From Pelomyxa schiedti (lineage: Eukaryota; Protista; Evosea): a stretch of DNA of 64,000 bases. The notes below the pieces were generated by a model that saw only the letters and a program-made list of their open reading frames with translations, had not been told where the DNA came from and did no database searches. This document shows positions 1 through 64,000 of this stretch, piece after piece. Numbering within the stretch: position 1 is the first letter of the stretch; each line of letters begins with the position of its first letter. Made by a program: the position numbers and the translations under genes. The stretch covers positions 19,056 to 83,055 of the forward strand of contig JAHLWZ010000351.1 of the NCBI GenBank assembly GCA_020536535.1. The letters are read 5' to 3'.

Positions 1-3000
1 ATTTGTCTTGTTGTCATAACTTCCATCACATCCTATGCAAGAGGAGTTTCCATTGCAAATACCACACGCATCATATTCCTCCATTGAATTTGGAACTCCT
101 GGCAACTGCGGTTTAGTACTGGAGGGAAAAGTACATTCCAAACTCTCTTACCATCACATCCCATGCAGGTAGAATTGTTGCCGCCGCAAATTCCGCAGGC
201 ATCCCACTGTTTCCCACTCCATAGTTTTGTGTCACAACCGATACAGGCGATGCCATCTCCACCACACACGCCGCATTGGTCATATGTCATTCCAGACCAG
301 GCAGTCCCATCACATCCAACGCACATATTATCTCCTCCGCAGACATTGCACCTGTTGCGGAGGGACCACAGGAGGAATTAGTCCAAAGGAATCGGAAAAG
401 CTTTCACATACAAGTCATATTCAGCGCCGGACCAAGCAATGAAATCACAGCCGAAGCAGAGATTGGTCTCGTTTGCCGTTAGGGGACAGTTTCCACACAA
501 ATCATACTGAAGATTCCCAGGTTTTCCGTCACAACCTAGGCATTGATTTGTGCCACCACATATTCCACATTTATCAACTATCTTGAAGTGACTTGTAAGT
601 GAGAAATCATACAGTTATTTCGGACATACAAGCATTGAAAATGGTACGAAGTCACAACCGAGACATGTGTTGTTTCCAAGGCACACGCCACATTGATCAT
701 ACTGGCTTCCAGACCATGGTACATTATCACAGCCTAGACATTCGTTGTCTCCACCACATACAAAACAGCTTAATCAGAAATTTAGACACAGAACAAGTGG
801 GAAAAGGGATTATCAGGCATATACCGGTCGTATTTCTTGTTTGAGAATGGAACATAATCACAACCATAGCATGTATTGTTACCGCCACAGACTCCGCATT
901 TATCATAGGGAAGATTTCCAGGTAGTCCATCACAGCCAATGCATTGATTTGAACCACCACAGATTCCACATTTATCCTCAACCTGTTCAAATGCTTAATC
1001 TAGTCGAAGGTATGGAATGGAAGCCGTACCACCCCTGAAAATGGTACATAATCACAACCCAAACAGGTATTGTTCCCTGCGCAAACGCCACAGAAATCAT
1101 AAGTCTGATAGGAGAATGGTACGTCGTCACATCCTACACACTCATTGGTCCCTCCACATACTCCGCACCTGAAACTCTAATTCAGACAAGGCTGAGGAGA
1201 AAAAACGATACTTATCAATAGCCTTGCCAGAAAAAGGAATGTAATCACATCCCAGGCAATCGTTCATGTATGTAGGGTCATCAGTGCAGTTTCCACACTC
1301 ATCGTAAGCAAGGTTTCCTGGAAGTCCATCACATCCAATGCACTCGTTGGAGCCCCCACATATGCTGCATTTATCAACCACCTAGCTTTTTGTAAGGTAC
1401 AAAAAAATACTGAAATTCGTTGACACACCAAGCCAGAGAAGGGCACATTATCACAACCAAGGCAACTGTTGTTTCCAGCGCAGACACCACACTGGTCATA
1501 AGTCAGTGCGCTTGGTTTTCCATCACAGCCGAAGCACGAATTATGTCCACCACATTCACCACATTGGTCAACGGTTACATTTGAAAAAGGCTTTCCATCA
1601 CACTGCACACAAGAATCATTTCCTGAGCAGATGCCACACTAACGGAGGAAATGAGAAGAAAAAGAAGATAGTCACCTACAAACCTGATCATAAACTTTCC
1701 CACTGAAGCAAACACCATCACAGCCAAAGGCTCGGTCCTCTCCACCACATATTCCACAGTCATCCAGAACTTTTCACCTTTAGTTTTAACATAAAGAGAA
1801 AACAGGATACCCTTCCCACTGAACGGAACTTTGTCACAGCCCCAGCAGGCATTCGTCCCATCACAGACTCCGCACTGGATTTAATTTAGAAAAAGATTAT
1901 AGATCAAAGAAAGAACCTCACCTCATCGTACTGTCTTCCAGAGTTTAGTATACCATCACATCCCATGCAGGATCTATTGAACTTTCAGATGGGAAAACTG
2001 AAAAAAAGAAAGAGCAGTACGAGCCATTGCCTCCACAGACTCCACAGACATCAAATTGAATAGGATCCCAGATGACTCCATTGCACCCAAAGCATGCCCT
2101 ATTTCCACCACAGATTCCACAAACGTCGTAAGTCTTTCCACTGTAAAGAACGCCATCACAGCCCACACAAGCATCAGTGCCAAGGCAAACATCACATTTG
2201 TCCACTTGTGCTCCACTCCACGGTTTTCCGTCACAGCCGATGCACGCAAGCTCGGATGGATTATTCGTGCAGTCACCACATCTAACATAGGACACAATTT
2301 CAGTGGAGGTGAAAGAGAGAAAAAGGAGAGAAACGTGTCATAAAACCAGCCAGAATTTGCTACGCCATCACATCCAACACAATCTTTTCAGGGTAAATAA
2401 GAGTAACCAGAATTAGTTAGAATTATGCACCATTTGCGCCTTGACAAACACCGCATTTGTCAACTGTTGCTAGTGACCAAGGGATCCCTGCAAGAATATG
2501 AATGGGAGCATATACAGTAAGAAAAAGATGTACCATCACATCCAACACAAGAGAGACCAGTTCCACCACACAGTCCACACTGGTCATACTGACGACCTGA
2601 GTATGCAACATGATCGCACCCAAAGCAAGAGTTCTGCACATACAGGTTGTTAATCTCGCCGCCAGTCATAATGGAAGTTACTTACATTTCCGTGGCAAAC
2701 AGAACAGTTATCGTACACGGCCCCACTAAACGCCACGTTGTCACACCCCACACAGTCGTTCATTTCAACATCGCCTGGTTGAACGCATTGACCGCATCGG
2801 TCATACACATATGGCCCATAAGGAATTCCCATGCAATCCTCGCATGCGTTTGTACCCTGGCATACAGCTATGACATTTGATTGTTGTTTATTTTTGAGCG
2901 AGTGAGTTCACCATGGGGCGACAAATAAAGAAGCATACAGCAGTTGTCAAATGTAGCGTGGGACCACTTGATGCCATTGCACCCCAAGCATTCCAGGCCC

Positions 3001-5835
3001 GAACCACCACAAACACCGCACTGGTCATATGTCAACGGGGGGACAGTAGCACGCCCATCGCAGCCAATGCACCTTGATGTGTAGGTTTGGGTGTAAGAGT
3101 CAATAAGTTGCCAGGCTATACATTTACACTAGTACTACACAAACAGCCACAGCAAATAAAGGCACTTTTCCCACAAACGTACTTGTTTGTTCCGTTGCAC
3201 ACTCCGCACTTGTCCCAGCTTGCCTTCCCATAAGGCGTTCCGAAGCAATCAATGCACGACGTGCCGTTTCCCCCGCACACACCGCACTGGTCGTACTAGC
3301 AGACAAAGTTAGTGGTGAAGATCAGGATCAAGAAGAAGATCGATCGTGCAGGAAACACATACGGCGGCAGGGGGCACTGTGTAAAGGTAGTCACATCCCA
3401 TGCACGCGTTGGTTCCACCACATACTCCGCAGTTGTCATTATGCTTGTTGCCATACGGAACCTGCTGGCAATCCAAACCTGATTGGTGAATGTGAGTGTT
3501 CTATGTGGAAGCCAACTGTGTGTGGCATCTACTTACTACTAGTACTAGTAGTAAGTAGGACTGGGTGGCTACATACAGGCGTTTGTGCCGTTGCAGACTC
3601 CGCACAGGTCGTACCTGTTGTGTGACTGGTTGGTGATGGGAATACAGAATGATGAATGGGGGATCACATTGCCATGACTGGGGTTCCAAAGCATCCGTAG
3701 CACGTGGAATTGTCGCCGCCGCACACTCCACATGCATCCACTTTGGCGTGGCCATTCAGGTTTCCGTAGCAATCCAGGCACGATGTCCCTGAGCCTCCAC
3801 ATATTCCGCATATATCCACCACTCTGATGTTCAAAAAAGGAGGAGTTGCAGTTAACTCTTAACTGTCAGAAGCTTATTTACTCACGTTATTCCGTAAGGA
3901 ACACCCTTGCAATCCAAACATTGATTCGAATCCGCCAGTGTAACGCATATCTGACACTTGTCCATAATTTTCCCAGAGTTCACAACATGGTCGCAACCTT
4001 CGATTCCTCAGAATTATTCTATGATACATTATTTGCTTACCGTAACAGGGGAATACACTATCCACTACAATGGTTGCAACACCCCATCCAAGGACATTCA
4101 AGTAAATCGTTGTATTATGTACGGCAGTTCTATGGCAATGTAAGTACTAAGGTCATGTTTTCTAAGGCTACGTTGCAAGTAATTTCACATTGAAGATGTA
4201 GGTATTGTAGGGCGTTACACTTGTGTAAGTGGATGGAGAGATTGACTGGACATAGCCGTATGTATCTGTAGCAACCACCATCTGAAGAGTGTTACTAATA
4301 AAACCTGGTGTAAGTAACTTACAGTTAGTGTTGAAGCAAGCACACTAAGACCCTGCAAGATATAGGGGACAACATTGGAGCTATCTGATGCGATCAAAAA
4401 CACATTCCCGTAGCTACATCAAAACGTTAGAAAAGCTGATTCCCTTGAGGACTGAATTACCCAAATGAAGTGATCAAAGAATTATACTGACTCATCACTG
4501 AGGTAGTATAGGAACCTCCATCGTTGATAATTCCAAACACAGGGTATATGTTTGCGCCCTTGATGTGTGTAGTGAGAGTCGCCACAGAAGGATAGTCTTC
4601 GCCTTATGTACATGTAAGTGCACCCGAAAAAAAAACCTGAAGTACCTGTGCCATAATACTGGCATTGATTAACTGTATTGCCAGCTGCATCTAAAATTAC
4701 ACCTACAGGATAGCACGGCGGAGTCATGCAATCATCCACGCAATCATAGTTATTTGCTGGTAAATAGGCGAGAGATGTCTGTCCACTAGCAGCTTGACAT
4801 TGATATTTGTTCTCTTGTGCATAATGGAAGTTGGCATCCGTTATTGTGAAAAACATCTAATAGGCAAAGGTAAGTTTTACAAGTGAGCACACTGACGGAC
4901 CTTCAGGGAATTTGTTCTCCAGCCATACTTCCCCTGCATGTTGCAAGTTGCCTGCGCAAGCGGAACAAGTTGTGACTCGGGTCCATCATAGCCCCATCCA
5001 ATCACAGTTTCCTGAGCGCTTATTAGTTCAAGCCGAAGAGGATGGAATGTGCTTACTGCCACTTTCGCCTGCAAGGCATTGTAACTATTCTGCAGGGGTG
5101 CTAGGGCCCAGAAGTCATTATCTACTGCTGCCATAGAACCCCAATCCCCTGAGTACAGGACCGGCTTGTCTCCAAACGTGTTGTAGGCAAAATTGGCCTG
5201 AGGCCTAGAACTCCGGACTTGTGATATGATCCGCGGAATAAGCATGGCAACCATTTGTACATCTGGTGTCATACTGCCCGTGATATCCTGTTTCCTGGTG
5301 ATTTGAAATGCCATCTTTTGGGAAAGAACCTGACTGATCCAAAGATCAAGAGACTGCAGCTCAGAAGGTGGTACATAAACACTGATTGGAACCGTAAGAG
5401 CTTGATTAGGCACAAGAAAAACTTCTGTTATTGCTGGATTGATCTATGTGGCGTTGGGATTACGGTCATAAGGCATAGTAACAGGAACGAACAGGTGAGC
5501 CCGTTGTGTTCCACACAATCTGACTTTGTTGGTACCACCAAGTTCCATTTGAACAAGACCCAGAAGAAGGCCCTGAATTCCACATCAGGAAACAAAACAG
5601 ACGCAGAAAAACCAATCCAGCACAGAGTCAGATAGACATACACACCTGATGCAGTTCCAGCCATGCACTTTCCAGTTCCAGTGCACCACCCACACCCAGT
5701 CGTGGCCACGCAGGAAGTGCACACTCCGTATGTGCACGCTCCCAGCACCCCCACGGCTGCTCCCATAATTACAACTACAACCATCGCCGTAACCGCCATC
5801 GTAACCGACAAGGGTATCGCCCTCTGTGTAGGCAT
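1..5835 (-). CDS. Integrin-beta-like surface protein: signal peptide, PSI domain, betaI/VWA domain, hybrid-like segment, long Cys-rich repeat stalk; multi-exon, 3' end outside the window
   Basis: ATG at 5835 starts a hydrophobic leader (MAVTAMVVVVIMGAAVGVLGA) followed by PSI-like CTSCVATTGCGWC. After removing short GT-AG introns, integrin-beta motifs occur in order: LDLWISQ|DITGSM (5270-5287), FGDKP, YDGPES, GWR..TDANFHYA, EDYPSV, SDSSNVV. Cys-rich repeats continue to position 1 with no stop or TM segment seen. Confidence 0.8.
33..3900 (-). repeat. Array of about 30 protein-level repeats CxGCDGxxxSGxxYDxCGVCGG inside the integrin-beta-like gene
   Basis: Readable in minus-strand ORFs 33-326, 1142-1381, 1264-1608, 1945-2295, 2460-2669 and 2650-2832, and in exons between them; the count is by eye. 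Confidence 0.85.
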
Positions 5836-6110
5836 GCCCTGTGCTTGTTCTGGAATCAAATCGAGTCGTTGGTTTTTTTGTTTGTTTTCCTTTTATTTTT
5901 TTTTTTTGTGTGCATGTACACAACGTTAGTTCCACAACGGGGATGAGCGGAAAAGCGTTAACTAAGTTCGGTACGATTCCATTCTTTTTCTTCCATCCGC
6001 ATCTGGAATGCAAATCCAGATCGACGTTTCTGTACCTCTCGTGAAAACGGACGTGCACTACACACAAAAAAACCTGGTGTGAAGAACAAAAAAAAAACGA
6101 AACAAACCAC

Positions 6111-9100
6111 ATGGCAAAGGGTAGGGGCACAAAGTTATACTATTCAACGTAGTGGTTAACATTAGTAAAACAAGAAGCGTTTCGACTTGTATTTGTGGTT
6201 CTGTGTGCAACATGCACTGTTGGCCTTCTGCCGTCTATATTCCTTGAGGCTGAGTATTGGACGTCGGCAGGTTCGTGGTCAAGAACTACTTCCACATCGG
6301 AGTGGGACTCTTGCGGCCAGTATATCTACACAACGACAAACGGCGGAACGGCGGTGACATACACTTTTTCCGTTTCACAGTAAGTGGGAGAATTTTCTGT
6401 TATGACACGTTGGTAAGCTTCACACCTCTCAAGAGCTGGAACATACAATTTGTGGATACTTTCGAGAATTCCAAACAATCCGAAGGGTGCCTCACTCTGG
6501 GTTCAGTTTGATTCGGTGAGTAAATGAGTCCTTTCCTCCAGTTTTTGACTGTTCTCTTTTCAAGCAACCCAAAGTTGACTGGGACTTGTATATTTTTGGG
6601 AACTCTTGGAGGCAAGTCACAAATGTAACTCTATCGACTGGGAGCCATACTCTTGCCATCACAATGAGGTAAATGGGTTACAAAGAATACCATTCTTAAC
6701 TTGGTTCAGAAAGTACTCTGCTCAGCTTCAAATGGATAAGATTCTGATCACGGATATGTCCACTCCCAAGATGGGTTACTCAAACAAAGGAAAGACAGCA
6801 GCTAATATTCCCTCTGGCTCTTATTGTATTGTCCCCTCATTTCTTCATCCCAAGCCCTAATATGTATTTCAGGTCAGCAAGTATATTTAGAAGTATGTCG
6901 ACTCGAAATTGTTGCCCCCTATTATCTATCTGAACAACCACACAGGCGGAATTTGGGACAAACCCCGGATCACCTGTCACATTAGCAGGGCTTTCAACTG
7001 CCTCCATGTCCGGGGCACTGTACAAAAACGCAGCAACAACCACCACTTGCAGCACTTCGTCCAATTACGTACAGGTAATTTTTGCTCCACTTGTGACATC
7101 ACTAACGAATATTTAGTTCACAGTGACTTGGGGTGAGTCTGTGTACAGGCCTGTTTGGTTCAGGGTCATGGCCCCTACGTCGTCGTACAATCAGTTCACA
7201 ATTTATGTGTGTAGGCAACACCATTTTGCAAGTCTACACTGAGTCTCACCACAGAGCACAAATTGCGGAACGAATTATGGCACTCTGACTGTCTCCAAAC
7301 CTTCACAAGAGTTTCAATGGGTCAACGTGCGTCCCCTCCTCTCCCAATTTCTGTATTGACGACGTGCAATGACTTTCTCGTCCAGTTTGGATCCCTTATC
7401 AACCTGCCCAACTCGTTCCTGGTGACGTTCGTCACAGGGTACACCTACCTCGACAAAATCTACATCGGTTGGGGAATTCCGCTCACCAACGGCTCCATCG
7501 CCAACCTCCCATCATCAAGTATGGATATTCCTCGAAAGACCATCACACAACGCAACTTTTTTTTGACGAAACGACAGGTTCTTCTTGTAGCACGTACAAT
7601 GGACTGTGCTCTCCCGTAACCACATGCAGCGCAGGGCCAACGTGCTCTGCTTGTCCCGTGGGCTATCAAGGCTGTGGCAACATCAACACCTGCAATCCGC
7701 CTTATGGGTGCGTCCGCACGGTGCCGTTCGGCTGCTACTTTGACAGAAGCGTGTCACAATTTGGCTATACCGACGTTGCTTCGTTCCCGACTGGCGCGAG
7801 CACGGTTGAATTATGGGCGTCGGCTGCGCCCTTCCTGGCGACTGGGGATTCATCTGTTATCTACTATCAGAGCTCCAGTGGGTCTTGGGTGTACCAAATT
7901 CGATACAATCCAAGTCTGGGTCTATATTTGTGTGTTATTTATTTCCCCATTCCAAGATCCATTTCCCTTTGGTTTTTTCAGTTTTTACTGTTTTACTGAG
8001 ATTTTTTGCTTGGTTGTGTTACTGTTGTTGATGAATTCAAGGTACAATGGTGGAACTGCAATTAAGCCATCAACTCCAATCATTCTTCCTTTGGATATCT
8101 GGACACATATTGCCGTGCGTTGCTCCATCTCACCATTGTATTGCGCCTGATGTGCGTTTTTTGGGCAGATAACCTATGACCTCTCCACAGCAAAGTTTTA
8201 TGCGAATGGAGCTTTGGTCGCCACTGTTAGCACAAGTTCTGGTGCTCCGTCCTCTCCTGGTGTGATATCCTTGGGGAAGCCAGTTGGTGTGCCTTCATTC
8301 GTGTTTCCTCGAAAAACTTGATTTCTTACCTATACATCAAGCCACATGGTCAACAGACTTGACTCTACCTGCTTTTGGAATTGATGAACTGCGTATCTGG
8401 TCTGCAGTGCTCCCTCAAGCAACAATCCAACAAAATATGAATCATACACTCACAACAAGTCAGCCTAATCTAATGCGTATGTGATTACTCCTCCCAAGCT
8501 ACATATAGAACTCTAACCCAACAAACAATAAAAAAAAAGATGTTTGGAGTTTTGGTGCCGATAATAGTAACCCTTGTCAACCAATAACCACTGAAACTTT
8601 TGGAACTGCAGCAATTACAACTTCACTCACAGAGTGTATGCAAGTTGAAGTTTACCTTTTTTTGATCTGAAAACAGGGTATTCTCTGCGAAATCTCTATA
8701 TATCCACTGGCGGGCCAAATTGGAACATGCAAACCAGTTGGTTAATTGGCCAACCATGCAGCGGGGCAAATCCTGTATGGTTTGGAATTGACTGCGATAC
8801 ATCAGGGAGTGGCCGCATTTCGACAATGTAAGTAGTATCTGTGGAACAAGCGGGAATCTATGAATCTACCCACAATCCCAATAGAAACCTCGCCTACAAC
8901 AATTTGGTTGGATCCTTACCTGCCAGCTTCTTTGCACCTTTTTCCAAGCTTTCTATTTTGTATAAAATATCATACCTCTCCCTTCATCTAATTAACTTTA
9001 AAACAGAATGCTGGATGATAATTCATTGACTGGACCCATCCCAATGGATATTGGCTTTCTCACAAGTGCTGTTACAATGTACGTACGGGGTTCAGTTCCA

Positions 9101-12100
9101 AACTTTTCTGATGACATTTGTAGATTAATGCACAGCAACCAATTTACCTCGATCCCAACGCAGATTTCACAAATGACATCTTTGCAAAAATTGTACTTTC
9201 TTCTGTCTTTTCTATCTTTTCTCATTACTCACTGTTTTAGGTACTTGCAATACAATCAGCTGTCGGGAACTATTCCAGATGTCTTTTCGACAATGACAGC
9301 ACTGGTTTTTCTGTATATGTACAACAATTCTTTGACAGGAACAATTCCAACTTCATTGAGCACCATCACATCCCTGAAATACCTGTAAGTTTTTGTTTTT
9401 TACATCCCCCTGGTTTTGCTAAAGCAACAATCACAGAGATTTGAGCTACAACCATCTTTCTGGTCAATTTCCACAGGCAATTATCAATAGCCAAATATCT
9501 TCCATGTAAATACTATGCCTTCATTTCACTTCGCAATAATCAAATATCCATAAGAAATGTTGCAGGAAACTACTTTTCTGGTCAGTTGCCCAACAGAGCC
9601 ACAACTGTCAATTCCCAAATGATTTTAATGTACAGTTTCCACTTGGCTGTTATGTATATTAACAATGGATACCACCACAGGAACTTCACAGACAATGTGT
9701 TTACTTGTGAAGTGCCACCCTTCTTCACATTGTCTTCCACAACATTCCCTGTCGATGTTCACGGCAGTCTCTTCTTTTGTCCCATAACCAATGTTGTGCA
9801 GACCATTCAAGGGATTGCTTGCCGTATGTTCTCCCATGATGATCTTTTCGTTCTGAGCATAACTTTCAGAACCTGTTACAATGATATCTATTACACCCAA
9901 CAGTTGGGACTTGTCAGTTGGTTTTGGATCCAAGCCCACTGCCACAATCAATGCAACAGGCCTGAACGGGTGCACAGGAATACAAATATTTGTCCCTGGT
10001 GTTGGGCTAGTTGCACCAAAAAGTCAAACAACAAACACGCTGGTGTTTTCAATTCCCTCTCACACTTATGGGATTGTTCCCATCCGGCTCGTGTGGACCG
10101 GCACCTACGGCAACAACTCTGTGGTGTCAGCCAACTCACTCAACTTCAAGTACTATTATCCTTGCCCAGCCTCGTGTGTGTCTCCATATGGGTCCTGTGC
10201 TGGACTGAGCGGCCTTTGTGTTTGTAATGGAACACATGGAGGTTATACTTTGCCAACAGTGACGTAACACTCACAGAACATAGGGTCTGACTGCCATGGT
10301 TGGTCATGCCCCGCAAACTGCAACGGGCGAGGGACATGCAACACAACAACTGGAGTTTGTATTTGCACCCCGCCTTATTTTGGCACCTCGTGCAGTGCAG
10401 CTCAAATTGCCTGCCCAAACAACTGTTCCAAGTAAATTTCCGTCCAAAACAGTATCTTTAGAGTTGTAATACTTCCCCTTGAAGGCACGGGCAGTGCAAT
10501 ATTTTCACAGGGGTATGCTCTTGTTATCTTGGTTACTGGGGAAACAACTGTGCGAACAAAACATGTCCCCCAAACAACCTTCCCTACTGCACTCCACCAC
10601 ACGGCTGGTGCAATGGCACTTCTGGGAAATGTGTTTGCGCATCTGGTTGGCTTGGAGCTTCTTGCTCAACACCTGCGAAATCATGCCCTGCCAACTGCAC
10701 CAATCCAAACTATGGACAGTGCAACCCATCCACTGGTATGCTTCAAATTAGAAATTAGTTTGTCTCTTTACTTATCAATTCAAAACAAATCAAACAGGGG
10801 AATGCACGTGCTTCACATATCAAGGGCTTATCCACGGTGGGCTCAACTGTAGTCAAATCATTTGCTCTCCTTCCTGCTTGAATGGTGGCACATGCAACAC
10901 ATCTTCCAGCAAGTGCATTTGCAAACCTAACTACTATGGGACTGATTGCTCCGTGCCCAACTTTCCTTGTCCAAAGAATTGCACCAGTTCCAGCAGTGGC
11001 GAGTGTAATTCTCAAACAGGCAATTGCTCTTGCCGCTCAGGCCTGACGGTAATCACATACAAAGTATTCCCGTCCCTTCAAATTAACTCACCTCGTTCAC
11101 AGGGCTCAGATTGCTCCATTCACATTTGTCCTGGCACTCCTCAGTGCAACTCCCCAAATGGAACCTGCAACACAACTGATGGAACGTGCATATGTAGCAG
11201 CTTTCCAAGCAAAGGATACTACTTCAATGGGTATATGTGTCAGTACAAATACTATTACTGCCCGGGCAGCCCTGAATGCAGCGGTAGCACTCATGGCAGT
11301 TGCAATCCTCAAACTGGAAACTGCATGTGTAACTACCCTTGGACTGCTTCTCTAAATTGTTCGAGTGCTGTCTGTCCCAATAGCTGCTGGGGGCACGGTT
11401 CGACTTCAAAAATCCCTTTCTGTATGTCTTGAGCGGTTTACAGTTTGCAGGTACATGCAATTCTGCCAACGGAAAGTGCATCTGTTGGGAACAGTACAAC
11501 ACCACAGTTGACTGCGAGTTGCTCTACAGTGTGTATTGAACTTTTTCGTCCCAATAATTCTCACCTCCCTTCACTGCACTTCACTTCACTTTACGATGGT
11601 CCAGTTCCATGTTCCCAACCGTGCAACCATGGTTACTGTAATACACAGACTGGAATCTGTGTTTGCACATCACCATGGACCAGCACAACATTGGAGCAGT
11701 GCAACACTCTGTCTTGTCCTGGAGACTGTAATGGAGGAGTTACTGGGACTTGCGTGAATGGCACCTGCATCTGTCATACAGGCATTCCAAACCCTGATGT
11801 AATCACATTTCCATTCTTAACCTCGAAACAGGATGGACTGGTACTCAGTGCACCATTCAGAACTTGACATGTGCTGGAGATTGCAGTCCCCCTTATGGAC
11901 GGTTTGTTGCTCCCTGCACCAGCACCTCCGAGTGCGTCGTTGACTTATACTCAGGTGTGACACAACAACAGGACTCTGTGGGTGTTACGGTTCTAGCTAT
12001 GGTTCCAATTGCCAATACAGTATGACACTCACGTCCCATTTATATGAAGCTTCTCACGGAATTGCTAGAATACTGTCTCAGTAACTGTAGTACCCATGGC

Positions 12101-15100
12101 ACCTGTAATATTACGACTGGTGTGTGCAATTGCTCTTCTGGGTGGCAACCACCGGATTGTTTTGCAAACTTGTGCTCTGATCTGAATTTCTGCACCTCAA
12201 GCTACAACGGAAATTGCAACACTACGAGCGGTGTTTGTGTGTGCAACAGTGAGTTCTATGGCTTGGAGTGTCAGTACAAGTCGTGTCCTGCAAACTGCTC
12301 ATTCCATGGCGTGTGCAATAATGCAACGTTTGTTTCGACGTTAAAGTGGTTGGGTTGTAACACTCACTCAAACATTAGGGGATTGTGCTCCTGCTATTCA
12401 GACTACCTTGGCGCCGTATTATTATCCCCTCTTGAGTTCTTCCATTTTCTCAGTTTATTCAGATATGTGACGAGTTCTCTGCTGTTTGCCCACCATCTCG
12501 TTCTAACGGGTGTTTTGGAAACGGTGTGTGCAACCACACAACAGGGATGTGCACGTGCTATCCTGGTTTCTTTGGTGCTGAATGCAATTACAGTGTGCAA
12601 AAGTTTTAATAAAAACCTCCTCAGTAACCTCGGCACAGCATACTGCCCAAACAACTGCTCTGGCCACGGAGCGTGCAACTACACAAGTGGTGTTTGCTCT
12701 TGTGCTCAGAATTACTCGGATCCCAGCAATCCAGCTTGCAGTGCTGTTTACTATGCCTGCCCGTATGTTCTTTCATGGCGGCTGGGGGTTGAATTAATCT
12801 TCGGGCAGGGATAACCTTTGCTCGGGGAATGGTTATTGCAAGCACTCCACTGGTCAGTGCGAATGCTACTCCGGTTTCCACGGGAACGTATGTCAGTACA
12901 AGAAGTGCCCTGCAAACTGTTTGGAGCATGGATCGTGTAACGCGGTATGCCAACCATGAAATCATCTCTGCTGTTCTGTTCTGATTTTGGGGGCAGACAA
13001 CCGGGGAATGTGTGTGCCAGCCACATTGGCTTGGAGTTTCTTGCTTGGAAGCCAACTGTAAGTTATCTCGTTCTGAGACTTCTTGTTTATCAACTCTTCC
13101 GGCAGATTCGTGCCCCGGCAATTGCTTTGGGACTCATGGATATTGTGATAAACTGACTGGTCAATGCACATGTTACCAACCCTTTTTGGCTCCTAACTGC
13201 CAGTATGGTACGTTCCCACAACCGTGCAATGTATTATTCTAAAGAAAACGATGAAAGCAACCTGCCTTTTCAACTGTTCCTATCCACATGGTGTCTGCAA
13301 CAAGTGAGTCGTCCATGATGGATTTTTTATTTCCTTCCATAAGAATCCTTATGAATTACTCTTATAGTTTGACTGGCGTGTGTGCATGCAACAGTTCATT
13401 TGCTGGAAAGGGTTGCCAGATCGCTAACTTCACGTGCCACCCAAGTTGCATCAATGGAAATTGCTATTCACTGTATGAGTTTTTGCCAATCAACCCAGAA
13501 AGCACCAACAAAATCCCTTCTTTTATTAGGACTGGACAATGCATATGCAATGCAATGTATTATGGTCAGGCATGCCAGTACAAGCAATGCCCTGGGAAAA
13601 CTCCTTGTTCTGGAAACGGTGTATGCAACAACACCACTGGTGTTTGTGACTGCTCCACCAACTTCACAGGAGTTTCATGTGACATCCCAAACTGTATGCG
13701 CCAATAACACAAGACCCATTGCCGCCTCTCAAATTCGTTTGCACATAGACAAGTGCCCCAATAACTGCAGTGGTACACATGGACACTGTGACCCGAACAA
13801 AGGTCAATGCATCTGTTATTCTCCCTGGACTCTTCCAGACTGTCTTGAAGGTAAGAACTGGAGAAATATATAACTATCATCCACTCATTCGTTCTGGTTT
13901 AGGAAGTTGTCAGTTAAACTGTTCTTACCCGCACGGCGTTTGCAACACGTTTGTTTTCCTCGCTTACGTTACTTATTATGTGGTTACACCTTCATTTGTA
14001 TATTTAAACAGTTCGACGGCTGTTTGCACTTGTGCTCAGAATTATATTGGCAAAAGCTGTCAGATTGCCAACTTCACTTGCCACCCAGCGTGTCTGAATG
14101 GGACATGCAATACTCTGTGTGTAAAATACGCTGTTGTTCGTGGTTTTCATTGACCCCTTTGTGGCATAGGGTCGGAAAGTGCATATGCAATGGCGGGTAT
14201 TGGGGAGATATTTGCCAATATAAAACCTGTCCCACAAATTGCCAGATTCATGGAGTCTGCAACAACGTATTAAATACATTTTATGAGCATTTCTTCCTGC
14301 CAACTTGATACTCCAGTTCACTGGAATATGCCATTGCAGCCAGAATTGGACTGGTGCTAATTGCATGGAGGCAAACTGTATGTGATATCTCGAAAATCAA
14401 TGAGGCAACGCTCAAATGATGTCCATCTCTTCAGATTCTTGCCCGAAGAACTGCTATGGGTCCCGTGGGCATTGTGACGCGACATCTGGCAAATGTTCTT
14501 GCTATTCTCCATGGACTCTTCCCGCATGTGAATTTGGTACTTTTTCCTTTCCTTCCATCCATTCATTTCAACTCACGAGTGCCCACACATACATAAGCTA
14601 CCTGCACACTCAATTGCTCATATCCAAATGGGGTCTGTAACATGTATGCATTTATTATGATTTCGAGTATCTCCTTCTCTTACGCACAAACTCTTAAAGA
14701 CACACTGGAGTTTGCAAGTGTGAACCAGATTGGACAGGAAAAGGCTGTCAGATACTGAATCTGACATGCTCCCCTCCGTGTATAAATGGTGCTTGTGATT
14801 CAGGGTATGGATGGAATCTTTTTGCGTGACCAATTTTCTCTGACTTCATGCAGAACTGGAAAGTGTGTATGTCAAGCCGGGTACTTTGGGGACACCTGCT
14901 TGTACAAACAAGTGTGTTCGAGTTTTTTTTTACTGTTGGAATCTCCAACTCAACAGCTCACAGTGCGGAGGTAAAACCCCATGTTCCAGCCATGGTATAT
15001 GCAATAATCTCACTGGAACTTGTTCGTGTGATCCCCACTACGACGGGAACTACTGTGAAATTCCTGATTGTTTGTCAACGATTATCATCTCTCCATTGTC

Positions 15101-16051
15101 AGTTAATTTCTTTCAGTTCCTTGTCCTAATAACTGCACGAGTGCTTCCCGTGGATCCTGCAATACTCAAACAGTTAGTATAAACTGTGATTATCCCAACA
15201 TAACACACTTAACAGGGACAGTGCCTATGCCGCTATCCCTACTACGGAACAAACTGTTCGCTGAGTAAGGCTTCATTTCCTTTCCTTTTCCTGGCCGTTC
15301 CTAAAACTTTTCCAGTGAAATGTCCCAACAACTGCAGAGGGCATGGAATCTGCAATTCTACAAACGGTGTTTGTATCTGCAACTCTCCGTACCTGCCCCC
15401 GGATTGCTATTTCAGTTTGTATCCCGTTCTCCACCTTCCATTTTCCCATAACCACACACATTAAAATCAACCAGTGTCTTGCCCGCTTAATTGTTCTGGT
15501 CATGGAACCTGCAATCCATTCACCGGCAAATGCACGTGCAAACCCTCTACCGAGTGGACAGGGCTCAACTGTTCCATCAGTAACAAACTCCCCTCCTTTT
15601 CTCTCCCCTTATCTTAATGCATCTTGCATCTTCTATGACATTCATCATTACCATCCACACCCAACCCAACTGAGCACACTTTCGCACGCCAACACAACTT
15701 TCCCGCAGTCTGTTATCTACTATCTGATATCTACTAATATCCTCACCCACTCATTCACTCACAGGAGAGTGCCCCAACAGCTGCAGCAACGCAGGGAAGT
15801 GCAACCAAGCGACGGGCAAATGCAATTGCCACACGGGGGCCAAGGGCTCCGACTGCTCGGGCGAGAACTGGTGGATCATCGTCGTGTGCGCCGGAGGCGG
15901 CACGGCCCTCGTGGTCGGCGGCGCCACGGCCGGCTTCGTGGCGGTGCGCCAGATGCGGATCAACAACGCGCGGTCCAGGCGCGCCAAGAACTCCGCGAGC
16001 TACGTGGACATGGACCCCTTGTCTGCTAGCGGTGGGGCGGGCACTCATTGA
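6111..16051 (+). CDS. Giant type-I membrane protein: signal peptide, CBM-like beta-sandwich, LamG/ConA-like domain, plant-type LRRs, IPT/TIG-like domain, long tenascin/EGF-like array, TM helix, short tail
   Basis: ATG 6111 plus intron 6121-6177 gives MAKAFRLVFVVLCATCTVG. Motifs: LEAEY...DKILIT; VELWA, HIAVR, GIDELRIWS (LamG); NLAYNNLVGSLP, LDDNSLTGPIP, LQYNQLSGTIP, YNNSLTGTIP (LRR); dozens of CPxNCSxHGxCNxxTGxCxC units. Last exon encodes WWIIVVCAGGGTALVVGGATAGFVAV then RQMR..YVDM..TH-TGA (16049-16051). Confidence 0.8.
10160..15860 (+). repeat. Tenascin/EGF-like Cys-rich repeat array spread over many short exons
   Basis: Recurrent C-P-x2-C-x2-HG-x-C-N-x2-TG-x-C-x-C motifs in ORFs 10878-11432, 12044-12814, 13012-13242, 13288-13707 and in exons between them. 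Confidence 0.85.
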
Positions 16052-16906
16052 TCGACATATACAACAAAAAAAACCTTTTTTTTTTTTATTTTTGCCATTG
16101 TTTGCTCCTCGGCTCGTAAGAAGAAAAAGCACGTTGGGAGCTTGCTACAAGCCGCTCTCGGCCTCGTAAAGAAAAACAACACTTTTGCGCTCGAAGAAAG
16201 AAAAACCAGGGGATGATAATGAAGTCTTTTTTTTTTAATTTTTTATGCACTCCTATTAGATAGTGGAGAAGTTGGGGGGGACCAGCCATGCACCGCCAAC
16301 ACATCACTAAAAGAATTGGAACGCATTATAAAAGGGATCGCGCCAACCATTTGTTTGCGATTGGGCCGGCGCCCCGGTTGCCGGTTGGGCGTACACCACG
16401 TCCACCGGTCCTAGGATCACGCGGCCCAGCCGTTTGGTGATTGCGATTTATTATGTTTCTTTTTTCTTGTTTCTTTTTTCCTTCTTCAGATCTGAGTCAC
16501 ACACTCCCAATTACGTAAAAATTTTCCTTTTTTTCTTTCTCGTCGTTCTGGGTTTCCAAGAGGTTTTTCCTTTTGTGAGTGTGGACTATGGGCCAGAGTA
16601 CTGTTTCTGCCTCTCGATTATGGGGTTCCGTCTCTCGTCGCAACACTCTGGATGCTCTTGAACATCATCCGCTGTCGCTGATCCCAGAAAGAGGCCGGAG
16701 ATTGAACTTGTGCTCGATGTGTGCAGTTGGGGCGTACCTCCGAAAACAAGTGTCCGACCAACAACAACAAGTTGGTCTTCCAGGGAAGATGGCCCGCGGA
16801 TGCCCTGGCGCTTGGGAACCCATAGACGTTCATAAATGTTACCAGAAGTGATGACAAAATTCTGTGGGTGGGTGTTCCACGGAGGAAGAAGGTTAAAAAA
16901 AGATTG

Positions 16907-19900
16907 TTAGCTTTGCAGAATTCGTATTATTTTACTGATTGGGGGTCTCCCTTCAGACTCAAACACCCAACACTCACGCATCACTTCAAGTGCCCAGGGT
17001 GGGCATTCCCAGGCTTGGCCAGTGCAGTGCCATTCAGCCGTTTCTGGTGAATGTAGTAATTCATATGCCTGTTTGGAAAGTAGGTCAGCTCTTGCTTGCC
17101 GGATGGATTCTTGTTCATTCCCAGGTGTAGTGGTGCTTGAACCCGTTGATGCTGATGTTGCCGGCTGCTCAGGAGTTGGTGCTGGTGGTTGTGGTTGCAC
17201 GTGGCCGGCGGCTATGGCCGATTTTACGGCATCGCGCTTCATTTCGTAGCGTTCTGTGTGTGCAATGAGCTTGCAGTAGGTTCCGGACCTCCGCAGGTGA
17301 TCGTAGGGTTCTGTGAACGGGTCTACAATGCCGCGGCAGAGGGTACCGAAATTCCACACGTCGGTGCCTAAGTCACTTTGTGGTTGCATTCTACAGGTTT
17401 CTGGCGCCCACAGTTGAATTGGTAGGTCGCGCAGGAGGCATTCTTGCATTCCTGCACTGACTTGGATATCGGCGAGTCCAAAATCCGCAATCTGAGGGCC
17501 AGTGAGATAAATGTATGTAAAAGTGGTGGCCAGATTAACCTTGGCCCATGGTCCGGCTTCTTGGTTGAGTGAACATATAAATACATTTCCTGTGTAAACA
17601 GCGTGTTAGGGCACGTTGTCAAGAGAAAAGAGAAGGAAGAAACCAGGGTGCAAGTCGCTGTGCTTCAAAGGGGGCTTTTGGCTGTGCAGGTGGAAAAGAC
17701 CTTTGGCTGCATCCAAAAGAATCTTTTTCCTAAGTGACATTGGTAACACTACTTCCATCATTTCGCGTTTCATTGACAATATTTCTGAATCGCTGTATGG
17801 CAGTGGTGAAGATGGTATTGTGGCTCTCTTTACCATCTCTTCAATTTTATGTGAAATCCTTCTGAGAACTTTGCCGTACAAGTGGCTGAGATCTGGTCTG
17901 GTGAGTGATGTCACTCCAAGAAACAGATGCAAGCCTTCTGGAATGGTGGGGCGAACAAACTCCATATACATGGATATTGGAAGGAGGCTGACACCATAAA
18001 ACCGAACAATGTTTTCGTTCTTCTTAAGACTGCTCATGACTCTAGCCTCGTGGAGAAATTCGCCAAGATCGGAGCTGTTCCCAGAAGAAATGTGCGGAAT
18101 CTTGACAGCAATCATTTTACCCTTATACACAGCTCTCATTACTTTCCCGAAAGAGCCGGAGACGGATGAAATCTCTTTTCTCTTGCCAGAAGATGCGGAA
18201 AGAACAGAGTCAGCTGTCAAAGAGAAAGTTGGAGGGAAGGTGGAAGCTGGTGATTCACTTTGAATGGATACTGGGGAAATTGAGGCAATTGGCGCATCAT
18301 CCAGGCCACAGGTGATCTTCTCTGAAGTCAGATTTTCTGTCTCTTTGAAATTCGTGAACAATGTAACCTCTTTTGGGTCTATAATTGGAAGGCTCTCCAT
18401 GGCAATGTCTGGTGCTGCCGCAGAGACAGTGCCTGTATGCCCAAATTTGCAGTGTAAAGAGCCGCTAGAACATATGGCATCAACACACTCCCGTAAACTG
18501 AACAGATGTGTGGAATAATCCGTTGGGTTAAAAATGGATTCCATTATGGGATTCAGGGATGTTGTTGTTGAGTGTGAATGGTGAAGTAAATTGGTTCCCG
18601 TCATCAAGCAGCCGGGGCATGCGACCCATTCAACAGCTGCTTTCTTCATGGCAGAATTGCACATAGATAAAAAGCAATTGATTACACACACGATTTGAGT
18701 GATGAGCGGAACTGAAGAAGATGCTGGGGTCAGAAGAGTAGCAGTAGATTTCAGCATGTTGTTGGAGGTCTGTGCAGTCGCCACATCCAAGCCTCTTGGC
18801 AACTCAGATATCCAAACTTGAACAACAAGACATTTACTTTCCTTGTCTAGGGTGATAAGAGCCACGTGTTTCGCAGTTCCACACAGCAGACTGGCTGAGA
18901 GGTGTGACTTGCTCGCCTTAACTTCTTCGAGTTGCGGAATTCCCATTATGCGAATCTGTAACCTAAAGTATGATCAAAAAAAAACCTTAGAATCTCTTTG
19001 TTTAGAAACCTTGGAAAGAAGACAACCGGAATGAACTCAAACTTATATACTCTGCCTGCGATAGAAACAGGGGTAAAGCTCAGTACCGGAGCGGCAATAG
19101 GAGCCGCAGGGAGTCTTAAAGGTATTAAAACCCTCTGATTGTTCAATTTGTATGCTACTTCAAAACTGAGAAGCAACTGGAGCAAAGTCTCGTGCATTGA
19201 TTTATCACCAAACAACTTTTCATTGAATACATTATGAAGATCAGTCATCTTCAAAACGGCGTTGTCCTCCCAGGATGAAGAATCACAGTTGTTAACCACA
19301 GTTTTCACAATTTCCAGTATAAACTCGTGTCGCAGGACGACAATATCTGAGAGTGATTGGGTGATCCCTGTATGAATAAGATGACCACTTCTAAAGTGTA
19401 TAATCATCCCGCTATCGGCAAGGAAGTTGGCACAACTCAGAAGTTCCATTTCAAAGTTCTCCTTTTCATGCTGTGAGCAGGTAGAGCTTGCGCCACCACT
19501 TCCAATTCCATTAGCTGAGGCAATAGAGCTAAATTCACTCCATTGCAATATGTTGGTGTGACCACGAATTTCTCCAAGACTGTTGTAAAGTGCAACCCAC
19601 TTTGGCGGAACATGGATGGGCTTGATAATCCCCTCAATGTGTTGCGCCAACATGTCAATGCACTTAGCGGATGGCTGAACAAGGGGTTGATCAATCAGGC
19701 CGCCAGTGCCTTTGGATGTCATGGCAAAAATAGCAGAGAACTTGAAAGATGGAAATTTTTCAAACATAAGGCGACCGATATTTAGAAGTGCTTCAAAGGC
19801 GGATTTCCTGTCCTCTCCATATGATTCCAAGTGCGTGCCCATCAATATGACCTTTTCGTCATGTTGTTGTGAGGAGCGAACCTCTCGGATTTGCCTGACC

Positions 19901-22900
19901 CAGGACTCAACTTGCGCGACAACATCAGTTGTCGAAAGAGATTCAGTGAGTTTGGTGATCAGAGCAGAGCCCGTAATGCTTTGAAATGTGGGATGAGTTA
20001 CAGATGGAGATGCAGATGTCCCAATGGGGCCAACGTGAGAAAGATTGATGACAATAAGGAGCACCGAGTCAGAACCTGCACATGCAGAAAGGGAGAGGTG
20101 GTCAAGACTAGTTATAAGCTTAGGAGGGTAGTAATTCTACTTCTGTTGGGGATTTTTTTTTTTTTTTTGAAAAAAAGTGTAAGTGAAGGATGAAGAAACT
20201 TGGAAAAATCATACAAAAAAAGCTGAGGAATTACTTCAAAACTGTAACTTGTGCCTAACTTCAGAGTTAAGAAAAGTTGCTTGGTATCGACAGCACACTT
20301 AAATCCCAGACAGTCCAATCTGAAGCCCCAGTACTGCTTCCTGACTTCTTGGATTTCTTTCTTAGTTTGTTGGAAGCACGTGTGAGGGCAGATGTGATTT
20401 CCAAATGCCCTGAATCATCAGCACCCAGGACAAGTACTTTGTGCTTGCGCCATTGAATTGGAGGAGAAAGGTCACCAAATTGGAGGAAGCGTTTCACATC
20501 GCACCACGAGGCACATTTCACACTTGATGTTGTTGGAAGATTGATTGTGGGAGGAGGAAATGAAACCTTGCTGGGAGTGAGGAAAGTGGGTTCCCAGAGA
20601 AATTTACAGACTCCATTTTGTGCAAGGAAGAAGGCAAGTATTCCAGATAATTTCCTCTTAGATCCAAACTACGGCACCTCAACTCACCAATCAATTTGTG
20701 AGGCAAATCACGCAATCCAAGATTGGCCCAATTTACATCCGAGTTAGACAGAAGATTTGATAGGCAGAGCAATTCTATCGCGTCCCAATTTCTCCATTTC
20801 ATCCAACAGCGTGAAAACCCCAGCAATGCTTTGTAGCACGTCCCATGGGATGAAGACTTCAACAATTTGAGGAGGTGTCGTGCTTCTTGATGCACAAACC
20901 AGTCGGCTGAAATTGCCCGTTTTCGGATGAGCAACTCTATGACTTGATCAGGCGAAGCATAATTGCTGAGAAAGGCCTGGGCAATGAAGTGCCGTGTCTC
21001 CCAAGACGGGAATAAGCTTGATGTCGCCGCTGTTGACTTCTGTGGCACAACTGAATGTGTCTCTGCAACAGTTTCTTTATGAGCATGGGAGGTTGCCATC
21101 GTAGCAACAAAATGTACTCGATGTTTCAATGCATAATTGAGCACTATGCACAGTTCCTGTGTCGGTGATGTTTTTTGCGCTAGTGGCGGATTTTGAATAG
21201 ATCCATCTGGGTGCAAACACAATTGAACGGCTTGGCGGATAGAAGCGTGCATATTACGAGCGCTATTGACACTAAGATCGATTTCCAATTTGGCAAGGAC
21301 GGCTTCGCAGGAACCTTTATTTCTTGCAACCATTTCTTTAACTTCTCTGGTTGCTGTATGGAGGCAACAGTTAGTAGGGGTATATGGCTGAAAAACTTAG
21401 ATGACCCACAATTTAACTGAAGAAATGTAAGTGTTGAATTCGTTTCCAACAGAGTCTTGAAGTACACAGACCCCGCAGGATCAGAATTTTCATCTGTCCT
21501 AAGAAGTGAGATATTGATAGTATGGATGTGGCTATTGTATAAAATATGTGCATGCAAACCAAGATATAAGCTGCCCAATGTGTCGTTGGTCTGCAGCCCA
21601 TTGGCCAAGCACTCAAGTGAACGAAGAGTTGAAATATTTCCTATCCCACAGAACAATGTTAGACTAGAACTGTTTCAATGGTCATGGTACCAGAGAGATT
21701 GAGTTCGAATAAAGTATTGTTATGTGCCAACATGTCGGCCATAGCTAAGAGCCCTTTATCCTCGATTCCATTCTCTTTGTAAAAATAAATAAGTGAATCA
21801 ACATCGAAGAAACCACTTGAAAGATTCAGCTTGGAAATGCTCGTGTTGATTAGAAGTGCCTCAGATAGACTGCAAGCACCTTGATCTTTGATATCATTCC
21901 CTTTTTTTTATAAGTGCTTTCGTTTTAGACCCTTAGTTCTACAATACAAATCCAAGACACATAGTATGTCGTTCACTTTTAAAAGTTCTGCAATGAAACT
22001 GGCTCCCTTGAAATCACACACATTGCCTATAAATGTATAGTTAAAAGGAGAAACTCTGTGCCCTCTGTTTTCTTACAAGATAGATTTAACTCGGTAACAG
22101 TGAAATTCTCCATCAAGGCTTCTGTTATATGCTTCATACCAAAAGAGTTGATATTGTTATCTGGTGTAATTGGTGGGTAAAGTGTAAGTCAAGTGTACTC
22201 TTACTTTGTAGTTTGATGGATTGGAGTTTTGACTTAGAAATCACAGATGCTATCTCAATACAAAAATCAGCAGGTGGCAAACTCCTGTTAGCTAAAAAAA
22301 AAAGTGTAAAAGTAAGGAGGAAAGAGAAAGATTCGTACAGGATCCCTCTTTAAGAGAAGAGAGGTCCAACTTCTTCAAGCGAGGCAGTGAGACCAACACT
22401 TGTGAAATTTCCTTGAACCCTTCCATTCCAAGATGGCTCCCTGAATAGTGAAATTATGAGAAAAAACAAACCTACATACACGGATGAACTCACACCAACA
22501 ATGCTCAAGTTGACAAGCTGAGAACCACAAAGGCCAGTGGATACCATTCCAGCATGCGGTGACAACATGTAAACATCTATACAGTGATTCATATGAGTTC
22601 CCAACAAGTAGTACACAGAGTTGGGGGAAAAAAACACAAACCCAAACGTACCAACAAAAAATAAGCCAAAAAGTGGGTGTGGCAGAGTTGAATTAGTACG
22701 AAGAGCACATCGTAGGTTCTCAGCCATTCCAGAGTTGAGGTTGTAACCTTTCAAACTCGTTTAGAAAAAAAAAAAAAAAGGAAAAAAGAAAAAGAGAATC
22801 ATAGGCAAAGCAAGCACCTTTCAGTGTTACTTCACGTGTATCACCCACGTTGATCTTGCTGACGAATTTGTTGAAGTCGTCGCCATGTCGACCGGTTGTC

Positions 22901-22902
22901 AT
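16907..22902 (-). CDS. ROCO-family protein: RNI-like LRRs, LRRs, degenerate Roc GTPase, COR, TKL-type kinase
   Basis: LRTNSTL and LETNSTL (RNI-like LRR); LDLRGNYLEYLP (LRR); KHKVLVLGADDSG..WDL..MGTHLE (Roc-like); VPPKW, FLADSGMIIHF, VYKFEFIPVVFFPRF (COR); GSFGKV..IAVK, EFLHEARVM, HSDLHPG|N, IADFG, WAPE, DVWNFG, RPPISKII-stop (kinase). Start ATG 22902 is tentative. Confidence 0.8.
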
Positions 22903-23025
22903 TCTCTTCACGAGGATTAACGACCAAACGTGTCTCCTCGCGGGCGATCAGGAGTTTTTCGTGTTTAGGAGAAACAGGTAAAAAAAACCCTTTGTTTTTT
23001 TGCGAGGCCACTTTGGCAGTGTTGG

Positions 23026-23237
23026 CGGGAACCCGGGAAAACGGGAAGAGAATTTGGGCGGGTCCCGCTCCCGGGAAATGAGTGGGTCTTCCCGATCTGC
23101 TAGGGAAATCTCTTATTTTCTTTTCTGTTTACAAAGTCCTGAGGAACAACGACGGCGAGGCAAAGGACAGAGTTGAGGAACCAGCTGACGCCCTCTCTTC
23201 CCGGGACTACCCGGGAAGCAAAAAAAAGTGTTTCCCG
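23026..23237. promoter_or_regulatory. Cluster of eight CGGGAA/TTCCCG motifs, including an E2F-like TTGGCGGGAA, upstream of the ROCO gene
   Basis: CGGGAA at 23026, 23034, 23042, 23072, 23212; TTCCCG at 23089, 23198, 23232; all within the intergenic spacer. Confidence 0.3.
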
Positions 23238-23293
23238 GCCAACACTGCACTTTAGTGACGAGATACTACAAACCACACAGTAGGGAAGATACC

Positions 23294-26200
23294 TCAAGGA
23301 GCAGATGAGGCCACCAAGAGAGTGATTCTGTGAGCCAACTTGCATACGATGCCAATCGGAAGTGTCGGGAACAAATCCATAATGTCCCTTGCTTCCAGTT
23401 CAACAAATGCCCATCCCGGTGGCACCATGGTTTCACCAACACTATTGTTGGAAGTTGCCGAGGGTGGTACTGCTGTTCCTTGTTGATGTGATTCAGGTGT
23501 GGATGTTGTGGCCGTGGCGGAAGTAGCTTTTGGAGCTGGTGATGCCGACTCCCCTGGATTGTGACTGCGGGGGACTAGTGCCTCTATTTGTTCTTTGAAC
23601 CATTTCTCTACTTGTTGCGGTGTCCATTCAATAACAGCGGTACCTTGTTGTTGCGTTCCGCAGTCAGTTTTGTCGGCGGCCACTGGTGACGATTCCGCGG
23701 ACACGGGGGGTGCGGTCGTGGTGGTGGCGGTTGCTGTTGCTGTGGGCGTGGATGCGGATGCGGAACCAATCACGTGGTGGCGAATGAAGTGGCGAAGTGC
23801 TTTGCGTGGGAGGAGCTCCCTGATTCCAAGTTGACTCAGGACTGCTTTGTCATCGGGGAGGTGGTTGAGGGCTTCACCATCCATCATATTCTTCATGAAT
23901 AGTTTGCAAATTTCTTGTTCCTTGGCATCTGAACCTGTGATAGGAAAACCGAAAATGAAGGGCAATGAGGAGGGTGGTTGTTGGATGAGGGAAAGGGAAA
24001 GAGTTGGTATGTGTGAGGGACTTCATTTTGGTTTGCGATTTTAGTGTGTACGTATTGATTTGGTAACCTGGATTGCTTTCATGGGACCAGGAAAAGAGAT
24101 TAATCTCAGGAATGACCAGCCCCGCCACCTCGGCGGTTGTCAGCCCCGCGAAATTCTTCTTGGCGAACAACGAGTTGATAGTTTCGTGATCTCTTCTTGC
24201 GGAATCGAGTTCCCTCTGAATGTCAGCCCTCTCGAGGCAGAGCCACGTGAGAAACTCTCTGTGTGCACGTGACTGCACTACTGACTGGCGGAGCTTCTCT
24301 TCTGATTCCAACAGCGCATTCTTCAGGAGTTTCAGCTCTTCAACTGCGGCACCATGCAATTTCTTTGTTTCCTCTACCTGGGTCTTCGCACATTCTACTG
24401 ATTTTCCCCCTTCAGATACATTTCGCAAACTTTTCAAGGCTGAAGAGAGGGAGTGAATGAATGAAGGAAACTGCTCTTCAGCCAGCTTCGATACAATCCC
24501 CAAGGCCTGATTCAGTAAGATGATGTTGTTCGACGGGCAATGAAGATCTTTCTTTTCCTTTTCCTTGTGAGTGTCCATATATTAGATGAGAGGAAGTAGT
24601 ACCATTCCAGAATAAATGCTATCACATTGAGGAACCGACATCACGTTCTCATCTATGCACGAAATTGCAGTCGTGGTTTTTTTTGCTGTGCTTAGAAGGA
24701 ACCCTTCCAGGGAATCACAGGAACTGGAAGTTGAAGTGCAACAAATTGCCGGTTTTGAGGATGCATTTGGAACGATTTGTGCAATTGCGCAAAGAGGTGG
24801 TGTCACTTCAGCTGCAGCAAGAACAGAAGCCCCATTAGAATTGACGATTTCATGAAGGTTTTCGTTCAGTTGCTCCCAGGTCACCCTGCTGATTGCCTGA
24901 AGCACCATTTCTTTGGGGTTTTGTTCTTGTGTTGATAGTAGCTCACGGGTGGCAGTGGGGATGTCACGTACTTCTGGCTGTTTCAATGCCCGTTCAATGT
25001 GTCCATTAGGATCCTGTGACGCAGTCTTGCTCGTCGAAGCAGTTCCATCGTTGGGGGCTCCGTTGTTGCAATTTGGATCAGTTCCTTTTCGAAAGCACTC
25101 TGATTTCAAAATGGATATTTTCGTTGAAAGGCGCCTGAGATCTCCAATTGCAGTCAACCCAAGGGATTTCAAATCACCGTGTGTGAGGTGTACAAACGCC
25201 CATCCAGGCATCAAGAACCGTGATTTGGATGTTCCAGGGAGGGTAGTTTCCTTCAGGAGTTGGCCAAACCCTTCCTTTGCCAACCACTCCCCAACTTGAT
25301 CTTCCGTCCACGACAATGCTGTGTGGTTGTTGTTGCAGTTCCAGAGCGGCGGGATGATTCCAAACACTTTGACGCTCTCAACGACGTGGAAAATGGCCTT
25401 TCTGTGCAACAAATTTGTGAGGCCGAGATCCACCATGTCCTCGTTCGTGAGTTGTTCAAGTGCCTCCCCGTTCACGTTGTTACTCAAAAGTTTCTGACGC
25501 AGTTCATCCTCCCTCTCTTTGCCCTCTGCGACGTCATTGCCGCTATTGGCACAACTCGGTTGGTGGTATGATGGCATGAAGAGGTGCAGCTCAGGGATGA
25601 GAAGGTTCGCAACCTCCTCTGCCGACAATGCCTGGAGTGTCTGGGTTGATGCAACCTGGGTCAGTTTGTTCAGTTGGGTTTGAGCCATTCCCAGACCTCT
25701 TTTGATAGCATCTTTCTCTTTGTCCAACCACCAGATGATCTGTGCACAGGATCTTGCAGATCCCATGGCTCGCTTCAATTCTTGTGTGGCCTGATTGTCA
25801 AAGTCTTTCATTTGATTTTCGAGGGTGGTGACTTTGGTTTGGGTGTCTGTGAGCTTGGTGGCGGCAATAATGGTCCCAGCGGAATCTCTCTGAGCAGTTT
25901 CCTTGGCACCTTGGCAGTGCTTTTTGGCCACCTCCAACCACGCACCGAGGATTTGAAATGCAAAAGAGAGTGCAGAGAACCTCTTGGAGGGTCTTTTCAT
26001 CACCTGATCTCTCACTTCACAAATGGAATTCTGTGGGTTTTGTGAGAAATGCACCAGGATAAGAAAGGCCAAACCAGTTTTGAAAGTATCCTTGGGGTTT
26101 GCTGCTGTCGTCTCAGGTGGTCTGTGATTGATTGATGTATTTCTGCGTTGACTGCATCCTTGACAGTGGTTGGAATTTCTCCACTCTGTACCAGGCACAA

Positions 26201-27415
26201 GCAACAAGTTGACTTTCTCGGCAGTGGTGTTTCTCCATCGCCAAATAATGGTGGGTCTGTCGTTATGCCACCCAGCAGTCCAGCATTAACTGCTGTGGTT
26301 GATATGCTCAGAAGTGCCTTCACCAACGGTGACGTGTTGCCTTCAAGTGAACTCTGGAACTTTTGTGGGGGGGCAGCACCACAACAAACCAGCAGGTCCA
26401 CGACACTTTTCTGGCTCCGTGATCCAGCAATGGCGAGTGGCGTGGAACCATTGGATCTTGCCTTGTTCACGTCCGCGTTTCCCTTGGTGACGAGGAACTC
26501 AACAACGTTGATGTGGCCATTCTGACTGGCAACGTACAGCGGTGTGGCACCAATGTCGGATCTTGCCTTGTTCACGTCCGCGTTTCCCTTGGTGACGAGC
26601 AACTCAACAACGTTGATGTGGCCATTCTGACTGGCCACGAACAGCGGTGTGGAACCTGTGTCGGATCTTGCCTTGTTCACGTCTGTGTTTCCCTTGGTGA
26701 CGAGCAACTCAACAACGTTGATGTGGCCATTCTGACTGGCAACGTACAGCGGCGTGGAACCTGTGTAGGATCTTGCCTTGTTCACGTCTGCGTTTCCCTT
26801 GGTGACGAGCAACTCAACAACATTGATGTGGCCTTTCTCACTGGCAACGTACAGCGGCGTGGCACCAATGTCGGATCTTGCCTTGTTCACGTCCGCGTTT
26901 CCCTTGGTGACGAGGAACTCAACAACGTTGATGTGGCCATTCTGACTGGCAACGTACAGTGGCGTGGTACCATCGTCGGATTTTGCCTTGTTCACGTCTG
27001 CGTTTCCCTTGGTGACGAGGAACTCAACAACGTTGATGTGGCCATTCTCACTGGCAACGAACAGCGGTGTGGAACCTGTGTCGGATCTTGCCTTGTTCAC
27101 GTCTGCGTTTCCCTTGGTGACGAGCAACTCAACAACATTGATGTGGTTGTTTTCGCTAGCCCTGAACAGCGCGGTGAGACCCGCCTGTTTCCCATCACAC
27201 ATTTTGGTTTGCGCATACGCATCGACCACATCCGACATGGACGCGGTGCCGAGGTCACCACACCGCGCATTGGTTGGTGTGGTCGTCGTGGTGCCAGGTC
27301 GCGACACCCGTGCCCCTGTGGTGTCGAGGGACTGCAAGATCTCCCCAACTGTCTTGGCGTCGCCTCTCGTAGACGCGTCCCACAGCAACTTGGCTGCAGC
27401 CGAAGCATCGCCCAT
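23294..27415 (-). CDS. Ankyrin-repeat / (coiled-coil + SAM-like + SAM-like) x2 protein, copy A
   Basis: ORFs 26012-27415, 24582-26207, 23874-24578 and 23294-23965 join in frame through GT-AG introns 26074-26031, 24602 to ~24564/24558/24552, and 24067-23935. SAM-like motifs: GEALEQLTNEDMVDLGL, WTEDQVGEWL..PGWAFVHLTHGDLKSLGL, WTPQQVEKWF..PPGWAFVEL. Confidence 0.75.
26450..27180 (-). repeat. Seven near-identical 105-bp tandem repeats encoding 35-aa ankyrin units
   Basis: Unit xTPLxVASxNGHINVVExLVTKGNADVNKARSDxG. The DNA phrase CCTTGTTCACGTC recurs at a 105-nt period. Confidence 0.95.
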
Positions 27416-27465
27416 TTTACGTTAAAGGATCGAAAAAAAGGTTCGTATCTTGGAAAAATATTCCC

Positions 27466-29063
27466 TCACCACTGCATCCTTGCGTAAGCCATTGTCCTCT
27501 CCCTGAAGTTGTACGAGTAGCACACGTGGGCAGTCCTGGGCTCAGTTACGCTCTGCACGATGGCCGGGTACTCATAGGTCCCAACACAGTCGGTCTCGAT
27601 GTCCACCACGTGCTCCCACGTGGCACCCCAATCTCCGCTGTGCGCCAGTGTCAGAGGGCACCGTCGGTACGTGCTGTTGTTCATCATCAGCAGGAATCCA
27701 AGGTCCGATCCTGATCCGTACATGCGGACCCCATCGATCCCTATTATGGGGTGGGATTTGGTTGGTAAGGTGAACGTGGGCTCGAGAAACCATACCGGCT
27801 CCAGGATTTGAAAGGTTGGTGGGGCTGGCATATCGGGGCCAAGTAATCCCATAATCGGAACTCGAAGACTGTGCGAGGTAATTACAACTGCTCCGCATCA
27901 GTGCCAACATCTGTTAAACTGGAATGTGAGATTCTTTTTTTTTTTTTTTGATTTTTGAAGGTATTGGTTTTTATTCATATCCTTTTAAGGTTATGGATTG
28001 GTACCTGCCCAGGAGTATCAAGTTCAAATAGAGTAGGCTGAATTACACCTCTGCAGTAGTGGTCATTCTCACTAAACATGGCAATGTCATTGCTTCTCTG
28101 CCAGTTTACTAATATGCATTAGTATACGAAAGTAAGACATAATTTTCGCACCCCACTGCTGATCAGTGGTTTCCATGTGTGACTGCCACACACCTGCAAT
28201 TTTGTATCAGGGCTAATGTTAAAGAACTTGAGTCTTAAATAACAGCGTTTTGTTGTACCTATGAGATTATCTATTTCTCCGGATTCAGTGGATGAAGGGC
28301 ATAATACTTTATTGTTGCTCAGAGTGATGCACTTATTTTTGATTCCAGCTAGGAATCTAGTGAAACAATTAATGAAAATAAAAAGTCTCTTGAAATGCAC
28401 CCGTCAGCCAAGTAGGTTATGTTTGACCAGGTGATTCCACCGTCCACTGAGGATACATATGCCCCTGACCATGTTGCGGGATCACATTTATCTGTGGGTG
28501 TAAATGGGTGAGTCTTAAAGAAAAGAGTCGTACTTGGATTGGGATTGATCAATGAATCGCTTCCATAGTGGAAATCAAGAAAAAGTGTTCCATCATCATT
28601 TAGAAAGAGGGACGGATTCCTGCTATCCTTAGAATGACATCGAGTGCATTTGTGCTCACATGTTACAAACTCCGGGTATTTTTACAGCCTCTTCAACATC
28701 GGACCACACTCCTGATGAAGGATCTCTCCTTGATGTATATATTGCAACATCCTCTGCATCTTCGGAGGACTTGAAAGAAAAGGGTTAAGGAAAGGGCAAA
28801 AATGGTATGCATAACGATACCCCAGCATGAAAGACCACAACAATAGTCCCATCATGAAGCTCTTGCAAAGAACAAGCATGGCTTATATTACTTTAACACC
28901 AAAAAACAAAAAAAAAACTCGGGAATCACACATACCAGTATGGGAAAGTACCCATTGGTAGTATGAGCTCGTAGTTGACTGAGGGAATCGCGATTCCGTG
29001 TGCAAACAAAAGACACCATCCCACAATCACCACAACCGACTTCCACCCTCCACTGCTCATCAT
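27466..29063 (-). CDS. Secreted BNR/Asp-box beta-propeller protein (sialidase-like / BNR_2 type)
   Basis: Signal-like WKSVVVIVGWCLLFAHG after ATG 29063. Asp boxes SVDGGITWS, SSDYGITW, SGDWGATWE; NPSLFL..GTLFL; C-terminal YEYPAIVQ; several short introns. Confidence 0.7.
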
Positions 29064-29400
29064 GATGACCTTTGGCCGTTCAAACGTCCCAGGCGCACCC
29101 AAAAATTCTTGCGTATGAAAAAGGATCGCTGATGGCGAAACCTCGTGGAAGTTGATCGATTGATGAGTGGGTGTGGGGGTGTGAAGTGCAACACGTGCGG
29201 CCTGGTGTTGTGTGGACTGAGTGAGGTGATGTTCTACACCACTGACGGTAATTCTTGGCATCTGATATCTCATCCCAGTGCCCCCATCGCGTTCTCTGCT
29301 GCCTCGTGCGTAACATTTTTTTTGGTTTTTCCCCTTTTGCTGTAGTTGGTATTAGCTTGTTATTTTTGTGATTTGGAGTAATTGGGGTGTGAAAAGGAAT

Positions 29401-32400
29401 ATGGGGACGAATGGAGGTGATGTGAACAGGCCGGGAATGGCTCAGACTGTGACGTTTGTTGAGAATCCAAATAAACGCAAGAGGAAGCAATCTCCACTCA
29501 AGATACTATGCAAGGGGTGCAGTCGTGATGTGGGCAATTTCATCTACCTCGGGCCTGAGGCTGTGCCGCTAGTGGCTTGCTTTGACTCTGAGTCATGCAG
29601 CCTTATTCATCCCGACGGCTATCGTGAGTTGGCATCTAAATCAAAATGGGGCATGATCATGAAATCAGCCAGATTTCCTAAGATTGTCAGTGTTGACATG
29701 ACTTCTCTATCTGCTCTAGTCACTGGTACTCTGCGTTCCACTGGTGCCATTGACCACCAAGAATTGCCATTGGTGCGTGAAACTTTTGAGAATGAAAGTG
29801 GGGAGGGAGCATTTAATCCCTGCTCGTACACTGTCACTCGCCCGCGCCTGTATCAGATGGAATTAGCTCTGCAAGCTCTCCGAGGAAACTCCATCATATA
29901 TCTCCCAACAGGTACTTCTTTCCCCAGGACTTTTGCAATAGCATCATGACTTTTCCGCAGGTACTGGAAAAACGTTAATTGCGGTTATTGTCATGAGACA
30001 CATGCTTACATTGAACCCTGATAAGAGGTTGGCTTTCATTGTTGACCGAATACCTCTAGTCTACCAGCAAGTACTGGCTCTTCACAATTCTCCTTTGATT
30101 CTAAGGCATATTTAGGAAGAATATTTTTGCCGAGAATCTTCGATCAAGTCGACAACGTTGACACTTTCAAGTGCAACACCTCAAAAAGTTCAGAATAGCA
30201 CTAAGTTCATTTTCTCTACAGCCCAGATTTTTTTAAACATGCTGCAGTATGACTGCCACAAAATACTGTGTTATTTTAATTCTTTGTAGCTCGGACACCA
30301 TCAGATTATCCGATTTTTCCCTGATTATTTTCGATGAGGCCCATCATGCCAAGGGAAATCATCCGTACACACGCATACTTGATAGATTTGGACCCGTACC
30401 ATTGCACCTACGTCCGCTTATTTTAGGGCTCACAGCATCTCCTGTTGAAGACCGCACACTTGAAGGGACAATTGAGTCACTTCTGAGTCTGAAAAAAGTC
30501 TTCTTTGCAGACAGGATAGTCACTGCACAAGTGTTCCGATCAAATCTTGATGACCTCACAAAGCACACAGATTGTTCTTTTTTCTATACATTACCAAGTG
30601 AGGTTGGTTGCAAGAAGTTCAGTTCCTGTGTGCTGATATTCCGAAAAGGATGAAAACAGGTTGCACATAGAACTCGAGAGAGCAATGAATTATGTGGTAA
30701 GCAGTAACTTTGAGCTGCAAAGATACAAACCCGACAACCTCCTGTCATTTATCGAGATCAGGCGACTAGATGCTGTTCTGGACAAAGTGGTTACCGATCC
30801 CCAGTGGATAGCTTCAAATATATCTGCTGACCTCCTGGTTCAATTACAGTTTATGAAACAGTTGTGCACCGCAGCTGAAGTCAATAGTGTGCTTGGGCCA
30901 GCAAGAGCCATTAAATTTTTACAGCTCAATACTGACGAAACATTCCGAGGCCTTGTCGCTAGTGCATTCTCAAGGGTAATTACAACTGGTCACTCTGCCA
31001 AACTCACAGCTCTTGTACGTGCCGTTGAGGAAACGATAAAGCAAAAGGGGTTCATTGATGTAAGAGTCTTGGTATTTGTGAATACCAGAAAAACAGCTAG
31101 ATGGTTGTTCAGCATTCTGGAATCAGAGATACCCTCACTTGCACCATTGCGTGCTAGCTTGTGTGTGGGCCATGGAGGTGTCGATGGAATGGAATGGTTT
31201 GGCGAACAAGAACAAGTTCTACAGAAATTTAGACTTGGCACATGCAAGCTACTAGTTGCCACTTCTGTTGTGGAGGTTCCTTCCCACTTTTCCTGTTGTG
31301 AGTTCTCTAACCTAATAAGGAAGGACTTGATGTCCCTGCTTGTTCTCTTGTCATACGCTTCGATCCTTCCCGGAGTTTCATTTCCTTTGTCCAAAGTAGG
31401 GGAAGAGCACGATGTTCCAAGAGCCAGTTTATCGTTATTTGTGATGCACGTGTAGAGGCTCACCGAAGTATTGAGATTTTCCAAAGTGGGTGTATCACTT
31501 CCAGATTCTACCCCACTTGTAACGCAACACAGGAAACCTGGATAATGCATCAGAAATACTGTGCCCAGACGATTGCACTATAAGGGAGCTCTGTTCTCGA
31601 TTTGTAAATCCTAGCTTCAGCACCCCTACTTCTACTACTGTGGTAACAGCACAGTCATCCCCGCAACGACCTATTTCACATTTAGAAGCCATCACATCCA
31701 CCGACCTCTCTCACAGTACTAGGAATACCTCCTCCCTCAGCATTGGCTTTTGTTTGCAATCCAAGAGTAATGATGAAGCAGATATTTGTGCACACTTTTC
31801 TGCTGTTGGAGCAGTAGTTGCACGAAAGGAGAACCTACCTCCTCTTCTATTATTGGACGTTGGTAACCAATCCCCGTTTGGAGTTTACCAGCAACTCATC
31901 AGGTTTATGGCAGTTTCCTTGCCTTTTTCTTCTAACCTCTGAACTCTGCAGGAATCCTTCACTCATGCATCTGCACAATCAGGCTATTTGGATGCGAAGA
32001 CCTCACTTCAGGGTTCACACACGCTCCACTGAGGGAGTACAGTTACCAATAATGTCAATAGATTTTGGAGTTTTTGACAAACTCAGTGCTGTATTCTCAC
32101 CTATCACATCGTGGGAAGTCAATGGAATTTCCTCTTTTGCAGGTGTGGAGATGTTGGTCACACTGAATACTACCTCCACCAGTCAGACCACTTTACATTT
32201 TACGCCTCTTGGTTTGAATGATTGTGTGATCTTTTCACACCAACTCGATTCAGAAGCGGGCTTCTTGTTTGTTCATCTACCCCTTCGTCACTGCCCCTTA
32301 ATGGTAGATTCCGAAGGAAGACGCTCAGCAGGAAATGAACTCCCCAATAGAATCTTACAAACACTAAACTTTTCATCCTGCCTCCGTCTTCAGTTTCATT

Positions 32401-35400
32401 TTAGCAATGACGGAAGGGAAGAAGAGGCTTTGCGTTCATTTTGGGAAGACGTTGGAATATCTGTCTTTGACTGTATGGTGAAAGTTGGTCCTGAAATGGA
32501 GAACCCCACACGAAGCTACTCAATGCAGCTCTTCTTTGATCAAGCTGGTACTTTTACAGAAGAACTTTCTGTAGCATCCAGGAGTTCTTCGACCAATGAA
32601 AACACCGTTTTGGTACCTGTCATAGTTTTTACTCCTACTCGGGCAGTACTTCTTCCTCACCAGAAAGTTGCATCAAACCGGATTGTTAGACAGTATGGTG
32701 CATGCAACTTCATGATAGCGCACTTCAGAGACGAGAATCTTGATAGGTTGCCTCCTCAAGAACCTCTTCTTCAACAGAGAGTATCTGACATCTTGACTGC
32801 TGGTATGGAAATTTCTGGAAAACGATTTACGTTCTTGGGTTGCAGTGCATCCCAACTGCGAGCCAATTCCTGTTGGATGTGCTGCCTTGATAGTGACTCC
32901 GTCCGCGAGAAAATGGGCGACTTTTCCAGTATTAAGTGTGTTGGAAAATATCTGTCACGGATTGGATTGTCTTTCACATCGACAACTGATGTGGGTTGCT
33001 TTGAACATAGTGTCATACCTGACATTGAACATGGAGGGTTTACATTCAGCGACGGAATTGGAAAAGCAAGCTTACATGTAATGCAATCCATTTTTAGATT
33101 ACAGCATCTGGAAGAAATTCCAAGTGCAATACAAGTTCGCTACAGTGGCTGCAAAGGTGTTCTAGCTCTGGATCCCACCATACCTGCAGATGGACCCCAA
33201 ATTGCCATACGACCCAGTATGATAAAATTCTCCTCCCCTTTAAAGATGTTGGAGCTAGTCGGAGTTGCCCAGAGCCTCCCACTATACTTGAACCGCCAAA
33301 TCATCATGCTGCTCTCCAGTTTGGGGGTGCCTGACTTTTCCTTCACTGCCATTCTCGAAAAAAACATGCAATTAATGGATGACATCCTGACAAATGAAGA
33401 AGTGGCCAAGATGGTTCTCCAGCGTCACACAGATCTCAGGGTCGGTGCTCTATCTGCAGCTGGAATTCTTTTTCTCGAGGAACCTTACCTTTTCCGACTG
33501 ATTCATGCCATTTACCGGACCGAATCAAAGGAGTTAAGGAGGAGAGCACGCTTACACGTGGAGAAAGGGGCTACGTTAATGGGAACTTTGGACGAAACAC
33601 GTACTCTGCAAGAAAGACAAGTCTTTGTATCATATCGTGGAAACACCAGACAAACTGGGACTGTCCTTGTTTGGAAAAATCCTTGCCTCCATCCTGGCGA
33701 TGTGCAGGTTTTTACTGCCATAGATGTACCCTCACTGCATCATATGCATGATTGCATTTGTTTTCCATCCTGTGGTAGCCGTCCCCATCCTAATGAGTTA
33801 TCTGGCAGCGACTTGGATGGAGATTTGTATTGCGTGTGTTGGGACGAATCTTTATTCCCTCCAACCACTCACCCTCCCATGGAATCCGAGCCTCCGGCTC
33901 CCCGTGAGAAAAATCGGCCAATAACCACAAAGGATCTTCACAAATTCTTTGTGAAGTACCTTGCCAACGAGCAGCTAGGCGTCATCAGCCACGCTCACCT
34001 CGTTCTTGCAGACCGCTGTGACTTGGGAGCACTGGATCCTCGTTGTATTAGCATTGCCAAGATGCATTCCATCGAAGTGGATTTCCCGAAAACTGGCTTG
34101 CATGTGGAGCTGCCCAAAGAGCTCAGACCCACTTCTTATCCAAGTTACATGGAAAAAAGTGATCGGAAATCGTATGTGAGCTCCAAGGTACTGCAAGTGC
34201 TCTACGACAGGTGTGAGGGAATGGTGGAAACCCAGAGCGGTATCGGCACCAATAGCATTGTACAACCAGACAGTAAAATGCTAGTCTCTGAATTTCTGGT
34301 TCACGTACAGTGGGCAAAAGGGCTCTACAAAGAGTATTGCTCACAACTCCATTCCACCTTGAGGTTATATGGTTGTGGAACGGAAGCTGAAATAGCTACT
34401 GCTTGTCTGGACAAGCAGTACTCCCCTCTGTTTAGCTTCCAACAAGCAAAAGGAAAATTTCAGAACCTCCAAAAATATTTTGCTGGTCTTTTTAACAGCT
34501 CTACGTGCAGCGATTCCCCAGATGTCCGTGCAGCCAAAGCTAGTGCCTGGTATTATGTTGCTTATAGTAGCAAGAAGTCAATCCTATCATTTGCGTGGTC
34601 AATAGAATCTGTGCTCACCGAACTTATTCGTTTCAAGCTTCACCAAAGTGGGCAGCCATACATTCCTAACAACAGTAAAACCCTGGCCTTTGCTCAATCT
34701 GTTTTTGAATCCCTGTGGCATCCCTCAGAACAATTCACATCCTACCTTGACCGGGAAGCTGTAGTACACAGTGTAAAAATTGCAGTTGCTTCCGTGCTAC
34801 CTTCGGCCGAGGTTCATTTGTATGGTTCTTCCTCTTACTTCTTATTTCGGGAGGACTCTGACATCGATATATCGATCTCCACTTCAACTTGCGGCAGCGT
34901 GGAAATTCTTACGAAGATTCTGCCTCATGTAACCTTTTTTTCCCCAAGTGCGCATATAAATCAGGCCATTCCTCTGATACGAGCCGAGCTTCATGGATTT
35001 GGAGTTGATATAACAATTAACTCTTCTGGTGTTGATAAGTGTCATCTCCTGCGCAATTATATTGCGTCATATCCACCACTCTTTCTTATTTTGCACTTGA
35101 TCTCAAATTGGGCACATAATGCAGGGTTGATAACACATCACAAAGACTCTCCTTTTACCACTTTTGGACTATGTTGGGCAGTAATACATTTTACCCCCTG
35201 TTTGACCTCAGTCCTGCCAAGTTGCTCAGAAATACAATGCAAAGGCCCCCAATCTGACCTGGAGGAATGGTGGAAAACTGTGTCCCGTGAACTTCAGTGC
35301 TCTTGGAGGGAAAATGCACACCTAATCACTTCATCAGTGAACCAGTTTCTATCCAACTGCGCCGAGAGCAAAGTTTTGGAGGTGGGGCTTCCAGATCCGA

Positions 35401-37364
35401 TCGAGAAAGGAAAGTTCATTGTAGGTCCCTTGAGTGGTCAGAACCTATCATTAGTCAGGAAATGCGCTTCGTCTGCTTATCATACCATTCTATGGTGTTG
35501 GAATGCAACAATCTTACTAGAGTTAAAGCATACAAATGCAGTAGTCAGGGTCCCTGTGTCCACTATTTCTTCTTTTGAAAGCATCTCAGATCTCATCTCT
35601 TGCCTGACAAGCTTCGAGAAAGTGAATGTTTGTACCCCAAATGTAATCATAACCACCTGAAACTCCTCCGCCGCTTAAAGGTCAAGCAACTCTCCATTGA
35701 TTCATCTGTTACTGTTCTGGGAATTGAAGGTGAACCACGAGCAGTTCGTGCCTGCGTGAACCGCCTCCATCAGTTGGCCTCGACGTGTAGACTTCGTGGA
35801 CAACTCATATTTATTCAAGGATCAACCGTTTTTCTGTTCCAGGGATCTCTTTTCGACTCTGACAAATTGGGTTTTACAAAGTACATGGGCCGAAAGCAGG
35901 TCTTTTCTTCCTTTTTTCCTGAGTCACTTCTTACCCTACTCCAAAGCCAAAACATCGTGGACTCAATGCCCATGAAGTTCGACTTCTTGCACCCGTTGGT
36001 GGAAATGACTGGGAACAAGTTTCATATGGAAAACTTCGTAAAACGGCGTTGCTTCAATTCGAAGCTCTTAAGCAAAGTTCTCTGCACCACAGGTATATGA
36101 CTTTTGGTTGAGTCAAGATTGCTTTTTAAACTTACTGAAGTCATGTGGACTTCTTCGTGCGCTTTGGGAGAGGCTATGTCATGCACCTGGAGACATTGGA
36201 CTCAACTGAAGAAATCAATATTTCGGCACTTGAAACAAGTGTCTCAAAGGAGCACAACCGTAAGCGGTACAAGGAATACACTGATAGACAATCAAAGAAT
36301 GCATCTTCCAATGGTAATCCACCTTTTGATCTAAAAAAAGCCGACTAATTTTGCCAGCAACTACAGAAATCAGGTTAACTAAGAAAGTCCGTGTCGGCAA
36401 ACCAGTGGCAGGAGATTCATCAGCAGCACCCAAAACAACTGGCACAAAGAAACACAAAAAAAAGGGTCCTTGCAGTGCATTTGTTACTGTATTTGAAGGC
36501 ACACTTGACGATATTCTTCCTTTCCTAAGGTTTCGCTATTCATCCACATTTCGTCTGTGTAGTAAATACCCCCGTTTTAGTGCTCACGGATTCAACTCCG
36601 AGCCACCCAGTAAAACCTATACAACGACAATGAGACTTTCCCAAGGGCACAGAGAGGTATGTATAACTTACGCCATGGTTTAATCACCGTTCACACTCTG
36701 CACCTTCATTCAGTATGTTGGGCACCTGGATTCTAATTTCAATTGCGTGGAACTCTTCCTCTCTAGAGTGCAGTGGCTTTCTGCCTTTCATTTCTTGTCT
36801 CATCCAGGGTACTAACAGCTGCTCTCTTTGACCCTATAACCCTTCTCTTCTCTTCTTGTCTATACTTTCAGTGGCATTCAGCCTCCGTGCTCTCGATTTT
36901 CACTGGTCTCAACAGAACGTGTTCCTGAAGAGGATCCACTTTTTGTGAATCTTTCAAGTGCCCCAATCTGCGTTCAACAGCAGGGACATATTGTTGTTTG
37001 CTCAAAGCTTGCTTCAGTGGTTACCCACATTAGAATATTTGATACCTGCAAAATATTCTGCTGCCAAAAGAATGGCTTCAAAATATACATGTACTTCACC
37101 ACCGTTCATTCCGAGAGCGTACCTGATACCACAGGCAGATTCCTTTTTTCGGTGGGTGCAAATTTCCCTCCATTTCTTATTCACTGATTGTTTTCCAAGG
37201 AAACCTGGAATGAAATTGAATTTCACATCCCACTTCGTGACACACTTTGTGCAACCGTACTTGGAGACCCCTATTTGCAGGAATTATGTTGCCGCACCCT
37301 TTGGGAACTCACAAAGCAACTCAACAGTGCTCTGTCTCCTGATACAAAAATGACTGAGGGATAG
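29401..37364 (+). CDS. Fusion protein: Dicer/RIG-I-type DExD/H helicase + eukaryotic RNA-dependent RNA polymerase + Pol-beta-type (Cid1/TRF-like) nucleotidyltransferase + KH-like and unassigned C-terminal domains
   Basis: Helicase: LPTG|TGKT across intron 29912-29960, DEAH 30333-30344, LTASP, FVNTRKTA, ATSVVE|EGLDVP, QSRGRAR 31392-31412. In-frame introns 31486-31532 and 31903-31951 join it to ORF 31818-35660. RdRP: SNRIVR, SASQLR, DGIG, QVRYSGCKG, KNPCLHPGD, DLDGD 33810-33824. NTase: YGSS..DSDIDI 34821-34871, VDITIN (Asp 35007). Intron 35622-35680 continues the protein; 3' end (TAG 37362-37364) is tentative. Confidence 0.85.
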
Positions 37365-37540
37365 ATAAACACTGATGTTGCTTGGCCAAAAAAAAAGTTT
37401 ATTTTCCCATACTTCCATTTTGTTTGTGGTTTTTGGTTTCTGGGCAAATTCAAGGAGAGGGCACAACTACAATGATGAAGCACTGAGAATTACTGGTGCC
37501 GGGTGGTAGCACGGTAGGGCTTTACTTGGTTCTCCCGCAC

Positions 37541-39089
37541 TTAGTATCTGTAGCCTGGGAATTTCTGCCTGGGGGAACGAGCACTTTGTTGGGAATAAGT
37601 GTACACAGGCTGAAGAAGCTTTCCAGAGCTTGGAGAAACTCGCTGGAGTGGATGTAGACGCCCAAGTTGCGAGGAGGATTTGGGACGTCGAGGCAGAGGT
37701 TGTTGTGGCAATTGATCATAGTTGTAGGCAGGTTGATAAGAAGTGGTGGGCATGTATTTGAATACAACAGGCATGGCAGTAGGAATTTGAACAGGTACAA
37801 CCATTGCATTTTGCCTTGCGGGCCTTGAATTTGGCATCTTGGGGTATGTGAGTGAAGGAAAAAAAAACCCCAAGGGAGAGCATACAGTTGTGAAGGCAGG
37901 TTGTTCAGAAAACACCTCATCCCCAAATCTCGGACGGGAGGAATAGCTCCTATTATACAAGAGCACAGATGAGGTGGAAGATCGTTTGTAAGAATATTAA
38001 TAGAGAAGGGTTTATAAATGAGTCGTGAAGTAGTAGTGACAGAAGGTAATGGAATCACAGAGTGGATAAAGGGGCATGATGCATGCAATTTCACCACCTG
38101 GTCCACAACCAAGAACGCGAGTGCGAGAAGTGATTTAGGTGTTATTTGACAACGGGTATCTTACACAAGAGTGGGACGACGGGCTTGTGTCCTGACAGTG
38201 CGGCGAGGCTAGTATGGCAATATTGCGCTCGTGAGTTCAACAGAATGAGGACCGCAGTCGTACATACAGGAATGGAAGACGCATAAGGATCACTGATAAC
38301 GCGGGGTGCAACATATAACACCCTTTCTTCACGTATTGGTCTTCGTTGAAGCGGAGGTAGCTGTTGTGGTGCCTTCCTTCTAATTTGGATTGACGGCTGC
38401 CTTCCAGTAGATTGTATATTGAACACATTTGTGGGTATTTGTTGCTGCGGTTGTAGTGGGTGAGACCTATCGCCAAGTGGTTATGCCAGTGAAGAGCAAT
38501 AACAATAAAAAGTAGGTGCAGCACGATAAATCGCGAGACACATGAAACCCAAGGCATATACAACGAAGCACCACAAAACAGCAAGTAATGATGGCAGAAT
38601 CGGATACTTCTTTATCAATACAGTGCGTCGCCTTGGAATTGGTACGGGCTGTTGAACTTGAGTAACTGGCATCCTTGGCTCCACGTTGGTCTGAATAGGT
38701 TGAACAGTATATCCCCTTGCAGCATTCTGAAGCCTTTTCCGGGCTGAATTTGCTCGCATACCAGCCACATGTCGGTTGCGTGAGCTGTTCGGTTGCCGCC
38801 CCTATTATCGCGAGAAGGATTTGTGAGCGTTAATCTTTCCAAGCTCGAGCCTCCTCAACATGTGCTCGTAAACAAACCATTTGCCTCGAGTTACCACCAC
38901 GAGCAACAGGTGTCTTTCCTTCTTTAATGATCGTATCTGCAAAAAGTCAATAACTCGCCGTAAGACGGGAAAAAAACTGCACGTAAGAATCGCCGTAACA
39001 CGACTACAACAACAACAAAGAGAAATACCGAGAGATTGGCTCAATCTGGCCTCGGCACTCGCATTTACGGCTGCGCTGTCGCCGGACAT
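37541..39089 (-). CDS. Hypothetical protein, possibly membrane-anchored with Pro/Gln-rich segments
   Basis: Several minus-strand ORF pieces (38805-39089, 38481-38768 with LLAVLWCFVVYALGFMCL, 37541-37966 Pro/Gln-rich). No family motif recognised and exon structure unresolved. Confidence 0.35.
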
Positions 39090-39344
39090 TGTGACACTAC
39101 GCGTGTGGTGACTTGGTTTTCTTTTTTTGAAGTTTTCTTTTAACGAATTTTCGGTAACGCAGTTGCGGATCTGGGCAGATCCCCCTCAGTCCAAGGCACG
39201 CAGGGTCTGAGAAGCTCATAGGGTGTCGTTTCAAACGACAGTGCCGAGCAGAAAAAGTGTTCTTTCTTTGCAAGGTTGATTTTGTATTTACTAGGTTGGG
39301 GACTGGTAGTGATGTGATTGGAAGTACACAGACCAAAGCTAGCT

Positions 39345-41872
39345 TCATGTTAACCTGGGTCTTTTGCTGGATGGTGGTGTGGGTTGTGCAGCGGTGGTGC
39401 TAGTTGTGATGCTTGTGCTTGTGCTAGTTGTAGTTGTGTTGGACGTAGTGGGTTTTTGGTGTGACCCGGTGGCTGTTGCTGCTAGGCCTCCAAACATGAA
39501 CTTGTCAAGGAATGAGCTTATGTCTAGTTTGTCCTTGGTGGTGAGGGGGCGACGGGGGAGTGATATCCGCTTGGGTGTTGTGAATAGGGAGGTGTAGGAT
39601 GGGGGTGGCGGAGAGTGGTTGGCGGTTGGACTCTGGGAAGTGGCGGATGTGTTGTTTTCATTCCTTTCATTGCATTCTCTACTGGGTGAAGAGGGTGGTT
39701 GTTGAGAGGGTACAGTGGTTGTGTTTGGGGTGGAAGAACTTGGAGTACTACTAGTTTCAGAAAATGTAGCCGAAGAATTTTGGGAATTCGTTGTTGCCCC
39801 TCCACAAGGTTGCTGAGGTGGCTCCGGCTCACTATGTCCATCTGGATCGTCCCCATAACTACCTTGACACTCACTAGAATCGGCAGAAGAAGGAGGTGAA
39901 CCTAATAGAGTCAGACACAAGGAAGCCTAGAGGTACCTTACTTGTAAAGAATTTGCTTCTTACTATAACACGGCCATCCAATGGTGGTGCAAATCCATTT
40001 GGATGTGACCCTTTTTTGGACAAGTTATTTACAGTGTCTTTTGTGAGATAAATCAGTTATGAACTACCAGAGTATTCCTCTGTATCACTTCTGTCGCCAT
40101 CGTAATCTTCATCTTCATCGACGTTTTCGTCTGTGTCGTCAGAAGCAAGAGTTGGTGGTACAATTTTGGCTCCTGAAGAGTCATCCGTTTTTACTACACA
40201 AAGTTGGTGGACGGAAACCCAAGTCAAGTTATACAGAAGAACTGTAACAAGGATGTTGACGTAGGAGCAGCTTTGTATTGCATGGGTAGAAGTGCGATAC
40301 TTCCTGGTCTAGGTCTCAACGGTGATTCATTTTTTTTTGATTGGAAGGTGTGACTATCAACAGATCGCTCATTAGAAATTAGAGGTTTCAGCAGAACAAG
40401 TTCCGCTTGGGTTGTTGTAGAAGTAAAGGACTGGCGAGTAACAGGATCTACATCGCCATTGGCAATGGAAACTGCTAAATCAGCAGGTAATGGGCTGTGG
40501 AGAGTTAAGTCAGAGAATCAAATAGATCTACTACCATCCTACGTTTTGTGCCAGCCACGTTCGGTCTTGCTCGTCTAGGGTGTCAGGCACGGGAGTAAGA
40601 GGTTTGACGCACTTTGATATAGGGTCGTAAATGTACTGATGGTCAAAGGTGAGTTCCGCATGTCTGTGAATAATGTCTTAATATAGGTGCACTAGTTGTA
40701 CAATTAAAATACTTGAACTCCTCAATGTAATTGGCAGATAGCTTCTCTTTGTACTGAGTGATTACCTGCAAAAAAGTTGAATGAAAGAACGTGAAGAGCC
40801 AGTGTAACCTGCAGTACGTTCTGGTATTGGCTCATTTTGCTCACTGCAGTTTTTAGCCCAACACCGGGAATTGAGGGGAGATAGTCACACCCACTTAAAA
40901 TGCAAGCTTGACGCAACATCTAATGAATTGAAAATGAGTGTCAGCTGGAATATGTGTAAAATTAAACCGTCTTTGTCAAGTTTTGAAATTGTGGATGGGC
41001 CAAAACATCTTCAAGCTTTACAAGGGTTCCTGTGCCTGTTGCTTTATCCAGCTTGAAAATAACCTTCACATACTTAATTTCCAAAAGAAAGAATGAAATA
41101 ATACACAAGGGCAGAAATATGGAATCATGTCAGAATCTTCAGTGAGTACAGCATCCACAAGGCCATTGCGAGCTAGATAGGCCATTTGTGCATCAGCTTC
41201 ATGTGGGGCAACAATGCATTCAACCCCAAACTGAGACAATTGTCTCAGTGCCTGGCCAACAAATATCACATGATGAGAAAGGAAATACAAAATAACAAAG
41301 AGAATGGATACAAACGAGAATGAGAAGGTGTGCCATGTGTGGTGTCACATCCACTGCTTTCTGAAAGTAGTTTGTGGCAGTTTTCATGTCTCCTTTCTGA
41401 ACATTTTGCTGGGCCGATATGAGGTTTTTCTCGCGATTTCTGGTTCAGTGTTACAATTTTTCATAAGTGCAGTTGGCATACTCTTTTCTTTTTTCCTCTT
41501 GGTGACGTTTGGCAGGAAGAGGAGCACCGTCAAAAACGAGAACGGGTTTTACACCAGCATGCAATAACAGATGCACCATATTCAAACAGTACTGTATGTA
41601 CCTAAATTCCTCGTCTTACAAAACAAAAAATACTGTAGCCAAAACTCAACAAGCACAAGCATAGAGAAAAATGCTGGAAAAAAAAAAAAAAAACCCACGA
41701 CATACTTGTTGGTGGGTTGGTGCTGACACAACTCGAGGGAACACGAAAAAGAGCCCTTGTGTAACCAACTATACGCATCCACCGCCACCTTGCGGCCCTT
41801 AAATTCAACTAGACTTACGGTCCTGCTGCACCCAGCACCAAGCACCAACGGCAAAAGTCCGGAGATCCCCGT
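39345..41872 (-). CDS. EXO1: Exonuclease 1 (XPG/FEN1 superfamily)
   Basis: GISGLLP, VAVDAYSWLHKG, VFDGAPLPAK, FQKAVDVTP, APHEADAQMAYL..EDSD, LSGCDYLPSIPGVGLKTA, HQYIYDP, IANGDVDP, then a Ser/Thr/Pro-rich tail ending KRPRLT-stop. The canonical Met codon position reads ACG (41872-41870); an in-frame ATG lies at 41938. Confidence 0.85.
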
Positions 41873-42209
41873 GGTTGCTGGTTGTGCCCCTGCTTTTGTT
41901 TCAGTTTTGTGCAAATTAGATCTAAAACTATCGTTCATACAGGTTTTGTGTTTCTCAGGTATTTAAGACTGAGGGGAAAGTATTGGTTGTGTTGAGGAGT
42001 GGAGAGCGATTGGAGATTGGTGATTGCGGACATGGGAGGTCTCCCGAAGGTCTGTTCTTCTCAATACCACTGTCAAGTATTCACAGTTGATTTTTCGTTT
42101 TTTCGCGGAGTTTGTTTGTGTAGCGCATTCTCAAAAGTTTCTTTTTTTCCTTTCCCATTTTTGTTGCTTGCTCTTGAGCCTCGTCACGTGGAGCAACACA
42201 AACGCACAA

Positions 42210-42416
42210 TTAAAAGAAAACACGCACAAAATAAACACCCAGTGAGATGGACTTGTTGCTGTCTCCGTCCTCTTCCGCGAGTTTGTCTTTGTCTTCTGCG
42301 TCTATCAGCACTTCATTGTCCATGTCGGAAAGTATTAGCTCCTCGGTGTCTGCATCTTCGTCGTCGTTGTCATCTTCGTCTACGATTAGCGCGTTTGGCG
42401 AGTTTTGGTGCGGCAC
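42210..42416 (-). CDS. Short highly acidic ORF; small gene or upstream exon of EXO1
   Basis: MPHQNSPNALIVDEDDNDDEDADTEELILSDMDNE...; compositional bias only, no family motif. Confidence 0.25.
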   Translation of the reverse strand: MPHQNSPNALIVDEDDNDDEDADTEELILSDMDNEVLIDAEDKDKLAEEDGDSNKSISLGVYFVRVFF

Positions 42417-42535
42417 TGATATTTGGGGACCGATTTACGAATCCAACGTCACGACATGTGTCATCTCAGTGTATGTGGCATAATTGCAACACAACAATAC
42501 GAATACACATACAAACAAAAAATATCAGGGTTATT

Positions 42536-48487
<5,952 letters not shown>

Positions 48488-48636
48488 GCACCGTGCAATT
48501 TGTTTTTGCCGGTTTGTGACCGTTGTTTTGAACAAATTCCATCTCTCCTTTTTGTCTTTTACGCGACCGCCATCACTTTCATCACAACGCTTCGAGGATC
48601 GTTGTTTTTTTTTCTCCCTGCGAGAAAAAGAAGAGA

Positions 48637-51274
48637 ATGGCGACCGCACCAGGCGCCCAGGAAGTAATACCTACTGACAGTGAAACGATCGATGACTACG
48701 AGTACTTTGATCTCGCCGAGGTGGGGGAAGATCTACTGTGTCCTCAGTGCACCAGGCCCGTAGTGTGGCCAATGGAACACATTCCTTGTGGAGCTCTGCT
48801 TTGTTACCACTGTGCCACGATGGTGAGGTTTTTGTTGTTGTTTTCGTCTTCGTTTTCGTTGGACACTACTTCCCTGCCGCGAGAATGCCCAGCTAACTTG
48901 TAGTATTCTTTTTTTTCTTGCTTTTCGTCTGGGTCATTAAAGGCTGGCTCGTGCTCCCGATGTCGGGAAGAGATACGGGTAGACAACATACGGAAAAATC
49001 CTGTCAAGTACATAGACGGGGTTCTGGCATCGCTGCTTGTTTATTGTCCTACTTGCAGAGCGCCTGTTCCGCGTTCGCAGAGATCGTTCCATGTTTCACA
49101 GTGTCCAACATGTTTGTAATATCTCCGTACTTAGATGCGATGCGGTTTTTATTGATTTATCTATTTTTCGCCTCTCACTTCCTTGAAAACACATTTAGCA
49201 TGCCCTATGGGATGCGGAGCTCTTGTCAAACCAGCATGTCAACTGGAACATGAATTGAGCGACTGCCCATTGGGAAGTACTATTTGTACAATTTGTGGCA
49301 GTACTGTACCTAAATCGGGTCTCAACTCAACTCACCCGTCTGAGTGCAAATGTGATGGTGAAGTAGCTATTTTCTTAGTACTTCAAGTAACATCTACTAC
49401 GATTAGAGGCAACTGAATTGATGCTTCTGGGACTATCTTGTTGGGATAATGGCAATTTGGTAGAAGCCATAGAACTTTTCAGTCATGCCACCGAGGCCAG
49501 TGGTCAAGACCCTCCATCTTTTTTTTATTTGCCTGCAATCGTCGCAACAAGAGCAATAGTTCAACTGGTCGGAGTGCCTAATGTTGGTTGCACTCTGCCT
49601 CAGAATCTTTCATATGCGATGTACTTCAGTTCCACAGCTTCTTTGAATAGTGTGATTAAATTCCAAGCTGATTCCTTGGGCCAGTGGTCTACCCTCCAAT
49701 CATTGGCATATGCAAGAAACTGTAAAGCAACGAGTTTATCAGAACCTGAGAAGTACGATTTCACCGATTGTATGCAAAGTGCATATTTTGTGGCAATGTG
49801 GGAGTTCCATTGCAAGAAAAATATCAAGGGCTCACTCCCACTGTTGAAGAAGCTCTCAGAGGGCCTTCATTCAGGAGCAATGAATACTCTCGCCTATTGT
49901 TATGAGCGAGGGGAATGGGTCCCCAAAGACCTTACAAAGTCAGTCTCTCTTTACCAGAAAGCTTTTGATTTAGGCTTTGCAACAGGCCCAAGCAACCTGG
50001 GTTTATGCTACAAGAATGCTAAGGGTATTCCACAAGATGAAGCAAAAGCTGTCAGTCTCTTTCTTGAGGGCATAGAACGTTCAAACTGTGTTTGTTGCCT
50101 CAATAACTTGGCAACGTGCTACGAAGGAGGCTGTGGTGTCCCGAAAGATCGTGAAAAAGCTGTATTGTACTACCAACGTGCCAGTGATATGGGCGTTGTG
50201 GAATCCACATCAAACCTTGGGTTTTGCTACTTGTTTGGAAGAGGTGTTGCCAAGGATACCGAGCGTGGAATGAAACTCTTGGAAAGAGCCGCCGATTTTC
50301 ATCAGGTTGATGCAATGTGCCAAGTTGCATACTCCATAATGAAGACGAATAGTATCAGAGCGTTCGACCTCTATCAGCGGGCTTCCGATCTTGGCCATGT
50401 GCACAGCATCTTTATGCTTGGGACATACTACCAGAGTGGTACTGTAGTACCACGAGACCAAGGAAAAGCTGTTGCTTTGTTCAAGAAGGGGAGTGCAGCC
50501 GGATATGGACTTTGTCTCTTTGAACTTGGTCGATGCTACAAGGATGGGAAGGGTGTGCCTAAGGACATTGCATATGCCGTTTTTCTCTTCCAGAAGGGCT
50601 TTGAATCCAAAAGTAGTCGATGTACCTTCAAGCTTGGGCGCCGATATGAAAAAGGGGATGGTGTGGCCAAGAACATTGACAGAGCAATTGAGTTGTACAA
50701 AATTGCATATGAGCTTGGTGAAATAGGCGCCGGATTCCATCTTGCTGTTATGTACTTGGAAGGCAGAAAGGTCCCACAAAACCATTCACTAAGTGTACCT
50801 CTGCTTCATAAAGTGGCCGAGGCAGGACACGGAAGAGCCGCCTTCATACTGGGGACCTTATACCACAACGGCAGCGACACAGTCGCCAAGGACGACGACA
50901 TGGCCGTGATGTACTACCAAATGTCGGCCGAGTCTAGCTGCGCTCACGGCATGTACGGCCTGGCCCAGTGCTACCTCAAAGGAGAAGGAGTCGACAGGAA
51001 CCCAGAAGCCGCGGCGGAACTGTTGCAGCGGGCCTCGGACCTCCGCTACAACGAAGCCACCGTTGCTCTCGCTGAACTTAGCCGCACCGGCACCGGAGTG
51101 CCTCGCGACGTCGGCCACGCCGTGGCTCTCTTGCACACTGCGGCGGCGCAGAGGCACACAGGCGCCATGATGACTCTATCTTCTATCTACGAAACGGGCG
51201 AGGGCGAAGTAGTCCCGAACGCCGCTATGTCCGCAACCCTACGTATCCAAGCCACCACCGCACACGACACTTGA
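48637..51274 (+). CDS. RING-like + TRAF-type zinc finger + ~13 Sel1-like repeats
   Basis: LLCPQC..IPCGALLCYHC..CSRC (RING-like); CPMGC..EHELSDCP..ICTIC..HPSEC (TRAF-type Zn finger); ORF 49418-51274 carries repeated LxxxYxxGxGVxKDxxKAxxxYxxAxxxG units. Confidence 0.8.
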
Positions 51275-51355
51275 GCCTATGGTACGGGAAAGAGGGAAAA
51301 AAAAAACTTCCGATGCTTCTGTGATTTCCATTTTTTTGAGACTAAACAACACGCG

Positions 51356-53515
51356 ATGAGCGGCACAGTGGAGGCGGAGAGGGAGGACTTCCAGGTGGAG
51401 GACGCGGAGGACGAGGAGCTCAGCAACATCCTCGAGCGGATGCTCGTGCTGATGTCGTGCGCCAGCAAGTCCAGTCCCGGCAGCGGCGAGGCCGATAACG
51501 ACGACGAGGACGTGTCCAGCGACGACAGCATCGGCCGAAGCAGCAGCGACGAGGGCCGAGCACCCGCAGCACCAGCACCAGCACCAGCACCAGCAACAAA
51601 AACAACAGCAGCTACGAGCGCGAGTGCCGCCGCCCCAGCTGCACCTGGGAGCGGGACGAGGAGGAGGAGGAGAGGGAGGGGGCTGAGGAGGCCAGGAGGG
51701 GGCGGGGAGGAGCAGGAGCAGGGGGGAGGGAGGAGACCGAGCTACGCACGGGCTGAGAGGCGGGAGTATTTGCAGATAGACGCTGCTTGTTCTCTGTGGG
51801 ATGTGTGTGCATTTTGGTTTTTTCAAGTTTTGCGGGGGAGGTACCCTTTTTCTTGGGTTTTCCTCACCAAGTTTTTGAAGGCTTCGTGTGAGGCTAGCAA
51901 GGCCAAATTTATGGTTGAAAAGAAGCTTGTCCCTGTGTTGTTGAGGTTTCTAAAAGCTTTTACCTCCCGTATTTTTTTAACAAGCTTACTTGTAGTATTT
52001 TGACCCAAGCACATTGTGTATGTATCATCTCATCATGTCTCCCCTTTCACACCCTCAACTTCTCCCAGGATAGACTATTAGAGACAGTGGCAGGGCTGCT
52101 TGCTAATATAGCTTCGACATCTGATGACTTGTGCCTATCTATTCTTACTGAGTGCCCCCAAGCCCCTAGTATTGTTAGTTTGGGTGCCTACCTCACAGAT
52201 GCCGATCCTCCGACTCTCACTGAAATCACCCGCTTTATCCTGGTGCGGTGAGTCTCACCTTTTCCTCTTTTCTTTTTCTGGGAATTGCCTTTGTGTTCGT
52301 GTTGAAAATACGCTTCCCTCATACAACTTAGGTTTCTGTTAGCCAAAAGTCGACCCAAGAGCAATGGTTGACGTTCCTGAACGAGCACACTGTAATCATT
52401 GACAACTTGATGTTTATTCTCAAAAATACTTTGCATCAACCACTTTTGACACATTCCACACAGCTTGCCTCAGCTCTAGTATGTAGCATGCTTTTCTAGA
52501 AGTAAAACTAAACTCACCTATCCAAAAGCTCTATACTGATCCAAGCCGGTTAGGAGTACAGCTCTTTCAGCGCGGATTCGGTGAAACAATGTTTGATCTT
52601 CTCACCGAACACACTAAACCTGATACCACTGTCTCAAACAGTAGTGCAATAATTGCCTTGGCATCCTGTGCCGCTTCAGCAGCCACATCATCCCACCCAC
52701 AACTTTACGCTCCGCTAGTGACCCCAGCAGTTGCACAGTGTCTACACAACGTGTTACAGGCCGCTGCCATTGAGCCCGATTTTAACGAGGCTTGCTCCTC
52801 TCTACTTATCGCACTGGCAGCAATTGTATCTCAAAATTCCACCCCAGAATCAACACCAACCTCCGGCACTGATTCCATGTCTACAAGTACAAGTTCTACA
52901 ACAACAGCAACTTCAACCACACCAGAATCCCCGCAAAACCAAACTGTTGCAACAACAGCAACTTCAAACACAAATACAACACCAATGTTCCTGTCAAGTC
53001 AGAGTGAACAAACAAACCTCGCCAAAGTACTCATGCGAATTGCCAACACCATCGACGAGGGAGACGAGGACTCCAACGACGAGAACACAGTCGAGGACAA
53101 AGTCCAGGCCCTGTGGTGCCTCGTGGCCTACGTAGCGCACACGTACATCAACGGCGGGCCCAGCGCCGGCTTGACCATCGTGCTGTCCAACCCACAACAG
53201 CTTATGGGAGCCGTAAACAAGTCGCTGCTCGCGGTCACCGGCGGCGACACCACAGGCACAGGGATGTCTATGCTGCACAAGGCCGTGAGGCTCCTGCTCG
53301 CCGCCTCCATGCACCTCTCGCTGACTGCGCCCCCAGCAGCACCCCCGGCCGCCCCAGCCAAAGTGAGCAGCAGCAGGACTACAGGGAGAGCTGCGAGGCC
53401 GACGGCGAGCCACCCCAGGCCCGGGGCTGCGGAAAGGAGCAACCAGAGCTCCGGCTCGGTGTCTGACCTCTTGGCTCGGTGGCTTACAAAGCACAGCACC
53501 GGTTCAAACCACTGA
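51356..53515 (+). CDS. Armadillo/HEAT-type helical repeat protein, family unassigned
   Basis: Acidic N-terminus, then helical segments such as MVEKKLVPVLLRFLK, LLETVAGLLANIAS, KVQALWCLVAYV. ORFs 51356-52003, 52000-52251 and 52589-53515 are consistent with one multi-exon gene. Confidence 0.5.
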
Positions 53516-53523
53516 TGTGGAAT

Positions 53524-53584
53524 TGCCAAGAGTTGGCCAAGTTGGGAAAACCCACTTGCCAAGTTGGAAAACGCACTTGCCAAC
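53524..53584 (+). repeat. 21-22 bp tandem repeat (GCCAAGTTGG(G)AAAAC(C/G)CACTT x2 plus partials) in the spacer before the second ankyrin-SAM gene
   Basis: Copies at 53536-53557 and 53558-53578, with partial GCCAA units at 53525 and 53579. Confidence 0.55.
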
Positions 53585-53639
53585 GGTTCAACGGGTTTTT
53601 TTTTCCCCCCTTTTAGAAGTTATCCAGTACGAAAAGGAG

Positions 53640-56600
53640 ATGTCAGGAGCTGCGCCGGTCGACGCAGCGGCAACAGAGCTCTGGGAGGCCGCGAGGCTAG
53701 GTTCCCTCTCTAAGGTGCAAGAGATATTAGGCCCCGTCGTCCCACCATCGCCGCCGTCCTTCCGCGCCAGAGGCAACAAAAACGAGGTCGCCGCGACATC
53801 TCAGCAAATCATGGACGCCTACGTACCGGCGTTATGGGACGGCCAACGGGTGGATACGACGGCACTGTACATCGCTTGCCAGGAAGGGAGGGCGGACGTC
53901 GTGGACTTCCTCGTTGCAAAGGGGGCCAATGTGGAGAAAACCAGGACCGACACGGGCGCAACGCCGCTGTACGTGGCCTGCGCCAACGGGTTCGCCGAAA
54001 TCGCCGAGGTGCTGCTCACGAGGGGGAGGGGCGCCGACGCCAACAAGGCCGTGAGCAACACGGGCGCGACCCCGCTGCACGTGGCCAGCCAGAACGGCCA
54101 CGTCGAGGTCGTCAAGGTGCTCGTCACCAAGGGGGGAGGCAGGGCGGCCGTGAACCAGGCGAGGACCGACACGGGCGCGACGCCGCTGCACGTCGCCTGC
54201 TCCAGCGGGCACTGCGACGTCGTGGAGTTCCTCGTGACGCGGGGCGGCGCCGAGGTCGACAGGCCGATGGGACGCACCGGCATGACGCCGCTGCACGTCG
54301 CCTGCGAGAACGGAGGCGCCGAGGTCGTCGACATTCTGCTAAGCAAGGGCCGTGCCGACGCGAACAAGCCAAGGACGGACAACGGCGCGACGCCATTGTG
54401 GGTTGCCAGCCAGAAGGGTCACGTTAGAGTCGTCAACACTCTGTTGACCAAGGGCAACGCCAACGCAAACAGGGCAACCGACAACGGCGAGACCCCATTA
54501 TGGGTGGCCAGCAGGGATGGCCACATCCAAGTGGTCGATATCCTGGTCACTGAGGGCGCAGACGTGAATAAGGCAAGGACTAATGATGTGGGTTCAACAC
54601 CACTCGAAATTGCTGGTTCACAGGGTCGCCAAAGCGTTGTGAACCTGCTGATTTGTTGTGGGGCTTCTATCCCACGCTCTCTGATAGGCGGCACATCTCC
54701 CTTGGTGAAAGCATTCACTGGGACTGCGGCAGTTCCACTACCGTATATAGAGCCTCCAGATGGGGGTTCCAAGGTAAATCATGCAGAAACCCTCTGCAAC
54801 AAAGGCGCACAACCACTGGTCGTGGAGTCAAAACGTTGCCTCTGTTCTATACTGATAGAAAAAGATGCGGGTGCAATTTCTACAGCAATAGTGCATTCAA
54901 TTAAGGGCCACAAGAGTCGACAGGGAAACACCCCGATACTTGTTACAACATTGGTTCGTATTCCTTCCTTCATTGTTATGGTTCTTTTTTTGGCTGCGCT
55001 CTCACTGCGCCCACCAACAGGATTCCGTGTGCGATCTGAGGAACGGGGTGACGAAGAGACCATCCAAGAGGTTCTCGGCGCTCTCTTTTGCATGTCAAAT
55101 CGTCAATGCGTGGTTGGAGGTTTCCCGCAAGGAGTGCAGTGATACAACGAAAACTGCTCTTCACAATTCCACTGAAACTACTGAGATCTCCAAAGGGGTC
55201 ACAGATGCGCAGAGCAAAGCCACTGCCCTCGAAAATGAAATGCAAGGTTGTAAACAAAAAGTGCTGGAAGTCCAGGCATTGCTTGACAACGCCACATTAG
55301 AATTAAAGACCGTCATGACTCATGCGGTATCCTCGGCACGGATGATGTGGTGGTTGGAGAAAGAGAAAGAAGCTGTCAAAAAAGGTCTGGATACTCTTCA
55401 AGCCCAATTGAACATGTTGAATCAAGTGGTGTCAAATAAGACACTGCAAGGGCTGACAGCAGCAGACGTCGCCAACCTTCTCATCCCGGAGTTGCATCTC
55501 TTCAACATCAGCAACACAGACAGCAAGGAGGGGGAGGCTGTTCTGTGTCGGAAAATCTTGACCAATGATATGGATGGTGTGGCATTTCAGGAAATCGACT
55601 TGGCACACTTGCGGGGTCTTGGCCTCACAGATGTGTTGCACATGAAGGCCATTTGTTACCTCGTTGAGAGCGTTCTGAAGTCTGGAACCATTCAGCGGTT
55701 TCAGTACAACAATCAAGCTGACACCATACCTTCGAATCCCATGCTGTGGAGTGAGGCCCAAGTTCGTGAGTGGCTGGGGACTATACATTTTTTCGATGAT
55801 CCAAAGACGAGTCCCAACCTAACAGAATCACGTTTGTTGATGCCTGGCTGGATGTTTGTTCATCTGACAGAAGAGGACATGACGTCTTTTGGGTTGGACC
55901 AAATGGGCCGTCGGATTCGACTTAAAAAGGCAATTAACGAGTTAAAAGTGAAAGCTACTAGTTGCAACAACATTGCATTCCCTGCCGTCAATAGAAACGA
56001 TGCCTACACCGCTGTAGTGCCAAGAGAAAGAAACCCCAAAGAACAGGTGATCCAGGTACTCTTAGACACACCCTGGGAGCATTTGAACCTGAGAGGACTT
56101 TCAAACATTCTCACTACCACTGCCATGGCAGTAGTGGCAGTAGGTAAAACAGAACACCCAGTGGTATCACCGACTAACATTCCGGAAATCTGTTGCTACC
56201 ATTGCACTTCCAGTTCTAGCACTTTCCTGGAGTGCTTCATTAAAAGCATCGTAGACGAAACAGCACAGTTGATTTCTGACAGATGCGGCGATGACACCGT
56301 ACCTAAATGTGCCAGGGACAAGATATTTTCTGGAATGGTTTGTGGTTCCCAGTTTTAACAACACTCACCAAAAAAAAAAAGATGGAAGGGCGATATCTTC
56401 CATCAAGCCACATGTGCCCATCAGGCAACATCATTTTACTGCAACGGGCATTGGAAATCATCTCTAAACACTCTGAAAACCACTTCCCTGATTTCATCAT
56501 CTCTCTCGCTTCAGCCGAAAGATTGAGGCAAACAATGTTGGCTGCCCAAAGCGCAGTGGATTCTGCGAACAGCGAGGCAGCGCAGAAAACGGCGCAGTAC

Positions 56601-58053
56601 AATGCCGCGGTTGTACGGCTGAATTTCCTGCAGAATTCGCTGTTCCAATCTGAAGAGAAGTTACGCACATCAGTGGCACAGTCACGTGCACACAGAGAGT
56701 TTCTCACATGGCTCTACATCGAGAGAGATGATATTAAGAGGGAACTTGATGCCGCAACACGAGATTATGCGACGATCACCTCAGTGTTTGCCAGGAAGAG
56801 TTTTGCAGGTCTGACATCCACGGAGGTGGCCACGCTCGTAATTCCCGAGATGGATCTNNNNNNNNNNNNNNNNNNNNNNNNNNNNNNNNNNNNNNNNNNN
56901 NNNNNNNNNNNNNNNNNNNNNNNNNNNNNNNNNNNNNNNNNNNNNNNNNNNNNNNNNAGAGGGAACTTGATGCCGCAACACGAGATTATGCGACGATCAC
57001 CTCAGTGTTTGCCAGGAAGAGTTTTGCAGGTCTGACATCCACGGAGGTGGCCACGCTCGTAATTCCCGAGATGGATCTCTTCTCCTGGTCACCTGAAACC
57101 ACCCCAGGTTCACAGACGCTCTCTTCTTTCCTTGATTGTTAATAAGGTTCAGACACAGACAAATTGAAGGCTCAACAAGCCAAGTCAGCCAAAGAGAATG
57201 AAGTCTGTGAACTGTTCGAGAGCAACATGATTGACGGTGAGGCCCTTGACCACCTACCCGATGACGAAGCGCTTTTAAGTCAGCTTGGAATCAGGGACTT
57301 CTTCCCACGAAAGGCACTTCGTCACTTCATTCGCCGCCACGTGATTGGATCACCAACAAGCACAGGCACAGGCACAGGCACAAGCACATCAGCATCCACC
57401 CCAAGAACAACCGAAATGACAACAGCCACCGCTGCAGCGCCGCCGTTTTCGGCATCGTCATCGCCACCAGTGGTCAACAGCACAAACGGGGGCACTCAAC
57501 AACCACGGAGCTCCGTGGTTGTTGAGTGGACGCCAGCCCAAGTTGAGGCATGGTTCAAAGGCCAACTAGGGGTCCTTCTCCCACAATATCGCTATCCAGG
57601 ATACGCAGTGGCCACTACTGCGCACACAAAGGGATCAACGACGGCAGCATCCTCATCACGTACCATCGACCACGCCAGGAAGATCATGGTGCCACCGGGA
57701 TGGGCATTTGTGGAACTTGAAGCCAAGGACATTGTGGGGCTGTTCCCACAACTCCCAATCGGTGTTGNNNNNNNNNNNNNNNNNNNNNNNNNNNNNNNNN
57801 NNNNNNNNNNNNNNNNNNNNNNNNNNNNNNNNNNNNNNNNNNNNNNNNNNNNNNNNNNNNNNNNNNNGCATCCTCATCACGTACCATCGACCACGCCAGG
57901 AAGATCATGGTGCCACCGGGATGGGCATTTGTGGAACTTGAAGCCAAGGACATTGTGGGGCTGTTCCCACAACTCCCAATCGGTGTTGGCCTTCGTTGCA
58001 GTGTACTGTTAGTTTTTCAAGTCATCAAAAGCTTGATCAATAGTTCTTTCTGA
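53640..58053 (+). CDS. Ankyrin-repeat / (coiled-coil + SAM-like + SAM-like) x2 protein, copy B; inverted paralogue of 23294-27415
   Basis: ATG 53640. Introns 54954-55020 and 56338-56381 sit at the same protein positions as in copy A. Shared motifs KRPSKRFSALSF, LIPELHLF, AQSRAHREFLTWL, PPGWAFVELEA. Removing the two N gaps plus one 121-bp overlap each restores the frame to TGA 58051-58053. Confidence 0.75.
56737..57078. other. Scaffold gap (100 N, 56858-56957) flanked by an exact 121-bp direct overlap
   Basis: 56737-56857 is identical to 56958-57078. Confidence 0.9.
57647..57988. other. Scaffold gap (100 N, 57768-57867) flanked by an exact 121-bp direct overlap
   Basis: 57647-57767 is identical to 57868-57988. 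Confidence 0.9.
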
Positions 58054-58781
58054 CAAATGTTCCCGATTGCATAGTTTCCGGTACTCCTACAAATACTAAT
58101 CATTGCCTGACCTTTGGTCCAGCCACTTTCGTGAATGATTTCTCTCACAAGCGTGGACCATAACCTGAATGGTTGATGAAAGCAGTATGCGGGAATACTT
58201 GTCTTGAACGCAGGCGTTCTAACAGATGGTGCAGCCGCGGATTCTGCCTTGTTCAAAGGCAGCGAAGCTGTATCTTCCTGGTTCTGCTCGTTAGGTACCT
58301 TATCTTCCACTGCTGGGATATCCTCATGTCCTCCCAGAGTTTCGCTATGCGCACCAATGATCGCACCTTGATTTTGGAGTCTTTTGTCAAAAGCGTACAT
58401 AGTTTTCTCTTGTCGTTGTGTATTCTGACTGATACAACCAAACAACTTTTCCACATTTACCAGATTTGAAAGTTCTGCCAGAGGAAAAAAAGTACTTGTG
58501 GGCTTTTTTTTCCAAACAACAAGCAACCTGATTAGACAATTACCCCGGTCCAACCAAGTGGTGAATTAATTCAGCTTCAGGTGTTATTTTCCATGTAATC
58601 TTGTGTGCATTTTTCTGAAGTATGAAATACCAGGTTGAATGTAATAATCTCTCCGTAGACCCGGGGACTCCTCAATTCCCTCCATCCTCAGCTTTTGAAA
58701 TGCCACTGATAGATGAAAACTTGGAATCCGGCTTCCACGTTCCAGAAGAAGGTACCCAAGCCCAATAACATTATAATACAA
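58017..58781 (-). CDS. Hypothetical protein, convergent with ankyrin-SAM copy B
   Basis: 178-codon ORF 58017-58553 with plausible composition and a possible upstream exon; no family recognised. Confidence 0.3.
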
Positions 58782-59408
58782 TCACCATCAATCAGCCTGT
58801 GGATTACGAAGGTGATTCACTCTTGGCAAAAAAGGGAGTTCTTCAGGTGCTTGCTAGAACGTTGGGACACCAACGTCACCACCTGACTGCACAACTGGCG
58901 CAGGAATTGCACGCTTGCTTTCGTGACTGACACTCACTCCATGGCACCCTCCCCCTGGCTTCTGGGCTCTGCCATACACACTCTGAGAGGACTTCAAAGC
59001 CATCCCCTGATTTGGTAGGTTGTTGTGGTGTATACAAAGCCCAGCGAATATTTACAAGAGCAAGGGTTGTTTCCTTCCTTTCTTTCTTTCATTGAATTTC
59101 TCCCTGAACCTTAGGGTTATGGGTCGTCTAACCTCAGAAAGGATCCCAATGGAGGCAAATACGTTCTGTCTCTTGTTGTTCCTCTGGCTCTTGGAATAGA
59201 GGCGTTTTGTTTTTCGCCTAATGATTTTTTTCCGCGGACCTGGCAGCGGACGATGATGACCGCCGAACAACATCACACAAACACAGCCAGAGACATTTCG
59301 GGGGTGAAACGGCAAATAATGGTGGCGCGTAATCCGTCGGAAAATTTTGAGGGATTACTGTACGGCAAAAAGAACACACAACAGTGAGTCGACGTGAACC
59401 CCTTTGTC

Positions 59409-59699
59409 ATGCAAACGAGGAAAATGGCACGCGAGGAGGCAGCAAAGGCGGCGCAGACGCAGGCGCAGGCACCCCTTCCAAAGCGGCAGTGCCACCGCCG
59501 CCGCCCCGCCGTCCCCAACCCCGTCCCCGTCGCCGTGCTCGCGCAGCAGTCTCCACCGACGCCGACGCCACCTACACCTACGCCTACACCGCCGTCAACA
59601 ACAGCAGCATCGATGCTGCCATCACAATCAGCATCGCCAAAGCCTACCCCGACCCCGACGCCGAAGCCGACCACGACGGCGAGCACAGCAACCACATCG

Positions 59700-59735
<36 letters not shown>

Positions 59736-61530
59736 ACAACAACAACAGCAGCAGCAGCAGCAGCAACGTCGTCGTCGACTGGAGCTGGTGGTGATGGGGG
59801 ATCCTCTGCAATGAAGGATGGTGGTGGTGGTGGTGGTGGTGGTGGGGATGTGGATGGGGCAGTGATTCCAGTGGAGGAAGGAGGGGACGCTGGCATAGCG
59901 ATCGACAAAGGTGGGGATTACACATCTGACGGTGGGGATCATGGCNNNNNNNNNNNNNNNNNNNNNNNNNNNNNNNNNNNNNNNNNNNNNNNNNNNNNNN
60001 NNNNNNNNNNNNNNNNNNNNNNNNNNNNNNNNNNNNNNNNNNNNNTGGTGGTGGTGGTGGTGGTGGGGATGTGGATGGGGCAGTGATTCCAGTGGAGGAA
60101 GGAGGGGACGCTGGCATAGCGATCGACAAAGGTGGGGATTACACATCTGACGGTGGGGATCATGGCGCCACGGTCAGTGCGAGGTCAAAGTACATAGAAG
60201 AAGCTGTGACAGGTTATTCCTGCCTCTGTGGCTGCAAAAAGAAAAATCCACATAAAAAGTGCTGCAGAGCCTCCAGGAAGGCCCGCGAGTTGGCTGGCTC
60301 CGCTTTTGACGAGAAAGCCGAGAACACGAAACTGAACCGTAAGTTGCAGTCTTCTGTCAAGGAAAGAGATAGTCTCAGGACTGAACTTGGAAAAGCGCGC
60401 GAGCAGGCAAGCGCAAAGAACCTCTGCATCAGTAAGCTTCAAGAGGACCTAGACTCCCTCAGGCGAAACCAACAGGCTTTCCAAGTGCAGCAGGAGCAAA
60501 AATTGGCTCAGATGCAATTGAACAAGGACGAAGTCACTTCCAAGCTAAGAGCCCTGCTGCAAACAAACCAGGAAGAAAGGGACAAAGCAAAGGGTGAGGT
60601 GGAAACCTTGACGCAGCGCGAGGAAGAAGCCCTTGCAAAGGTCAGAACTTTGGAGAAGCAAGTACAACAAGAGGCCCAAGCTGCAGCAGGACTCCTTCAC
60701 AAGATACCCTCGTTTTCCCAAGCGGTAAAGTGGCAATCCAATCATCACCTTTAACCTTGTGAGAGTTGACACTCTTTAACAGAAACAGAATGATGTTTCT
60801 CCTCTGGGTCATCCGTGCGGCGCCATCACCACCGCTCCTGTTGCAACAACATCCGCTTTTGGTTTTGGTCACAGCAGTTTTCCCACCACCGTCAGTCCCA
60901 CTTCCACTTCTGTAATGTCTGCTTCTTCGACTAGTACGACTTCACCTTCACTACCACCACCGCCATCCACCACCAATGCAGCAACTCCTCCTTCGATTGC
61001 ATCGAGCTCCATTCTTCGTCTTGGTGTGGGTCTTCCACCCATCACGCTCAGTGTGTCTTTCCCACCCCACCGGGACAATCACTTTGAAGAGTGGCCAATC
61101 CAGGGCCACCCACACGTCACCTCGTTGGCCTTCCACTACCAGAAATGCGCAAACGGGACCTGTCGCGCATCCTTGAACATGCGTGCGGCATTTGGCGTCT
61201 ACATGAAGTTTGAGGTGTGTAATGTCGTATATAATATGCCTTCTCTCATCTTATCTTATCTTATGTTACAACAACCCTTCTTTTTTTGAGGGTCATCATC
61301 ATGTATTCACATGCCATTCACCCGTCACCTAATATCATAAAAAGGTACATGTTCGCAATGGCACACAGCCCGGTGGGAACCTCCAGCCTGCAGGACAAGG
61401 GAATTCAGAAGAGAATGGCGAACCACAGCCACTGCATGCCCGGGAAAAGAACCCAGAGCCGGCCCTTTGGGCACAACACAGACGACCAGCCGCTTGTGTC
61501 TGGGTGTTTGAAGTCAAGCAGCTTCCATGA
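59409..61530 (+). CDS. Low-complexity (Pro/Thr/Ala/Gly) + Cys/Lys motif + coiled-coil protein with an unassigned C-terminal domain
   Basis: Collapsing the gap joins ORF 59394-60086 to ORF 60071-60754 (DGGDHG|ATVS). CLCGCKKKNPHKKCC motif and a heptad-rich region follow. Putative introns after ~60726 and ~61213 extend the frame to TGA ~61530. Confidence 0.45.
59698..59845 (+). repeat. Coding microsatellites (CAG/CAA)n and (GGT)n
   Basis: CAGCAGCAACAGCAAC... at ~59700-59767 and a GGT run at ~59819-59845. Confidence 0.9.
59825..60166. other. Scaffold gap (100 N, 59946-60045) flanked by an exact 121-bp direct overlap
   Basis: 59825-59945 is identical to 60046-60166. Confidence 0.9.
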
Positions 61531-61884
61531 GGCAGGCACACCATCCACACCCACCCACCCCAAAGAAGACCACAACACAACACAACAAACACATGCAAAC
61601 AAACAAACAAACAAGCAAGCAAGCAATCACAATGAGAATGGGAATGTAAATAGTGACTGAAGGAATTTCCTTTGTTTTTTTCCCCGTTTTGTTTTGAGTG
61701 GTTTGGAAACAGAACAACAGCGCTTGTGGTGGCCAGTCATGACAAGTTGTCGTTGGGGTGTTTAATTATGTTGTTTGTAAGCAACAGGTTCTGAACGTAC
61801 GTTTCAAGGCGGTGTCTGTGATAGTAACGATAGTAAAGTAAGTAAGAGCATGTGATGAGTAAGTAGCTAATACCACAAGAAATA

Positions 61885-62700
61885 AATCCCTTGATTATTG
61901 AGCTGCCAGCACAACCATTGGTGGGGCATGCGGTACAACAAAAGTAGAGAGAGACACTTTGCCGGGAGCTTCAACTCAGGGAATGTTTGTTGTCTGGATT
62001 CAATGACTGAAGAAGGGTGGTGGCACTTCACAAGTAAATACATCATCCATTATTGCCGCGAAGTTCTTGGAATTAATGTTACAATTAAAATCATTTGGGA
62101 ATCTCAAAGTAATTTCCTGTATGGGTAATTAATTGATCATTTGCGCGAGTGAAAGGAATACCAGGGAATATTGATTACTGCATGGACGATATTTGACATT
62201 GTAACAGCACGTGTGAGAAGGCCAATACCCATTGGGATAGCTCTCCAGTCAATGGATTATTATTATATTATCCCACCATTCTGTTTTGAAGCTAGTTTAG
62301 ATGATGATATGAGATTTTGGAGAAACAAACTAGAAAGCTTGGAAAAAAGGTGAAGCTGCTCGCAGGTAAGGATCCAACCAAATTGTTTTGTTTGTAGGCG
62401 AGGTTCCAGGCAGATAAAGATTAATGGATTCTTCTTCCTTGTGCCACAGATACTACTTGCACTTGAAATGCGACCCACTCCCTGATGTATCACGGTCAAT
62501 AGGATTTTGCAATCCACTGGCATGGTTGATCAATTAGCCAACTGGTTTGGCATGCTCCCAATTTGCCCCGCCAGTGGAGAGATAGAGAGGTTTTAGCCTG
62601 TTTACATGTCAAAAAAGTAAACGTTCAACTTCAATTTGCATACACTACGTAAATGAAGTGGTAATTGCAGCAGTGCCATAGTTGTTGGGTGGCAAGGCTT
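61885..62700 (-). pseudogene. Decayed inverted copy of the LRR region (~8570-9810) of the giant receptor gene
   Basis: Reverse-complement matches: 62362-62387 = 8898-8923 (26/26 nt), 62019-62038 = 9700-9719, 62084-62101 = 9611-9628, near-match 62517-62578 to ~8703-8760. Frameshifting indels, retained intron sequence, and a deletion of ~9081-9491. Confidence 0.8.
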
Positions 62701-63519
62701 TCTGTAGTAAATCGGTTTCTCATACCCAGGTGAAAGTTCCCTGGTGTGCTCTAAGATTAAGACAAAAGACAACAACTAAGAAACTACCTTTTTCCCACAA
62801 TCACCTCCGGGATTCATGGTGGCAACAACACAATTTGGAAAGCAGGGTTCGCATACAACTCGTCATAGAATGCTGCATTCTATAGTACCCACTTGATGAG
62901 GGCAACAAAGTTCTTAGAGAAAAGGTTCCTTTTTTCTGCCAATACTCAACAGTCTTGAAGGTTCCGGTAGTTATTGTTCAATCCGCTTTCTGGAACTGCG
63001 TCCTCTGTGCTCTTTGAGCCACTTAAAAAAAAAAAAAGAAAAGAAAAATAATACCTGCAAGGCAAGGGATATTTCATTGAGAAGCAGGCACTCCCATCTT
63101 TCATTACTTTACAAGGGGTCCATCACACCACTCAAAGAGGGTGTTGTACTTTGTATGCAAATCAAATTATTTTCACTGATGTCGAGATGAACAGTTATAC
63201 CGAGAGAAGAACACTATTGAAGAAAACCTTAGAAAGATCACTCATTCTTTCGGCCCACACTTGACACGCTGTAGTTTTGGCACTTGCTGTAACTAACACC
63301 CACTACAAGTAGCACACAGGTTCCTTTTAACCCAACCCCATTCTTAGATAGCATATAATTTATTTTAAATTAATAATACACTGTGGCTCACCTTTGTGGG
63401 ACAAGCACTTTTCCAATAAAGTAAACAAACAGTGGCTGCATAATCCCCAGCAGGAACATCGACACCCCGAACGTGGTGGGTTAAGGTTAGTGACCCCAGA
63501 GGAAGTTGAAGAAGTATGA

Positions 63520-63852
63520 ACAGAATTACCGAATTGGAAGCATTAGCTGTTGTTTGTGGATTTGTTCGATTCAAGAATACCTGGAAAATAACCCCTGGAT
63601 ACTTTATTGTGACCATGCAGCATTGGTAAGGATAAATGATACATGTCCGCCTAACAGTAGAGTACGGAGATGGTACATAGATTTATGAATACTGTACACA
63701 GCAATCTACGAAGAGCTCTGAAGAAAACAGGTGAACGCAGTACTAATTGGGATAAGTTAATACCTGCAATTGTTTATGCACACAATACAGCACCGAATAC
63801 AACTACTGGTCTAACACCTTATTCTATGGTATTCAGAATGGATACAGGATAA
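63520..63852 (+). mobile_element. Degenerate Ty3/Gypsy LTR-retrotransposon pol remnant (RNase H fragment joined to integrase fragment)
   Basis: RITELEALAVVCGFVRF, a one-base frameshift, then EYLENNPWILYCDHAALV..NSRVRRW (RNase H-like). Directly after: RFMNTVHSNLRRAL..WDKLIPAIVYAHNTAPNTTTGLTPYSMVF (integrase core C-terminal half). Confidence 0.75.
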
Positions 63853-64000
63853 TAGAATGGTGTGGGAGCACAATTGGTTAGAATCTGCCAGAGGGCAGGT
63901 CTCAGAGAAACCGTATGAGGCACATATTGGGTTGTAATTACAACAACCTCTCTCTGTGTCATGTGAGCCAGCACCAGAGGAGACAGCACCACAACTGGGT

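Follow-up and report, generated by a model that had tools for sequence, protein, structure and literature searches.

The 64,000-nucleotide stretch of Pelomyxa schiedti DNA analysed here (the window) raises the question whether its first part holds a genuine integrin-beta gene that is hidden by short introns, as an earlier note on this DNA had proposed, or a gene for an adhesin outside that family. Our analysis demonstrates the structure of this gene and its assignment to the integrin-beta family. It is very probable that the minus-strand segment 5835-3886 represents the 5' part of a gene for an integrin-beta-family type I membrane receptor, with an ectodomain head followed by a long stalk.

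Gene structure

In its head the gene is divided into 11 short exons by 10 GT-AG introns of 41-73 nt. The exons encode, in this order, a signal peptide, a PSI-like knot, a hybrid domain into which a betaI domain is inserted, and the first stalk module. The start of the gene lies inside the window, while its 3' end, the gene being on the minus strand, lies beyond window position 1. The closest relatives found by phmmer are two P. schiedti proteins, KAH3744682.1 (P0001) and KAH3759353.1 (P0002), and one Mastigamoeba protein (P0006). The features are as follows.

5836-6194, no strand: short intergenic region; separates the integrin-beta gene from its divergent, head-to-head neighbour
5646-5835, minus strand: exon 1; ATG at 5835, hydrophobic signal-peptide-like N-terminus, aligned to P0001 residues 10-54; its cysteines are the first six of the PSI-like knot, C-x4-C-x2-C-x5-C-x2-C-x5-C
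5573-5645, minus strand: intron 1; 73 nt, GT..AG, with a P0001 intron at the identical residue boundary (between G and PSSGSC)
5493-5572, minus strand: exon 2; PSI cysteine 7 and linker, frame chosen by tblastn with P0001 residues 48-78 (16/23 identical)
5444-5492, minus strand: intron 2; 49 nt, GT..AG, includes the TAG at which the ORF stops, position conserved in P0001
5330-5443, minus strand: exon 3; hybrid-domain N-terminal strands and first betaI strand (LDLWISQ), from alignments; 20/38 identical to P0001 and 24/38 to P0002
5288-5329, minus strand: intron 3; 42 nt, in frame, stop-free, 48-nt intron at this site in P0001
5057-5287, minus strand: exon 4; MIDAS loop DITGS, ADMIDAS remnant (PD), FGDKP with the SyMBS Asp; 48/75 identical to P0001
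5012-5056, minus strand: intron 4; 45 nt, GTAAGC..CAG, in frame, stop-free, 41-nt intron at this site in P0001
4901-5011, minus strand: exon 5; Y-D-G-P-E (SyMBS/MIDAS loop), AQATC helix and GWR, from alignments
4857-4900, minus strand: intron 5; 44 nt, from comparison with the paralogue gene
4646-4856, minus strand: exon 6; ITDANFHYA, whose Asp is the fifth MIDAS residue, and a loop with five cysteines; 32/65 identical to P0001
4603-4645, minus strand: intron 6; 43 nt, from comparison with the paralogue gene
4461-4602, minus strand: exon 7; EDYPSV..IYPVFG, Pfam Integrin_beta E 0.014, custom profile E 6e-8
4414-4460, minus strand: intron 7; 47 nt, from comparison with the paralogue gene
4323-4413, minus strand: exon 8; ASDSSNVV and last betaI helix
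4282-4322, minus strand: intron 8; 41 nt, GTAAGT..CAG
4172-4281, minus strand: exon 9; C-terminal half of the hybrid domain, 23/36 identical to P0001, custom profile E 1e-4
4130-4171, minus strand: intron 9; 42 nt, position set by comparison with the paralogue P0001
4041-4129, minus strand: exon 10; end of the hybrid domain, last residues FPCY, 18/29 identical to P0001
3998-4040, minus strand: intron 10; 43 nt, from comparison with the paralogue gene
3886-3997, minus strand: exon 11; first module of the stalk, identical at 27/36 positions to P0001 residues 435-470
1-3885, minus strand: stalk; 25 or more additional copies of DxCGxCGGx3-6CxGC, continuing past the window start

All 11 head exons are open, the 10 introns restore the frame, and the exons align to consecutive stretches of P0001 (residues 10-470) with a summed identity of 53%. 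For intron 9 the positions 4188-4147 had been tried and were dropped in favour of 4171-4130 on comparison with P0001. The motifs named in the earlier note (LDLWISQ, DITGSM, FGDKP, YDGPES..AQATC, GWR, TDANFHYA, DYPSV..IYPVFG and ASDSSNVV) are found on the minus strand in the order it gave, and this match is far beyond chance. The extent of the head had to be corrected: it begins at 5835 as stated, but continues to about 4041 and not only to 4200. The single 42-nt intron that had been recognised is supported; the head is, however, cut by ten introns, and a second in-frame one (5056-5012, 45 nt) had been overlooked.

Splicing of the in-frame introns

The 42-nt segment 5329-5288 was described as an in-frame intron, and this is supported. 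It starts with GT, ends with AG and contains no stop codon, the 14 residues it would encode are absent, exactly, from all seven aligned homologues (alignment A1), and the paralogue has an intron at this site. The 15 residues encoded by 5056-5012 are exactly missing in P0001, and six other homologues show gaps of 10-13 columns there. The annotation of the P0001 gene (L001:10001-15382) shows 27 introns, each 41-66 nt long, and those in its head lie at residue boundaries equal to those of the window gene.

Because both segments are multiples of three without a stop, and because the 42-nt segment has a weak donor (GTTCTT), one could argue that they are coding insertions kept in the protein. We regard this as extremely improbable, since both start with GT, end with AG and fall within the local range of intron sizes, and since the annotated paralogue has introns at exactly both sites. 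P0001 lacks exactly the residues of both segments, and the six other homologues lack the 14 residues and have shorter gaps at the 45-nt site. A retained insert of 14 residues would, further, separate the first betaI strand from the MIDAS Asp. Splicing of the ten introns is thus supported by gaps in the homologues and by intron positions common with an annotated paralogue. Two of these introns being in frame and stop-free, one long ORF conceals them. Domain scans at the level of ORFs or of exons fail on introns of 41-49 nt such as these, some of which keep the frame and lack a stop codon.

Assignment to the integrin-beta family

That the gene would be missed at the ORF level was borne out by the Pfam scan, in which the window gene was searched exon by exon: the main exons, scanned singly, had no match. 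Exon 7 is the only exon with a direct match to Integrin_beta (PF00362), covering profile positions 181-211 of 248 (E 0.014), and its 15.5 bits remain below the cutoff of 24.8 bits. A profile search of the spliced protein had been proposed as a check; run on the single exons it gave only sub-threshold Integrin_beta and PSI matches (for PSI 21.1 bits, for PSI_integrin E 0.66). A phmmer search of the PDB with a 129-residue stretch of the window gene found no match. Both the weak single-exon Pfam result and the empty PDB search are explained by the second in-frame intron, which lies inside this stretch, and by the shortness of the exons.

Other comparisons point to one family. A phmmer search with the 181-codon open stretch has P0001 as its best match (E 6.7e-30). 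We also built a custom profile from non-Pelomyxa Integrin_beta proteins and searched it against the 1605 six-frame segments of the window; it matches only the minus-strand regions 5443-4880, 4603-4460, 4418-4218 and 4344-4171, in profile order and with E values from 1.8e-28 to 0.013. The full-length relatives exceed the Integrin_beta threshold, with 76 bits for P0001, 81.8 for P0002 and 52.2 for P0006. Using the P0001 head as query, phmmer finds 37 matches in the PDB, all of them integrin beta. The AF2 model of P0001 residues 1-480 is confident for residues 70-433, pLDDT being under 50 for residues 1-66 (the PSI part), and the best 50 Foldseek matches of this model are without exception integrin beta chains, aligned over about 390-415 columns. 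Structure prediction, the second check that had been proposed, was run on this paralogue and gave integrin beta folds only. The claim of a real integrin-beta homologue is supported by these scores of the full-length relatives and by the PDB sequence and fold matches.

Alternatively, the gene product might be an adhesin of the Sib type or of a generic VWA type, outside the integrin-beta family and with only a few motifs in common with it. In favour of this, the Pfam family vWA_SIBA-E (PF24909) also matches the paralogues (38.9 bits for P0001, 53.5 for P0002; P0006 has 39.2), one window exon has a weak VWA_4 match (E 0.2), and I-EGF and beta-tail domains are absent. However, Integrin_beta scores above vWA_SIBA-E in eight out of eight relatives scanned, and the generic VWA profile (PF00092) is reached by none of P0001, P0002 and P0006, the latter having a sub-threshold VWA_4 match of 18.8 bits. 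The earlier note had named a better score to Sib-type or generic VWA families as a possible refutation; in the full-length relatives Integrin_beta is above both. Because, in addition, the PDB sequence and fold matches span both hybrid halves around betaI and the stalk motif is common to published amoebozoan integrin betas, we consider such an adhesin highly improbable and keep the assignment to integrin beta.

Head domains and metal sites

The PSI-like region has seven cysteines in PSI-like spacing and scores just below the Pfam PSI cutoff of 23.1 bits (E 4e-4). A PSI-like motif had been announced upstream of betaI and is present there, but its spacing is C-x2-C-x5-C-G-W-C, with a spacer of five residues and not four. 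The betaI domain lies within the hybrid domain: on either side of the betaI exons lie exon 3 and exons 9-10, which can be aligned with the two parts of the hybrid domain in P0001 and integrin beta-2. Beta strands are also found on either side of betaI in the P0001 model, which Foldseek aligns over about 400 columns to integrin headpieces.

According to the alignment the MIDAS is complete, comprising D-I-T-G-S together with the Glu of D-G-P-E and the Asp of I-T-D-A. Compared with the reference pattern, DxSxS plus a Glu (beta3 E220) and an Asp (beta3 D251), all positions are matched with Thr for the middle Ser, a replacement which also occurs in P0001, P0006 and P0013. In the SyMBS, the Asp of GDKP and D-x-P-E are kept and Asn is changed to Gly; in the ADMIDAS, D-D has become P-D by replacement of one Asp with Pro. 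The MIDAS (D-x-T-x-S with Glu and Asp) would hold a divalent cation that binds the acidic group of the ligand, supported by the partly kept SyMBS, and the ADMIDAS would be weakened. We infer that the product of the window gene is expressed, binds metal and functions in adhesion.

Stalk, membrane anchor and integrity of the copy

Downstream of the head the stalk motif DxCGxCGGx3-6CxGC occurs in at least 26 copies (regular-expression count) from position 3956 down to 66 and is regular to the window edge. Among Pfam families the stalk matches the C-terminal part of ADAMTS_CR_3 (best E 3.4e-6, 27.5 bits), and no EGF match was found in it. Such a stalk would project the head away from the membrane. 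P0001 has a TM helix at residues 1292-1317 and an NPIY tail, P0002 a TM helix at 1191-1218 and a tail with NPVY and NPNF. By analogy the window copy would have its own TM helix and NPxY tail outside the window, and these, as predicted from the paralogue, would link the receptor with the actin cytoskeleton.

The window gene could also be a silent or decaying extra copy, i.e. a pseudogene of the P. schiedti integrin-beta family. One ADMIDAS and one SyMBS residue are lost, and no protein identical to its product was found in two protein searches (one among representatives, one among proteins 752-2394 residues long that have sequence words in common with the P0001 head). We nevertheless think a pseudogene very improbable, as 11 of 11 head exons are open, all 10 introns retain both GT-AG and frame, and the cysteine-rich motif is unbroken to the window edge. 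The divergent neighbour gene is also kept, and the ADMIDAS is variable across amoebozoan integrin betas. The locus is treated as a further, apparently unannotated integrin-beta copy in this anaerobic archamoeba.

The divergent neighbour gene

The head-to-head neighbour of the window gene encodes a giant LamG-LRR-EGF protein and not an FG-GAP alpha subunit. This pairing of integrin-beta with a divergent LamG-LRR-EGF gene is kept at three Pelomyxa loci (the window, L001 and L002), the divergent spacers in L001 and L002 being about 440-470 bp long. When the three divergent intergenic regions were aligned, only T- and A-rich tracts and no convincing shared motif were found. One may speculate that both genes form a conserved two-gene module with a shared bidirectional promoter, that the giant protein is an obligate partner (a cis-ligand or a stand-in for alpha), and that a similar arrangement may exist in Mastigamoeba; we rate this proposal as rather unlikely. 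The repeated pairing is the most useful lead from this locus, as it could point to an extracellular partner of amoebal integrins.

Comparison with known systems

Bacterial and metagenomic Integrin_beta-domain proteins (P0016 with RTX repeats, P0021) likewise have a betaI-like domain which passes PF00362. They are distant (E about 1e-4) and differ by the lack of introns and of a CGxCGG stalk and by other partner domains. The Dictyostelium Sib proteins (PF24909) are alike in architecture, with a VWA-type head, a repeat stalk and an NPxY tail, and give the secondary Pfam matches on the paralogues, yet each of the relatives scanned scores lower with this family than with Integrin_beta. Their stalk repeats differ in kind from the amoebozoan integrin-beta stalk.

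Metazoan integrin betas (beta2, beta1, beta3) share with the window gene the head topology of a PSI (PSI-like in the window gene), a hybrid and an inserted betaI domain as well as the order of the MIDAS, SyMBS and ADMIDAS loops. In contrast to them, the window gene has no I-EGF stalk or beta-tail domain and a DxTxS type of MIDAS, and the identity is only about 16-21%.

Within P. schiedti, P0001 and P0002 are 53% and about 40% identical to the window gene over the head and have intron positions, stalk type and the LamG-LRR-EGF neighbour in common with it. They lie at loci apart from it and diverge at the paralogue level; a blastn comparison of the window with L001 and L002 likewise gave only paralogue-level similarity. 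The GC content (0.46), the intron style and the best protein matches agree with an origin of the window in P. schiedti. One ADMIDAS position of the window gene is occupied by Pro, and its D-x-P-E is retained, whereas P0001 reads D-x-E-E there. The public name of both annotated paralogues, 'exocyst complex subunit 4', is misleading.

Among the closest known systems is the amoebozoan 'Type I' integrin beta (Kang et al., bioRxiv 10.1101/2020.04.29.069435; Curr Biol 2021), which like the window gene combines a PSI (PSI-like in the window gene), a betaI/vWA head, MIDAS, the stalk motif and spliceosomal introns. Kang et al. found integrin betas with this stalk repeat, DxCGxCGGx3-6CxGC, and NPxY tails in 19 amoebozoan taxa including Mastigamoeba, the sister genus, with a conserved MIDAS and a variable ADMIDAS; the text of their preprint makes no mention of Pelomyxa. 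Next to the genomic ITGB of Mastigamoeba balamuthi they describe an adjacent 'tenascin' ORF. The preprint reports 3-7 stalk motifs, whereas our loose pattern counts at least 26 in the window gene, 29 in P0001 and 26 in P0006, which is no firm difference because the counting rules are unlike. The statement of the earlier note that integrin betas exist outside animals, including amoebozoans, agrees with this work. The general picture, in which integrin beta is older than animals and is present in Amoebozoa (Kang et al., 2020-21), is unchanged and, as amoebal integrin-beta receptors were reported in 2020-21, the window gene joins a known family.

Motifs and gene structure

Three-frame translation of 5900-3800 and direct reading of the DNA reveal the motifs of an integrin-beta-like minus-strand gene whose structure and domain order can be demonstrated. 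An ATG at 5835 opens a hydrophobic N-terminus, which precedes a cysteine knot C-x4-C-x2-C-x5-C-x2-C-x5-C. LDLWISQ is next, then a 42-nt GT..AG segment (5329-5288, in frame and without stop), DITGSM, FGDKP, YDGPES..AQATC, GWR, TDANFHYA, EDYPSV..IYPVFG and ASDSSNVV. All motifs quoted in an earlier note are present in the order given there; only the spacer ahead of CGWC has five residues instead of four.

Assembled one exon at a time, the model (5835-3886) comprises 11 open exons and 10 introns of, in order, 73, 49, 42, 45, 44, 43, 47, 41, 42 and 43 nt, all GT..AG and frame-restoring. Two of the introns contain no stop and leave the frame unchanged, namely 5329-5288, as the earlier note had proposed, and 5056-5012 (GTAAGC..CAG), which it had overlooked. 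Because both lack a stop, three exons are masked by a single 181-codon open stretch (5443-4901).

Three indirect lines, all from sequence comparison, agree on splicing. When the 181-residue stretch is aligned, the 14 residues of the 42-nt intron are absent, exactly, from seven out of seven homologues; the 45-nt segment is an exact 15-residue gap in the closest homologue, the P. schiedti paralogue P0001 (KAH3744682.1), and 10-13 gap columns in the other six. Aligned to P0001 as separate rows, consecutive exons abut with no residue missing or surplus (53% identity summed over exons).

Exons of the window gene and the P0001 residues to which they align
exon 1, minus strand: 10-54
exon 2, minus strand: 56-78
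exon 3, minus strand: 81-118
exon 4, minus strand: 119-193
exon 5, minus strand: 195-228
exon 6, minus strand: 229-293
exon 7, minus strand: 295-332
exon 8, minus strand: 335-363
exon 9, minus strand: 365-403
exon 10, minus strand: 405-433
exon 11, minus strand: 435-470

Finally, the public P0001 gene (L001:10001-15382, assembly GCA_020536535.1) contains 27 introns, each 41-66 nt long, and those of its head share the residue boundaries of our model, both in-frame introns included. The public annotation was made with Augustus and refined by PASA/EVM with transcriptome data (PMC8887013). The P. schiedti genome is intron-dense, with 7.4 introns per gene, 98.4% of them GT-AG (PMC8887013), and its intron style and GC content (0.46) resemble those of the window. 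Together with the best protein matches, this makes P. schiedti the probable source of the window.

Exon 7 carries seven residues, TTSVMSQ (4490-4510, minus strand), that are surplus to both paralogues and lie between the last two betaI-domain helices. This segment is not GT..AG-bounded and is therefore probably a real insertion.

Family assignment

Scanned exon by exon, the window gene matches Pfam weakly (Integrin_beta 15.5 bits in one exon, PSI 21.1 bits), and its two largest exons have no Pfam match. A custom profile of non-Pelomyxa relatives was run against every stop-to-stop segment that the window yields in six frames (1605 in all); the meaningful matches all belong to this gene and follow the order of the profile.

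Custom-profile matches
5443-4880, minus strand: E 1.8e-28
4603-4460, minus strand: E 6e-8
4418-4218, minus strand: E 0.013
4344-4171, minus strand: E 1e-4

The first match is partly circular, because the profile's relatives were recruited with that segment; the other three are independent of this recruitment.

Integrin-beta membership can be demonstrated through the relatives. With the 181-residue stretch as query, HMMER retrieved only 22 matches from 1.84 billion representatives, the best being P0001 (E 6.7e-30) and a second P. schiedti paralogue, P0002 (KAH3759353.1, E 5.5e-10); a Mastigamoeba balamuthi protein (P0006) was also found. P0001, P0002 and P0006 score 76, 81.8 and 52.2 bits for Integrin_beta (Pfam cutoff 24.8), against 38.9, 53.5 and 39.2 bits for the Sib-type vWA family. 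None of them reaches generic VWA (PF00092) in the Pfam scan, and P0006 has a sub-threshold VWA_4 match (18.8 bits). Integrin_beta is the top extracellular head family in all eight scanned matches. All 37 PDB sequence matches of the P0001 head are integrin beta chains, the alignment covering the betaI domain and both hybrid-domain halves. In an AlphaFold2 model of P0001 1-480, residues 70-433 are confident and the PSI part is poor; the 50 best Foldseek matches in the PDB are all integrin beta chains, with E between 5e-26 and 8e-23 over some 390-415 aligned columns. Pfam scores, PDB matches and predicted fold of the relatives thus support the homology that the earlier note had suggested.

P0001 and P0002 both bear the GenBank name 'exocyst complex subunit 4', which these Pfam and PDB results contradict. 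A protein identical to the window gene's product was absent from both protein searches, and therefore the gene may be unannotated or mis-modelled.

Stalk, membrane anchor and tail

Past the hybrid domain the gene runs to window position 1 and beyond. The motif DxCGxCGGx3-6CxGC, published as the cysteine-rich stalk motif of amoebozoan integrin betas (Kang et al., 10.1101/2020.04.29.069435), occurs in at least 26 copies from 3956 to 66. Stalk modules in 1-3885 (minus strand) give weak-to-moderate Pfam matches to the last ~30 positions of ADAMTS_CR_3 (a CGVCGGDNSTC-type segment), which suggests, as far as sequence goes, a small disulfide module common to both.

A TM helix and tail of the window copy would lie beyond the window edge; both paralogues carry a TM helix, with an NPIY tail in P0001 and with NPVY and NPNF in P0002. 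In the public P0002 model (2194 residues, L002:10001-19296) the integrin beta ends with TM helix 1191-1218, NPVY and NPNF, and the model then runs on through another TM helix (1742-1765) into a PDEase_I domain (1940-2170). Probably two adjacent genes were merged; a receptor-phosphodiesterase fusion is less likely.

Neighbouring gene

Each of the three examined loci has its integrin-beta gene head to head with a giant LamG3-LRR-EGF_TEN gene.

Giant LamG3-LRR-EGF_TEN genes
window 6195-16050, plus strand
L001:738-9533 (P0001 locus), minus strand
L002:1480-9557 (P0002 locus), minus strand

The spacer is roughly 300-470 bp, the window's value being approximate as the neighbour's start codon is not fixed. 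The window's giant gene is collinear with its L001 counterpart (50-80% amino-acid identity). A 'tenascin' ORF is reported to adjoin the Mastigamoeba ITGB (Kang et al., 10.1101/2020.04.29.069435).

Metal sites and comparison with known integrins

The product would be a type I surface receptor with its head presented by a long rigid stalk. The MIDAS cation would bind an acidic group of the ligand, and the NPxY tail, predicted for the window copy, could join the receptor to talin-like adaptors. The metal sites follow the beta3 numbering of the family.

Metal sites of the window copy
MIDAS: D-I-T-G-S, Glu of D-G-P-E and Asp of I-T-D-A; complete
SyMBS: Asp of GDKP and D-x-P-E kept; Asn replaced by Gly
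ADMIDAS: D-D replaced by P-D

The middle Ser of MIDAS is Thr in the window copy, and P0001 and P0006 share this Thr. Among amoebozoan integrin betas, Kang et al. (10.1101/2020.04.29.069435) report conservation of MIDAS and SyMBS together with a variable ADMIDAS.

Pelomyxa integrins are mentioned neither in the text of that preprint nor in the P. schiedti genome paper (PMC8887013). Of 113 amoebozoan data sets, 19 were reported to contain integrin beta, as was the Mastigamoeba genome, where the gene has introns (Kang et al., 10.1101/2020.04.29.069435). Non-animal integrin beta is established, and the window gene is therefore a further member of a known family.
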